Shown: positions 1 through 64,000 of the stretch, in pieces
How positions within the stretch are numbered: the first letter of the stretch is position 1
Layout of the letters: every line of letters begins with the position of its first letter
DNA from: Candidatus Obscuribacterales bacterium
GTDB lineage: Bacteria; Cyanobacteriota; Vampirovibrionia; Obscuribacterales; Obscuribacteraceae
Assembly (NCBI GenBank): GCA_965228855.1
Contig: CBDDIJ010000005.1
Span: 800,001 to 864,000 of the forward strand
Direction: 5' to 3'
DNA length: 64,000 nt
Program-made: the position numbers and the translations under genes
Notes under the pieces: generated by a model
What the model was told of the DNA's origin: nothing
What the model saw: only the letters and a program-made list of their open reading frames with translations
Database searches by the model: none

Positions 1-54
1 GCCGAGGATTTATTCATTGCTAGCCTCAATCCGGCGGAAGCAGAAAACATAATT

Positions 55-3000
55 ATGATGCGAGACGGGCGCATTCCAGCACCTCGCAGCGAAAAGCCGA
101 CAGGTAAACCTGACGACTGGCACGAATACGGGCCCGATCAGAGCGATAAGTTCGACATCAAACCACACGGAGGAATGGAGCAAACCGATAGCGTTGAGCT
201 TACCAACATAAACGACAGAAATACTCGTTTCGACCAATCGCTCGCAATGCAAAACAAAGCGGCGAACGAGGAATTGAAGAACCGTAAAGAACCTGACCTT
301 AATCTAGACAAGGTCGACCAGCCTTCCAAGGAAGATGATAAACGCCAGTCGCAGCCGGTGCCGGAAGAGAACAAGAAGTTTCAAAGTCAAACTCCTGAAA
401 AATCCAAGGCAGAGCGCTTTGTAGAACTCAGTCGCTTGATGTACGACCAGAGCTTTTCGGAAGAAAAACGTGCAGTTTTGAGAGCAGAGTATGACGAACT
501 CCTCAAAGCATTCTACGAGGAGCATCACAAGGCCTCGAAACAGTTGGAAGGTGATGGCGATCAAGCCGCTCCGCCACGAGCGGCCGACGATTCTTCGTAT
601 GCATTAGCACGCGAATACAAAACTGGTATGTACGAAGAGCCAAAGTTATTGGATGTCGGCGATACAGCGGCGATTGCTTTGATGAACGTTGTCGATTACG
701 AGTATCAGCCCTGGTATCACGACACATCTCTGAGAAGATTCGTCAGCGATATGACGGGTGCTTTCCAAAACGAAGCGACACTTCAAACGGCGGTCAAAAA
801 ATACATGGAATCTCAGGGACTGCCGTCGCCGATAATCGAAGTAAACGATGCAAAGCTGCGACAGCTCGGAGGTACAGCAGCTTACAGTTTTGCGGACGGC
901 AAACTTTTCGTTCGCTCGGATATGTTTAAACCAGGCGCTGATTTTAAAGACAACCTCGGCGTATTGATCCACGAACTCACGCACACGATGCAAGATTTCC
1001 ATATCATCCGCCTCGCGACTATTGAAGCGATGCGAGACACGAAAAAACCTTTAAATGAACTCGACCCCAAAGAAATTCTTAGCCGGTATGAAAAGTTGCA
1101 AGGTCGTGTTCTGGATCGTGCAGGCGATCCGATGATATGGTTTGCACGAGCGAAGCAAGTGATGGAAACGCCTCAGAATGCGAAGTTTGTAAACAGTAAA
1201 GCGAGCCTCTCCAAGTACGCCTATAAGAACGACGCAGATATTTTTCTGGCGAAACAACTCAGCGACTCGCGTCATCCCGACAACGATAAATTCAGCTCGG
1301 CAAGACGGCGGATTCTGGAAGAGCGTGGAGCGCAGCTGGTCGAGCTTCTTGGTGGCGGACGGTTTGAGAGAGCAATAGATCTAAAGAGACACACCCAGAG
1401 AATTCTTGACGGAGCAATTGGCACTACGGTTCGCGTTTCGAAACCACTTGAGTTGCTTTCACAATTGCATCCCTCGAATGGCAAGCAATCGGAGGACCTG
1501 CGTAGGGCTTTGTTCGGCTACGATCCACTGAGCGAGGTATTCACCAAGAGAAACAAAGTTCCTACCGACATAGATCCAAATCAGGTGTCGAATGCAGACC
1601 AGGCGCTGGAAAAGCTTCTTGCTAATCCGGAGTTCCTTGAGAAGAATCCCAACTTCATCAACTACCTGATCAACGGACCGCAGTTTTTCTGGAAGAATAT
1701 GCTCAAATCAGAGTATCCATCAATAGAACCGAAGGGACATAAGAGTCTCACAAGACTGCAGTTGAAGGCAATGCTTCACGCATACGAGCACTTCTACAAA
1801 GCCGACGGCACCGTTACAGAACAACCGCTCGGCAGTCTCACGAAAAATGACTTCGACAAAAAAATTGGTGACGCACTTCGGTCGCAGCTAGAGCAGCATT
1901 TAGCTTACAACGAAGATCAAAAACACAGGGAGTATTTTGGAAATCGCTACGAGATTCAACCGCGAGTCGCGACAGAGCGCTTGCATCAACTGATGGGTCT
2001 GAGACCGGAAAAGGAAAGTATCGAAAGTCAGTTGCGCGATCACATCACGTCTATCCATCAGCTCCAGGAGCACGTTTATATGGATAAGCTTGTAGAGGGA
2101 ACGCTCAGTGAGTTCGGTTTTGAAGTAAGACTGAAAGAGGCGGTCGACTCGGGTAGAGAACCGGTTTCAGTCGGTTTCATCGACTTGAACAACTTCAAAC
2201 ATATAAACACAGAGTTTTCGCAGAAGGCGGGAGATGAGGCTTTGCAGGAATTTGGAAAACTCGCCGCGAGCGTTCTTGAACGACATGGGCTCGTCGCCAA
2301 AGACTGCCTTGGGCACTTTGGTGGAGACGAATACGGAATTGTACTGAATGGAGTTCCCCTCAGACAGGCAAAGCAGATTTTCAAGGAGATTCAAGCTCTG
2401 AGAATCGTTTGCGAAGAGCCGCCCTCTTTAGCCGAAGGCGGTTCTGACAAGTCGACATCTGTAAACAAAGCGCGCGCACATCGTTTCCGAGTTCTGCCGG
2501 ATGACGGCTCCAAGGCGCCAGAAGGAACAGTGGTAGTGACAGCGACACTAGGGGCGGTGGTACGCAGACAGAAGCAATCCGTCGAAGATGTTTTGCAAAG
2601 CGCCGACAAAGTGATGTTTATAGTTAAGGACAAGGTGAAACAGCTGCCCGAGGGACAGAGTCTCACGAAGGTCAAAGCATTTGCCGGTCATATCGAAAGG
2701 ATCATGGGCAAGCAGATCAGCAACCAGTTGAAACGTCACGGCGATATGGAAGACATACACTACAGCGAGGCCGACAAAATCAGCAGAGCATCCGACTTCA
2801 GAATTCAAAACAAGACCATGGACGAGATTCGACAAAAATTGGATCGCGCTGAAAACAAACACCAACTTCTGACGGAACTGCTAACAAAACATAGACACAC
2901 TGGAATTTGGAACAAAGAGATTAGCAAAGAGCGCCTGCAGCAGCAGATTAATACGAATGAGCCATTCTCGATTCTGCGCATCAGCGTAGACAACTTCAAA

Positions 3001-3498
3001 CCGGTAAATGACGTTTTCGAATCGCACGCAAAAGGTAATGCAGTTCTAAGAGAAATTGGCGAATACCTCCTCGACGTGCAAAAGAGACATCCCGATGACA
3101 TTCAACTTCTTGGCTCGCTAGGCGGACCAGCGCCGTTTATGATCATCAAAGATGCGGATAAGGCTGAGGAAATCCGGATGGAAATAGACAAGTTCTTTCT
3201 GAGGGTTACAGCAGAAGACAAACCATCCGTACGTATTGCATCGCACAAGGAAGCCAACAAAGAGGTTGGTGAAATTGCTGTCGGTTTCAGCGCAGCGGCA
3301 ACAAGATACGAACCAGCCAATGGCCTAGATGCAGAGGGGCTTCTCGTGGCTAGTAAAAAGCCACTCGACAAGGTTGAGCTAGAACACATAAGTCTTGGTC
3401 GCCACACGCAACGCACTGGCGACCACAAAACATCAAGTGGCGAAACCAAACATAGTGGGGCTCGCGACAATCAGGGCCGGCGGGCGACGGACAATTGA
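55..3498 (+). CDS. Large multidomain protein: zincin-like metallopeptidase motif plus two C-terminal GGDEF domains (second degenerate)
   Basis: 1147-aa ORF with LIHELTHTMQD (HExxH); FIDLNNFKHIN...GDEAL...FGGDEY; second repeat ISVDNFKPVND...GNAVL...LGGPAP. Confidence 0.75.
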   Translation: MMRDGRIPAPRSEKPTGKPDDWHEYGPDQSDKFDIKPHGGMEQTDSVELTNINDRNTRFDQSLAMQNKAANEELKNRKEPDLNLDKVDQPSKEDDKRQSQPVPEENKKFQSQTPEKSKAERFVELSRLMYDQSFSEEKRAVLRAEYDELLKAFYEEHHKASKQLEGDGDQAAPPRAADDSSYALAREYKTGMYEEPKLLDVGDTAAIALMNVVDYEYQPWYHDTSLRRFVSDMTGAFQNEATLQTAVKKYMESQGLPSPIIEVNDAKLRQLGGTAAYSFADGKLFVRSDMFKPGADFKDNLGVLIHELTHTMQDFHIIRLATIEAMRDTKKPLNELDPKEILSRYEKLQGRVLDRAGDPMIWFARAKQVMETPQNAKFVNSKASLSKYAYKNDADIFLAKQLSDSRHPDNDKFSSARRRILEERGAQLVELLGGGRFERAIDLKRHTQRILDGAIGTTVRVSKPLELLSQLHPSNGKQSEDLRRALFGYDPLSEVFTKRNKVPTDIDPNQVSNADQALEKLLANPEFLEKNPNFINYLINGPQFFWKNMLKSEYPSIEPKGHKSLTRLQLKAMLHAYEHFYKADGTVTEQPLGSLTKNDFDKKIGDALRSQLEQHLAYNEDQKHREYFGNRYEIQPRVATERLHQLMGLRPEKESIESQLRDHITSIHQLQEHVYMDKLVEGTLSEFGFEVRLKEAVDSGREPVSVGFIDLNNFKHINTEFSQKAGDEALQEFGKLAASVLERHGLVAKDCLGHFGGDEYGIVLNGVPLRQAKQIFKEIQALRIVCEEPPSLAEGGSDKSTSVNKARAHRFRVLPDDGSKAPEGTVVVTATLGAVVRRQKQSVEDVLQSADKVMFIVKDKVKQLPEGQSLTKVKAFAGHIERIMGKQISNQLKRHGDMEDIHYSEADKISRASDFRIQNKTMDEIRQKLDRAENKHQLLTELLTKHRHTGIWNKEISKERLQQQINTNEPFSILRISVDNFKPVNDVFESHAKGNAVLREIGEYLLDVQKRHPDDIQLLGSLGGPAPFMIIKDADKAEEIRMEIDKFFLRVTAEDKPSVRIASHKEANKEVGEIAVGFSAAATRYEPANGLDAEGLLVASKKPLDKVELEHISLGRHTQRTGDHKTSSGETKHSGARDNQGRRATDN

Positions 3499-3525
3499 GC
3501 GACTAAATGGTAATCTGTCTGCGAT

Positions 3526-5160
3526 ATGGCTAACATCCTGATAGTTGAAGATAGAATCGACCTTGCTAACTTGGTCCGGTCATTTCTCGAGTTCGAGGAC
3601 CACAATGTTGATGCGATTCACTCGGGAGGAACCGCGATTGAGCGCATCACCGGTGGTGACTACCACCTTGTGATACTGGATTGGGATTTGCCGGAGGTTG
3701 CCGGGATCGAGATTCTAAAAGGCGTTCGAGCAAAGGGAATATCGACGCCCATCTTAATGCTGACTGGCAAAAACACAATCGAGAATAAGGAACAGGGTTT
3801 CGACGAAGGTGCCGATGATTACTTGACGAAACCGTTCGATATGAAAGAACTCGCCATGCGAGTCAAAGCGCTGCTGAGGCGCTCTTTGCCAAAGGTTTCA
3901 GAGAAACGAGTAGAAGAAGCAATCACGTTGATTCCGGATCGGCTTCGCGCAGTGAAGCACGGAAAGCCGGTAGCGCTCACGCAAAAGGAGTTTGAATTAC
4001 TTGAGCTACTTTTGAAGGAATCGAAACCGCCGGCTCCGACTGACCTGGTTAAACGCATATGGGCAGACGATGCTACATCTAATTTAGAAACACTTCGCAC
4101 TACCATAAAGCGACTTCGCAAAAAATTGGGTCATGACACCCCGCAATTGAAAGACGAAAACTTTCCTGGTTTGACGGACGCAAAACCGGTTGCCCTCGCA
4201 CAAACAGCTGAAAACAGCGATGCCAGTTTTCCAAGCATCGCTCAGAGCGAAGACGACGACTCGTTCGATCCCTATCTGGGAACCATATTGGACGATAAAT
4301 ACGAGTTGCTAGAGCTAATCGGCGGTGGTGGCACGGGAGTTGTTTACAAAGCCAATCATTGTTTGCTGAATTCAACGGTAGCAGTAAAGTTGTTGTTTCC
4401 GCACATGACCTCCAAGCAAGCCATGGTGCGCCGCTTTCAGCAAGAAGCGAAGGCGACTGCAATGCTGTCCCACCCGAATATTTTGAAAGTATCTGACTTT
4501 GGAACGGGAGATCAAGGACAGCCGTTTCTCGTAATGGAATATCTCCACGGCGAAAGTCTTGCCGACTTGCTGGATGAAAATGAATACTTATCGCCAGGAT
4601 TGGCAGCCAATGTTGTCTTTCAAGCAGGCGCCGGACTGCACCACGCACACAGCAAGGGAGTCGTACACCGTGATATCAAGCCGAGTAACTTGATGATCAT
4701 CGGCAATATTTACGAGAAATTTTCGGTAAAAATTGTGGATTTCGGTTTAGCCCGAGCAAACCGACCGGATGAAGAGTGGGCAAAAATCACTGTTACCGGA
4801 GACGTGTTTGGAAGTCCTCTGTACATGAGCCCCGAACAATGCCGTGGCGAACACGTCGACCAACAAGCAGACATCTATAGTTTAGGCTGTGTTCTGTTTG
4901 AAGCAATGATCGGCGAGCCGCCATTTGTAGGTAAAGATCCCGTTGATACCATTTTGAAACAGGTATCGCCGGAGCTACCAACATTCAAGATCACATGTGA
5001 GAAGCAGAAGGTCGCCGATCAGCTCGAAAAGGTTTTACTGCGCAGTCTCGCAAAGAGCAAAGAACAGCGATATGCAACGATGGCTCATTTTCTGGAAGAC
5101 CTGCTGCAATTTCGAGAGTTCTTAGCTAAAGAAGGCGTCTCAGTTTCGATCAGTCGCTAG
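3526..5160 (+). CDS. Hybrid OmpR-type response regulator (REC + winged helix) fused to a Hanks-type Ser/Thr kinase
   Basis: ILIVED, LVILDWDLP, GADDYLTKPF, LTQKEFELL; then IGGGGTGVVY, VAVK, HRDIKPSN, DFG, YMSPE. Confidence 0.9.
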   Translation: MANILIVEDRIDLANLVRSFLEFEDHNVDAIHSGGTAIERITGGDYHLVILDWDLPEVAGIEILKGVRAKGISTPILMLTGKNTIENKEQGFDEGADDYLTKPFDMKELAMRVKALLRRSLPKVSEKRVEEAITLIPDRLRAVKHGKPVALTQKEFELLELLLKESKPPAPTDLVKRIWADDATSNLETLRTTIKRLRKKLGHDTPQLKDENFPGLTDAKPVALAQTAENSDASFPSIAQSEDDDSFDPYLGTILDDKYELLELIGGGGTGVVYKANHCLLNSTVAVKLLFPHMTSKQAMVRRFQQEAKATAMLSHPNILKVSDFGTGDQGQPFLVMEYLHGESLADLLDENEYLSPGLAANVVFQAGAGLHHAHSKGVVHRDIKPSNLMIIGNIYEKFSVKIVDFGLARANRPDEEWAKITVTGDVFGSPLYMSPEQCRGEHVDQQADIYSLGCVLFEAMIGEPPFVGKDPVDTILKQVSPELPTFKITCEKQKVADQLEKVLLRSLAKSKEQRYATMAHFLEDLLQFREFLAKEGVSVSISR

Positions 5161-6634
5161 CTTTCGAGACAGCAACTGCAGATAACGGCGCGGTAATTGA
5201 TTCAAGCGACTTGCCCTCCGCATCAACGCCCAGGAAGGCTTCCACGATGCCGGCAGCTATCATGAGCAGCCCACCTCCCACATAACCAATAGCGACGAGG
5301 TCACGCGAACCACTTTCGATGAGCGATGCAAATATTGCAGGCGCTGCGACGCCACCAACCAGGGTGCCCACCGCGTAAAATATAGCGATTGCAATCGCGC
5401 GCATTTCGAGTGGAAAGATTTCGCTAACGGTCAAATATGCCGAGCTGGCTGCAGCCGAGGCTACAAAAAAGATAATCGTCCAACAAGCGCACTGAGTGGT
5501 GGCATCGAGCGCACCGATCTTAAACAACCAGGCAGTGAGCGCGAGAAAAATTCCAGACAACACATATGTCCCGGTTATCATCCAACGGCGCCCGATGCTG
5601 TCAAACAGCCGCCCCAGAATGAGCGGACCAAAAACGTTGCCGGCAGCAAACGGCAAAATGTACCAACTCACCAGGTGCGGCTGCACTTCGTAAAACTTGA
5701 TCATCACAAGAGAGTAGGTGAAGAAAATGGCGTTGTAGAAAAACGCCTGAGCGCTCATCAGAGCTAAACATAAGATGGAACGTTTCCTATGTACGTGGAA
5801 AATGGCATTCCATATTTCGCCCCAGGCGGTATGGTCGCGCGTGAGGATATGCAACATCTCATGATCGGTTTTTAGAACGCGCTCAGGGTGGTGCTTTTTA
5901 ATTGCATCTTCGACACTTGTCATTACAGCATCGGCTTCTTCCACTCGACCATGGATAGTCAGCCACCTCGGACTTTCAGGCACCCAATGCCGAATAGCTA
6001 AAACCGCCAGACCAAGCACGGCCCCGACGATGAACGCCAATCTCCAGCCTAACCAGACCGGCAAACTTTCAGGGTTTAGTAAGTAAATAGTTGCGGCTGC
6101 TCCGATGATTGCACCGATCCAGTAGGTTGAATTGATGATCAAATCTACCTGACCGCGCACCTTAGCCGGAATAAGTTCGTCGATTGCACTGTTAATCGCC
6201 GCATACTCTCCACCAATTCCGGAACCGATCACGAATTGGAAAAACGCATAACTCGGGAAGTTCCAAGCGCATGCGGTCAACGCGGTCGCGAGCAAATAGG
6301 TGCAGAGGGTGATGTAGAAAAGCTTCTTACGCCCCCAGCGGTCAGTCGCATATCCAAAAACCAACGCTCCCGTTACTGCACCGGCAAGATAAAACGTAGC
6401 AGCCATGCCGATTTGCCCCTCGGTTAAACCAAGTGCATCAGGTCGGCGAAGAATTCCCGCGACGGCTCCAGCTAAAGTCACCTGAAGTCCATCAAGAATC
6501 CAAGTGACACCAAGAGCGATTACGACCATCCAGTGCCAGCGACTCCATTCGAGATTGTCTAGTCTCGATGCGATATCGGTCGAAATTGTTTTGCCAGGAA
6601 TAGAATTCGCTTCATGAGCCATAAGCTTCAACAA
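5150..6634 (-). CDS. MFS transporter (sugar porter/aromatic acid-like)
   Basis: About 12 hydrophobic segments; GYATDRWGRKK motif A, PESPRWL, SEIFP. Confidence 0.9.
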   Translation of the reverse strand: MLKLMAHEANSIPGKTISTDIASRLDNLEWSRWHWMVVIALGVTWILDGLQVTLAGAVAGILRRPDALGLTEGQIGMAATFYLAGAVTGALVFGYATDRWGRKKLFYITLCTYLLATALTACAWNFPSYAFFQFVIGSGIGGEYAAINSAIDELIPAKVRGQVDLIINSTYWIGAIIGAAATIYLLNPESLPVWLGWRLAFIVGAVLGLAVLAIRHWVPESPRWLTIHGRVEEADAVMTSVEDAIKKHHPERVLKTDHEMLHILTRDHTAWGEIWNAIFHVHRKRSILCLALMSAQAFFYNAIFFTYSLVMIKFYEVQPHLVSWYILPFAAGNVFGPLILGRLFDSIGRRWMITGTYVLSGIFLALTAWLFKIGALDATTQCACWTIIFFVASAAASSAYLTVSEIFPLEMRAIAIAIFYAVGTLVGGVAAPAIFASLIESGSRDLVAIGYVGGGLLMIAAGIVEAFLGVDAEGKSLESITAPLSAVAVSKASD

Positions 6635-6684
6635 CCTTTCGCGGTGCGGCTGTTCATACGCCGAAGAAACAGCATACCAGAATG

Positions 6685-6715
6685 AAAAAAAGCCACACTG
6701 AAATAGTGCGGCTTT
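6685..6715. terminator. Probable intrinsic terminator downstream of the large exoprotein gene (minus strand)
   Basis: AAAAAAGCCACACT-GAAAT-AGTGCGGCTTT hairpin; the A-run gives a U-tail on the minus strand. Confidence 0.65.
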
Positions 6716-6736
6716 CTCTGCTTGGTTTCTATTTAG

Positions 6737-9700
6737 CTATTGCTGGCTTGCGAACATAATCACATTACCGCCGAGCAGGATATTTTTGGTTGCCACGCTA
6801 TTGCTAACGGTGATGGTTGAAGAGGTTCCCATCAGGGCATTCGAGCTTCCCTTGGCGCTGAAGCCCAAACCGAGAATCTGAACTGACCCCGACACGACGA
6901 CATTGTCCGGCGGTGAGGCGGGCGTGGAGCTTGCGGAGCCGAGCTGGATTGTAATGTTTCCATCACCGGCGACTACAGGAATAGTGCCCACTGCGGAACC
7001 TTCTCCAAAAATGATTTTGTCCTTCTTTGTCGTTCCAGAGTTCAGAATGGACAGTTCATTGCTCGAACCAAGATGCACGTTTTCGTCCACGCTCAGTGTT
7101 CCGGCAGCCGTTTTTATCGTTAAGGAATCAAGAGCGAACACATCCCCGGTCACCTTCACACCTGAAAGCGAATCGAAGACCAGATTGTTGACATTTGACG
7201 CACCCAGGCTTACACCCTTCTTCGTCGAGAGAGAAGAAACGAATGCCTCCGCAGAGCTTATACTGACGGTTTTCGTTCCCGCATTCACGAGAAACGGATT
7301 AACAGAAGAGCCGATGTTTTCAGCGCTCAGAATCAAAGTCGGGCTTATAAATATAGTTCCATCATCGACAAGCGGCGCAACGGTGCTGGTAACCTCTATG
7401 ACACTACCGGCGGTGACTCCCGGATCAAGGTTAAAGGATGCGGCAACAGCATGTATATCGTCTGCAGCTGTCATTCGACCGGTTAAATCAGCTTGATCGG
7501 CAATTAAACGTAGTATCTTTGTTTCAATGTCTACATTCGTTGTTCCTGTGTTTTGAACGAAGATAGAGGCAACGCCGGACGGATTGTTTACATGCAAGCT
7601 GGGTGTTTCAACAGTCATAAACTGTGAGTCGCCGATGAAGCCCCCCTTGGAGGTTTCGAAGCTGATGGATTCTTGGGCAATCATGATACTGGTGCTGTCG
7701 TAAACAGACATTCCCAGCCCAGCAGAAACGCCGATATTTTTACCCTGAATTGTTCCACCGTTGAAGAACAGATCAGATGTTATATTTACATCGCCGGCCG
7801 CATCTATTACAGCAGAGCCAGAAGTCCCTGGTAAGAGGATAGCACCGCTTCCTTTGACGAAACTCTCACCTGCTTCAAAGTGTGCAGGTCCGACAAGTGC
7901 GCCATCGACACCATACGTAACCGTTTTGCCCCCAACTATAATCGGCTTACTGCCGGAAATCAGAACGTTTCCGTTTATCCCCTGCGGACCGCCAGTCTGA
8001 TTCGTAGTATCAATGTTTCCAACGCCTATCGTTGAATACGTGTAACCTTTGTAAGAGTGTTCATTTGCGATCAGAAAATTGCCATTTGATCCTTGATTGA
8101 CACCACCTGTTTCGACATCGACTCCAATCAGATTAATGTAGCCGTCAGTTTTGCCAAACAAGAAGAACTGAACATCTCCACCATCTCGGTCTCCAGAAGA
8201 AATCACATCAGTACTCCTGGAGCTGATCTTCGACCCATCCGCAAAAGCAATAACTCCTCCAGTCTTGGTCCCCTTACTATTTATAGTGACGACACCACTT
8301 GTGAGCGGTGAAGTGTCGGGACCGATTTCGCGATTGTCCAAACCGCCTTGTGCTGTGAATGATGCACCTGCGATCATGGTGATGTTGTAACCACGATTCG
8401 CGTCACCGGCGATGATGTTGACGGGGTCGATAGACGCGATGCTGCCGGAGGCAACGAGGGTCAGGTCCTCTTGAACGATTACATCACCAACAACGATGAT
8501 GTTGCCGCCTCGGTTAAAGTAAGTTGGGTCACCTGTCAAGCAAACATTGCCAATGCTCAGAGTGTCAGTCTCAGCCCAAACATGAGCAGCCGAGCCAGTT
8601 TCGTTAACCACACCGGTAAGCTTATTGGCATTCACCGTGGCAGTTCCAAGGCCAGAATTGAGATTCAACTCGCGACTCAAAAGGTCGCCACCGACGAGCA
8701 GCGAGTTTGCAGAACCTGCATAATCGGATGCACGAACGTTTATAGAACCATCAGTGGCCACGATGGAACCACCTCGGTTATCTATAACCAGGTCACCGCC
8801 AGTAGTGGCAAAACTTACATTGCCGGAGTTCGCGTTTAGCGAGCCTCGATTTAGTACTTTAGTTGACGTCACACTCAGGTCTTCACCTGCGGCGACCGTT
8901 CCACTGTTAGAAACTGCTCCGCCAGCCGAAAGCGAAAGTTTGCCACTTGCGGCGATGACACCGTAGTTGGTGAGATTGTTCGATGCGTCGAGACTGAGGT
9001 CGCCTCTGGCGCTGATGAGCGCGCCACTATGGTTGTCGATATTGTCCGCGTGGATAGTACCTCCGCGAACACTGGTGTTTGTCGAGAGGGTTTGAACCGT
9101 ACCGAAATTCGATAGATCACCGGTCAAACGGAAATCGGAACCGCGCCCGAAATCTCCAATCGTGGTTACATCCTTTGGAACGACCAGACTGGAAGCACGC
9201 ATCACATCGTTATCTGATGTCAAAGCTCCCAGATCGACTGAGCCACCGGACGCACGACCATTGCGATCGACTTCGACTTGCTGACCGCCGCCAGAAAGGA
9301 CTTGTTTAACCGCGACGTATTCGGCAGCCGTGACTTTAGAACCTGCTGAAAAGTTTTCAGTCTTCCCACCAACAGAAATTGAGACAGTTTCATTCGAGTC
9401 AAAAAGGGCTCTGCCAAGAACGATATTTCTTAAGCCAGAGCCAAGATCGAGATCAACTCCGCGATTTACGCGGGTGATGTTGCCGCTGGATAATTCCTGC
9501 ATTGACTGATTGCGTACTCTAGGCTCGTGGACACGCTTCAGACCAGCAATGTTTTTTGATGCGAAGATGGGCTCGCCACCAGCACCGAAGTTAACTGTCG
9601 GCAAATTTGGCTGGTAGGTAATTCCGAACTGCCCGCCACTAGATGCGGTGTTATGGCGACCAAACTGCTCTCGGAACAATTGACGAGCTGCGCTTTTAGC

Positions 9701-9856
9701 GAGACCGTCATTTTGCTGACGAAACTCGCGAAATGACATTCGATCATTCGCTGACGCCGACGAGCCATTGCTAGCTAAAAGAATAAATCCAGCAAGAGCT
9801 GCGATTCTTGCGCTCTGCGACGTTGCGTTACGTAAAAAATTCCGACGATTTCCCAT
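6737..9856 (-). CDS. Large secreted Gly/Ser/Asn-rich beta-helical (filamentous-haemagglutinin-like) protein
   Basis: 1039 aa; N-terminal signal; repeats such as LTNYGVIAA, VSNSGTVAA, LNRGSLNA. Confidence 0.65.
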   Translation of the reverse strand: MGNRRNFLRNATSQSARIAALAGFILLASNGSSASANDRMSFREFRQQNDGLAKSAARQLFREQFGRHNTASSGGQFGITYQPNLPTVNFGAGGEPIFASKNIAGLKRVHEPRVRNQSMQELSSGNITRVNRGVDLDLGSGLRNIVLGRALFDSNETVSISVGGKTENFSAGSKVTAAEYVAVKQVLSGGGQQVEVDRNGRASGGSVDLGALTSDNDVMRASSLVVPKDVTTIGDFGRGSDFRLTGDLSNFGTVQTLSTNTSVRGGTIHADNIDNHSGALISARGDLSLDASNNLTNYGVIAASGKLSLSAGGAVSNSGTVAAGEDLSVTSTKVLNRGSLNANSGNVSFATTGGDLVIDNRGGSIVATDGSINVRASDYAGSANSLLVGGDLLSRELNLNSGLGTATVNANKLTGVVNETGSAAHVWAETDTLSIGNVCLTGDPTYFNRGGNIIVVGDVIVQEDLTLVASGSIASIDPVNIIAGDANRGYNITMIAGASFTAQGGLDNREIGPDTSPLTSGVVTINSKGTKTGGVIAFADGSKISSRSTDVISSGDRDGGDVQFFLFGKTDGYINLIGVDVETGGVNQGSNGNFLIANEHSYKGYTYSTIGVGNIDTTNQTGGPQGINGNVLISGSKPIIVGGKTVTYGVDGALVGPAHFEAGESFVKGSGAILLPGTSGSAVIDAAGDVNITSDLFFNGGTIQGKNIGVSAGLGMSVYDSTSIMIAQESISFETSKGGFIGDSQFMTVETPSLHVNNPSGVASIFVQNTGTTNVDIETKILRLIADQADLTGRMTAADDIHAVAASFNLDPGVTAGSVIEVTSTVAPLVDDGTIFISPTLILSAENIGSSVNPFLVNAGTKTVSISSAEAFVSSLSTKKGVSLGASNVNNLVFDSLSGVKVTGDVFALDSLTIKTAAGTLSVDENVHLGSSNELSILNSGTTKKDKIIFGEGSAVGTIPVVAGDGNITIQLGSASSTPASPPDNVVVSGSVQILGLGFSAKGSSNALMGTSSTITVSNSVATKNILLGGNVIMFASQQ

Positions 9857-10044
9857 TTACGACTCCCCGATTCTTTCGCCAGGCTGACATTCCCACTTGC
9901 CGGTATCAGCCATTAGCACCCCACGGCGCTCACTTATATAAGTCAAGGAGCATACCATATCGACCACCACTAATCGGGGTGATCTTTTGCGAAAATAAGG
10001 GTGATTTTAGGGAGCCAATACTAGGACTTCAACGAGTTCCAAAA

Positions 10045-11772
10045 CTATTCTCGTCGCTCAAAGTCGTACCAGATTTGAGCACCTCTATCAGAAGGCACGG
10101 TATGCCGGACTCTCGGAAGACCTGCGTTGTCTTCCCTATGTCTTTTTCTTCCAGCGTTCTCAATCCGTTTTTGAGCGTTTTCTCTCAGGTGTTTCAATCT
10201 CGTCGAGACAGCAGCAGCTGGTGAAGCAGGCTGACTTGTGGCAGGCTTCGTCTGAGTAACCGGAGCATGAGTTGACGGCGAAGGCACCGACGGTGCGTCC
10301 GATGACACAGCCGCTTGTGGCGTTTTTACCTGCGACTTACTCACTTGCGGAGCGCTCTCTTGGGGTTTTCTCACAGGTGGCGCACTCACTTGTGTGACGC
10401 GCTCTTGTGGCGTACTCACTTGCCGCGTACCAGACTGTAAGTTGCTCGCATCACCACCCGATGACACACCACCGGTAGTATCAGAGTCCTTCTTCCCAAC
10501 AGATGGTAAAAACGTCCCCTGTCCAACTACGGAGATACCAACCACGACTCCCGCGAAAAGCACAACCATAATTAAGACGAAACCAACTATCATAACGCCC
10601 GGAGTGAGAACGATCCCACGATGCGATTCCATATGACGGCTTCGCACATGCTTATGAGCCTGTTCATCCGTTCTTCTCTCAACAGGCTCTGAGGAAACGC
10701 CGGGCTGTGGAAAAGGAACAGAATCGTACTTTTTCTTGGCCGCATGCATTTTTGCGCGAATGGTTTCAGAAGATGGTGCGGTCGAACCTTGCATCATGGG
10801 CGATGTCCCGAGAATAGCAGTCGACTCCAAGGTGTCGTTTTTTCTATGTCCGACTTGCATGGACTCAAGCATACTCTTCAATTCACCCATGGATTGAAAG
10901 CGCTCGTCAGGCTCCACGGCAAGACAATGACGAACGAGTTCTTCGAGGAAATTGGGAATCTCGCAATCAGGAGCGACTTCCTTGAACCGCGGAATCGGCT
11001 TTGTGCATTTAGCCTCGACGGTCTCGTAGAGTGTGTTTCCCTTAAATGGAACTGTACCAGTCAAACAAAGATACATTAGAACGCCAAATGAATAGATGTC
11101 CGTTCTACCGTCCACAGGATCATCGAGACATTGCTCAGGGCTCATATAAAGCGGACTTCCAATGATCTCGCCGACCCTAGTGAGTTTTTGAGAATCGGAC
11201 AAACGCGCAATTCCAAAGTCGAGAACCTTGACGAAATCCGGCGATGGTTTTTGCGCGAGCATTACATTGTGCGGTTTCAAGTCGCGATGGATAATTCCGG
11301 TGCCGTGCGCAAACCCCATGGCATCAGCTAATTGAATGAAGATTTTCAGCGCTCGTTGTACCTCGAGTCGAGTTTCGCTTTCAAGAACCTCCTTGAGACT
11401 TTGACCGTCGACCAGTTCCATGACTAAAAATGCTTGCGCGTATTCGGTCAAACCAAAATCAAAAGTGGTGACAATGTTGGGATGACTGAGCTTGGCCAGC
11501 GCCTTTGCTTCGCGCTCGAGACGCTTGGTGTTTATCTCATCATGAGCAAGAGTCGGCGGAAGCAGTTTAAGTGCCACGTCGCGATCGACGGTGAGCTGCC
11601 TGGCGCGAAAAACAACGCCCATACCACCACCGCCGAGTACGTCCAAAATTTTGTACTGCCCGAGTTGCGCCCCGAGCATTGGATGCGGCTTCGAACCTTT
11701 CTCATTTGCGTCCGAAAATGTCATATCGTACCGTGTTCGAGATCTGCCGAAGACCGCTGGTGATCCTGCCAC
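10045..11772 (-). CDS. Membrane-anchored Hanks-type Ser/Thr protein kinase
   Basis: LGGGGMGVVF, VALK, HRDLKPHN, DFG, YMSPE; one TM helix followed by a Pro/Ser/Thr-rich tail; start may lie about 16 codons downstream. Confidence 0.9.
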   Translation of the reverse strand: MAGSPAVFGRSRTRYDMTFSDANEKGSKPHPMLGAQLGQYKILDVLGGGGMGVVFRARQLTVDRDVALKLLPPTLAHDEINTKRLEREAKALAKLSHPNIVTTFDFGLTEYAQAFLVMELVDGQSLKEVLESETRLEVQRALKIFIQLADAMGFAHGTGIIHRDLKPHNVMLAQKPSPDFVKVLDFGIARLSDSQKLTRVGEIIGSPLYMSPEQCLDDPVDGRTDIYSFGVLMYLCLTGTVPFKGNTLYETVEAKCTKPIPRFKEVAPDCEIPNFLEELVRHCLAVEPDERFQSMGELKSMLESMQVGHRKNDTLESTAILGTSPMMQGSTAPSSETIRAKMHAAKKKYDSVPFPQPGVSSEPVERRTDEQAHKHVRSRHMESHRGIVLTPGVMIVGFVLIMVVLFAGVVVGISVVGQGTFLPSVGKKDSDTTGGVSSGGDASNLQSGTRQVSTPQERVTQVSAPPVRKPQESAPQVSKSQVKTPQAAVSSDAPSVPSPSTHAPVTQTKPATSQPASPAAAVSTRLKHLRENAQKRIENAGRKRHREDNAGLPRVRHTVPSDRGAQIWYDFERRE

Positions 11773-11837
11773 ATTTTATTGTATATACTTCCTAAGTGCC
11801 CGTCCGAACCCTGTAGTAAACCGCCCAAGAGGTCCAA

Positions 11838-12287
11838 TTGAGCACTGAAACCCCGGAAACAAACGCTGACTGTCCGTTTTGCGAATGGCTGCTCAGGGGC
11901 GGCGCAAAGCCTCCGACTGTGTATGAAGATGAGTATTTAGTCGCAACTCTATGCGACGTTCCGATTACGCCGGGGCATACCCAGATTATCTTCAAGACGC
12001 ACTATCATGAGCTCGCAGCGGTTGATCCGGACGACTCGGCACGTATGGGCTCGCTCATACCGCTGATATCAGGCGCAATCAAAAATGCTCTTGGCGCCGA
12101 GATGGTGTATGTCGCATGCATAGCGGAAGTGGTGCGTCATGTTCACTTTCACCTCGTGCCGCGTTACCCGAGCAGCGTGAAAGGTTTCGATCTCTTAGCC
12201 GGTCCGCGCATCCCACTAGAGCGCGTTGAGGAAACACTTGCCGCCCTTCGCGAGCAGCTTCACACAAAATCGAAGCAATCGATATAA
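11838..12287 (+). CDS. HIT-family hydrolase
   Basis: CPFC, PITPGHT and the HVHFHLVPR histidine triad. Confidence 0.9.
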   Translation: MSTETPETNADCPFCEWLLRGGAKPPTVYEDEYLVATLCDVPITPGHTQIIFKTHYHELAAVDPDDSARMGSLIPLISGAIKNALGAEMVYVACIAEVVRHVHFHLVPRYPSSVKGFDLLAGPRIPLERVEETLAALREQLHTKSKQSI

Positions 12288-12326
12288 TGCGATCAGGCTG
12301 AGTTCAGAAACCTATCATCGCGGCTT

Positions 12327-12659
12327 ATGAAAAGAGAGCTGACAACCTATCGCGCAACCATGGTCAGATATTGGGACGGTTTGGAGCCTGACGAGCAGCG
12401 CCAAATTCGCGTCAGGTTGGCGCAGATAGGCAGCGTCGGTGGGACGATTATTCTCATGAGCTTAACGTATCAGTTTCTTCCCGTATCGGTGCGCGTGCTC
12501 CTCTTTCCTCTATTTTTCGCGATCGCCATATACGCCGGAACCAAAGTCGAATTTCTGCTCGAACTTTCGCAGCGGTTTAAACCATCATTCGTTTCGATCT
12601 GCACGGTACTGATGATTGCGTTTGCGTTCGTTGGAATAATCTGGGGCATTCGGCAGTAG
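12327..12659 (+). CDS. Hypothetical membrane protein
   Basis: 110 aa, three hydrophobic segments, follows the HIT gene. Confidence 0.6.
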   Translation: MKRELTTYRATMVRYWDGLEPDEQRQIRVRLAQIGSVGGTIILMSLTYQFLPVSVRVLLFPLFFAIAIYAGTKVEFLLELSQRFKPSFVSICTVLMIAFAFVGIIWGIRQ

Positions 12660-12718
12660 TCACCAAATGCGGTGCGTGAAATTATGACGCGCGAAGCGGC
12701 GCGCTGGGCCCTGGCTGA

Positions 12719-13216
12719 TTACTTGTCTTTTGTTTCGTCGTCGGCGGCTTGAGCATGGTCATTGTCGGGGGAAGCAGTGCTTGCTGTGTCACCACTGGAC
12801 TCGACATCGTCATCGTTTTCAACATCGACTTCGGGAACTGCTTCCGATTCTTGCACCTTCGACTGACGGGCAGCATTGGTATCGCTCAGGTCGACTGAGC
12901 CGGGAACGCCAGAGGCAGCGGCGGCAGCCTGCTGCTTAGCAAGTGCTTTCGCGCGTTTTTTCTCGACTCGATCGAGTTCCTTTTCGCGTTCCGTAAGTTC
13001 ATGATCCAGCGTTTTCAATTCAACGTAGCGTGCGAGTTGCCACATGATCACGCCGAAGATAAACATGAACGCACCGACCGGCATATTCAGTTTCAGCGGA
13101 AAAAACGCATTTGGCGTCTGAAAATTTACTTCAGGCGAAAAGTACATTCCGTACAGAAACAGCAATGCGCCCAGGATTATGAAAAGTAGACCGAGTGGTT
13201 TTCTTACATCAAGCAT
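12719..13216 (-). CDS. Small two-TM membrane protein with acidic tail, probable accessory partner of the upstream symporter
   Basis: MLDVRKPLGLLF start 3 bp after the symporter stop; two TM helices. Confidence 0.65.
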   Translation of the reverse strand: MLDVRKPLGLLFIILGALLFLYGMYFSPEVNFQTPNAFFPLKLNMPVGAFMFIFGVIMWQLARYVELKTLDHELTEREKELDRVEKKRAKALAKQQAAAAASGVPGSVDLSDTNAARQSKVQESEAVPEVDVENDDDVESSGDTASTASPDNDHAQAADDETKDK

Positions 13217-13219
13217 AGG

Positions 13220-14902
13220 TCACCACAGCCAGATATTGAGGGCGAGAGTGATAATCAAAGCAATAACGGACAGGTGAATTGGATTCAGGTACCACGGCTC
13301 CTGGACTCGCTTCTTCGCGGGTTTCGGAGAGAGTCCCCAGACTAAACCGATTAGATCGCGTTTGCGCTTCGGTTTGGTGAAAAGAGAAACAATTATCGTG
13401 ATCAAGAAACAAGTTGTCCAACCGAAGACCGCGCGCCAGAAGTTGCCGGCCATGACGGTTGGATAGGACAGTGGCTTCTTACAGACTTCGACCAGCGGGG
13501 CTATGAACGAAAGATATGACGGCAGCAAATCCGGCTCGATACGCACAGCTTCGCACATAAAGTAGTGCCCGACTGCAGCGAGAGTCCCCACTACCAAGCC
13601 GATGAACGCGCCAGTCGGCGTCGTGCGAACCCAGAACATGCCGAGTGCAAAAGTTGCGAATAACGGCGCGTTGAAGAACGAGAATATCAGCTGCATATAA
13701 TCCATAATCGTAGGGAAATGCATAACCAGGTATGCAGCGGCGATGCTGACGAGAATGCCGCCGGCCGTGGCAAAGCGACCAACCCACAAGTAGTGAGAAT
13801 CGGATTTCTTCGGAGCAATGTAACTCTGGTAAATGTCATAAGTCCAGACGGTATTAAATGCGGTGACATTTCCGGCCATGCCGGACATAAAACTTGCGAG
13901 TAACGCAGTCAAGCCCAGACCAAGCATTCCGTTGGGATACATCAATCCCATCATTGCCGGTATCGCCATGTCATAAGGGATGCTTTCTCCCAACCCAGGC
14001 AAAATGACAAGTGCAAGTAGACCAGGCACTACGGTAATGATCGGAAAGAAAATTTTGGGAAACGCTGCCACAAGCGGGGTTCGTTGAGCACTGCGAACAT
14101 CCTTAGCGGCAAGAGCGCGCTGAATAACCAGGAAGTCCGTACACCAGTATCCGAAGGAAAGCACGAAGCCCAATCCGGCAACCAGACCCATCCAATCAAC
14201 GCCCATCGGGTTATGCGCGGACGTCGTCTGCATCCACAAATGCGTCATGTTGGTGTCGGTAAGTTGGTCGGCAAGCGCTTGAGGTCCGCCTACGTGCAGC
14301 AGTCCCAGAATGGTGAGCGGTAGTAAACCAACAATAATCAGGAAAAATTGAATGACTTCGTTGTAGATCGACGAAGTCAAACCGCCGAGGAAGACGTAGG
14401 CAAGCACAACTATCGCGGCAATGAAAATCGATAAATTGATGTCCCAACCTAATAAGGCTTGGAAAACCTTTGCCATCGCATACAGATTTATGCCTGACAT
14501 GAGAATTGTCATTATCGCAAAAGACAAAGCGTTGAATGCGCGAGTTGGTTCATTGAAGCGCTTCTTCAAATACTCAGGAACGCTGCGGACTTTCGAACCG
14601 TAGTAAAACGGCATCATGAAAACAGCGAGGAATACCATTGCCGGAATGGCGCCGATCCAATAGAAGTGTGCGGTCATGACACCATGCTGAGCCGCACTGG
14701 CAGCCATTCCCATGACTTCAATCGCGCCTAGATTAGCGGACAAAAACGCGAGCCCAGTTACCCAAGTTGGAATACGATGACCAGCGAGAAAGAAGTCCTC
14801 GCTGGTCACCATCTGCTTCTTGAGCTGGTATCCAATTCCAATAACGAAGGCGAAATAGATGCCAATGACCAGATAATCAATAAACTGGACGTTGTTAATC
14901 AT
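13220..14902 (-). CDS. Sodium:solute symporter (SSS family, sugar-type)
   Basis: EDFFLAG, SANLGA, VPEYLKKRF, YWCTD..VIQRALAAK motifs. Confidence 0.92.
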   Translation of the reverse strand: MINNVQFIDYLVIGIYFAFVIGIGYQLKKQMVTSEDFFLAGHRIPTWVTGLAFLSANLGAIEVMGMAASAAQHGVMTAHFYWIGAIPAMVFLAVFMMPFYYGSKVRSVPEYLKKRFNEPTRAFNALSFAIMTILMSGINLYAMAKVFQALLGWDINLSIFIAAIVVLAYVFLGGLTSSIYNEVIQFFLIIVGLLPLTILGLLHVGGPQALADQLTDTNMTHLWMQTTSAHNPMGVDWMGLVAGLGFVLSFGYWCTDFLVIQRALAAKDVRSAQRTPLVAAFPKIFFPIITVVPGLLALVILPGLGESIPYDMAIPAMMGLMYPNGMLGLGLTALLASFMSGMAGNVTAFNTVWTYDIYQSYIAPKKSDSHYLWVGRFATAGGILVSIAAAYLVMHFPTIMDYMQLIFSFFNAPLFATFALGMFWVRTTPTGAFIGLVVGTLAAVGHYFMCEAVRIEPDLLPSYLSFIAPLVEVCKKPLSYPTVMAGNFWRAVFGWTTCFLITIIVSLFTKPKRKRDLIGLVWGLSPKPAKKRVQEPWYLNPIHLSVIALIITLALNIWLW

Positions 14903-14908
14903 CTAGTC

Positions 14909-15253
14909 TTAGTGTTCCTCACCACCGAAATCGGACGCATTATCGCGTTTGCTACCAAGCAATCTAATGTTGTTGCCCTTGATGAGCGGCTTAACATGCT
15001 TTGTCCCTTGATCGTCGGTCCATTTGTTGAAATCGAGACGACCTTCTACGCCGATAAGACTCCCTTTGCGCACGTACTCGCCCGCAACCTCGGCTTGTCG
15101 GCCCCAGATTTCAATGTCAAACCAATCGGTTTCCTTCTCTTTAGTCGGTCTGTTAACAGCCACGCTGAAGGTGGTTTTAACTCGACCGGACTCGAAATAA
15201 CGCATTTCCGGATCTCTGCCGGCTCTGCCGACGACAACTACTGAATTAACCAT
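14909..15253 (-). CDS. ssb: Single-stranded DNA-binding protein (short, cyanobacterial-like)
   Basis: NSVVVVGRAGRDPEMRY, TDWFDIEIWGRQAE, KGSLIGVEGRL. Confidence 0.95.
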   Translation of the reverse strand: MVNSVVVVGRAGRDPEMRYFESGRVKTTFSVAVNRPTKEKETDWFDIEIWGRQAEVAGEYVRKGSLIGVEGRLDFNKWTDDQGTKHVKPLIKGNNIRLLGSKRDNASDFGGEEH

Positions 15254-15546
15254 TCTTTCTAACCTGCTCCTGAATTAACAGCAAATCATTCGATTGTGAG
15301 GACTGCGTGTACTCCGCTGGTGGGAGTTACGTTTTTCCTTGCGGAACAGTTCAACTTGCGTGAATCTGCGTCCCCAGCGAGCAGTCGGAAGGACTTCAAA
15401 CATTCAGCGATGGACTGCTGAAACTCGCTCTAAAAAGATTACCGGATTGCGACGGACATTGATCATGATTACGAAATTGATAATGCTTAAAGACTGGCAA
15501 TAGTCTAAACATGCCAGAATGTCTCTGTTTTCAACAGTGACTCCTC

Positions 15547-16224
15547 ATGACTACTTTGCCAAAACCAGCCGAATCAGCAACACCTGAAACAGAATCTGCC
15601 CCCCAGCACGTCAAATCGATGCAGCAACCAGCCTGGCACGTCGTGCTCCTCAGCGTCTTTTCCTTGTCGATATATCTGGTCTTTTGGTTCTTCAAAACCA
15701 CTCGAGACCTGAAAAGCCGCGCCATTGAAGGCGAGAGCGGAAGTCCTGCCGAACAAGGTCTGAGTGTTTTCAATAAGATAAACCCTTTCTGGCTCACCGT
15801 GGCGCTACTGGTTCCGACCGCGCTGGGACCGCTACTCATGATTATTCCCATGCCGGCTGTCGCCGCCCGTGCAATCGCGCCTCTAGTGCCAATAGTCACA
15901 TTAGGATTTTTTGCCTTCATATTCCACAGCATCGCGAAACTTGGTAAGGACGGCAGTCTTCTGAAGAACAATCCCACTTTCCCTGCCTTTTGCCTGGCAG
16001 TTGCGATGGCGATGCTATGGACACTGGTGAAACTGCCGAGCTATTTCATGCTCTGCTTCACGCTCGTATCGATCCCTGTGGCTATCGCTCAACACTGGCT
16101 CAATGACTACTGGAAACGGGTCGAACCTGCAGATGCAGCCGTCCGGAGATCTTTCTCGATGGGCGAGATTCTGACGCTGTTGATAGGTTCCATTCCTCTG
16201 ACGCTTATAATGCTCACGCCGTAA
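15547..16224 (+). CDS. Hypothetical polytopic membrane protein
   Basis: 225 aa with about six hydrophobic segments. Confidence 0.65.
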   Translation: MTTLPKPAESATPETESAPQHVKSMQQPAWHVVLLSVFSLSIYLVFWFFKTTRDLKSRAIEGESGSPAEQGLSVFNKINPFWLTVALLVPTALGPLLMIIPMPAVAARAIAPLVPIVTLGFFAFIFHSIAKLGKDGSLLKNNPTFPAFCLAVAMAMLWTLVKLPSYFMLCFTLVSIPVAIAQHWLNDYWKRVEPADAAVRRSFSMGEILTLLIGSIPLTLIMLTP

Positions 16225-16308
16225 TCCCGATGACGTGAAGCACGCTGTCACCGCTTGCCGCTGGTGGCGCTTATCAGCTAGTATCCTTATCCCGGTGCAG
16301 TTTGCTTA

Positions 16309-16941
16309 CTAAAATCCGTGTTTCTTCGCCCATTTGATGAGCTTTTCGATCGAGCTAGCTTGTAGCTCATCCGGTGGTTCGTCGGAGTCTTCTTTGATAA
16401 GCTCGAGCTTTCCGGCAAGATGCATTGCGGTAGCTTCCAGTTCCGATTGGGGAATTCCCATACGCTCTGCGGCTTTCGGCAGTTTCCCTCGCTGCGTAAG
16501 ATGGCGGAGAATTAGCCGTTCGTCAGCACTGAGGCGCGTCAGGTGACGCGGAAGCGACGGCGAAATCACCCCCGTAGAACCTCGCGATACCATCAAGAGC
16601 GCCATTCGAATGAGGGCAGCGGCGTCGGTTTTTAAAACATAACCTGATGCACCACCGTCCAGCAAATCAAGAACGTCTGAGGCAGGCGCTTTACTAGCGA
16701 AAATCACGACCTTGACGTTAGGCAACCCGGACAACTTCCTTAGCAAATCCTCAGTCGTGGTCAGCCCCGGCAAATGCAGGTCGAGAAGAACAAGGTCCGG
16801 CAAAATCTGTTGCGCCACGCGCCATGCTTCATCACTCGTTCCAGCTTCGGCGATCACTTCGATCAAATCGCCTGAACCCAGCTCTTTCACAATCTGTTCG
16901 CGGGTAGGGATATGGTCATCCACGACCATCAAACGAATCAT
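16309..16941 (-). CDS. NarL-like response regulator with degenerate C-terminal HTH
   Basis: MIRLMVVDDH, PDLVLLDLHLP, GASGYVLK; start moved from 17046 to the MIRL methionine. Confidence 0.85.
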   Translation of the reverse strand: MIRLMVVDDHIPTREQIVKELGSGDLIEVIAEAGTSDEAWRVAQQILPDLVLLDLHLPGLTTTEDLLRKLSGLPNVKVVIFASKAPASDVLDLLDGGASGYVLKTDAAALIRMALLMVSRGSTGVISPSLPRHLTRLSADERLILRHLTQRGKLPKAAERMGIPQSELEATAMHLAGKLELIKEDSDEPPDELQASSIEKLIKWAKKHGF

Positions 16942-17109
16942 TTTGCGCTTCCTTTCCCTGTGCTTCCGCGCACGCGCCATGCAGAACCACAGCTCATGAC
17001 ATGTTGCGCCGCTAATCGATGATAGTACTACAGGTGAGCGCCGCATAGAGTAGGCGAAGCACTTTCAAAGATGGCTATAATTGGCCGTGGCGATTGGTTT
17101 AGCTAAAAA

Positions 17110-17691
17110 ATGAGAGAGCCTATGAAAAGCTTAAAACTACTGTTGATAGCAAGTTTGCTGTTGGGAACAGCCGCACTTCCAGCGGTCGCAAAAAAAGAAT
17201 TCACGAAGGGTGACTCGAAAAAGTCTGAGCTTGGCGCAAAGACAGTCAAACTGCCGTGCGGCGTCGAATATTCGGAAGATACACCGGGAACGGGAGCAGC
17301 GGCGCAGTTTGGAAACGTAGCCTGGATCGACTTTGTTGGCTACGTTATGCCTGCCGGCAAACAGTTTGACAGCACCAAGCTCCGCGGAAAGCCGCAGTGT
17401 ATAACGGTTGGCGCGGGCAGTTTGTGCAAAGGCGTAGATGAAGGCATCATCGGGATGAAGGTCGGAGCGAAACGCACCATGCTGGTTCCCGGACCACTCG
17501 GCTTCCCCAAAGGTTCGACGGCATCTCCGCTTCTGACACCTGGCGTTCCGCTTAAATACGAGGTTGAACTGGTTCATATCGGCTATAAACTACCGAAGAA
17601 ACCGGAAGCCCCTGCGGCAACCAGCGCCACTAAAGCCAAGGACGCGAAAACGCCCGGGAAGGACACGAAGGGCTCATCCAAGCCTATATAG
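17110..17691 (+). CDS. Exported FKBP-type peptidyl-prolyl isomerase
   Basis: Signal peptide; GKQFDS, GVDEGIIGMKVGAKR, YEVELV. Confidence 0.85.
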   Translation: MREPMKSLKLLLIASLLLGTAALPAVAKKEFTKGDSKKSELGAKTVKLPCGVEYSEDTPGTGAAAQFGNVAWIDFVGYVMPAGKQFDSTKLRGKPQCITVGAGSLCKGVDEGIIGMKVGAKRTMLVPGPLGFPKGSTASPLLTPGVPLKYEVELVHIGYKLPKKPEAPAATSATKAKDAKTPGKDTKGSSKPI

Positions 17692-17971
17692 ACTGGCACC
17701 ATATTCAGTGGCAAGCGCCGAGTGTGCCGGACGAGAAATCCTCATCAAAACAACAAATTGTCGGATACAGTTGATCGCGAGGCGCTTCTCAACTACATCC
17801 GACAATTTGCAAGCTGTTTATCCTGATAGAACTCAATGTTAGGGCAAAAACCGAATCGCTCATATGTGTAATTCCACAGCAATTCGAAGCGGTTTCGGTT
17901 AATACAAATCGTGCGACCAAATAGATTTCTCGGCTTGAACAGCGAGAATCCCACTCTGCGGCACCACTAAA

Positions 17972-18901
17972 CTACTCAGGCAAGCGACCGGCAGCCATGC
18001 TCAAAGAGCGACCTGGTTTCGGAACAACGCGATGAACGCCTTCCATCACGTTTTCGAAGCTGCCTTCAGGAATTTCTTCGAATTGTCCTTCCTGAATCAT
18101 GTTGAACGCGAGCATTATTGTGCAGTCGAGTTCCGGCATTTCCAGACATGATTTGACGAAATAAACGGGGTTGATGATCAGCGCGCGGTCCTTGGACACA
18201 ATGGCGTATAGATTCCCGGCACCTTCCAGGCAGACCCATTCCCATTTGAACTCTTTCACCAACTGCTGCGCCCAGAGGGCGCCCAGACCCTTCGCGACTT
18301 CCATGATGTCCAGTTCAGAAATGTCGATATCCTCGTCCTGCCAGGAGTCTATGTATGAGTCGACATTCTGAGCAATCTCCTGGGGCGATACAGCCCCTTT
18401 CTTACCGAGCCCGACGACTTGCATACCGAAATCTGCCTGGCGTTTGAAATTCTCAGTTTCAGCCTTGGATAGCGGTCTTTCTTTGAGCACCGCCATCTCT
18501 TCGCTGAAGCATTTGATGCTTAGAATCTTATTCTGCGCGTCAATTTGCGCATCGTTTTCGCCGAGGCGAACATACTCTCTAATCGCCTCGTCATAGAGTT
18601 CAAGAGCTTTTGCGTCATCATCGTAGGCGTATAAATCAGCCAACGCCTCGATAGCGGCAGGCAATTCGATGGTCTCAGGCTTGAGCTCAATCGTTCGCTC
18701 GAACATGTTCTTCGCGTCGTCGTCCTGACCCAGCGCTTGATAGCATACTGCAAGACAGTTAAGACTCTGGCACAATTCCTCATTTGTTTCAGTCGATTCA
18801 GCGGCTTTGACAGCCTTCTTCAAGAAACTGACCGCCCTTTTCAGATCGCCCTCTTCCGCGGCTGCATAGCCCGCATCGTGAAGCTCGCTCCAATTGCTCA
18901 T
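17972..18901 (-). CDS. TPR-repeat protein with acidic C-terminal domain
   Basis: Helical repeats (SLNCLAVCYQALG...A..MFERTIEL). Confidence 0.7.
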   Translation of the reverse strand: MSNWSELHDAGYAAAEEGDLKRAVSFLKKAVKAAESTETNEELCQSLNCLAVCYQALGQDDDAKNMFERTIELKPETIELPAAIEALADLYAYDDDAKALELYDEAIREYVRLGENDAQIDAQNKILSIKCFSEEMAVLKERPLSKAETENFKRQADFGMQVVGLGKKGAVSPQEIAQNVDSYIDSWQDEDIDISELDIMEVAKGLGALWAQQLVKEFKWEWVCLEGAGNLYAIVSKDRALIINPVYFVKSCLEMPELDCTIMLAFNMIQEGQFEEIPEGSFENVMEGVHRVVPKPGRSLSMAAGRLPE

Positions 18902-19153
18902 TTCAATCTCCTGAACCTTCTGGAATTCGACCGGCCGATCCTAGCACATCGACAGTGGCCGGCAATTTATACATCGATAATTGAATCGGTGTCTGTTAAC
19001 GAAGCACCTCGCCAGCGCAACCGCCCGGTTCTTCAATTGTGTATCATTGACACTCGAAAACAAATCAGCGCTCACACTTGTTAAAACATCACTCACAGCA
19101 GACAGAGCGCCCTACCAATAAAAGCGTAATATCACAGGGAAATTCAGATTTCG

Positions 19154-20803
19154 ATGCTGGAAAAGGTACCACTACATCCGATACTATTCGCGCTCTTTCC
19201 AATTCTCACGGCATACACGAGCTTGATTTTTTATGTTCTGCCTGATGAGCTGGTGTTTCCGGTAATTTTGAATCTCAGCGTCTGCGCGCTGCTGTTTGGA
19301 ATATGGTATGCCATCCTTCGGCACGTACGTCGAGCCGCGATTGTCACGAGTGTTTCAGTCCTGTTGATTTTCACGTTCGATGCACTCGCAATTGTCGTGA
19401 ATCGCACACTCAAGTCAATGAATATAGAAGGCAACGACGCGTTCTATGTAATTCCGTATATTTTGATAGCAGCACTTATCATAAGCGTCTTCGTGAAGTC
19501 AAAAAACGAATTCACTCTTCTCACAAAGTTTTTGAACATAATCAGCCTGGTGCTCGTAGTCGGCAACGTCGGTTACGTAATCATGCATGAGGTCGAGATC
19601 CAATCGAAGCTAAAAGAAGTAAGGGAGTGGCAATCAAAGGATCTTTCATCGATAAAACTTGTTGCGCAGAAAGACAATCCGGACATCTATTACATAATTC
19701 TGGACGCATTCGGACGGACGGAAGTTTTAAAAGAAGTCTACAACTACGACAATAGCGAGTTCGTGAAACAGCTGGAGAAGCGCGGTTTCACTGTCGCAAA
19801 GAGTTCTCGGAGCAATTATCAAGTCACGATTCTATCTTTGCCCTCGGCACTAAACATCGAGTATCTTTCTACTGTCGAAAAAATCATGGGGCGCGACTCA
19901 ATCGATAACGTTGTTCTATGTCGGCTGATACAGCGCAATAACGTCACGCAGGCTCTCAAGAAGATAGGTTATCGATTCGAGTCAATGCGCTCTGGTTATG
20001 CTCCCACTGATTACATACCCGATGCCGACGACAACATTGGTTCGCCGTTCGGCAACATTTTCCACCTCGCATTCGCCAGAGGAACGATCATCGGTCCATT
20101 CCAGCGCTATCTGGATTTCATGGGCAACGCGGCGCGAGACACTCGCACATATGCGCTCAATCATCCGGAAGAATTCATCTCGAAACCATCGCCGAAATTT
20201 TCCCTCATCCATATCTTAATTCCGCATCCGCCGTTTTTATTTAACGAAGACGGAAATCCAATCGTCATCGACCAGATCTCGCTTGCCGAGGCATATACGA
20301 AAGGAAAGTATGTCGGACAGGTGAAATTCATTCAAAACAGAATTTTGGCATTCATTGATGCACTACAGAAAGACGGTCGCAAAAAGGTCATCATTATCCA
20401 GGGAGATCACGGACCGGCAATTCAAGAAAAACCAGACGCCCCACCCTCTGATGCCTTCCTGAATGAACGTTTTCGAATCCTGAACGCATATTACCTACCA
20501 GAATCAGATCTAGACAAAGGCTTAGACAAGGCGAACTCAGATCCCTCTACAGCTGGTGCCGATACTGAGACCACCACAACTTCCTCGACACAGTCGCTGA
20601 TTTCACCAGCACCGGCGGACTCACCCAGCGAACGAGGCGACGGTCGCACCGTATACGACACCATCACACCTGTCAACTCATTTAGAGTTGTATTTAACAA
20701 ATACTTCGATGCAAAGCTGCCCTTGCTAGAAGATAAGCTTTACTTCTCGCCGACAGCGACGCCGTTTGCATTTGAAGACATCACGAAGAGGGTTAAGCCC
20801 TGA
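19154..20803 (+). CDS. Membrane-anchored sulfatase-like/alkaline-phosphatase-superfamily protein
   Basis: Five N-terminal TM helices; PDIYYIILDA, PHPPF, IIIQGDHG. Confidence 0.8.
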   Translation: MLEKVPLHPILFALFPILTAYTSLIFYVLPDELVFPVILNLSVCALLFGIWYAILRHVRRAAIVTSVSVLLIFTFDALAIVVNRTLKSMNIEGNDAFYVIPYILIAALIISVFVKSKNEFTLLTKFLNIISLVLVVGNVGYVIMHEVEIQSKLKEVREWQSKDLSSIKLVAQKDNPDIYYIILDAFGRTEVLKEVYNYDNSEFVKQLEKRGFTVAKSSRSNYQVTILSLPSALNIEYLSTVEKIMGRDSIDNVVLCRLIQRNNVTQALKKIGYRFESMRSGYAPTDYIPDADDNIGSPFGNIFHLAFARGTIIGPFQRYLDFMGNAARDTRTYALNHPEEFISKPSPKFSLIHILIPHPPFLFNEDGNPIVIDQISLAEAYTKGKYVGQVKFIQNRILAFIDALQKDGRKKVIIIQGDHGPAIQEKPDAPPSDAFLNERFRILNAYYLPESDLDKGLDKANSDPSTAGADTETTTTSSTQSLISPAPADSPSERGDGRTVYDTITPVNSFRVVFNKYFDAKLPLLEDKLYFSPTATPFAFEDITKRVKP

Positions 20804-20805
20804 TC

Positions 20806-21531
20806 TTAGAAACCTGATGCGCCGCGCATGTGCCGGCTATTGTCCCAGCCGACCGACTTAATCATCCCACCGACGCCACCGTTGGTCAGGAACGTTCCAA
20901 GAAGGGCGGCTGCGCCTATTGCGCCAACTGCTTGTGAATTAATGCCACTGCCACCACCATTGGTGCTTGCAGGTGGAGCGCCTGCGGTTTGAAACAAACC
21001 GGCGCTTCCGAACAGCGGTTTCGACATCAGGCTGGCATTCGAGTTTCCAGCGGCTGAGTTCTGATTGCCGCCGCTGAAACCATTGGCTTGTGGCGATTGA
21101 TTGAAATTACTGCTGAGAGCCGGGTTCTGCGCACCCATGTTGTGATACTTCAGGGACTCATCGAGGATGTCCACTCCGGGCTCGCCAGGCGTACCAGGAA
21201 CGAACGGTGCAAACTGCTGAGCCTGTTGAGCAGGTGGCATTACGCCCATCTGAGTGCTCAACATTGGCATGTTTCCGACTGGCTGCTGCCCGCTGATACC
21301 GTTATTGACGGGCTGAAACTGCGACTGCCCGAATTGTTGCTGGCCGAACTGCTGCGACTGGTTTTGACCGAATTGCTGGGACTGATTCTGCCCAAACTGG
21401 TTTTGCTGAAACTGCTGACCGGCGCCCGAAGCATTGCCGAACTGCTGACCGTTCCACTGCTGTGCGAACGCGGCCTCACCGGCAAGAACCGGAAGGATAG
21501 CCAGAATCACAGGTAGAGCGCGACGCCTCAC
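20806..21531 (-). CDS. Secreted Gln/Gly/Asn-rich low-complexity protein
   Basis: Signal peptide ending AFA; tandem QQFGQNQS repeats. Confidence 0.7.
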   Translation of the reverse strand: MRRRALPVILAILPVLAGEAAFAQQWNGQQFGNASGAGQQFQQNQFGQNQSQQFGQNQSQQFGQQQFGQSQFQPVNNGISGQQPVGNMPMLSTQMGVMPPAQQAQQFAPFVPGTPGEPGVDILDESLKYHNMGAQNPALSSNFNQSPQANGFSGGNQNSAAGNSNASLMSKPLFGSAGLFQTAGAPPASTNGGGSGINSQAVGAIGAAALLGTFLTNGGVGGMIKSVGWDNSRHMRGASGF

Positions 21532-21775
21532 GTCGTTTCCTCACAAAACAAAGTCATCAAAGCCTATATTAAATAGCTAATGGGTTTAGGTAAATGGTAA
21601 AAGTACGCAGTTGAAAGCCCTAAAGCGAGATTGAAGCGCCCTGTTCGGTTGCGGACCTGCAAAGAAGCGAGACACTGTACATGCCTCGCTTCCCGCTTCA
21701 ATCAGCCGTGTGGTGGTCAATTTGGCTTCGGGAAATACTCATTCGGTCTCAGAACATCGCCCGAAGTGGCAATAG

Positions 21776-22195
21776 TCACGCTGATTGTTTAAAACTAACG
21801 ACATCGTCGTCCCAGAGTGCGACTTCGATTTCATAACCGGTCGGATCCAAGACGTACCAAGATGTCGACATCGGGTAACGAACTTCACCTCCGTACAAAA
21901 CCTCCAATTGTTCAGACTCGACTGTTTGGTTCCACTTATCGCGATCCGTGATTCTGAGCCCGAAGTGGTTAATCGTGTGCGGCGTATTCTTGCTGGCCGC
22001 TTTGCTCGGTTTTACAAGTTCCGGGTATTCGTAAATGCAAAGCATTGCATCTCCACTTTTGAGAATTCCCCACTTCATTCCGCTTCGTAATCCAGTTTCA
22101 ACCACGTCGAAACCGAACACGCGTTTGTACCAATCCTTTGTTTCATCAAGGTTTTTAACGGTCATATTTAAATGATCGAGATGCTTAACTTTCAT
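21776..22195 (-). CDS. VOC/glyoxalase-family protein
   Basis: LDHLNMTV, INHFGL, DPTGYEIEV. Confidence 0.9.
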   Translation of the reverse strand: MKVKHLDHLNMTVKNLDETKDWYKRVFGFDVVETGLRSGMKWGILKSGDAMLCIYEYPELVKPSKAASKNTPHTINHFGLRITDRDKWNQTVESEQLEVLYGGEVRYPMSTSWYVLDPTGYEIEVALWDDDVVSFKQSA

Positions 22196-22402
22196 GATTT
22201 GACCTCCCGGTTCTGCGAATGGATGCCTCTACATTTGGTGTCACCTGATCAAGAACTCCGGCGGTGAGTTAGATCAATTCAACTTTTTACAATGGATTTT
22301 CTAGACTGTTCAAAACGCATTTCCGCGAATGTTTCAAACAGTCTTCCTCGCTTCGTCAGTCTGCGCAACTCATTAAAACGGTCACGCAGACTAGCGCGAC
22401 GA

Positions 22403-22906
22403 CTACGCTGACTTTCTTGCTTGCTCGTCCTCGACCGCTGCTTCATCTTTTACTTTGTCGAGCGCTTTTTGATATCGACCAGCGTGATAAGCTTCGACGC
22501 GTTGCAGCGCCTTGAAACGTTTCGCGGCAGCCATAAAGGTTTCAGCATGCTCCTTAGATTCAGCACCTTGCTCCTGGAACTCGGCAACCGCGTCGAGACG
22601 TCCTTCCTCAAGCGCTATCTTCTCGAAGCTTGGATACATCTCGTTGGTCTCGTACAGCTCGCCTTCGATTGCGAGTTCCAAAAGCTTTTCGACTGTCAGG
22701 TCAGAAGGCGGATACATCAGTTCCAAATGCGCGAACGCATGTCCGGTTTCCTGATGGGCAGTTTCCTCAAAAAGCTTTGCGACATCTTCATTTCCGAGCT
22801 TGCGAGCGATTTTGGCGAAGTAGAGATATTTTCGATTCGCCATCGATTCACCAGCAAAAGCTGAATGCAAATTGGTTTCTGTTTTGGTGCCTGGAATTTT
22901 ACTCAT
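22403..22906 (-). CDS. rbr: Rubrerythrin-family diiron protein lacking a rubredoxin domain
   Basis: AFAGESMANRKY, ETGHA, EGELYE, ESKEHA; start moved to MSKIPG, which follows an AAGGAG RBS. Confidence 0.9.
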   Translation of the reverse strand: MSKIPGTKTETNLHSAFAGESMANRKYLYFAKIARKLGNEDVAKLFEETAHQETGHAFAHLELMYPPSDLTVEKLLELAIEGELYETNEMYPSFEKIALEEGRLDAVAEFQEQGAESKEHAETFMAAAKRFKALQRVEAYHAGRYQKALDKVKDEAAVEDEQARKSA

Positions 22907-23180
22907 GATGTGTTTCTCCTTGCGGAGCGATAAAGAGCTCCGCCACGTGTAGTGACCTTGTGCTTTTAAGTTTGGTGGCATGCTTATCTTCGCAAAATCA
23001 CAACAGGCGATTTCGACGATTCAGATATGCGTGCTAACACTCGAAACCGCTCACGCGACTTCCGAATTTAGAATGTGTTCCTCTTCGCGAAACCGGGTTC
23101 GGTTTCACAATTCAGGTGTGTTCGTCTTCGCGAAACTACTTGAGCAGTCTCGTTAAGACGATTGATTTCGGACAGACGAT

Positions 23181-23591
23181 CTATTTCGAATCTTCGTTTA
23201 GATCGCCATAGAAAGTAACGGTGTAGCTTTTGACGTTGTACTTATCGCCCAGCACTTTCTGTATGTCAGGCAGCATCTCTTGTGGAATGTCCACAATCCT
23301 TCCGGATTTAACATCCACAAAGTGATGATGTTCAGACGTGTTGGCATCGTATCTGGTGCGTCCAGGTTCCGTAAGCACTTCACGAATGACACCCGCATCG
23401 ACTAATGTCTTGAGCGTGTTGTAGACGGTAGCACGGGAGAGCGCCATCGGCAGCTTTTCAGCTACCGCGGCCAATATCTCGTCGGCAGTTGGATGCTCAT
23501 ACGTTTGCATGAGGTATTCCGTTATAACAAGCCGCTGAGAGGTGAGTTTGACCCCTCTTTTTGTTAGCAGCTCTTTTGCCGTGAAAGACAT
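23181..23591 (-). CDS. perR: Fur-family transcriptional repressor, PerR-like
   Basis: TSQR, HPTADE, SRATVYNTL, HHHF; lies directly upstream of rubrerythrin. Confidence 0.85.
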   Translation of the reverse strand: MSFTAKELLTKRGVKLTSQRLVITEYLMQTYEHPTADEILAAVAEKLPMALSRATVYNTLKTLVDAGVIREVLTEPGRTRYDANTSEHHHFVDVKSGRIVDIPQEMLPDIQKVLGDKYNVKSYTVTFYGDLNEDSK

Positions 23592-23620
23592 TTGGACTTT
23601 GCCTCGTTTACTTCGTCTGT

Positions 23621-23653
23621 ATTTAGACTAAATCTAAATTCGGTATTTGTCAA
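23621..23653 (-). promoter_or_regulatory. Sigma70-type promoter of perR overlapped by a palindromic operator
   Basis: Minus strand TTGACA (23648-23653), 17 nt, TAGTCT (23625-23630); palindrome ATTTAGA-N5-TCTAAAT at 23621-23639. Confidence 0.7.
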
Positions 23654-24265
23654 CCCTCTTACCTGAAAAATACTCCAGAACTGCTACAGCGCGAGATATT
23701 TGCAACGCCGGACTTTGAGGAAGAAGAAGAAGAAGAAGCATATCCTGCGCTCATAAACCTCTTATAGTCTCTTCTACTGTCAATAGATTTGTGAACACAA
23801 GCTGTCCGATCTCAAGACGGCCGCTACCGACGAAGCCAGGCAGTGGATTTCGAGCCTTATGGCGTAGATTTAGCAAGATACGTCCGTACTGACATATTGT
23901 CGCGTCCCAAACGAGCTCCACGTATACCAGTCCAGTGACGAAAGTGCTCGCGTTTGTTTCAGGCTAGCTCCAGTGACTTTAGGAAGTTAGCGTTCGGCTC
24001 TCGGCCATATACGAGGGCAAGATCTATAAATGATAGAAGCAACCCTTAGAGCTTCCAAACAAGCAGTCGCCGGCAAGGAGCAACCTTGACACTCCATGCG
24101 ACGTCATCCGACGTTTGCGAGTTCGCTTGACGCCTGTTGTCATTTACTTCCTTCAAAAGCTCTAACGAATCCATTTAGAAACTCTCGCGCAAGGTTGCAC
24201 GGATACGATCAAATCAGCGAACTGGTTCCGTCTCCCGGCGGAACCAGCTTCAGTCTGGAGAACCG

Positions 24266-25249
24266 ATGAACAAATTTGCGCTCGTTTTGCTCGTGCTACT
24301 ACTACTACTGCCGCTGCCAGCAGCGTTTGCGGTAGACGTCGACAACGACGCCCTGGGTAAAGCGGAAGGTGCCAGGGCCAAGAAGCTCTATGATGCAGGT
24401 AGGTTCAAAGAAGCACAAAAACTATTCGCGACTGCCGCGCAGCACTCGTCCCGGGACGCAGGCATTCAGTACTATCTTGCCGACTCCGCCCTCCGCAACG
24501 GAGATTACGAGACCGCCAAGCGCGCCTGCGCCCGCGTGATTATAGCCAAACATTGGAAACAAGGATTCGGCGCGCACGCAAAACTTATGCTTGTTCAGCG
24601 CTTTCCCGATTGCGAGCCATACCCTTGTGTGACCGGCGCAGGAATGCTTTCCCGCTTCACACGCAATCGAATGCCCATCAAAATATACGTCTCACAAGGT
24701 TTGATGTTGCCCGAGCCATATAGAGGTCGTGAGGGATTGCTGCAGCCGCAGATTTCGCAGCTGCTCCAAACGCTTCGAGCGCAGGGACCAGCCTTCTATC
24801 AACATCTTCAATACGATCCGGGGTTTAATTCCGGCTACGCATCGTCGGTTGTGGCGGGATTGCAAAAGTGGGAATGGGCGCGAGCCGAAAAAATTCTCGA
24901 CTATCAATTAGTCAATTCACCGAGCATCGCGGACATAGTCGTCGTCTGGTGCCCGAAATTAGAACGCGGCCATACTGGTTTCACACAAGTGATGACCAGC
25001 AATTTTGCCGGCAACAAAATTTTCATTCAAATCGCGACAAACGATCCGAATAAGTTGCAGAGTAATTTTCTAACCTGGATTGCGGCACACGAATTCGGTC
25101 ACGCCTGGGGCATCGCTTACCACAGCACAAATCCAAAGGACTTGATGGCGGCAGAGGCGAATGCTAACGAGCCGCATGCCCACATCAGCGAAAACGACAA
25201 ACTAACACTGAGAGCTCTGTACGACGTCGCACCAACTCTCAGGCGATAG
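24266..25249 (+). CDS. Secreted TPR + matrixin-like zinc metalloprotease
   Basis: Signal peptide, TPR-like N-terminus, HEFGHAWGIAYH and Met-turn DLM. Confidence 0.85.
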   Translation: MNKFALVLLVLLLLLPLPAAFAVDVDNDALGKAEGARAKKLYDAGRFKEAQKLFATAAQHSSRDAGIQYYLADSALRNGDYETAKRACARVIIAKHWKQGFGAHAKLMLVQRFPDCEPYPCVTGAGMLSRFTRNRMPIKIYVSQGLMLPEPYRGREGLLQPQISQLLQTLRAQGPAFYQHLQYDPGFNSGYASSVVAGLQKWEWARAEKILDYQLVNSPSIADIVVVWCPKLERGHTGFTQVMTSNFAGNKIFIQIATNDPNKLQSNFLTWIAAHEFGHAWGIAYHSTNPKDLMAAEANANEPHAHISENDKLTLRALYDVAPTLRR

Positions 25250-25589
25250 TGGTTTTACGCTAGCGCGTCGGACAGTGCGGCGCTCCGTGAATGGGCCACA
25301 GGCGACAGTTGTCTGTACGCTGGTGCGTCAAATATTGCTTCAAGTGCAGCGCCGTGATCGAGTCACAGGCAATGTGGGCCTCACATTCTAGTTTGGGAAT
25401 CTACTTACACGACATTTCATTCGCGATGCGATTGAAACTCACGACACCACTTATAGTGGCGCGCAAAAGTCGCAAAATGTTTCCACTTGTCTGAAGTTTT
25501 TAAATTACGTCGCCAACAAACACCTTCAGTGGACGCGCCCATAGACGAAGTTATTTGCATTAGATCGAGATATTTTGCAGGCGATCGAC

Positions 25590-26279
25590 TTATTTGCAGG
25601 CAATCAGAACTTTGTTGCAGCCCTTCTCTTTAGCCATCATCAGCGCTTCGCAGGATGCTTCTAGAAGCTCTTGCGGTTTGTTTCCGTGCAACGGATAGTT
25701 AGCTACGGCAAGCGTCGCAGTTACTTTGATAATCTCGCCTGATTTTGGATCTTTGATTTCCAGCATAGATACGCGTCTGCGTACCCGTTCAGCGACTACT
25801 GCGGCGCCTTCGGCGTCGGTTTCGTGTAGAACGGCGACAAGCTCTTCGCCGCCCCAGCGCGCCGGCATATCGATTTCACGAACGGAGCTGCGCAGAATCT
25901 TGCTGATTTCAACAAGTACCGTATCGCCAACTTCGTGACCGTATTTCAAGTTTATATCTCTTAGATGATCGATATCGACGATCATGAGCGATAGTGAATA
26001 ACCCAGCCGCAGTGCGCGTTTCAACGAGTGTGTCAGGTGCTCCTTGAACACATGTCGATTGGGAAGAGCTGTCAGCACATCCGTGCCCATGAGCTCTTGA
26101 AGTCGAGCTTCGCAGTTTGCGAGCTGATGTCTTAGACGGTCGATTTCGCGCTCTTTCTCTTTTACTTGACGTTCGAGCTGCACGTTATGGCCTTGCAACT
26201 TGCGAAGTTGACTCTCGGCCTGTCTGTGACGAGACTGTCCGTGGATCGACTGCCACATTTGTGTCAAATGGGCCTTCAT
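25590..26279 (-). CDS. Diguanylate cyclase (coiled coil + GGDEF)
   Basis: TDVLTALPNR, DIDH, RWGGEEL, RxxD I-site (REID); start moved to MKAHL, which follows AGGGGG. Confidence 0.88.
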   Translation of the reverse strand: MKAHLTQMWQSIHGQSRHRQAESQLRKLQGHNVQLERQVKEKEREIDRLRHQLANCEARLQELMGTDVLTALPNRHVFKEHLTHSLKRALRLGYSLSLMIVDIDHLRDINLKYGHEVGDTVLVEISKILRSSVREIDMPARWGGEELVAVLHETDAEGAAVVAERVRRRVSMLEIKDPKSGEIIKVTATLAVANYPLHGNKPQELLEASCEALMMAKEKGCNKVLIACK

Positions 26280-26559
26280 TGTTCCCCCCTTTGCCGCTCT
26301 GCTTGCAGATGGACTTATAGTTCCAATTGCTGTGATAGATAGAAACAATCTCTCAGCGAGAGTGGCAATTTTCCTTTTGGTTACTGTTCAGCATGCATGG
26401 GTCGTGGTCTGCCGCGTGTCTGTTGATTATGATCTGTTCTAATGATCAGGATCGATGTATTGATCTCTTATTTGATCTCTACTGATCTTCAACTGACGTG
26501 GTTATATTAACCCGAATTAGTAATTAGGTCTAGTATGCAGTGGGGTAAACCGCAAGATT

Positions 26560-27765
26560 TTAGTTCAAGACCACCCTGCTGAGTTCCTTTGTTTTACCGC
26601 GGCTAAGGAAGATTAGCGAGTACTTAAGTTTGCGAGATCCTGCCAGAAACACAACTTTACTGACACCGGATTTGCCCGGTGGCACGAGGTTCTCCGAGAC
26701 CTTGCGTTGCTTGCCGATATGCTCCGCATATCGCTGTCCCTGACTGCTTTCAACAATCAAATCCGAAAAGTAAAAGTTCGTGTCCGAGTTGTTTTTGACT
26801 TCAACGTTCGTAATCAAGAAACTCGCCGATTTGTCGCCCCACGGCGGCGTTTGCCATTGCACCTTGCTTGCCGTCATCTGCAAACCGGCGAGCGGTTTAA
26901 CAACAGCAGCTGACGGAATGCGAGTCGGATCGAAAGCCGGAAGCCTCATCGGGCCCAGGGTTTTAAAACCGATGCTATCACCCTCATATACGTTGCGTAT
27001 CTTTCCTTTGCGCTTGAGCGATGCAATCAAACCCCAGATCGCGCCGGCAGCGGCGAACGCGGCAATGTTGTAACCGTTCATCGCGACCGTCGCCGGTATG
27101 CCCGAGACCTGCAAACCAAGTAAGGCACCCGCGCCTGCACCGACTCCAGTGTAAGCGGCGTCCGTTGCCACCACCTTTGTGACCGCTTTAAGCGTCGAGT
27201 CTTTCGTTGTAAAACCAGCCTCGAAGGGCACTTCGTACTCGCCGCCTGGGCTGACCAGTTTATCGAATTGAACGGAGACGTAACCGTCGCGCCCTAGCCG
27301 TTTCTGATTCATAGCCTCAGTAACGTGACCGCGCATAAACCACTTGCCGGGCAGTATAACCTTGCCACCACTGGTGACATCTTGCGCAATACGAACAACT
27401 ACTTCATCACCTTTCTGGCTGAGCTCGGAGTTGAGAGTTACGCCTTTCGGGAAGACCATGTCGATTTTCGTTTCGGCAGGAACCGTCTCAACCTTTCCTT
27501 CTATAAACGGATTGGGTTCACTTTTTTCGACGTGCCCTTCAAGATATCTATGCTCACTGGCGGAAAGGAAGGAAGTCGTCCGGTATTTCTCCAGTGCATC
27601 GGCAAAGCCGCCTGAGCTCTTCGCCGGATATGCGCCTGCTGTCGCCGTACCGGAACGCGCACCATCGAGAGTGGCATTGAATGACGAGCTATTTTGAGCT
27701 GCCACCGCCAGTGGAGTCGACAGGTAAGAAGCTAAACATAAAGATGCAATCGTTGCCTTTTTCAT
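26560..27765 (-). CDS. Exported hypothetical protein with glycine-zipper-like hydrophobic hairpin
   Basis: Signal peptide; GVGAGAGALLG...AAAGAIWG. Confidence 0.65.
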   Translation of the reverse strand: MKKATIASLCLASYLSTPLAVAAQNSSSFNATLDGARSGTATAGAYPAKSSGGFADALEKYRTTSFLSASEHRYLEGHVEKSEPNPFIEGKVETVPAETKIDMVFPKGVTLNSELSQKGDEVVVRIAQDVTSGGKVILPGKWFMRGHVTEAMNQKRLGRDGYVSVQFDKLVSPGGEYEVPFEAGFTTKDSTLKAVTKVVATDAAYTGVGAGAGALLGLQVSGIPATVAMNGYNIAAFAAAGAIWGLIASLKRKGKIRNVYEGDSIGFKTLGPMRLPAFDPTRIPSAAVVKPLAGLQMTASKVQWQTPPWGDKSASFLITNVEVKNNSDTNFYFSDLIVESSQGQRYAEHIGKQRKVSENLVPPGKSGVSKVVFLAGSRKLKYSLIFLSRGKTKELSRVVLN

Positions 27766-27830
27766 GAGCCAGAAAGTACTCCGCTGCGGTCCAGTATTGT
27801 CCCGGTTTCTTGATCGACGCTTTCAGCACT

Positions 27831-28538
27831 CTATAGTTTCTTCGTTAGAATTTCTTTCAGTTGTTCGAAGAAACCCTTCTTCTTCGCGGAATTCGCATCG
27901 GAGGTTTTAACCGTGTTCTTGATGCGAGCCTCCAACGTCCGGGCCTCGGCGTCGCGCGGGTCGATGCGCAAGGCTGTCTGAACTTCGGTCATCGCCAGGG
28001 TATTCCAGCCCCTGGCATGATAGATTTCGGCCAGTTTGTTGTGATATCGAGGCTCTTTGGGGCAAAGACGAATCGCCTCTTTCATAGCCGTCTCCGCCTC
28101 TTGATATCGCCGCCGTTTTAGCAGTTCGTCGGCGCGCACAAGATGTTTATTCGCCCATTTAACGTTAATGGTTTCATCCCCGACCAAACCGGTCTGACCG
28201 GATTGTCGCGGCGAAATCGCCTTGAGCTCGTCCTCGCTCAACTCGAAGTCGACTTTGGTTGATTCCAGGGCGTCCAGATTATCCTGCTGCTCTTTCTTCC
28301 TCTTAAGGATGCGAACCGCGTTGTACTCCGCACGGCGCTCATCGTCCGAAATCATGTCGTGAGCGCGGGTCACTCGCGCGAACTCCCGCTGCGCCCTGGC
28401 CCGCTGGTCGGGGTCGTTGGGGTAACGGTCCGGGTGCAGCTGCTTGGCGAGTTTGAGGTACGCCTTTTTTATTTCCTGTGCGGTGGCAGTTTCCTCGACA
28501 CCGAGTATGGCGTAATAATCTTCCTCGAATTCCTGCAT
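27831..28538 (-). CDS. J-domain + TPR co-chaperone
   Basis: DYYAILGV, HPD motif, C-terminal TPRs; divergent from clpB. Confidence 0.9.
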   Translation of the reverse strand: MQEFEEDYYAILGVEETATAQEIKKAYLKLAKQLHPDRYPNDPDQRARAQREFARVTRAHDMISDDERRAEYNAVRILKRKKEQQDNLDALESTKVDFELSEDELKAISPRQSGQTGLVGDETINVKWANKHLVRADELLKRRRYQEAETAMKEAIRLCPKEPRYHNKLAEIYHARGWNTLAMTEVQTALRIDPRDAEARTLEARIKNTVKTSDANSAKKKGFFEQLKEILTKKL

Positions 28539-28908
28539 TACGAATCTATTGCGGAGAGCACAATCTCATTGTACGAAGTCAAACAGTCAAGCGCAGACCG
28601 GGCCGCCGCATCGTAACCTTTTAGATCAGGCCGGTCGGATCGGGCGGGCATCGGGCAGCGGTTGCTTCAAGCGAGTTGCTGGGACAAAAGCCACTGGCCA
28701 GAAATCCGCGCGAGATTCAACCGAGAAACAATATATATCAGCAAGTCCCGTTCTGGAAAGGCTTTGCCGGTTTTCCAATCAATCTAAAGAAATTGTAGTT
28801 TTATGAGCACCCCTTAAGATGGGTCCCCCATAATTCATATGTGGGACCCGAAATTTTTATCGCCTTTAGCTCAACATTGTTTGGGGCGTTGCGCCCAACT
28901 GGAGATAC

Positions 28909-31542
28909 ATGAATCTAGATCGTTTTACAAACAAAGCGCAAGAAGCAGTTACTGACACTAGAGGTATCCTGACTCGTTACGGTCACAGCCAGGTGTCGCC
29001 AGAACATTTGCTCCTTTCAATGCTGGAGCAAAAGGACGGCCTGACGCCAACAATCATTGAAAAACTCGATGCGAAGCCGGCTGACGTGGTTGACGATCTC
29101 GAAAAATATCTCGCAGCGCAACCGAAAGGTTCCGCGGTCAATATGCAAAAGGACGAATTGCATGTCTCGAACAAACTCATGCAATTGCTGGAGTTCGCCG
29201 CGCGAGAAGCGGAGCAAATGAAGGATCAGTACATTAGCGTAGAGCACTTGCTCATCGCGCTATGCGATCCCGGCAAAGGTCAATCCGGCACAATTCTCAA
29301 ACAGCACGGTATCACCCGCGATCGAATCCTCGCCCAGCTGAGTGAAATACGAGGCAATCAACAAGTTACAAGCCAGGATCCTGAGGCGACCTATCAGGCG
29401 TTGAAGCGCTACGGTCGCGACTTGACCGAGGCTGCGGCAAAGGGCAAACTCGATCCCGTGATCGGGCGCGACGATGAAATCAGGCGCGTCATGCAGGTTC
29501 TCTCACGACGAACCAAAAACAACCCGTGTCTGGTTGGAGAGCCTGGGGTGGGCAAAACCGCTATCGTAGAAGGTTTAGCCACTCGAATCACCAAAGGCGA
29601 CGTGCCTGAGGGCTTGAAGAAGAAAAAACTGATCGCGCTGGACATGGGCTCGCTAATCGCTGGCGCTAAATATCGCGGTGAGTTCGAGGAGCGGCTGAAA
29701 GCCGTTCTCAAAGAGGTACTCGAATCAAACGGCCAGATCATCCTGTTTATCGACGAAATCCACACCGTAGTTGGTGCCGGCTCTTCGGGAGAAGGCAGTA
29801 TGGATGCCGGAAACTTGCTGAAGCCACCTCTGGCTCGGGGCGAGTTGCACTGTATCGGTGCCACCACGATTGATGAGTACAGAAAGCACGTCGAAAAGGA
29901 CCCGGCTCTAGAACGCCGCTTCCAGACCGTGCTTGTGGACGAACCAGGTGTTGAAGAAACCATCTCGATCCTTCGCGGGTTGAAGGAAAGGTATGAAGTT
30001 CACCATGGTGTGCGAATCAAGGATTCGGCCCTGGTATCAGCCGCGGTGCTCGCCGACCGGTACATTACTGATAGATTTTTGCCGGACAAAGCTATCGACC
30101 TGGTCGATGAATCGGCGGCAAAAATGCGAATTGAGATTGACTCGATGCCGAGCGAATTGGACGAACTCGAACGGCGAAAAATCCAGTTGGAAATCGAACG
30201 TGAAGCGTTAAAAAAGGAAACCGATAACGCCTCTAAAGACCGACTGGAGAAACTTGAGAAGGAGCTCGCCGAGATCAGAGAGAAATCGGATGGTCTGCGC
30301 GCGCAATGGTTGTCTGAGAAAGAAGGCGTCAATAAGATTCAAAAAATCAAAGCCGACATCGAAGAAACCAAAGTTCAAATCGAGCAAGCGGAACGTGCTA
30401 CAGACCTGCAAAGAGCAGCAGAGCTGAAGTTCGGCAGATTGATAGAACTGGAGAAGGAGCTGAAGGAGCAGCTCGCCAAAGACAACAGCAAAACCCGAAC
30501 CCGCCTTCTCAAAGAAGAGATCGACGAAGAAGACATCGCGGATATCGTCGGCAAGTGGACCGGTATTCCGGTCAGCAAGCTACTCGAGGGCGAAGTACAG
30601 AAGTTGCTCCGTCTCGAACATCACCTCCACGAACGCGTCATCGGTCAAGACGAAGCCATTCAGGTGGTATCGGATGCGGTGCGACGTGCCCGAGCAGGCA
30701 TGAAAGACCCCAAGCGACCGATTGGTTCATTCCTCTTCCTCGGACCCACCGGGGTGGGAAAAACCGAGCTTGCAAAAGCACTCGCCGAGTTTCTCTTCGA
30801 TGATGAAAACGCGATCGTAAGAATCGATATGTCTGAGTATCAGGAGAAGCACACCGTCGCCCGACTGGTTGGCGCTCCTCCTGGATACATAGGATTCGAT
30901 GAAGGCGGTCAGTTGACTGAAGCGGTTCGGCGCAAGGCTTATTCTTGCGTGCTGTTCGACGAAGTTGAGAAGGCCCACCCGGACGTGTTCAACGTTATGT
31001 TGCAGGTTCTCGACGAAGGTCACTTGACCGACTCGAAAGGTCGCCGCGTCGACTTCAAAAACACGGTGATCATCATGACCTCCAACATTGGAAGCAGCCA
31101 CATTCTCGACTATCAGATGAATTCGGCAATTGATGGAGATGATGGTTACGAGCGCATGAAAGAGCAAGTTCTTGGTGCGCTTCGCCAACACTTCCGTCCT
31201 GAATTCTTGAACAGAATCGACGAAACAGTCGTGTTCCATGCACTCACAAGGGACCAGCTCTCGCAGATTGTCGACATTCAAATGCACTTCCTCAACAAGC
31301 GATTGGAAGATCGCAAACTGCAGTTGGTGCTCACGCAAAGTGCAAGAGAGCTGCTTGCAGACGAAGGATACGAACCGTTGTATGGTGCTCGACCGTTGAA
31401 GCGTTTGATACAGCGAGACATCGAGAATCCGCTCTCGCTGCACATTCTCAAAGGAGACTTCGTCGACGGCGACATCATCTCGGTGGACGCAAGCGGTGAC
31501 GACCTCGTGTTCAAGAAGCAGGGCTCGTTGATCACGGTTTAA
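28909..31542 (+). CDS. clpB: ATP-dependent disaggregase ClpB
   Basis: Two AAA+ modules ([16 protein letters not shown]), coiled-coil M domain, 877 aa. Confidence 0.97.
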
Positions 31543-31582
31543 CTCTCTCGCTAAAACTGCGAAGAGAAGACGTGGATGAGTC

Positions 31583-31624
31583 GAAAAAAAACCTTGCCGG
31601 TCTGAGAACCGGCAAGGTTTTTCG
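31583..31624. terminator. Bidirectional intrinsic terminator between clpB and the convergent TPR gene
   Basis: AAAACCTTGCCGGT-CTGAGA-ACCGGCAAGGTTTT perfect stem with A/T runs on both sides. Confidence 0.85.
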
Positions 31625-31731
31625 CTAGACAGACTCATTCGCTAACCAGTTGTGCAAATTGACAGAGCACGAGGCTTTTGAGACTCGCGAGCCGACGAGC
31701 GGAAACCCACACAAGAACTGCAGAACCGACT

Positions 31732-32922
31732 CTATTTGTTGTCGAAAGACCAGCGAGGCTTGACTTTTGGACCCATCTTGGCGCTCAAACGACTGATGAT
31801 GGCACGATAAACTTCATACGATATGTGGTGTTTTGCATCCTTAGTGACGGCTGCGTAGTCATATGCAACCTTGGCTTTGTGCCAGTATTCTTGAGCCTTT
31901 ACGGTATTCTTTTCGTCCGAGTAGCAGTCGCCCAGGCCTTCATAAATTTCGGCGAGCCCTCCGTGATGGTCGCCGAGGACGGCAATGTTCACGTTCATTG
32001 CCTCTTCGAACTCTTTTCTGGCCAGCTCGGTCTGACCCTGCCGGCGGTGGCACTCGGCTATCAGTTTGAGATCAGAAGCATAATCTTCAGTCTTTGTATC
32101 GCCGGCTCTGACGTGAAGCTCGACCAAAGTACCGGCCGCGCGAACGGCGTTACTCAAATCATTCTTCTTAAGATAATACTCGTAAACATCACGCACCGCT
32201 CGCAGTGCCTCAGGAGAACTGGCAGTAGGGAGAGCGTTCATAATCGATGAGTAAACTCGCTGCTCGTCATCAGCGTCTTCACGACCGGAATAACCGTGAG
32301 CGAGCTGAACAAGACCGGCGTAGTAGCGCCCGTCACTACGTGCAGCCTCGGGACCCTCTTTAAACGCAAGCGCGAACAGATTTTCGCTTTCTCGAAAGTC
32401 TTCTTTGCGAAGAGCTTGATTACCAGCCTGCCAGTAGCCGTTGAATCGCTGTTCGGCCCCGTCGCTCGAGCGAATCGTGACGACTTCGATGCCGTTCAAA
32501 AGCTGGTCAGTTGAAACAATTCCCGCATCCGCACCGACAATGTCACGGTTGCTCACTAGCACATCATGATACGTGCCCGGTGCGGAGTCGACGTAAAATC
32601 GAGTAATCAGGCTGTCGATGCCACCGGGATCAGCGTGCAAAATGGTTCTTGCAAGCAAGAGTGCGTCTATCTTCTGCGTTCGAGGGTCCACAGTCGGATA
32701 ATGCGAAATTTCAAGACGGAGATCGCGGCCGTTTCTCACCAGGCGATGCGAGGTATTCTTGGGCAGCACATTTGCAGTGGAAAGTTTTTTCGAGATGGTG
32801 ACATCGGAGACAACGGCATCTGCGCTTTGAATCGTCGCAATTAGCAAGAGCATTGCAAAATAATGCGTGAAATTTCGGGACCTTTTTTTCATCACAGCGC
32901 CAAAAACGCGCATCTGGCTCAA
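31732..32922 (-). CDS. Exported TPR-repeat protein
   Basis: Signal-like N-terminus, C-terminal TPRs (LAEIYEGLGDCY). Confidence 0.7.
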   Translation of the reverse strand: MSQMRVFGAVMKKRSRNFTHYFAMLLLIATIQSADAVVSDVTISKKLSTANVLPKNTSHRLVRNGRDLRLEISHYPTVDPRTQKIDALLLARTILHADPGGIDSLITRFYVDSAPGTYHDVLVSNRDIVGADAGIVSTDQLLNGIEVVTIRSSDGAEQRFNGYWQAGNQALRKEDFRESENLFALAFKEGPEAARSDGRYYAGLVQLAHGYSGREDADDEQRVYSSIMNALPTASSPEALRAVRDVYEYYLKKNDLSNAVRAAGTLVELHVRAGDTKTEDYASDLKLIAECHRRQGQTELARKEFEEAMNVNIAVLGDHHGGLAEIYEGLGDCYSDEKNTVKAQEYWHKAKVAYDYAAVTKDAKHHISYEVYRAIISRLSAKMGPKVKPRWSFDNK

Positions 32923-33033
32923 TCGGGGATGTTATACCCTTCCACTTTAGCGCAGGCATCAAACCTTATCCAGGGTCGCCTAAGGACCAGTTGCATGCGA
33001 AAATATTAGCACCCTTCAAAACGAGAAATAATT

Positions 33034-33888
33034 GTGGACCCGCTATCAATAACTTTGGTTGTCCTGTTCATCGTTGGTTCGACAGCGCTCTCGCTTGCCG
33101 GACTGTGGCTCGTTCGCAAGAAAGTCGAGCTGTCGGTAATAAGGTCGTACCACGAAGTCGCTGGCTATTTATTGTCTGTAATAGGGACACTTTATGCGGT
33201 TCTTCTCGGCTTTATCGTCGTTGACTCGCTCTCGAAGTTCGACCAGGCCAGGGTGCTTGTGGAGGAAGAATCAAATGGGGTAGCAAATGTCTTTTTTCTC
33301 GCCGACAACTTTCCGGAGAAAGAGCGGCATGAAATTCACATTCGTTGCCTGCGGTACGTAGATGCTGTCATTAACACGGAGTGGAAATCAATGCGCAGCG
33401 GCGAACCAAGCCGCGAGGCGCTCTATGAGCTGCGAGCCTTGTGGACGACTGTTTCAAAATTCCAGCCCGCGAATCAGAACCAAACGTCGCTGTGGGAGTC
33501 AATGTTGTCAGGCATGGAAACCATCGGCACCAATCGCAGGCTCAGAATTATCGCTGCAAAATTCGGCTTGTCGCCGGTGATGACAGCGGTTTTAATCATA
33601 GGCGCCACCATCACTATCGTTTTCACTTATTTTTTCGGTCTTGAAAAATTCAGAGCACAAGCGGTGATGACCGCTCTCGTCAGTCTGACTTTATCGTTGA
33701 ACGTCTGCCTGGTTCTGCTTTACGGCTATCCATTTCGCGGTGGAATCGACGTGCCGCCAAGTGCATTTCTGTTTGACAGGCACATCATTCGCAACGAGCT
33801 AAAGCGGCATGGAGAGTCAGACGACAGCGATGTATCTCCAGCTCCGAAATTCGATTTGAGCGATAAATTCATGCTCGATCCGCATTAG
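33034..33888 (+). CDS. DUF4239/bestrophin-like membrane protein
   Basis: IGTLYAVLLGF, YVDAVINTEW, YPFRG pattern; four TM helices. Confidence 0.7.
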   Translation: MDPLSITLVVLFIVGSTALSLAGLWLVRKKVELSVIRSYHEVAGYLLSVIGTLYAVLLGFIVVDSLSKFDQARVLVEEESNGVANVFFLADNFPEKERHEIHIRCLRYVDAVINTEWKSMRSGEPSREALYELRALWTTVSKFQPANQNQTSLWESMLSGMETIGTNRRLRIIAAKFGLSPVMTAVLIIGATITIVFTYFFGLEKFRAQAVMTALVSLTLSLNVCLVLLYGYPFRGGIDVPPSAFLFDRHIIRNELKRHGESDDSDVSPAPKFDLSDKFMLDPH

Positions 33889-34047
33889 CGACTTGGTCTG
33901 GATCGTTTCGTACATATGCGATAACATGGCGCACTTTGGCTGTCGTTGTCGAGGTGTCGACCTATGCCCTCATTGAGTCCGGTTGGCGACCGGGTCAAGG
34001 AAACCCAGGATTCTCGCACTCACTCCGCTCATGAACCCGGTGACCCG

Positions 34048-35433
34048 ATGACCTCCAATGAAAGCATCGTAGACGACAAGATTCTCGCACAAAGAGCAGA
34101 GACGTCCCTACCGGATGCAGCGGAAACTGAGTCGAACGCAATGCCAGCCGAATTAGACTCAGTGTCAGCTGAACCACATCTCGAAGGCCCATCGCGTTGG
34201 CATGCGCTTCTTGCCACATGGCTAGGCGGTGTCTTTGACGGAATGGACTCGTCGATTTTCGCGATTGTCTTATTTCCAGCACTAGCAGAGTTGCTCGGAA
34301 CCAAGGACTACTCAACGGTAGGTCTTCATGGTTCTTACATCATTGCGCTGTTCATGATCGGATGGGCAGCCGGAGCGATGGTTTTCGGCATGGCAGCAGA
34401 CTACTTCGGTCGCGCGCGTGTGCTGAGTTTCACGATTATCCTTTATGCGCTTTGCACCGGACTTTGTGCGACAGCGCACTCCTGGCAAGAGATGGGACTA
34501 TATCGATTTTTAGTCGGAGCAGGCATAGGTGGCGAAATGGGAATCGGAGCAGTGCTGCTCTCCGAATGCTGGCCGCAGAAATCGCGAGCCTATGCGGTTG
34601 GTGCAATGGCGACCTCTCTTGGTTTCGGATACTTTCTCACAGCTGGTTTGAACCTCTGGCTCGGAGGTTTCGGTTGGCGCTGGCTGTTCGTGGCAGGTGT
34701 TATTCCAGCATTTTTGACTGTATATATCAGGCTGAAACTGAAGGAGCCGAAGCAATTCAATGAAGTAAAAAAACAGCGCGATTTACAGAAGAAAAATGGC
34801 GTCAAAGGCGACTCTGTAACGGCAATCTTGAAAGAGTTGTTCAACGAAAAATACAAGAGCAGGACACTAGCGGTGGTGGCAGTAGCGAGTGCTGCAATCG
34901 TCACCTGGTGGGCCGTCATCGCCTGGATTCCAGCCTGGATTAACCAATTGACTGGCGAACTAGCAGTCAGCGAGCGCAGCCACGCGATGTTCCTGAAAGA
35001 CATCGGCATGATCCTATCCGGCGTGCTCGGCGGTTGGGTGATATCCAAACTCGGTTATAAAAAGACAATGGTGATGGCGTTCATCATGTCATTCATCTGC
35101 GCCGTCGGCATGTTTCAAACCACGTCAACATTCGGATTCCCCCTTCTATGCTGGGTTCTCTCTGTTGGATTTTTTGCACATCTGCCCTTCGTAGTTTTAT
35201 GGATGTGCATTCCTGAACTATTCGAAGCGAGAATTCGCAGCACCGCATTTGGTTTCACCTACAACATTGGGCGATTCGCCGCGGCACTCGGAGCGTTGGG
35301 AAGCGGCGCTCTGATCACAGTATTCAACGGCTCTTACGCAATGGCAGCAACAACAGTTGCTTCAATTTATATCGTCGGCGCGATTGGTTCCCTTCTAATG
35401 CCAGAGACAACAGGCGAGTTGGAACAAGGTTAA
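34048..35433 (+). CDS. MFS transporter
   Basis: FDGMD, GMAADYFGRAR, GAGIGGE, PELF; start uncertain (ORF is open from 33946). Confidence 0.88.
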   Translation: MTSNESIVDDKILAQRAETSLPDAAETESNAMPAELDSVSAEPHLEGPSRWHALLATWLGGVFDGMDSSIFAIVLFPALAELLGTKDYSTVGLHGSYIIALFMIGWAAGAMVFGMAADYFGRARVLSFTIILYALCTGLCATAHSWQEMGLYRFLVGAGIGGEMGIGAVLLSECWPQKSRAYAVGAMATSLGFGYFLTAGLNLWLGGFGWRWLFVAGVIPAFLTVYIRLKLKEPKQFNEVKKQRDLQKKNGVKGDSVTAILKELFNEKYKSRTLAVVAVASAAIVTWWAVIAWIPAWINQLTGELAVSERSHAMFLKDIGMILSGVLGGWVISKLGYKKTMVMAFIMSFICAVGMFQTTSTFGFPLLCWVLSVGFFAHLPFVVLWMCIPELFEARIRSTAFGFTYNIGRFAAALGALGSGALITVFNGSYAMAATTVASIYIVGAIGSLLMPETTGELEQG

Positions 35434-35450
35434 TAAGGGTCCGGCGAATG

Positions 35451-35846
35451 TTATAGCTGATCGCGGCGGGTCGGTTTTGGCGGGTCTTCGCGACCCAGGT
35501 CAAGAATCGAGCGAATTTCTTCATCGGTTATATTGTGCTCTAGCATCTTGGGCAAAAACTGGTCGAGCATCTGACCATGCCATTCAACGACATCGCTACG
35601 CTGCATGTTTTTTACTATCGAAGCGATTAGCGTCATCCAGTATTCGCGCTCAGGCTTTCCAATTTGAGCTTTAATTGACTGAAACGAATGCTCGGTGTAG
35701 CCGGCGCCTTCCAGTTCCAAAATAAACGCTTCAGGCACAGCATTGGCAGGGTCGAGCAGCCGAGGCCAACCGCCATACTTCTCAGCGATTGCGTTCAACT
35801 CTTCGTCGTGAAAGCTAAAATTGATCTTGTGCTGCCGCATCCTCAA
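35451..35846 (-). CDS. Hypothetical protein
   Basis: 131-aa ORF starting 7 bp downstream of larC on the same strand. Confidence 0.55.
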   Translation of the reverse strand: MRMRQHKINFSFHDEELNAIAEKYGGWPRLLDPANAVPEAFILELEGAGYTEHSFQSIKAQIGKPEREYWMTLIASIVKNMQRSDVVEWHGQMLDQFLPKMLEHNITDEEIRSILDLGREDPPKPTRRDQL

Positions 35847-35853
35847 ATCCTCG

Positions 35854-37362
35854 CTATCCCGAGGATTGTTCGGTCATATATTGAGCGAGCGCTTGCTCAA
35901 AAACTTCCTTAAGCGGCAATCCATGCCGTTCAGCGTACGTCGCACAATCGGAATATTCCGGTTGTACATTTACGATGTTGCCGCTCAAATCGCGGCCAAC
36001 TTTAATTCTGATGGACCAACTGTCGGAAAGCTTCACTTCGGCAAACTCGCGTTCTGCCACTAATCGCTCGACGAGATAACTTCGCACACCAAGTGAAGAT
36101 GTTTCCTTTAGTATCAGCGTTTCGATTTTTCGGCGATCTTGAGGTTTCGCGAGAACTGTGATTAGGTGCCCGCTGCGTCCCTTCTTCATTGTCGCCGGGA
36201 CCACAGATATGTCTAAAGCGCCCTCCGCAAGAGCTTTTTCCAAAGTGTAGGCGATGATGTTTGGAGGGCAATCGTCGATGTTTGCTTCAATGACAGCAAT
36301 TATTTCAACGCGAAACTGATTGGCGTCACCGGCTATCGCCGCGGTTTCCGACCGAGTTCCTGGAACAGAAGTCGCTACACCATTAGCGATACCAGGGTTT
36401 AATTCAAAGTTTCCGCCGACCTGCTCAATAGCCGGAAAAGACGATAGCTTATTAGAGATAGAACTGCATTGCCCGATGAAGGTACGCACAACATTTGGGT
36501 GCGACGGCGGATTCAACGTGCCGGCACCATAGCCGACACTCTCGATCTTTTCAAACGATGGAGCCGCGCCCCAGCGTTCTGCTACAGTCGCGAGAATGGC
36601 TGCTCCCGTCGGTGTCAGGCATTCAAAACGGATATCGACAGAGTTAATTGGCGCTCCGGCCATCTCGACGAGGTACGCGGTCGCTGGTCCGGGAACAGGA
36701 TATAGTCCATGCTGCGTCTTAACCGTGCCACCACCGAGAGTGAGCGGCGACACTACGGCGGTTTCAATTCCAAGAAGATCAAAGCCGACGCAAAATCCGA
36801 CTATATCTACGATTGCGTCGACGGCACCGACTTCATGGAAATGAACGTTTTCCGGGTCAACACCGTGAACACGTCCTTCCGAAATCGCCAGGTTGCGAAA
36901 AACTTTGGTCGATAGCTCCTTGGCTCTAGCAGATATTCCAGATGCTTCGATAAGCTCCAGAATTTCCTTAACGCTGCGACCATGCGGTCCTTCATGGTGG
37001 TGTGTATCGAGTACGTCATGCGTGTGGTCGTGCTTATGACCGTGTTCGTGTTCGTGGTCATGACCGTGTTCATGACCGTGTCCATGCTTATGCCCGTGTT
37101 CATGTTTATGAGCGTCGTCGTGATCGTGAGTATGCTCTTGTGAATGAGTATGTTCGGTGTGGTGGCACTTCACGTCGATCTTCTTGGATGCCACCAGACA
37201 GCGCATCACATCCTCCACCGAAACTTCGAAACTGCCCGGTGGCAGTGCGATCTTTCGCAGTTCTGCCCGCCACTGTTCGAAGTTCAAGCCGTTCGCCAGA
37301 AGCGACGCACAAAGCATGTCGCCGGCAGCGCCGAACTGGCAGTCAAAATATGCGACCTTCAT
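35854..37362 (-). CDS. larC: Nickel-pincer nucleotide cofactor biosynthesis protein LarC
   Basis: YFDC..GAAGDM, His-rich tract, VHFHEVGAVDAIVD, TPTGAAIL, EANIDD, MKKGRSG, PEYSDC. Confidence 0.93.
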   Translation of the reverse strand: MKVAYFDCQFGAAGDMLCASLLANGLNFEQWRAELRKIALPPGSFEVSVEDVMRCLVASKKIDVKCHHTEHTHSQEHTHDHDDAHKHEHGHKHGHGHEHGHDHEHEHGHKHDHTHDVLDTHHHEGPHGRSVKEILELIEASGISARAKELSTKVFRNLAISEGRVHGVDPENVHFHEVGAVDAIVDIVGFCVGFDLLGIETAVVSPLTLGGGTVKTQHGLYPVPGPATAYLVEMAGAPINSVDIRFECLTPTGAAILATVAERWGAAPSFEKIESVGYGAGTLNPPSHPNVVRTFIGQCSSISNKLSSFPAIEQVGGNFELNPGIANGVATSVPGTRSETAAIAGDANQFRVEIIAVIEANIDDCPPNIIAYTLEKALAEGALDISVVPATMKKGRSGHLITVLAKPQDRRKIETLILKETSSLGVRSYLVERLVAEREFAEVKLSDSWSIRIKVGRDLSGNIVNVQPEYSDCATYAERHGLPLKEVFEQALAQYMTEQSSG

Positions 37363-37367
37363 AAGCT

Positions 37368-37988
37368 TTACCTCGTGGGCATTTCCAGATCGCCAAGGTC
37401 TGTTTCGGTGATGACCTTGGTGGCAAGGCTCATCATTTTAGTTATATGGTCATACTTGTTGTTGAGCAGCACAAGTTTTTTATCTCCCGGCGTGAGTGTC
37501 ATCGAGAAGTCTCCGCCGCGCTGGCTGACGACTGCGCCCCCACCATAAATGCGCTCTTTCTCGTTTCGCTCATGCCTGGCGCTGTAAGCTTTGACGACAA
37601 TACCTTTAAGTCCCTTTCCGTTGCTGACGATACGACCAAACACCGGATAGCCCTTTTTCAACGAAACCATGACTGTGCGCGCCTCGTCGCCCGGCACCTC
37701 CACGAGAGCAGACGCCAGATTAGACTTCTTCGGAGCAAACACTTCCAGCGTGCATGTCCCACATTTCGGATGTCTGAACGAAAACTTACCTTCGTCATCA
37801 GTCCTCGTAGTCATGGAAACGGAGTTGTCGGTCGTCCAGAGATCGACCTTCACACCGGACAAAGTTTTGTTCTTATCGTTGCGAACCTGCCCGCTAAGCA
37901 CCTTTTGGAGTGCTTGCGCCGGCGAGTTCGAAATGGCCAGGAAAGTTAGAGACAAAAGTGAGGCAGCAGCAGCAATTCGCAATGACAT
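37368..37988 (-). CDS. Exported protein with carboxypeptidase-regulatory-like (prealbumin-fold) repeats
   Basis: Signal peptide; LSGQV...GVKVDL...TDDEGKFSF; start moved to MSLRI. Confidence 0.65.
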   Translation of the reverse strand: MSLRIAAAASLLSLTFLAISNSPAQALQKVLSGQVRNDKNKTLSGVKVDLWTTDNSVSMTTRTDDEGKFSFRHPKCGTCTLEVFAPKKSNLASALVEVPGDEARTVMVSLKKGYPVFGRIVSNGKGLKGIVVKAYSARHERNEKERIYGGGAVVSQRGGDFSMTLTPGDKKLVLLNNKYDHITKMMSLATKVITETDLGDLEMPTR

Positions 37989-38061
37989 CTGACAATTCTT
38001 GAAAAGTTGTAGGACAATAGAAGCTAACTCATACAGAGTATCAGAACAGGCGCCGTGATTC

Positions 38062-39174
38062 ATGCCTATCAAGATCGGTTCGCTTACAGTTCCAGGACGT
38101 GTCTACGTGCCGCCTATGGCGGGCGTAACCGATCTCGTGTTCAGGAATATCGTGCGACGCGTGGATCGCGGATGTTTACTTGCAACAGAGATGGTTTCGA
38201 GCAAGAGCCTTCAGTTCAAATCAGACTCACGCCTTATGGATCTGGCGTCTGATGAGCATCCCATAGGCATTCAAATTTTCGGTCATGAACCGGAAGTTAT
38301 GGCGATGGCAGCGAAGATGGCTGAAGAACGGGGTGCCGACTTCGTTGATATTAACATGGGTTGTCCTGTTCCAAAGATTACAAACGGAAAGGACGGCTGT
38401 GCGCTGATGCGCGAGCCTGATCTGGCAAAAGAAATAGTCACGGCAATTCACTCGTCAGTGAAAATTCCGGTGACAGTAAAGTTTCGCCTGGGCTGGGACG
38501 AGAGCACGAAAAACTGCGTCGAGTTTGGCGAAATGCTGGAGGGTGCAGGAGCCTCAGCAGTGACCGTTCACGGTCGAACGAGAGCGCAGCGATATGCCGG
38601 CAACGCAGACTGGACGATGATCGCGTTCGTGAAAAAGGCGCTGTCCATACCGGTCTTCGGCAACGGCGATGTTTTCGAACCAGAAGATGCAGCCCGTTTA
38701 TTGGAAGCTACAAACTGCGACGGTGTGGCAGTGGCACGGGGAACACTCGGCAATCCCTGGTTAATTCCGCGTATTACAAAATACCTGGACACCGGAATAC
38801 TTGATGCGACGCCAGATGTAGTAGATCGACTGATCCTTGCAATGCATCACTGTATCGGCATGATCGCCTATAAGGGCATCAGAGTAGGAACGAGCGAGTC
38901 GCGGCGACATCTGATCAACTACACAAAGGGAATTCATAAAAGCGCTCCCTACCGAAACAGGCTCACCCAGGTCAATTCAGCTCGAGAAATAGTGGATGTT
39001 CTAGCAGAGTTGGTGGAGCAGGAAGCCGGAACGGACGGCAAAAGGCGCTTCCTGAGCGCGGTTGAGCGCTACGACATCGAGAATATAGGAAAGTTCGACG
39101 AAGGCAACAATGGACCAGAAGCAGCCCTCAAGGCGCTCGGCTCGGCGCCGCTACTGGTTGGAGCCGGACGCTAG
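38062..39174 (+). CDS. dusB: tRNA-dihydrouridine synthase B
   Basis: PMAGVTD, DINMGCP, VTVKFRLGW, VHGRT, GNGD. Confidence 0.93.
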   Translation: MPIKIGSLTVPGRVYVPPMAGVTDLVFRNIVRRVDRGCLLATEMVSSKSLQFKSDSRLMDLASDEHPIGIQIFGHEPEVMAMAAKMAEERGADFVDINMGCPVPKITNGKDGCALMREPDLAKEIVTAIHSSVKIPVTVKFRLGWDESTKNCVEFGEMLEGAGASAVTVHGRTRAQRYAGNADWTMIAFVKKALSIPVFGNGDVFEPEDAARLLEATNCDGVAVARGTLGNPWLIPRITKYLDTGILDATPDVVDRLILAMHHCIGMIAYKGIRVGTSESRRHLINYTKGIHKSAPYRNRLTQVNSAREIVDVLAELVEQEAGTDGKRRFLSAVERYDIENIGKFDEGNNGPEAALKALGSAPLLVGAGR

Positions 39175-39283
39175 AAAGACTGGTTCAAGCCTCAGCAGAC
39201 GCAGAGGCTAACTCCGGAATTAGCGAACGCCCGGGCAGCATAGTCCAGGCTTCTGACGAGACTTGACGAACTCAATAACCGTT

Positions 39284-39493
39284 CTAATGATGATAGAGGA
39301 TGATGATTTCGATCAAGGCGAACATCCAGGCAAACGGCACCGCAATGGCGAATGCTGTTTCAAGCCCCCAGTCGATATGCGCTCCGTCGCGCCAATCACA
39401 AAACCAGAGCACGCCGTTGATGATGGGCGTCATACACCAGCCCATAATGCCTGATAGCAAGGCTAACATCAAAACTATTGACCAGATATCCAT
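39284..39493 (-). CDS. Small two-TM hypothetical protein
   Basis: 69-aa hydrophobic ORF with an AAGGA just upstream. Confidence 0.4.
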   Translation of the reverse strand: MDIWSIVLMLALLSGIMGWCMTPIINGVLWFCDWRDGAHIDWGLETAFAIAVPFAWMFALIEIIILYHH

Positions 39494-39619
39494 CCTTGGA
39501 TGATTCAGTCTCCCGCGCGCCTAGAGTATAGAAGTGGAGTCTAAACCCTGAGCGAGCATTTGACAACGGGAATATTCCCATTGAAGACCAGCTTAGAGTC
39601 AATTTATAAAGAGACCGAC

Positions 39620-39832
39620 TTAGTAGATGTGATAGCCGGAGGTCGAGATCAAGATGGTTCCGTCGCCTTCAGCAGCTACCATCTGCAGCGCCTGGATCAC
39701 GGCGTTGGTGGTCTTGTGCTGTTCGCGTGTTTCGTTCTTGATCTGTTTGGCACGCTGAGCGACCTTCAACACGAGTTCGTATCGGTTGGTGCTTTCGTCC
39801 AGCAGTTGATCGAGAATATTGGTTGTGCTCAT
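39620..39832 (-). CDS. rpoZ: RNA polymerase omega subunit
   Basis: NRYELVLKVAQRAKQI motif; canonical gmk-rpoZ order. Confidence 0.88.
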   Translation of the reverse strand: MSTTNILDQLLDESTNRYELVLKVAQRAKQIKNETREQHKTTNAVIQALQMVAAEGDGTILISTSGYHIY

Positions 39833-39854
39833 TTAGGGCCTCACCCGGGTTTTC

Positions 39855-40496
39855 TTATATGCGCAGTCTTTCAGCATACACGATAGCCGTTAGATTGCGA
39901 ACAGCTTCTTTCAGATTGTCATTAATAACTTCATAATTGAACAGATGGCGCTGCTGCATCTCGCCCTTAGCCTTCTTCAAACGCTCGGAAATTTTTTCTT
40001 CAGTCTCAGTTCCGCGGCTTCTCAAGCGGCTTGCCAGGTCCTCAAACGAGGGCGGGGATATGAAGATCAAGATGGCGTCCTTGCACTTCTCTCGCACCTG
40101 CATTGCGCCTTGCACCTCGATCTCAAGAATCACATCGATTCCCTTTTCCAGGTGCTCGCTGACCCACTGAGACGGCGTACCGTAGTAATTACCCGCAAAC
40201 TCGGCATATTCCAGGAAATCGCCACGTTTTTGCATCGCGAAGAATTCTTCTTCCGAGCGGAAGAAGTAGTGCTCCCCCTCGACTTCGATACTGCGGCGGG
40301 GGCGGGTTGTTACTGAAACCGACTTGGCAAGCTGATCGACTTCGTCTAAGACGGCTCCGACGATAGTCCCCTTCCCGACGCCGGATGGTCCGGTCACGAC
40401 CAGCAAAGAACCGGTCTTTGTCATCGGCTCGATCTTGTCAGGCGACACAGAGGTCACTCCGGTGGTTGGCTCGGGACTCTTCTTGGTTTCCATCAT
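39855..40496 (-). CDS. gmk: Guanylate kinase
   Basis: GPSGVGKGT, SVSVTTR, NYYGT, ILEIEVQGA. Confidence 0.96.
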   Translation of the reverse strand: MMETKKSPEPTTGVTSVSPDKIEPMTKTGSLLVVTGPSGVGKGTIVGAVLDEVDQLAKSVSVTTRPRRSIEVEGEHYFFRSEEEFFAMQKRGDFLEYAEFAGNYYGTPSQWVSEHLEKGIDVILEIEVQGAMQVREKCKDAILIFISPPSFEDLASRLRSRGTETEEKISERLKKAKGEMQQRHLFNYEVINDNLKEAVRNLTAIVYAERLRI

Positions 40497-40762
40497 CTAA
40501 CTCTCCAACCGACTCAGCCAAACTAGTCGGTCCCTCAAAAACTATGGCGCTAATTATGCCCTTTTTACGAACCACATGCAAACCCGCCTGCAATGCCGGA
40601 TATGTAGACGCAAAGCGAGAAGCCGTCAGCCGAGTGACGTATTTCGGAGCGATTAGCCCTTTCCGAAAAAGTGGAATAACTCGCATACGAAATCTTGGCG
40701 ATTCATAACAAAATGGCCAAGTTTTGCTAGATTGAGCCAGTTAGACAATTGCCTTTTAAATC

Positions 40763-42691
40763 ATGCAGCCATTTGACGCACTATCAATCAGAGCGGTTCT
40801 TCAAGAAGCTAAACCGCTTTTGATCAACCGCCGAGTCGACCGGATCTACCAGCTCGGCCGGGACGAAGTGCTTATCTCCCTGCGTTCAAAAGGCGGCGCG
40901 GTGAGCCTGTTTCTATCCGCTCAATCGGTTTACGGCAGAATGTGCCTCGTGCGTATCCCCAGTGGAGAAGCAGCGGACAAGAATCCGACCGACCGTGCAA
41001 TCCACGACCGATATCAATCGAAACACAGCGCCGGTGCGCCGCCCAATTTTTGCCTGGTACTGAGAAAACACTTGTCGGGAGCCATTTTGATTGGAGTCGA
41101 GCAACTCCCCGGCGAGCGCATAATCGATTTCATTTTCTCTGCTACCGACGAGGTCGGTTCGAGTTCAATCAAAGTATTGACCGCTGAGATCATGGGCCGA
41201 CACAGCAATTTGATTTTCTGGGACAAAGAATCGGGAAAAATTCTGTCCTCGTCGCACGCAGTAACTCAAGAGATGAGCAGACAGCGAGAGGTTCTACCCA
41301 ATCTTCAATACGAACGCCCTCCCAGTCAGGATCGTCAAAGCATCTTCGCGGTCAGTGAGTCCGATTTCAAAGCCAAGTTTAAACACCTGCAAGAAACTTT
41401 TTTACAAAACAAACCTGCCACCACAAGCGGTGACAATGCTCAGGAAAAACCGGCGCCGGCAACTCTCGAGCAATGGTTAATATCATCGTTTACCGGACTC
41501 GGAAAACATCTGAGCGAAGAAACCGTCGTCGGAGCAAAACTAGAGAGCCAACTCACCGATGCACTGAAAATTTCAAATGTCGAAGATCGGTTATGGAAAC
41601 AGATTAACCTGCTCCAGACGCCAACCAATTTCAGACCGGCTATGCAAGCGGACCTGAACAGATACACCGTAATCGGCTGGTATCCGGATTTCGAGGATGA
41701 GGGGAAGTGGAAGAAGTTTCCTTCCGTCAACGATATGGTTGAACATTATTTTCGATCGCTGGAAGCAAGAGAGCAATTCATCCAACTTCGAGAAAAAATT
41801 AAATCCGAAGTCAGTGCGGAATCGAACAAACTTGACGTCAGAAAACACGTTGCCGCGGGGCATCTAAGCGCCGAAGGCGAAATCGAACGTTTGAAACAGT
41901 CAGGAGATTCAATACTCTCAAATCTCCATCAAATTAAGTTGGGCCAGGATGAATTAGTCGTATCCGATTGGACGAAGGACAACGGCGGCGAACTCAAAAT
42001 AAGTCTTAATCCGAATATGTCTGCTGTACAAAATTCGCAGGTGTTTTACAGACAGTACGCCAAACTCCGCTCTAGACAGGGTGCCGCACAAACAACTTTG
42101 AACGAAGTTCAAAAACGTCTCGATTTCCTTGGCGAACTCCGAAGAAGTTGCGAGGATGCAAAAGACATTGAGAGTCTGCGAAAAATTCGCGAGACCTTGA
42201 GCGGTAGAAAGCCAACTCAGGAGCGTATAAAAGGCGATCCAAAGGCTCACCAGCAAAAGCAACACAAAGGCAATAGTGGTGGCGCCGGTGGAGGCAAACC
42301 AAAATCGCTTTCGCTGACGTCCTCCGACGGCTGGACAATATTCGTCGGACGAAATCGGAATGAAAACGACCACCTGCTCAGTAAAGTCGCAAATCCAAAC
42401 GACATATGGTTCCACGTCCTGGGTCAGGGTGGAGCGCATGTTCTCATCCGCGTTCCTTCAAACAAACAAGAACCGCCTAAGACCACCATCACAGAAGCCG
42501 CTACCGTGGCGGCTCGACTGTCAAAAGCTGGAACGGGTGCAAAAGTGCGAGTAATTTACACGCAATGCAAATTCGTCAAGAAAACCGATCCTAACAAGCC
42601 GGGATTAGTTCGCTACGAAAACGAAAAAACAATTGAAATCGACCTGACCAAGCCAATGCCGAAGATGATGAAAAAGTTGTTCGCGACCTGA
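40763..42691 (+). CDS. rqcH: NFACT/RqcH (FbpA-like) ribosome quality-control factor
   Basis: MQPFD, EIMGRHSNL, coiled coil, VGRN...ND, DIWFHV...GAHV. Confidence 0.9.
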   Translation: MQPFDALSIRAVLQEAKPLLINRRVDRIYQLGRDEVLISLRSKGGAVSLFLSAQSVYGRMCLVRIPSGEAADKNPTDRAIHDRYQSKHSAGAPPNFCLVLRKHLSGAILIGVEQLPGERIIDFIFSATDEVGSSSIKVLTAEIMGRHSNLIFWDKESGKILSSSHAVTQEMSRQREVLPNLQYERPPSQDRQSIFAVSESDFKAKFKHLQETFLQNKPATTSGDNAQEKPAPATLEQWLISSFTGLGKHLSEETVVGAKLESQLTDALKISNVEDRLWKQINLLQTPTNFRPAMQADLNRYTVIGWYPDFEDEGKWKKFPSVNDMVEHYFRSLEAREQFIQLREKIKSEVSAESNKLDVRKHVAAGHLSAEGEIERLKQSGDSILSNLHQIKLGQDELVVSDWTKDNGGELKISLNPNMSAVQNSQVFYRQYAKLRSRQGAAQTTLNEVQKRLDFLGELRRSCEDAKDIESLRKIRETLSGRKPTQERIKGDPKAHQQKQHKGNSGGAGGGKPKSLSLTSSDGWTIFVGRNRNENDHLLSKVANPNDIWFHVLGQGGAHVLIRVPSNKQEPPKTTITEAATVAARLSKAGTGAKVRVIYTQCKFVKKTDPNKPGLVRYENEKTIEIDLTKPMPKMMKKLFAT

Positions 42692-42696
42692 TGGTC

Positions 42697-43383
42697 CTAC
42701 ATCTTACGGAAAAGACCAACAACGACCCCCTGGATTTGCAGATCCGAGGCACGCGAAACAAAAATAGGCTCCATCGATGAATTGCCCGGCTGCAAGCGGA
42801 ATCCACCGTTTTCTTTATAGAAGCGCTTGAGCGTCGCGCTTCCATCCTCAAGCAATGCCACCACGATTTCGCCGTTGGTCGGCGACGGGCTTGGCTTGAT
42901 GATCACGTAGTCACCACTGTAAATACCATCCTCAATCATCGAATCACCCTTCACTTCAAGGGCAAAACAACCGCGCTGGGCGTAATCGCTTTCCATAGTC
43001 AAATATTCCGGCGTCTCAAAAGCATCGATTGGCGCACCGGCAGCAATGCGACCCGCAAGTGGAACACCGACGGGCTGCGCTTCCTGAGCAGGCACATGCT
43101 CAGCAGACGGAACAGCGCGCAACTCACCCTCATTGCCATCCTCATCAAGATTGAGCAATTTGAGCCCTTCACTGAGCACACGCATCGAGCGATTAAGTTT
43201 CGGCTCCCACTGAACCAATTCCTTTTTCTTGAGCGCTGAAACGTGCTGATGGATAGTCATCCGGTTTTTAAGCCCAAGGTGGGTCGCTAACTCCTGGAGA
43301 GTCGGAGGATAACCACATTGCTCGGACAACTCTACTATGGCATTGAGCACGTCTCGCTGGCGCGCGGGTAGCTGTCGTGACAC
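42697..43383 (-). CDS. lexA: SOS repressor LexA
   Basis: wHTH (YPPTLQEL), Ala-Gly cleavage site (IAAGAP), catalytic Ser (GDSM) and Lys (TLKR). Confidence 0.95.
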   Translation of the reverse strand: MSRQLPARQRDVLNAIVELSEQCGYPPTLQELATHLGLKNRMTIHQHVSALKKKELVQWEPKLNRSMRVLSEGLKLLNLDEDGNEGELRAVPSAEHVPAQEAQPVGVPLAGRIAAGAPIDAFETPEYLTMESDYAQRGCFALEVKGDSMIEDGIYSGDYVIIKPSPSPTNGEIVVALLEDGSATLKRFYKENGGFRLQPGNSSMEPIFVSRASDLQIQGVVVGLFRKM

Positions 43384-43440
43384 TTTCTCGTTCCTCTAAC
43401 CTCTGACAGATGGGACCTTTTTCAAGAGCACCCATACGTA

Positions 43441-43469
43441 AGTATAGTATCCCTCGATCTGACTGTCTA
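43441..43469 (-). promoter_or_regulatory. Sigma70-type promoter of lexA
   Basis: Minus strand TAGACA, 17 nt, TATACT. Confidence 0.6.
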
Positions 43470-43510
43470 CCTTTTTTCTGAAATTTCCTTTAGATCGGCC
43501 GATAAATTTT

Positions 43511-44260
43511 TCAACCGGTCGGCACCACCTCTGGTGGCCACTCAACGGTCAACAATGACCTCGCAAACAGCAAATGCGGTTTAGCCACTGCTTCCAACCC
43601 GATTGGATTGAGCATAGTGTTGTAAACGAAGTCCGCATGAGCCTCTTGAAGCGGCCAGGGAGCATGGTGAATATGCGCGCGCAATAACGTGCCGTCACCA
43701 GATACGGTGTACAAACAATAGCGTTCGGTCAAGAAGTGTTCGATGGTGCCCTTCTGAGCGAAGAACGGCTCACCACTGGGTCGATAGCGGACATCAAGGG
43801 CGGCCGCGTCTCCGCGACGGTCGGTTCGCTTGCTTTTGTAGCAAATCGAGCCGTCACGATCGACCGCACTCATCTCCGCATAATAATAAGGAAGGTGAAA
43901 CCAGGTGCGCGCCCCCTCGACCGCAAACAGACTGGCGCAATCAAGCGAAAAGAAATAGACGCCTGGAATTCCGTCGACGACAACGTAAGTGCGCACGTTC
44001 AGTTCCAAAAAATCCGAAACAACAGGCAAGCGAGGCGTAAAGCGCGGACGTACTTTTCGCATTTTGAACGGCACCACTCCTATGTATGCGGCTCCGTCGA
44101 GTATATCCAGATCCATCTGCGCTGGAACAAGCTTTCTCACCACATCCGGTTCGAACTTCCAGTGCGCAAAAAGCAGATCGTCCCACATCTGAGTCATCAC
44201 CCATGGTGCCATGGGATATGGATAGTGGCGATGATCTTTTACAGCGAGCAGGTCTTTCAT
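43511..44260 (-). CDS. DUF2071 (YqjF-like) protein
   Basis: W.DLLFAHW, FLELNVRTYV, GVYFFSLD, FLTERY, IHHAPWPL. Confidence 0.85.
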   Translation of the reverse strand: MKDLLAVKDHRHYPYPMAPWVMTQMWDDLLFAHWKFEPDVVRKLVPAQMDLDILDGAAYIGVVPFKMRKVRPRFTPRLPVVSDFLELNVRTYVVVDGIPGVYFFSLDCASLFAVEGARTWFHLPYYYAEMSAVDRDGSICYKSKRTDRRGDAAALDVRYRPSGEPFFAQKGTIEHFLTERYCLYTVSGDGTLLRAHIHHAPWPLQEAHADFVYNTMLNPIGLEAVAKPHLLFARSLLTVEWPPEVVPTG

Positions 44261-44307
44261 CGAAAAGAGTTTTAAGCCTACGCTTCCGCTATAGAGAATT
44301 GACCAAT

Positions 44308-45315
44308 CTAAAGAATGCGTTGACCAAGACTTGAAAGAATCAGTTCAACAGCCAGTTTAGCTGTGCTGTTCTTAATGTCGTTAGCAGGATTCAGTTCAAC
44401 TATATCTATGGATCTAATCAGTTGCGACTCAGCCAGAAGAGTGAGCGCAAGATGACTCTCGCGATAATTGAATCCACCACGAGCGGGTGTGGAAACACCA
44501 GGAGCGACATCGGGGTCGATAACATCGATGTCGAATGAGACGTGAAGCCCCGTAGAATCCGAGCCGCAAGCGCCAAGCGCAAGGTCGGTAACGCGACCGA
44601 GCCCAAGGTGATCGATATCACGGATGGTGAACGGAGTGACACCACATTGATCGATCAATTCGCGCTCCGGCGGATCCACATCGCGAATTCCGATGAGCAC
44701 CGAACGATTCGGCAGAACTTTCGGCGAGTATCCGAGCAACTCGGTCAACCGCTTATCGCCCCTGCCAAGCGAGACAGCAAGTGGCATTCCATGGACGTTT
44801 CCGCTGCCGGAAGACTCAGGGGTGTTGATGTCACCATGTGCATCAAACCACATCAATCCCCAATTCTCGTTTCGCTTGCGATAGTAGCTCGACACGCCGG
44901 CGATACTTCCAATCGCGAGCGAATGATCGCCGCCGATTGTAATTGGAATAGTGCCTTTCGTCATCGCCGCTTCCACAGCTGCAGCGACATCTTCACTGAC
45001 TTGCCCGATTTCCGGAACACACTTAGCCGGTGAATGTTGATCCCACCAGCACACTGAATAAGGCACCTGGATGTCGATTTCGTCAGCGACTTTAAAACCG
45101 AGACGCTCGATACTCTCAGGCAACTCGGCGACTCGCATCGCTGCGGGTCCCATGCTCACTCCGCGATGAGAACCGCCAAGATGCAAAGGCACGTAAATCA
45201 GCGTGACAGAATCAAGTTTCTTGCGCGCAGCTTGTTGTTCTGCACCGGGAGACTTTTCAGGAGTTTTTTCTGAGCTTTTTGCTTCTGGAGCCAACATGAC
45301 GCATTCCTTTATCAT
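44308..45315 (-). CDS. rocF: Arginase
   Basis: GGDHS, DAHGDINTP..S.SGNVHGMP, SFDIDVIDP, ELNP. Confidence 0.93.
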   Translation of the reverse strand: MIKECVMLAPEAKSSEKTPEKSPGAEQQAARKKLDSVTLIYVPLHLGGSHRGVSMGPAAMRVAELPESIERLGFKVADEIDIQVPYSVCWWDQHSPAKCVPEIGQVSEDVAAAVEAAMTKGTIPITIGGDHSLAIGSIAGVSSYYRKRNENWGLMWFDAHGDINTPESSGSGNVHGMPLAVSLGRGDKRLTELLGYSPKVLPNRSVLIGIRDVDPPERELIDQCGVTPFTIRDIDHLGLGRVTDLALGACGSDSTGLHVSFDIDVIDPDVAPGVSTPARGGFNYRESHLALTLLAESQLIRSIDIVELNPANDIKNSTAKLAVELILSSLGQRIL

Positions 45316-45597
45316 TCGAGTCCGTGGAACTCGACGATTGTAGACCGGTTCATTAAAGGAAAACGGAGTGTCTAGTTTCCGTTACAGAGCGCAAGTTGAC
45401 TGGCTATTTGCGCTCGCATCCTAACTACCCTAGTGTATAATCTTCCGATAGTTTTGTCTTTCTTTGTCGCGACAAAATGGCGATTTAGTTGGACGGCAGC
45501 CAGTTTCAAGCCACATGCTATTTGAGAAATGAACTCAAGAGCGTCGGCGAACTTACGAGGCTGTGCTCAACTAATTGGTTCGATGGAGGTTAGAGTT

Positions 45598-45960
45598 GTG
45601 ATTCGGCCTATCGTGAAACTATTCTTTCTGGCAAAAGCCTCTTTAGAGGTCGGGCGAGAGCGCCTTGAAGATTGCCTGGATGCAGTCACCGCCAGAGCGA
45701 GCGAGTATAAATCGAACGGCTCTGACAAAGTTTCTGAAGCGAAAGAGCGCGTACAGCAAGTCGCCAACGAACTTTCGCAACACATCTGGCAACGCTCCGA
45801 AATTCTCGAAAGTCAAGTGCGCGAGAAAATTCGCAGACAGGTAGCTGATTTTTCGCTGGGTGCGCTTGGCGACTCGACCGAAATCAACGAGCTTCGGGCA
45901 GAGATTGCCACATTGCGAGCAGAAATTTCAGAATTGAAGCAAATGAAGGCGTCTGTTTAA
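45598..45960 (+). CDS. Phasin-like coiled-coil protein
   Basis: Helical protein ending EINELRAEIATL; GTG start after GGAGG; upstream of an ABC1 kinase. Confidence 0.6.
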   Translation: MIRPIVKLFFLAKASLEVGRERLEDCLDAVTARASEYKSNGSDKVSEAKERVQQVANELSQHIWQRSEILESQVREKIRRQVADFSLGALGDSTEINELRAEIATLRAEISELKQMKASV

Positions 45961-46008
45961 TTCTTTTAGTACGATAAACAGAGTCGACTCTTCTCAAACA
46001 AAATCAGC

Positions 46009-47946
46009 TTGACTGCGGACGAACCAGCAAAAGAAACCACCAGCTCGACCGCGCTGCAGCCGCTCGGGCAGCAGCTTTACGACCCCAAGAAAGCGGATCG
46101 CTCGATCAGCCCTCAGGAATTGGTCAAAGACAAGCGCTTCTGGCAGGTCAGTCGAACGCTTACGCTTTTTGTCGCCGGTTCGATTTCCGAGAAATACGGC
46201 AAAGACACTTCTCTCACAACCAGCGAGAAGCGCAAAAAGCGTTCGTCGAGAGTTCGCCAGGCGCTGATCGAACTTGGTCCTACTTTTATAAAACTGGGTC
46301 AGTTCCTCTCCGTCAGACGCGACATATTATCCGACGAGATGGCTGATGAACTCGCGCTCTTGCAGGACAAGGTGCCGCCTTTCGATGTCGCGATCGCCAG
46401 AAAAATTATCGAAATGGATCTGGGCGCGCCACCGGAAAAGCTATTTGCAAAGTTCGAAGAAACACCCATCGCTTCGGCCAGCATCGGACAAGTGCATCGA
46501 GCCTGGCTGCAGGACGGCACACCCGTAGTCGTGAAAGTGCAGCGTCCCGACTTGGCGACCCGCTTTTATCAAGACCTTGGCTACATGCGGTTGGCAACTC
46601 GTCTGGGCGGTCGACTGAAGAAAAGCACTGCCTGGGACGACTGGCTGCAATTATCAGACGAATTCGGTCGTACCTTATTTCAAGAAATCAATTACCTGCA
46701 AGAAGGCAAAAACGCTGACAGACTTCGTCAAATTTTGAAGGGGCATCCCGAGATTCGCGTGCCGAGAATCTTTTGGAAATTTGCGGGCAAGCGGGTTTTA
46801 ACCCTTGAATACATTCCAGGGATAAAAGTCTCCGACACGAAGGCACTTGAAGACTCCGGTCTGGATCTGGTCGCCATCGGCAACCGCCTTGTCAGTTGCT
46901 ACTTAGACCAGGTCCTGTTGCACGGTTTCTTTCACGCCGATCCGCACGCGGGTAATCTCGCGATCGACGATTGGGGAAACGTGGTGCTTTACGACTTCGG
47001 AATGATAGGCGAAATCACGGATGCTCAGCGTGATGCCATCACTGGTTGTATTGCCGCAGTTATAAGACGCGATATCGATGATCTGATTGTGCACTTGAAA
47101 ATCCTCGGAATCGTCAAAGAAAATGCCAAGACCGAGCCTGTGAGACGCGCCATTGAGCCGCTCATCGACTATTACGCGGGTAAAGGTTTACGCGAGCTGG
47201 ATTTTTCGCACCTGGAAAGCGATATCGACCAGATCGCAGACGAGCGAGCAATTTATTTGCCGCCGACATTGGCCTACCTGATCCGCACAGGAACAGCACT
47301 TGAAGGGGTTGCTCGCACATTGCATCCGAACTTCAGTTTCGTCGAAGCGGCTAAACCATCGATTCGTAAATGGATTTTGAACAAACCGGATCAAGCTGCA
47401 AATGTTTTAAAACTGATGGGGGGCGAATATGCAAACGCTCTCAAAGCTGCCTGGTTGAAACTAATTAACGCAAAAACACTCGACAACTCACTTTCCTTCT
47501 TACAAACAAATCATCCACCTAAAACTCAATCCGAAAAAAGCCGCTCGTCAAGCGCCGTTCCCGCGACACTCGCAGCAAAGCAGCCTTCGGTTTTCTTCAC
47601 ACAAGAAGATGTAAAGACACCAGCCGAAAAGGGCGAAATCGACCAGGAGATGAGCGCTCTGCTTCAACAACTCGATCAAGTGAAAAGCCGAGTTAACACT
47701 TTGGAAAAGGAGATCGGAGAGTTCGCGCAAAATAGAGTAAATTTACTAGTGCAGTCAATGTGGCTCTTGGCATTTTCCATTTTGTATTTGGGAACCTGCT
47801 TGATAACTGAGCTGCGACCATATTCAATTTATTTTTTGATTGGAAATGGTTTTTTGGTGGCAAGAATAATTGGACACCTGGTCAGATCAAGTAAACTAAG
47901 AGGCCGGTCTGGGACGACCGAGCTTTCTAGGAGGCAACGGAGATAA
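46009..47946 (+). CDS. ABC1/AarF/UbiB-family atypical kinase
   Basis: LGPTFIKLGQ, ASASIGQVH, VKVQRP, FFHADPHAGN, DFGM. Confidence 0.93.
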   Translation: MTADEPAKETTSSTALQPLGQQLYDPKKADRSISPQELVKDKRFWQVSRTLTLFVAGSISEKYGKDTSLTTSEKRKKRSSRVRQALIELGPTFIKLGQFLSVRRDILSDEMADELALLQDKVPPFDVAIARKIIEMDLGAPPEKLFAKFEETPIASASIGQVHRAWLQDGTPVVVKVQRPDLATRFYQDLGYMRLATRLGGRLKKSTAWDDWLQLSDEFGRTLFQEINYLQEGKNADRLRQILKGHPEIRVPRIFWKFAGKRVLTLEYIPGIKVSDTKALEDSGLDLVAIGNRLVSCYLDQVLLHGFFHADPHAGNLAIDDWGNVVLYDFGMIGEITDAQRDAITGCIAAVIRRDIDDLIVHLKILGIVKENAKTEPVRRAIEPLIDYYAGKGLRELDFSHLESDIDQIADERAIYLPPTLAYLIRTGTALEGVARTLHPNFSFVEAAKPSIRKWILNKPDQAANVLKLMGGEYANALKAAWLKLINAKTLDNSLSFLQTNHPPKTQSEKSRSSSAVPATLAAKQPSVFFTQEDVKTPAEKGEIDQEMSALLQQLDQVKSRVNTLEKEIGEFAQNRVNLLVQSMWLLAFSILYLGTCLITELRPYSIYFLIGNGFLVARIIGHLVRSSKLRGRSGTTELSRRQRR

Positions 47947-47949
47947 GGT

Positions 47950-48711
47950 ATGCTTAAATGGCGTGCAGCTGCACGGACTGATGCGGGTTGCCAGCGTCAG
48001 AGAAACGAAGACAATTTTTGGATGAGCCCGGATCAACGGGTTTTCGCGGTTGCAGATGGTATGGGTGGCGCGGTTGGCGGCTCCCGAGCCAGTAAGCTCG
48101 CCGTGGAAGCGATTGAAAAACAGTGGCGCGAATCGCCACCGTCCCTGGACGATAAAGACAAGATTCAAAAGTGGCTGGACGAAACAGTCAACATGGCGAA
48201 CCACAAAGTGTGGCATGAAGCCGAAGAAGACGCTTCGGTTCGCGGAATGGGCACGACGGTGGTCGTGGCTGTTCAGTCCGATAACAATATGCTCCAGATC
48301 GCTCACGTCGGCGATTCGCGAGCTTATCTGTTGAGAGATGGAAAGCACACGCTCCTTACTAACGACCACTCTGTAGTTCAAGAGATGGTGCGCGCCGGAC
48401 GGCTCACCGAGGAGCAAGCACGCATCAACCCTTATAAAAACTTAATCACCCGTTGCCTGGGTCACGAAGAGCGTGTCGAAATCGACCACACTCCGGTTGA
48501 TTTGAAAGACAACGACTGGGTCGTACTCTGCTCCGATGGGCTCCCAACAGTTCTAAGAGATGAGCAAATCGGCGATGTGGTCAAAGATGCCGCCGACCCC
48601 GATGACGTTTGCGAAGAACTAGTCAAACAGACACTCGATGGCGGCGCACCTGACAACGTCACGGTCGTCGTAATCAGATACGTGGACGAGTCTAGCAACG
48701 GCAGCAACTAA
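47950..48711 (+). CDS. PP2C-family Ser/Thr phosphatase (Stp1-like)
   Basis: RNED, VADGMGG, AHVGDSRAY, LCSDGL, DNVT. Confidence 0.95.
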   Translation: MLKWRAAARTDAGCQRQRNEDNFWMSPDQRVFAVADGMGGAVGGSRASKLAVEAIEKQWRESPPSLDDKDKIQKWLDETVNMANHKVWHEAEEDASVRGMGTTVVVAVQSDNNMLQIAHVGDSRAYLLRDGKHTLLTNDHSVVQEMVRAGRLTEEQARINPYKNLITRCLGHEERVEIDHTPVDLKDNDWVVLCSDGLPTVLRDEQIGDVVKDAADPDDVCEELVKQTLDGGAPDNVTVVVIRYVDESSNGSN

Positions 48712-48723
48712 GCTAATCAAACT

Positions 48724-49155
48724 ATGAGTAATGGAACTTGCAGTAGATGTGGAGGAATCGTCGATGCAGGCGGGCGTTGTACCGTTTGCGGCGCTCCATC
48801 ATTGCCTGCAGGTATGCAGTCCGGTCAGATGAGCGCAGGGGCACCAGGGAAGCCGATCTCAGCATCCAGACCAGCGTTTTTATATAACAAACTGACAAAT
48901 GAGCGCTACCCGCTCACGCAGTCTGTGAGCAAGATCGGACGGGATCAGACCAACAACATTTCCATAACCAACGACCACTACATCTCCAGACATCACAGCT
49001 GGGTGCTGCAAATGCAAGGCGGCTACTGGATCGAAGATCTGGGTTCGACCAACGGCACTCTGGTTAACGGCGAATTGCTTGGAGAACGGCGCCAGATTAA
49101 TCCCGGCGACAGGCTTACAATAGGAAAGACCGAGCTCATATTCGTAATGGAGTAA
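48724..49155 (+). CDS. Zinc-ribbon + FHA domain protein
   Basis: CSRC...CTVC; IGR, SRHH, DLGSTNGT. Confidence 0.92.
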   Translation: MSNGTCSRCGGIVDAGGRCTVCGAPSLPAGMQSGQMSAGAPGKPISASRPAFLYNKLTNERYPLTQSVSKIGRDQTNNISITNDHYISRHHSWVLQMQGGYWIEDLGSTNGTLVNGELLGERRQINPGDRLTIGKTELIFVME

Positions 49156-49159
49156 ATCC

Positions 49160-51615
<2,456 letters not shown>

Positions 51616-51616
<1 letters not shown>

Positions 51617-52296
51617 TGTCCGACAAATTCATACAAGAACCAAACATCAAAGTTGTACTCGCATCACAGTCCCCACGACGCATTGAGCTTTTAACAAACT
51701 TAGGCTTCAATTTCGAAGTCATGCCGGCCGATGTCGACGAAGTTGTAGAGCCGGATAAAACAGCAGCAGGCAATGTAATTCAAATTGCAAAATTGAAAGC
51801 GGATACGATCTACGAACGCCTGATGGCAGCGGGGAATTGGCAGACGTCGCCGGACGACCGTCTTCTTGTTCTGGGAGCGGACACGACCGTCGTCCTCGAC
51901 AATAAGATGATGGGCAAACCGGAAACCGAAGCCGACGCGCAAGTGATGTTGCGCGAGCTATCGGGACGCTGCCACGACGTTTTCACCGGTGTAGTTATTC
52001 TGATGAAGGAGCCGAGTAAAGAAACCCCGACCGAAATTTCAAGCTTCGAGATGTCGCACGTTTACTTCAGACCGCTGAGCGATCCGGAGATTGCCGCATA
52101 TGTGAAAACCGGGGAACCGATGGACAAAGCGGGCGCTTACGCACTTCAAGGAATCGGTTCGGCCTTCGTGCAAGCCATCGAGGGATGTTTTACAAATGTA
52201 ATTGGACTTCCGATACCACTGGTAGTATCAATGCTTCGCCGAGCAGGGATAACAATTCTCGGTACAACCGGCCGCTCCAGCACACCAGTAGGGTAG
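51616..52296 (+). CDS. maf: Maf-family nucleoside triphosphate pyrophosphatase
   Basis: LASQSPRR, GADT, GKP, DKAGAY, NVIGLP. Confidence 0.94.
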
Positions 52297-52327
52297 TCCC
52301 CGGAGCAGGTTGAACAGCCGGCATGGG

Positions 52328-52472
52328 TTTTGGCTACGAGGCAATGACGGAATCTGCGAAATCCGGCAATGTGTCGTAGACAACGTCTTGCCTGGAATCG
52401 ACTTGATCGAGTAAAGCATTGCTGTGCAAGCCTTTCCGGGCGAGATGGGCATGACGACATATAGTAGCCAAA
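52328..52472. repeat. Diverged third copy of the roughly 155-bp intergenic repeat family
   Basis: Shares ordered blocks TTTTGGCWACGAGGC, TAGACAA, GCCTTT and GGCAYGACGACATATAGTAG with the copies at 60.7-62.3 kb. Confidence 0.7.
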
Positions 52473-52590
52473 CAGCGAACACTTGAGATCCCAGACTATC
52501 GGAAGTAAAGGTGTTTGGCCCAAATAGCCAGAGATAACTTTCGTGTTTTCGATTCGCGATATGATATGAAACTGTCTCTATATCTGATGA

Positions 52591-54486
52591 ATGGAAAGAA
52601 GCGTGAAACATTTTTCACTCGGAAAAGGCGGATTTGCAGCCGGCGCGTGCGCAATCGCTTTTGCTTTGAGCATCAACCTGATGCCGGTTTTGGCTCAGGC
52701 TCAGGAAAATGGCTCGCTCGAAGATATGTGGCAAGAAGCGCAAGATGAGAAGACTGCGCCTGCAGCCACTCCAGAAAAAGCGACTTCAAAAAAATCTTCG
52801 AAGAAATCATCCAAGAAATCTAAACCGGAAGAAAAAACCGCTACAACAAATTCAGACGGTGAACTGTCGAAGACTCCCAAGGAGGCGGCTCCAGGATGGG
52901 GTTCGGACCTCAGTCCGAAACCGACGGAATCAGCAGACAATCCGACAGAAGAAAAGTCCGGCAGCAGCGCGACATCGCCAACACCCGACTCTTCCGCATC
53001 AACAACGACATCCTCGTCCGAGGATGACCCAGGCTCAGCGCTATCCAGACCAGTCACCTCCGGAACCAGTCTAGAAAAAAATTCAAAGACATCAAAAATC
53101 AAGACAACGACCACATCCGGAGCTGCATCGTCCAAGAGTTCGTCGAAATCAGCTTCCGACACCTCTGATTTCAGCTGGACTTCACCGGCAAGCTCGACAA
53201 CGGTGCCGGATTCAACAACCACGCCAACATCGACGTCCACGACAACCTCAACAACATCGACAAAATCGACAACATCGACAACCCCGACAACCTCAAAGTC
53301 GGCACCCCCGACAAACTCAACGTCATCAACAAACTCAGATTTATCAAATTCATCATCCAGCAGCAATTCTGCCGCCTCTACAGGCTCAGCTGCAGATGCC
53401 GATTCAGCGGTTTCAAAAGTCGATGGAGCGAATCAACCGCTCTGCAAATACACCGCGCTCACCGGCAGCGACTTGATTAAGTCTGGCGGCTGGCCAGGGG
53501 TTGGACCATTCGCACAGGATAAAGACGAGAGCGACGCTCTGGTTGACGAAGCCAAAAACAGACTGAAGGTGAAACTGTCCGGCGATGATGTAACGCACGC
53601 GGAGCTGCTGTTGGTGAATCAACCAGCAAAGGCAAACCAAATGCTCGCCGTTCAAATGACGGCAGACTTCCTCCTGGAAGCAGTCGGAGCTCAATCGGGC
53701 AAAATCGCTGATTTCAACAGCGCTTTGAGCAACAACCAGGAAAAACTTTCTAGTGGCGCCGATGATGCCTCAATAAATTTGAAGGCAGGAACATACGTTG
53801 TGCAGATCCAGAAGAAACCGGCTCAGGATGGGACGGGCCCAGGACACGTAGCCTACCTTATCGCTCTCGACAATCAAAAACCGGCTGTAGTTGCATCAGC
53901 AACAGCACCGAAAGTGGACAACACCAGTTTCAGCGTCTTCACGCCGAACGCTGGTTCTCAAGCCAGCACGCACACTACACCAACGACGATTTCGACGACG
54001 ACAACAACATCCTCTGCGCCGAAAACAACTCCGACTACTTCCAAAACAGCAACCACTCCGAAAACGACGATTGCGTCAAAACCGCCTGCTGAAGACCTTC
54101 TCCACAAGCAGTTCACGAATCTGATAAACAACTGGCAGCAGATTAAACGCTCGGCAGTTAAGACCAGACAAGCAGATAGCCTGTCACGAATCTTAGGCGG
54201 AAAGGCACTCTCCACACAGAACATCGCAATTCAGTGGCTGCTCGACAACAAGAAGTACTACGAGATGACACCGCTGGAACTGAAGATTCAATCCTACAAA
54301 GAAATCACGCCTGGCTCGAAATTCGAAGTTGAGACCTATATCAAAGAGCGCAGACAGTTGATGAACGCAAATACGATGAAAGCGGAAAAAGACTCTACAT
54401 CAGCGTATAACGTCATTTATACCGTCGAGAAAATTCGCGGATCGTGGCTGATCACGGACACGAGAATGAGTTCCGCGCAGCAGTAA
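52591..54486 (+). CDS. Exported Ser/Thr-rich protein with C-terminal ARC6/Ftn2 IMS-like (DUF4101) domain
   Basis: Signal peptide, S/T/P linkers; LINNWQQIK..A...L..IL.G.AL...W...YY...Y.V.Y...GSWLITD. Confidence 0.7.
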   Translation: MERSVKHFSLGKGGFAAGACAIAFALSINLMPVLAQAQENGSLEDMWQEAQDEKTAPAATPEKATSKKSSKKSSKKSKPEEKTATTNSDGELSKTPKEAAPGWGSDLSPKPTESADNPTEEKSGSSATSPTPDSSASTTTSSSEDDPGSALSRPVTSGTSLEKNSKTSKIKTTTTSGAASSKSSSKSASDTSDFSWTSPASSTTVPDSTTTPTSTSTTTSTTSTKSTTSTTPTTSKSAPPTNSTSSTNSDLSNSSSSSNSAASTGSAADADSAVSKVDGANQPLCKYTALTGSDLIKSGGWPGVGPFAQDKDESDALVDEAKNRLKVKLSGDDVTHAELLLVNQPAKANQMLAVQMTADFLLEAVGAQSGKIADFNSALSNNQEKLSSGADDASINLKAGTYVVQIQKKPAQDGTGPGHVAYLIALDNQKPAVVASATAPKVDNTSFSVFTPNAGSQASTHTTPTTISTTTTTSSAPKTTPTTSKTATTPKTTIASKPPAEDLLHKQFTNLINNWQQIKRSAVKTRQADSLSRILGGKALSTQNIAIQWLLDNKKYYEMTPLELKIQSYKEITPGSKFEVETYIKERRQLMNANTMKAEKDSTSAYNVIYTVEKIRGSWLITDTRMSSAQQ

Positions 54487-54695
54487 GGTTGTTTATTAAA
54501 ACCGCACAACGTTGGTCCGACGCATCAGCAGACGCGCCGCAGAGGACGAGGTCAAGGATGAAACAGCTCATGCGGAAATGAACCTCAAGACACCATTGTG
54601 AATCCAAGAGGTTCACCAGGAAAAAGCATCTTCTGAAATCGGACCGATAAAAGCGTGCCTGATAGTGACGTGCCGCTCACATTAAAGTAAAATCA

Positions 54696-57600
54696 ATGCA
54701 AATTTGCGACGTGCTTGCAAAGCAAGGAGCCGGATTGTTCATGAAGTCAAGATTAGAAGAACGCGGAAACTCGAGGTCACATCTAGGCAGCGGCAAGGAT
54801 GCGCTGCAGCTGGCGCGCACGCTAGCTCTGGCGACTGCACTGTCGTTCATCGTGCAACCACTGACGGTACCGGTTTTTGCCCAAACAAAATCGACGAAGG
54901 ACGTCAGCAAAATTTCATTTCGCCTGTTAGCTCAGACGAAGTCAGATTCCGAAGACGCTGATGCTGACGAAGCTAAGAAGGACGCGGACAAGTCTAAAAA
55001 AGACGCGGATAAAGCCAAGAAGGAAGCGGATAAGAAGGCAAAGGAAACAGCGAAAAAAGCTGCAGACGAAGCTAAGAAAGCGGCTAATGATGCGAAAAAA
55101 GCGGCAGATGAAGCCAAGAAGGCCAAAGCTAAAAAAGATGACAAAGTAACTAAAGCAGATAAGGCATCAGACAAGGACACGAAAAAAGCGGAAGAGAAAA
55201 AGGCTGAAGAAGAGCCCGCCAAGGAAGCAGCAGCAAAGGCGAAAAAGAAAAGTTGGTTTGGTGGCAAAGGCGCTGAAAAACCGGTCGAAAGCGGAGAAGT
55301 AACCGAGCCGACCGTTTCCGTCGAGAAAAAGGCAGTTCCCGTCAAACCAGCTACTAATGCAGCGAAAGCCGCATCAGACGCAGCCGCCAAGTCGAACCCA
55401 AAAGCATCGACAAAGCCCACCGCTCCCAACGCAGCGAAGCCGGCAAGCGTGGTGACACCAACAGAGACCACAGCTGACGCCCCGCTAGAAAAGCCGGTTC
55501 TTTTGCCGGACAAAGCACTCGTCAGCGTGCTTGAGGACATTTCAAAATCTCTTTCCGACGTCAATAGCGACTCCGGCGTTGAGACTGCAGACGAAAAGGT
55601 TATCGTCGGTATTGCAAAGCAGGTTCTCGACAAAGCAATTGAATCGAGTGAAACACAACACGGAAGAATTCTCGCTCCCGAGCACAGCTCGGCAGCAAAA
55701 AATTCGATGACAACAGAAGCCTGGGCTTCAGGAGATATCGCAATCTCCGACAAGCTGCGCGGTTCGGTCGCAACGGTTTGGGGCAAGCGTATAAATGGAT
55801 CTTTGCATGTCACCATAGCTGGTGAATGCAACGACAAAGTTTTATCAAACGGCGAAAAAGTCGGCGAGTTTATCGTGGTGATCAAAGGACGGTCACCAGT
55901 CAAGAGCGGCTTCGATATTCAGACTCAATCGGACGTTTCATACTGGATCGGCACGCTGAGCAACGTCACGGTCGACAATGCGGTTCTTCGATTGAAAGAT
56001 CAAGAGAGCGACGAAGAGAACGCTGAAAAAGCTCCGGCGGAAAAACCGGCTGAGACCAAAGGCGAAGTAAAAAAAAAGTCCGTAGTAGTTCTTGAGGCGA
56101 TTCTAACCAGACGGGGACTGGAATATCTTCAGGCCCTGGCGCGCTACGAACATCAACAACAAACCCTGATCGCTCTGCAAGCAGCAGAGGCGACTTTGAC
56201 CGACGCGGACGATGACACCATGGATGATGCCGACGCGCGCTCATCCGGTGACGAGGTTAAACCGTCCAAATCCTCAAAAACAGACGATGACGAAGACGAG
56301 ACGGCTCAGTCCGACTCGGACGACGATGAATCCGTTGCAAGCCGCTCCAAAGCGGACAGTGATGACGAGAAGATCTCACGACGATCCAAGTCAGAAAACG
56401 ATGACGATAAGAGCGCAAGACGCTCTAAATCGGATGATGAAGATGTTGATGATGACGAGAAGGTCGCAAAACGCTCGAAGTCAGCGGCTGAAGACGAAGG
56501 CAGCAAGAGTCGCTCGAAGTCGGATGATGGCGATGAAAACGATGGAGACAAAGCCAAAACCGGCAAAATAGCAAGTACCAAAACGCAAGATAAAGCCAAG
56601 ACTGCTGATTCCGAGAAAACCTCTGCAACCGGCGCCCGAAACGATAAAGACAAGGCACCCAAAACGCCTGACGATAGGAACAAAACAGCGCGCACCAGGG
56701 ATGATGACGACTTCAGCCCGGGTCGCGTAGCGTTTGCGCAGAAAACCGACGAAGACTCGAAACCGATATCACAAAGTCCCGCGACCAAAGCGGTCGATTC
56801 TGCATGGCGCGACGATTGGTCTAAAGACGGCGGAAGTGAATCGCGCAAGTTGACGACAGTTCAGACCTCCGTCCCGTCGACAGTCTCTGAGACAAAGATT
56901 GCCAGTTCGCAAATCGTCACTCCGACGACGTCCGCTGCAACGCATTCAACAAACACGCCATCATTGACCAGAATTTCGATGGCGCCACCATCACCAGCCT
57001 CCGCTACAGGCTTCAACAGAGCCTGGGAAAGTCCAGCTGTGAATACGGCTCCGCATGCACCCAGTTTAGATGCCAGTCTGTTGATTCCAGAACGAGCAAT
57101 TGCCGGGCAGTTTCTTACGGTAGTCGTCCAAACCAAAGATCATCAACCGGAGCGAGCGGTAGAACTGAGCTTCAACGGTGCAACACTCGCCACCGATATG
57201 AATGGACAAGTATCATATATGGTGCCGGACGACATGCCACCAGGTCATACTCTGCACATCGGTCTAGCGGAGCGCCCGGAGCTCAACCCGCGCGTGGTCG
57301 ATATTCTCCAACCTCTCGATGACTCAAGAGGTCAGAAGTCTCCGCGGATAGATCGCGTTTCACAAGTTGTAGCCGCAGATGGCGTTCTCGTTGTCGACGG
57401 ACATGATTTCGATGGTTTCGCGGAGCGCAACCGGCTGGTTATAGACAACGAACACCCAGCCAAAGTGATCGCTGCGTCACCCGTTCAGCTGCGGGTTCTC
57501 GTACCTTCGAAACTTACACCAGGCACGCACTCGGTCACTATAAACAGTACGGATCTCCGAAGCGCACCGGCAAAGTTTGATTTCGTGAAAGCTGAAATCG

Positions 57601-57836
57601 AACAACAAGATCTGAGAAAAACCAAAGGCGTCCTCAGTAAAATCACGGTTAGGGTGCAAGGAACAAAACAGCCGATCGCAGTGCGTGTTATAAACAAAAC
57701 GCCTGATATAATCAAATTCTCCAGAGGAGATAATCTTCTCGTCACCACATCCGGTGGCGCAGACAACTCCTATATCGTCGGCGTTAAACAGTTAAAGAAA
57801 GGCGACTACAAAGTCGAGGCATCCCCGGAAATTTAG
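54696..57836 (+). CDS. Large exported low-complexity protein with C-terminal IPT/TIG-like Ig domain
   Basis: Signal ending VFA, K/A-rich and D/S/K-rich tracts, PRIDRVS...VDGHDF...ASPVQLRVLVP; start uncertain. Confidence 0.65.
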   Translation: MQICDVLAKQGAGLFMKSRLEERGNSRSHLGSGKDALQLARTLALATALSFIVQPLTVPVFAQTKSTKDVSKISFRLLAQTKSDSEDADADEAKKDADKSKKDADKAKKEADKKAKETAKKAADEAKKAANDAKKAADEAKKAKAKKDDKVTKADKASDKDTKKAEEKKAEEEPAKEAAAKAKKKSWFGGKGAEKPVESGEVTEPTVSVEKKAVPVKPATNAAKAASDAAAKSNPKASTKPTAPNAAKPASVVTPTETTADAPLEKPVLLPDKALVSVLEDISKSLSDVNSDSGVETADEKVIVGIAKQVLDKAIESSETQHGRILAPEHSSAAKNSMTTEAWASGDIAISDKLRGSVATVWGKRINGSLHVTIAGECNDKVLSNGEKVGEFIVVIKGRSPVKSGFDIQTQSDVSYWIGTLSNVTVDNAVLRLKDQESDEENAEKAPAEKPAETKGEVKKKSVVVLEAILTRRGLEYLQALARYEHQQQTLIALQAAEATLTDADDDTMDDADARSSGDEVKPSKSSKTDDDEDETAQSDSDDDESVASRSKADSDDEKISRRSKSENDDDKSARRSKSDDEDVDDDEKVAKRSKSAAEDEGSKSRSKSDDGDENDGDKAKTGKIASTKTQDKAKTADSEKTSATGARNDKDKAPKTPDDRNKTARTRDDDDFSPGRVAFAQKTDEDSKPISQSPATKAVDSAWRDDWSKDGGSESRKLTTVQTSVPSTVSETKIASSQIVTPTTSAATHSTNTPSLTRISMAPPSPASATGFNRAWESPAVNTAPHAPSLDASLLIPERAIAGQFLTVVVQTKDHQPERAVELSFNGATLATDMNGQVSYMVPDDMPPGHTLHIGLAERPELNPRVVDILQPLDDSRGQKSPRIDRVSQVVAADGVLVVDGHDFDGFAERNRLVIDNEHPAKVIAASPVQLRVLVPSKLTPGTHSVTINSTDLRSAPAKFDFVKAEIEQQDLRKTKGVLSKITVRVQGTKQPIAVRVINKTPDIIKFSRGDNLLVTTSGGADNSYIVGVKQLKKGDYKVEASPEI

Positions 57837-57846
57837 CGAAATAACA

Positions 57847-59181
57847 ATGAAACCAATAACTGCAACCCCCTCAATAGAAGCTCCGATCTCAAGCAAACTT
57901 TCGAAGGAAATAGAGGAGTTTATACCAGGGGGAGTAAACAGCCCGTTTCGCTCCTTCCACGAAGTCGGTGGGCACACGATTTTCGTTGACCGCGGCGCGG
58001 GCTCAAAGGTTTACGATGCGGATGGAAACGAATACATAGACTATGTCGGAGCCTGGGGTCCCGCTATTTTGGGACATGGCAATGAAAAGATTGCCAACGC
58101 AGTAACTGAAGTGATCAAGCACGGACCATTGTTCGGCGCTCCGCATAAGCTAGAACTCGAACTTGCGAAAAAAATCGTCGAGACTGTCCCGAGCATCGAT
58201 ATGATTCGGTTTGTGAACTCTGGAACGGAAGCAGTGATGAGCACCATCAGGCTCGCCAGAGGTTTCACCGGCAAAGATTTGATTGTGATGTTCGAGGGCT
58301 GTTACCACGGACACAGTGATTCTGTTTTAGCATCAACGAAACACAAACACAGCTCCGGGATTCCCGACGGATCATCCCAGAATACAATCACCTGCCCGTT
58401 CAACGACCTGGAAGCGCTAGACAGGTGTCTAGCCAATCACAAAGGCAAAGTCGCTGGAGTAATTATTGAACCAGTTGCCGGCTCGATGGGCGTCGTTGCA
58501 CCACAACCGGGTTATCTCGAGGGACTGCGAGAGCTCTGCACCAAATACGGTGTCGTCTTGATTTTCGATGAGGTGCTGACCGGATTCAGAATCGCGTATG
58601 GCGGAGCTCAGCTCCTATACGACGTGGAGCCGGATCTGACTTGTTACGGCAAGGCGTTGGGAGGCGGCATGCCGATTGGTGCTTATGGTGGTAAGCGCGA
58701 GATCATGCGCAAGTTGATGCCGATAGGAGACGTTTATCAGGCAGGCACATTCTCCGGAAATCCAGTCACGATGGCTGGCGCCATAGCCATTCTGGAACAG
58801 CTATCAGACCCAAAGGCGTACGACATTTTGGAAGAGCGCTCGAAGCAGATGTTCGAGGGAGTAGCGCAATCTGTTTCAAACATAAACAAACAGAGGTCGG
58901 CGGCTGGCATCAACAGCCCGATTCCGCTGCAACTGGCACGCGTAGGCTCGATGTTTGCGTTTCTCTTTTCACCACATCCGGTGACAAATTTCGAAGAGAG
59001 CAAATCAATCGACGCAGAGATTTTCGCGAAGTTTTTCCACGACATCCTCGCAAATGGCATTATGCTGCCGCCCACCGCGGTCGATGCGGCCTGCCTGTCG
59101 GTCATGCACTCGCAAGAGGATATCCAGCGTACAGTAGCGGTATGCGAACAGGCGCTCACCAAGCTGTTTGTAAAAGCATAA
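57847..59181 (+). CDS. hemL: Glutamate-1-semialdehyde 2,1-aminomutase
   Basis: PGGVNSP, NSGTEA, YHGHSD, FDEV.TGFR, GKALGGG.P, QAGTFSGNP. Confidence 0.95.
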   Translation: MKPITATPSIEAPISSKLSKEIEEFIPGGVNSPFRSFHEVGGHTIFVDRGAGSKVYDADGNEYIDYVGAWGPAILGHGNEKIANAVTEVIKHGPLFGAPHKLELELAKKIVETVPSIDMIRFVNSGTEAVMSTIRLARGFTGKDLIVMFEGCYHGHSDSVLASTKHKHSSGIPDGSSQNTITCPFNDLEALDRCLANHKGKVAGVIIEPVAGSMGVVAPQPGYLEGLRELCTKYGVVLIFDEVLTGFRIAYGGAQLLYDVEPDLTCYGKALGGGMPIGAYGGKREIMRKLMPIGDVYQAGTFSGNPVTMAGAIAILEQLSDPKAYDILEERSKQMFEGVAQSVSNINKQRSAAGINSPIPLQLARVGSMFAFLFSPHPVTNFEESKSIDAEIFAKFFHDILANGIMLPPTAVDAACLSVMHSQEDIQRTVAVCEQALTKLFVKA

Positions 59182-59411
59182 ATTGATCTACTTTATATAA
59201 TCGCAACTACAAAAGATAAGAACGTCTTGCTTGAGCTGTGTCGGTTTGGGCACTGCTCTGGGTCGATTTGGCTCGTGAAAGAAAACGTTTCGAACTGACG
59301 TCGCTTAAGGCCGGGCTATCATCAATATAAAGCAATTAGACTCATCGGTCGCCGATTGAATAGACCTCAACTTACCCATAACTCGATATTTTAAGAGTAC
59401 ACGAGCCTCTC

Positions 59412-59442
59412 TTGACAAATAATTAGACTAGACAGTATGATT
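59412..59442 (+). promoter_or_regulatory. Sigma70-type promoter overlapped by a palindromic (probable TetR) operator
   Basis: TTGACA (59412-59417), 18 nt, TATGAT (59436-59441); AATTAGACT-AGAC-AGTATGATT at 59421-59442. Confidence 0.7.
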
Positions 59443-59485
59443 TCTATATCAAGGGTCGACATATTGACGAATCTGAGGAAATTGC

Positions 59486-59767
59486 ATGAGAGAATTTCAC
59501 ACCCTGAGCTCTGCTTGCTTTAGTAAGTCACCAGGCGATTTCGGTAACGGGTCATGCCAATTCTATCGGCTTATGGCCTTCGTTGTGCCCTTTATGGCGC
59601 TCACGATAACCGGTTTGGTTTGTCAGAGTTATTCAATAATCGTTGCCCCAACAATAGGGCTTCTCGCCGGGTGCACCAGTTTTGGACTGTACAGTGCAAT
59701 CAAGTTCCTCCGTACCGTTCGAGCGACCGTGCCGGTTCGCGTAGACAGAGCAGAAGCACACTACTAA
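59486..59767 (+). CDS. Small two-TM hypothetical protein
   Basis: 93 aa, GAGG RBS, promoter just upstream, two hydrophobic helices. Confidence 0.55.
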   Translation: MREFHTLSSACFSKSPGDFGNGSCQFYRLMAFVVPFMALTITGLVCQSYSIIVAPTIGLLAGCTSFGLYSAIKFLRTVRATVPVRVDRAEAHY

Positions 59768-60012
59768 AAACAATGATACGAACACACAAATGCTCGACAG
59801 CAGAGAAAAACCGACTGCGCTACCAGGAACGCAGCAGGTCAACACTCTGTCTGGCACTCGATGAGCGCTCTGGGCAGCGTTCGAATGCACGCGAATGCAA
59901 ACGTCTGTAATCGAACGACGCCTTGAGCGCTAAATCGAGCGCAGTTTCTAAATTATGAACTGGCTTCGCCAAAGTTTTTTTGTCCCCAACAAGAATGCAT
60001 GAATCGCTGTGC

Positions 60013-60044
60013 GAAACAGACTTGCGGCAACGCGAGTCTGTTTC
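60013..60044. terminator. Hairpin/terminator downstream of the tetR-family gene
   Basis: GAAACAGACTTGCG-GCAA-CGCGAGTCTGTTTC, 14-bp stem. Confidence 0.6.
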
Positions 60045-60086
60045 AATCTTTAAAGACGCTCCTGGAGACCGTTGCGGAGAATAGAA

Positions 60087-60692
60087 TTAACGCGCGCGTT
60101 TCGCTTGTTCCGCCGCAAAAAGAACCAACTCCAACAGCGATGACGCGAGACGTTCGCGTCCCAGCGGCATCGAGTATTTACCGTTCAGAATCTCCTGAGA
60201 GATCATGAAGTTCACCAGGGCACCATGGATGATGCGCGCAACCGCTTCAGGATCCGAGAAGTTTAGATTTGGACTTTCGCGTATGTAATGCGCGAGACTC
60301 TCGATTCCCGGGCGCACGAGCTTTGTCAGGTACATGTCGGCCAACTCCGGAAATCGCCCCGACTCAGCGATTATCATGCGAATCATACCAACGTATTCAG
60401 GGTCATCCATGCGTTGCAATGCTATCTGAGTCATCGTTCGAAAAAACGCGGGCGGTTCAAGTTCCATCAACTCGGCAGTCATTCCGGCCAGCACAAATCG
60501 CTCCATGAGCCGGTCCACGAGCGCCGCAAACAAAGTTTCTTTGTCCTTGAAGTACGTATAGACCGTCTGCTTCGCGACACCACCCTCGGCGGCAATCACG
60601 TCCATATTCGCAGCGTAACCGTCTCGGAGGAAAGCACGCAACGCCCCCTCTAAAATCTTCTCGCGCTTCTTGGCTTGACGTTCTTCGGTCAT
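60087..60692 (-). CDS. TetR/AcrR-family transcriptional regulator
   Basis: KREKILEGA..AF...GY..MDVIAAEGGVAKQTVYTYFKDKETLF. Confidence 0.94.
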   Translation of the reverse strand: MTEERQAKKREKILEGALRAFLRDGYAANMDVIAAEGGVAKQTVYTYFKDKETLFAALVDRLMERFVLAGMTAELMELEPPAFFRTMTQIALQRMDDPEYVGMIRMIIAESGRFPELADMYLTKLVRPGIESLAHYIRESPNLNFSDPEAVARIIHGALVNFMISQEILNGKYSMPLGRERLASSLLELVLFAAEQAKRAR

Positions 60693-60697
60693 CGTAT

Positions 60698-60719
60698 AAT
60701 CATACTACGCAGTCTGATT
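60698..60719 (-). promoter_or_regulatory. Probable TetR autoregulatory operator overlapping a -10 box
   Basis: Minus strand AATCAGACT-GCGT-AGTATGATT; TATGAT lies 6 nt before the ATG. Confidence 0.7.
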
Positions 60720-60747
60720 TCCAGCGATACTCCATTCAATGAATCTA

Positions 60748-60902
60748 TTTTGGCAACGAGGCGTTGCCGGATTTTCGGAAATGCGTCATAGCCAGATAGA
60801 CAAGCCGGGAAATTTAATAGGCGGCGAAGGGCACTGAGCCACGAAACCCTGATTCAGTGGGCCTTTGGGGAGAAGCTTGGCACGCCGGCATATAGTAGGA
60901 AG
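60748..60902. repeat. Intact copy A of the 155-bp repeat (empty IS target site)
   Basis: 12 mismatches in 155 nt versus 60913-60951 joined to 62217-62332. Confidence 0.92.
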
Positions 60903-60964
60903 GTTCACTGGCTTTTGGCAACGAGGCGTTGCCGGATTTTCGGAAAAGCGTTGTACGTTAGAGA

Positions 60965-61205
60965 TTGACAGCAGACCCAATCAATTGACACCAGGTCCTG
61001 CTGTCGGCAAGGCTATCCGAGGACGCGAGGATAGAGAAACGGAAGAAACCAGGAAAAAGCGTATGACCGCGAAGTCAGGCTATGAGGTTTGGACTTCCGT
61101 TTCTGTCTTGTCCTCTGAGGCTGAACACTATCAGATGCAAATCCTAGAACGATTTAGCATGCGTACAAGGCTCGCCCTGACAAGATTCTATCCGCGTCCT
61201 GTGTA
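60965..61205 (+). ncRNA. IS110 bridge RNA (5' hairpin, target-binding loop, donor-binding loop); ends approximate
   Basis: Stems 60967-60974/60998-61005, 61035-61045/61094-61104 and 61106-61112/61179-61185; loop segments match the target and donor sequences. Confidence 0.88.
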
Positions 61206-61233
61206 GGTTGGCAAGTCTAAATGGAGGCGCATC

Positions 61234-62199
61234 GTGATATCACTTGGGATAGACATCTCTAAAGAGACTGTGGATTGCTATCTGCTCTCGGAACGAGGGC
61301 GGAAGTTGCACGCTGACAACTCTGACAGCGGATTTCGGCGAATTGAGAAGTGGCTGAATCAGCACACCGAAAGCGAAGTACAAATTTGCATGGAGGCCAC
61401 TGGAAAGCTCTGGGAGCCACTCGCAGAATACTTCTGCGACAAAGGTTTTGCCGTCAGCGTCGTCAATCCTGTTCAGATCAAAAACTTTGGCAAAAGCCTG
61501 TTGAAGCGTTCAAAGACGGACGCAATTGATGCCGAGGTAATCGCACAGTTTTGCAAACTGATTCAACCGAAGACCTGGACGCCCCTCCCGGACGTGGTCC
61601 GGAAGATTCGCAACATTGAGCGTCACATTGATGCGCTCAAGACCGACCGAACCAGAACCGTGAATCGTACCGAGTCCGGTCGGCTCGACGAACCTGTGAG
61701 TATCTCGCTTCAGCGGCAAATCGAATTCATCAACAATGAGATTTTGCTGCTGGAACAGGCTCGAGACCTCTTGATCAAGTCCGAACCGCAATTTCAGAAC
61801 GATCTCGCCTTACTGCAAACCATCCCTGGAGTCGGTTTGATCTCGGCACTCACGTTTCTCACGGAAATTTCCGGCTTGGATTCCTTCGAGTCGTTGAGAG
61901 AAGTCGAGAGCTACTGCGGCTTGACTCCGGAATTGCGCGAGTCTGGAACTTCTGTTCGAGGGCGTCCGAAGATGTCTAAGAAAGGCTGCAAGCGCCTCCG
62001 GAAAGTTTTCTACATGGCGTCTCTGAGCGCAGTTCGATCAAACCCTGCCATTCAAAAATTCGCGACAAAGTTGGCAGAGAAGTGCAAACCAAGGAAAGTC
62101 ATCTTGTGCGCCGCCATGCGCAAGCTACTTCGCATCATGATGGCGATCTACAGGACAAAGACACCATTTAATCCCAATCATCTAAGCGTTCATTGTTGA
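61234..62199 (+). CDS. IS110-family DEDD recombinase/transposase, apparently intact
   Basis: GIDISK, MEATG, KTDAIDA (DEDD); TIPGVG; RESGTS (catalytic Ser region); A.MRKL; GGAGG RBS. Confidence 0.96.
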   Translation: MISLGIDISKETVDCYLLSERGRKLHADNSDSGFRRIEKWLNQHTESEVQICMEATGKLWEPLAEYFCDKGFAVSVVNPVQIKNFGKSLLKRSKTDAIDAEVIAQFCKLIQPKTWTPLPDVVRKIRNIERHIDALKTDRTRTVNRTESGRLDEPVSISLQRQIEFINNEILLLEQARDLLIKSEPQFQNDLALLQTIPGVGLISALTFLTEISGLDSFESLREVESYCGLTPELRESGTSVRGRPKMSKKGCKRLRKVFYMASLSAVRSNPAIQKFATKLAEKCKPRKVILCAAMRKLLRIMMAIYRTKTPFNPNHLSVHC

Positions 62200-62374
62200 C
62201 AGCGAACACACTACCTCATAGCCAGATAGACAAGTCGGGAAATTTAGCAGGCGCCGAAGTGTACTGAGCCACGAAACCCTGATTCAGTGGGACTTTTCGG
62301 AGAAGCTTGGCACGACGACATATAGTAGGAAGTCTGAGAGAAGAAAGCCGGCAGGCGGCTTTCCATCGCGCGAC

Positions 62375-63127
62375 TTAGAACGTCGAGCGCATCTTGAACA
62401 GATCGGAGAATGTTTCCCAGATGACTGAGAACTTGCCGCCCGAGGCGCCCTGCGTCAATCTCGGCAGGTGGTCGATCGGAATTTCGATTACTTTGAAGCC
62501 GGCACGCTCTGCTCTGATGCAAAGTTCAGCATCGACGAACGGAGTGTACGAGCGCAAAGTTACTTTGTCGAGAATGGCTTTGCGGAAGAGTTTGATCGAA
62601 TTCACATCTTTATGGCGGTGTCCGTAGAGGACGCGCAGCATCAAGTTATAAACTGCGGATTGGAGCTTGCGGCGCGGCGGATCGTTTCGGTTTACTCTCC
62701 AACCGATGACGAAATCGTGGGTCTTAAGCCCTTCCGCCATAGCGATCAATTCTTTCGGAGCGTACTGATAATCGCCCGGAAGCGAGAATACAAATTCTTT
62801 GGTGCCGGCATGATAGAGTTCGTGAATGGTGGCACCGAACCCTTTATTCACCGGGTGGTTGATCAGGCGAACATGCGGATTGGTGCGGCATTTCGCTTCA
62901 ATCTTTTCAAGCGTTTTATCGCGACTACCATCATTGCAAACAACGATCTCAAAATCCTCGCAGATTTCAGACAACAGCGTGGAGCCGTCATCGATCAGGC
63001 GACCGATGGTTTCCTCGTCGTTGTACGCCGGGATGATGAGCGAAACAGAACTGAGTTGAATCAGTCCGTTTCCGTTAGCTGATAGAACCGGATTTTGCTG
63101 CGACTTCATAGGATTGTGTACCGGCAT
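62375..63127 (-). CDS. Family 2 glycosyltransferase (polyprenol-phosphate type)
   Basis: SLIIPAYND, NDGSRD, HPVNKGFG; true start probably slightly downstream. Confidence 0.9.
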   Translation of the reverse strand: MPVHNPMKSQQNPVLSANGNGLIQLSSVSLIIPAYNDEETIGRLIDDGSTLLSEICEDFEIVVCNDGSRDKTLEKIEAKCRTNPHVRLINHPVNKGFGATIHELYHAGTKEFVFSLPGDYQYAPKELIAMAEGLKTHDFVIGWRVNRNDPPRRKLQSAVYNLMLRVLYGHRHKDVNSIKLFRKAILDKVTLRSYTPFVDAELCIRAERAGFKVIEIPIDHLPRLTQGASGGKFSVIWETFSDLFKMRSTF

Positions 63128-64000
63128 TGAGGGGCGACTCCGTGGTTTGTTTTTCCTGAGAGCAATTCGTGAAATAGGACCTGATGGACTCGATCACGTA
63201 ATCGATCTCATCATTTGTCAGCTCCGGATACATCGGAAGGCTGATGATGCGTTGTGTTGCTTTTTCAGTGTTAGGCAATGAGCCTGGTTTGTAGTTCAAG
63301 TACGCATAAGCCTTTTGCAAATGCGCGGGAATCGGATAGTGAATCAGCGCTTGCACTGATTGTTCCGCCAAATAATCGATCAACCGATCGCGATTGTCGG
63401 TTTGAATCACATAAAGGTGATAAACATGAACGCTGCCTTCGCGCTCTACAGGCGTTTCGACAACATCCTTCAAGCCTTCGGTGTAGCGTTGTGCAATTTC
63501 ACGGCGGCGAACATTCCATTCATTCAGATAAGGAAGTTGGGCCGACAAAATAGCAGCTTGAATTTCATCGAGACGGCTGTTGATGCCCTCGGTGTCGTGA
63601 TAGTAGCGTTTCGACTGACCGTAATTTCTCAGCATGTTCAAACGGTCGCAGTTCTCCTTGGAGCCCGTCGCGACCGCGCCACCATCGCCGAAGGCACCGA
63701 TGTTTTTGCTCGGATAGTAGCTGAAGGTTCCGAAATCACCGATGGTGCCTGCCATACGACCGTTGTACAGCGCGCCGGTGGACTGAGCACAATCCTCAAC
63801 AACTTTCAGATTGTGTTTTTTGGCGAGCGCCATAATCGGATCCATGTCTGCCATTTGACCGTACAGATGGACCGGAACGATAGCTTTGGTTTTCTCGGTA
63901 ATCTTGCTTTCGAGGTCTTTGACGCACATCGTGTACGTTTCAGGGTCGATGTCGACGAACTTCGGCTGCGCGCCGGTCGAGCGAATCGCACAAATAGTCG
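63075..64000 (-). CDS. DegT/DnrJ/EryC1/StrS sugar aminotransferase, 5' end outside the window
   Basis: PVHLYGQ, EDCAQ, FSYYPSKN, GINSRLDEIQAA; reading frame stays open to the window edge. Confidence 0.93.
   Translation of the reverse strand, partial: TICAIRSTGAQPKFVDIDPETYTMCVKDLESKITEKTKAIVPVHLYGQMADMDPIMALAKKHNLKVVEDCAQSTGALYNGRMAGTIGDFGTFSYYPSKNIGAFGDGGAVATGSKENCDRLNMLRNYGQSKRYYHDTEGINSRLDEIQAAILSAQLPYLNEWNVRRREIAQRYTEGLKDVVETPVEREGSVHVYHLYVIQTDNRDRLIDYLAEQSVQALIHYPIPAHLQKAYAYLNYKPGSLPNTEKATQRIISLPMYPELTNDEIDYVIESIRSYFTNCSQEKQTTESPLNAGTQSYEVAAKSGSIS

Follow-up and report, generated by a model that had tools for sequence, protein, structure and literature searches.

An intergenic palindromic repeat clustered around the replication origin of an Obscuribacterales bacterium, and the IS110 elements with predicted bridge RNAs aimed at it

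IS110 elements in the genome of an Obscuribacterales bacterium carry a predicted bridge RNA that is programmed against a lineage-specific intergenic repeat, a proposal made originally from a single locus and now supported by the covariation of guides with sites and by the location of all the IS110 copies inside the repeat. The repeat itself is read here, with moderate confidence, as a protein-bound composite DNA site with a polar point of breakage or opening, which would mark the origin domain of the chromosome. The window, i.e. the whole stretch of 64,000 nucleotides that was analysed, corresponds to G000:C5:800001-864000, where G000 is the source genome (8.2 Mb in six contigs, 95% complete), whose gene positions are those of our own gene calls (6187 genes). 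The comparison genome, G043, which is 91% complete, and a third population are sisters of G000 that share repeat positions with it, all of them uncultured Obscuribacterales.

The IS110 elements and the sites that they occupy

The features of the window are as follows, with the strand where one was assigned.

52329-52384: third core of the same family, within the window, unlinked to copies A and B
60748-60902: copy A, in tandem with copy B at a period of 165 bp
60749-60804: core A, an intact 56-bp imperfect dyad (PWM census, alignment of 70 cores)
60805-60890, plus strand: arm A, a variable spacer of 86 bp in which A-tract and T-tract positions are weakly conserved
60891-60898, plus strand: TATAGTAG, the distal motif of unit A, directed outward from the core
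60913-60951 and 62216-62332: copy B, split by the IS110 element
60914-60951: left 38 bp of core B, up to and including the left target and the target core GT (60950-60951)
60952-62216, plus strand: IS-a, an IS110 element (IS621-like) of 1265 bp with four copies in the genome
61000-61190, plus strand: predicted bridge RNA, ends approximate, fold z -2.23, guides in internal loops
61054-61062, 61079-61086, 61125-61132 and 61163-61169: guides LTG, RTG, LDG and RDG of the predicted bridge RNA
61234-62199, plus strand: IS110 recombinase, 321 aa
62196-62201, plus strand: TTGACA, a candidate -35 box in the right end of the IS, read from the sequence
62217-62234: core B, right 18 bp, beginning with the right target CATAGC
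62235-62328, plus strand: arm B (86 bp) with TATAGTAG at 62321-62328

The 165-bp period and the identity of ~92% that had been claimed for the tandem copies are borne out by alignment (38/39 and 106/117 identical positions, about 92-93%), as is the observation that copy B carries the IS and matches the left target guide (LTG) at 8/8 positions, against 7/8 for copy A. Core A consists of two 17-bp boxes, with their centres 33 bp apart, around a 16-bp centre, and the duplication junction leading to copy B lies just past TATAGTAG of unit A. The core pattern has two matches in the window (0.00 expected), and the window locus holds one copy of the repeat in G043 and three in a third population. At the same place, tetR is inverted relative to the glycosyltransferase gene in comparison with G046 and G049 (window 60087-60692 and 62375-63127; L062, L063, L067), and the repeat is located at the inversion junction; a 1046-aa low-complexity protein encoded at 54696-57836 has no Pfam match.

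The recombinase of IS-a matches the Pfam families DEDD_Tnp_IS110 and Transposase_20 and scores above the cut-off of NCBIfam transpos_IS110, i.e. it has the DEDD RuvC-like and Tnp domains by which IS110 membership is recognized. The predicted RNA at the left end of the element likewise has the IS110 organization, with target and donor guides that match the flanks and the ends; the LTG of the window copy reads AAAAAGCGT (61054-61062). At the right end the donor core CT occupies 62215-62216, and the window copy carries a T>C at 62214, in the left-donor sequence, where an independent short-read contig has the C as well. In a circular form of the IS, the TTGACA box would sit 17 bp from TACGTT (60954-60959), an arrangement like that described for IS621 in the accessible text of PMC11208158. 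The circle joint did not occur in three contig sets, and assembled contigs cannot show its absence.

Seven IS110 recombinases are encoded in G000, four by IS-a and three by a second element, IS-b (52% protein identity between the two), and all seven copies, together with the only copy of G043 (1/1), lie within the repeat, which agrees with its proposed role as a landing site. IS-a is found at the GT before CATAGC, inside the 56-bp core, to which its bridge RNA would direct it; the insertion point of IS-b is the CT in the outer TTTGTCTACG, close to where the core ends. The orthologous sites in G043 are empty at the three IS-b loci, at the IS-a locus at C2:987.6 kb and at the window locus, and G043 has one IS-a of its own in a different core; the insertions lack target duplications, as those of IS110 do. 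At 5/5 IS-a sites the junctions show the target core GT on the left and the donor core CT on the right, which is expected of top-strand cuts placed after the core. An AG at the end of the right guide pairs with the incoming donor core, and the bases that follow this AG pair with positions 6-7 of the partner DNA, as is described in the consulted portion of PMC11208158.

The left guide reads AAAAAGCGT in three IS-a copies, AAAATGCGT in the IS-a copy located at the AAATTGCGT site, and AAATTGCGT in the G043 copy, which is itself located at a CAATTGCGT site. These guide changes account for 1 of the 2 and 2 of the 10 differences of those copies from the common IS-a sequence, and the G043 variant was seen again in an independent sequencing run. 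Guides covary with sites in five IS-a copies, three IS-b copies and relatives, and, because the left guide follows the site in near-identical copies, the programming claim holds; one alignment row (L015), whose coordinates were wrong, was left out. In relatives without the repeat the guides are unrelated (bridge-like matches occur in 11 of 104 family genomes), so that two IS lineages were retargeted to one repeat, IS-a and IS-b having aimed their guide RNAs at it independently. Related IS110s in such repeat-less relatives (L221-L229) have left guides such as ATGAAACAT and combine an AT target core with a CT donor core, which makes a core mismatch usual in this clade. By its sequence, IS-a appears to be a new member of the IS621-like group that works as published.

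The single mismatch of copy A had been offered as an explanation of the site choice, and this stands only in part. The full right match TCATAGC is found in 21 of the 422 intact core strands, none of which matches the common left guide at 8/8, whereas three (copy A among them) match at 7/8, seven at 6/8, seven at 5/8 and four at 4/8. Copy B is the sole site with 8/8 on the left and 7/7 on the right, and it is filled; but sites with one or two left mismatches are filled as well, the four filled IS-a sites having the full right match throughout and left matches of 8/8, 7/8, 6/8 and 6/8. Four strands with 8/8 left and 6/7 right are all empty, and one guide variant elsewhere in the genome matches copy A at 8/8. 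These small numbers suggest a strict requirement for a full match of the right guide, and a left guide that is permissive of one or two mismatches and changes along with the repeat variants.

Anatomy, constraint and distribution of the repeat

Using an iterated matrix, we found 211 cores of 56 bp in 161 clusters of G000, against 0 in the reversed-genome control, so the further copies that had been foreseen do exist; the 211 include the three IS-b sites, and the four cores split by IS-a are extra. Core length is fixed (193 of 195 first-round cores are ungapped), and none of the cores lies inside a called gene of G000. By a relaxed pattern an outward TATAGTAG is present on 216 of the 422 core sides, and exact motifs point away from the core in 185 cases and towards it in 4; this inverted 8-bp motif flanks 52 of the 211 cores on both sides, 112 on one side and 47 on none. 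Its distance from the core is 64-66, 75-78, 86-90 or 97-100 bp (about 65, 76, 88 and 99), and these four bands, which cover 16 of 48 positions, take in 154 of 158 exact motifs; the bands were chosen from the G000 data, and the same peaks recur in G043 and the third population. The best band period, 11.3-11.5 bp, is longer than that of B-DNA, core-to-core periods of 10.4 and 12.1 bp fit about equally well, and a 12-bp block separating two founder subfamilies could account for the 76 and 88 classes.

Weak fixed-position features of the arm alone locate the motif in 196 of 216 arms (a figure that is not cross-validated), while the mean identity of the arms is 39%, arm homology extends between only six cluster pairs, and the nearest non-tandem core has a median identity of 84%. 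The original prediction of a conserved structured unit of 155 nt, which corresponds to the core plus one arm, had to be given up, as the family shares only the 56-bp core and short arm motifs. Cores occupy 55 of 142 convergent gaps, vs 63 of 523 tandem and 12 of 142 divergent ones (own gene calls), and 153 of the 216 motif-bearing arms face the 3' end of a gene; in its high copy number, intergenic location and preference for convergent and tandem gaps, the repeat resembles the REPs. There is also an armless core subtype (outer GTCAAT/ATTGAC), arranged in 73-bp tandem arrays that reach six copies or more and have a linker containing CTAGA (G043:C3:39547, 59904, 64198-65746 and 412986-413351; G000:C2:552315 and 652727).

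The cores are under constraint. In the 33 orthologous pairs between G000 and G043 (of 121 single cores, 33 had a partner in the compared part of G043), the cores diverge by 0.039 per site, vs 0.125 at four-fold sites and 0.11-0.12 in the flanks, and hence evolve three times slower than synonymous sites; for 16 pairs with the third population the values are 0.068 for the cores vs 0.16-0.18 for the flanks. The motif is nearly invariant between orthologues, and its distance from the core is kept to within 2 bp in all 83 arms, and for the third population in 48 of 49. Within the compared range, 66 of 67 G000 clusters have a counterpart in G043, and 67 of 75 G043 clusters have one in G000, three of the other eight being outside the mapped range. 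On these comparisons, the family has a considerable age relative to that of these species; its members keep their positions and vary only in the number of tandem copies.

A stretch of C2, from 70 to 1150 kb, holds 175 of the 211 copies and 132 of the 161 clusters, with 122 clusters per Mb vs 4.2 elsewhere. The only dnaA gene lies within it at C2:793 kb, at the GC-skew minimum, and the clusters extend from about -730 to +350 kb around it, a confinement to the origin region of the kind that characterizes the parS, ram and ricS class; G043 shows the same clustering around dnaA and the same right edge. The core pattern has 142 sites in G000, 118 in G043 and a single one in G049, on a contig of 2.4 kb, and the remaining 398 of the 401 genomes of the class have none; a profile search agrees (3 of 107 genomes), and exact counts of TATAGTAG are 292 and 204, vs 42-58 in six congeners. 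No cores were found in 255 kb around dnaA of three congeners, and the repeat is missing from 5 of 7 congeners and from nearly all relatives. A metagenome scan gave 117 loci, of which 105 align to G000 at a median identity of about 92%, several unrelated ones scoring as chance matches do, and the search of viral contigs returned 0 matches. One core-like sequence (L107, score 39) lies on an AT-rich metagenome contig without similarity to G000.

The origin domain (G000:C2:70000-1150000; L001-L020, L069-L088) also contains 277 genes with a GC3 of at least 72% among native genes of ~54%, and this high-GC3 class is almost absent outside the domain. The 117 high-GC3 genes that were scanned include many peptidases, hydrolases and unknown proteins, as well as gene sets with 4-5 paralogues; the ribosomal and RNA polymerase genes lie outside the domain. 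High-GC3 orthologues exist in G045, G046 and G047, and G037 has some high-GC3 genes close to dnaA. Since the class is already present in relatives without the repeat, the clustering of the repeat may reflect where insertions survive, and the idea that the repeats cause the high GC3 was rejected because the class predates them. The first 60 kb of C2 (C2:1-60000) and contig C4, with a GC content of 60-66%, are probably of foreign origin or misjoined; the G043 sequence past C2:61 kb runs instead into the end of C5.

The outer end of the arm is a polar edge. Between consecutive motifs, homology extends upstream over almost the whole unit and ends at the motif, leaving a linker that is mostly 5-12 nt long. 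Of 67 pairs, 56 have their duplication boundary at most 20 nt from the motif end, where about 20 would be expected; 9 of the initial 76 pairs were left out for too little homology, and the exceptions are mostly inner units of longer arrays. Orthologous single arms change faster than neutral at -15..-12, with a divergence of 0.26-0.30, and at +8..+21, and 27 single-copy arms show 16 indels at +10..+19, as small duplications and deletions; since the motif-less sides are also rich in indels, part of the contrast is due to suppression inside the arms. Among the 42 indels of at least 250 bp, 11 have a junction at -5..+40 from a motif end, vs 2.9% of random intergenic positions; most of these 11 are copy-number changes and three, ending 7-20 nt past the motif, are on the scale of genes, but most of the large interspecies indels (31 of 42) are away from motif ends. 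Nicking, local opening of the DNA or stalling of a fork at the motif would each leave such an edge. An integron-like cassette array was rejected, as the synteny with G043 is kept over the compared stretches of C3 (640 kb) and C4 (66 kb), with no inversion between cores, and as so many indels lie away from the motifs. A retron-like RT beside a repeat pair (L016:2048-3217) has its C-terminal part deleted in G043, up to 14-17 nt past the motif.

Explanations of the repeat

On the reading as a composite DNA site, a putative symmetric protein complex on the dyad would bend or wrap the next 65-100 bp and engage the motif on one helical face, and nicking, opening or stalling at the outer edge of the motif would then give rise to the local copies and the fast-changing flank. 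The IS would exploit the repeats because they are many, intergenic and redundant. It is possible, although we hold it doubtful, that the sites are kept because they organise the origin domain, through its topology or its anchoring, in a lineage that yielded no chromosomal ParB; the repeat cannot meet a general need of segregation, given its absence from most congeners, and the congeners without ParB are also without the repeat. Somewhat less likely again is the fullest form of the proposal, namely an undescribed chromosomal element in which a dyad-bound complex with helically phased wrapping cuts or opens the DNA past TATAGTAG at about 160 origin-side places, copies itself locally, with occasional gene capture or deletion at the edge, and marks a macrodomain rich in high-GC3 genes.

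Several candidate partners were sought, one protein family at a time, and none of the families covered supplied one. RAYT/IS200 TnpA (PF01797, Y1_Tnp) has 0 matches in G000 and G043 and is present in 3 of 8 genus genomes, and neither IS701 or IS4-type transposases (DDE_5 and DDE_Tnp_1 searched) nor a serine resolvase was found in G000 or G043, IS701 having become a candidate through the consensus of its ends. Chromosomal ParB_N is likewise missing from G000 and G043, with one ParB-like domain on the atypical contig C4; ParB was found in 0 of 4 congeners, and no parS with fewer than three mismatches was seen apart from scattered weak matches. A regular expression for the HUH motif, run without a positive control, matched 0 of 6187 proteins. 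An NtrC-like regulator without the sigma-54 contact region (C2:1.713 Mb; L238:10001-11209) is rearranged and frameshifted in G043, where the retron-like RT is truncated, and as both genes are broken there, both were rejected as required partners. A protelomerase site, suggested by the length of 56 bp, was rejected because the dyad centre is non-complementary. In G046 (L069-L074), a different, classical-looking GTAG-tagged palindrome occupies several intergenic gaps, and that genome has a weak Y1_Tnp match.

The repeat could instead be a relic or a slow non-autonomous mobile element (REPIN-, MITE- or rolling-circle-like), with CTACTATA...TATAGTAG as its ends or nick sites and the dyad as the enzyme site; the mobiliser would have been lost or would be of another family, and the origin bias would be one of insertion or of survival. 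This is unlikely in our view, though it accommodates the narrow distribution among genomes, the preference for convergent gaps (shared with REPs in the accessible part of PMC3733652), the 52 cores with inverted motifs on both sides, the one fixed and one variable duplication end, the gene-scale indels ending shortly past the motif, and the 84 bp between the nick and binding sites of pMV158 as given in the available text of PMC1851628. It sits badly with the 52 two-armed elements, which show no target duplication (50 share 0-1 base; the fast-changing flank could have erased old duplications), with the divergence between non-tandem copies, with the near-complete sharing of clusters with G043, with strong constraint but no recent spread, and with the lack of Y1_Tnp, DDE_5, DDE_Tnp_1 and resolvase matches in both genomes. 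The MITE reading in particular fails on the missing target duplication, the 39% identity of the interior and the lack of a DDE_5/DDE_Tnp_1 partner. An improbable alternative takes the repeats for activator-dependent promoters, in which TATAGT would be the -10 box, the G that follows it the discriminator, the dyad a helically phased upstream enhancer and the variable flank the start region. TATAGT does resemble a sigma-70 -10 box, 27 of 53 solo motifs are intergenic, the genome has six group 1/2 sigma-like genes by motif, and the two 17-bp dyads 33 bp apart resemble NtrC enhancers; but most motif arms face the end of a gene, no -35 or extended -10 signal accompanies the motif, and the sole NtrC-like gene common to G000 and G043 is the one broken in G043. 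Sigma-54 (RpoN) is missing from all five genomes searched (0/5), and no -24/-12 box was found.

That the repeats are a family of RNA structures or of single-stranded DNA hairpins, acting as terminators, stabilisers or small RNAs, is very improbable and already largely refuted, although the dyad can fold, shows a slight excess of pairing and lies after stop codons. What had been described as a structured repeat is so only to the extent that both hairpins, and the difference AAGG/CCTT vs AAGT/ACTT, are readable in copies A and B; copy A folds with z values of only -1.46 (plus strand) and -0.79 (minus strand) vs shuffles, i.e. above -1.5, and the helices, including the longer hairpin within arm A, are not conserved. 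Over 70 cores the long hairpin pairs in 73.4% of cells vs 69.1% after shuffling (0 of 500 shuffles), with 27% of the cells unpaired; this excess is real but small, and subtypes or templated repair of the palindromes could give it. The small hairpin is imperfect in both orthologues and, at 60.2% vs 62.8% in shuffled columns, pairs below expectation. Dyad complementarity is near the prediction from column frequencies, the strongest couplings are between adjacent bases, orthologous core changes are one-sided in 68 cases vs two-sided in 2 (also 53 vs 4), and no covarying helix was detected across 203 arms. The supposedly compensatory pair is mismatched (AAGG/ACTT) in both orthologues, so that it is not a change from a paired ancestor, and A and B each gained pairing at the same arm position by different changes; these gains could reflect selection for pairing, yet the 203 arms are without such a helix. 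Rfam gave no match over copy A and one chance match outside the repeat, and with no arm covariation the ncRNA reading falls. A structure kept by compensatory change, as in REPs, was not found beyond the small excess in the long hairpin.

Comparison with known systems

Insertion of IS110 elements into intergenic palindromes is already known, and the accessible text of PMC11208160 and PMC11208158 describes the IS621 bridge RNA as targeting E. coli REP. IS-a is like IS621 in its domains, its left-end bridge RNA with four guides, its near-IS621 donor, its junctions and its intergenic palindrome target; it is unlike IS621 in the GT target vs CT donor core at every IS-a site, in having a sister element aimed at a second position of the same repeat, in the natural stepwise guide changes among 99% identical copies, and in that the target is not REP. 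The guide series, the core mismatch and the two retargetings thus offer testable rules of bridge-RNA specificity. A further IS110 comparison is ISPpu10, which needs a target stem-loop according to the consulted part of bioRxiv 10.64898/2026.03.19.712850, while no conserved target stem-loop was found here.

Our literature search, which covered few subscription journals, returned no relevant description of the repeat, and its anatomy (a fixed dyad, a phased motif, a polar duplication edge, selection at the DNA level and restriction to an origin megabase) fits no tested family. The reference descriptions of GTAG/CGTC REPs, BIMEs and REPINs, as far as the available portions of PMC3733652 and PMC3390384 go, share with it hundreds of intergenic palindromes that are lineage-restricted, clustered, uneven, located in convergent or tandem gaps and used by IS110. 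The original REP-like reading nevertheless does not survive, since the dyad has 56 bp with a 26-bp arm where REPs have 20-40 bp and stems of 5-13 bp, GTAG is 65-100 bp distant rather than abutting the stem, CGTC is inside the paired part, and neither covariation nor a RAYT was found, although CGTC families also lack a cognate RAYT (PMC3733652); the about 30-fold enrichment in one origin-proximal megabase is a further difference from REP.

Asymmetric confinement of DNA sites near the origin is a feature of RacA-ram in B. subtilis and RicO-ricS in S. aureus in the accessible text of PMC4914108 and bioRxiv 10.64898/2026.03.06.710092. The ram sites span -412 to +200 kb there, vs about -730 to +350 kb here, and are palindromic and clustered, and the ricS sites are intergenic, as here; however, those systems have 9-25 short sites, vs about 160 clusters of 150-250-bp composite sites here, their available descriptions contain no counterpart to the phased distal motif and the duplication hot spot, and a cognate protein is known only there. 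If a protein were found for the present repeat, it would represent a novel means of marking or remodelling an origin domain, in a group without detected chromosomal ParB.

The pMV158 origin, in the consulted portion of PMC1851628, has a similar nick-like motif (TACTACG/AC vs CTACTATA) at 84 bp from its binding region vs 76-88 bp 5' here, but differs in its direct repeats instead of a dyad, in that the motif here has no hairpin, is chromosomal and multicopy, has its duplication boundary 5' of the motif rather than inside it, and has no Rep protein found with it. Strong gyrase sites and BIME-2, as far as the accessible text of PMC6379681 describes them, share the symmetric centre, the periodic A/T flanks and the position at the ends of transcription units, but have a degenerate 130-bp GC pattern with central cleavage, vs invariant bases and a variable point 75-120 bp from the core here. 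On this comparison, the repeat resembles a BIME as a palindrome that is abundant, intergenic, used by IS110 and probably bound by protein, and it resembles ram or ricS in its confinement to the origin region.
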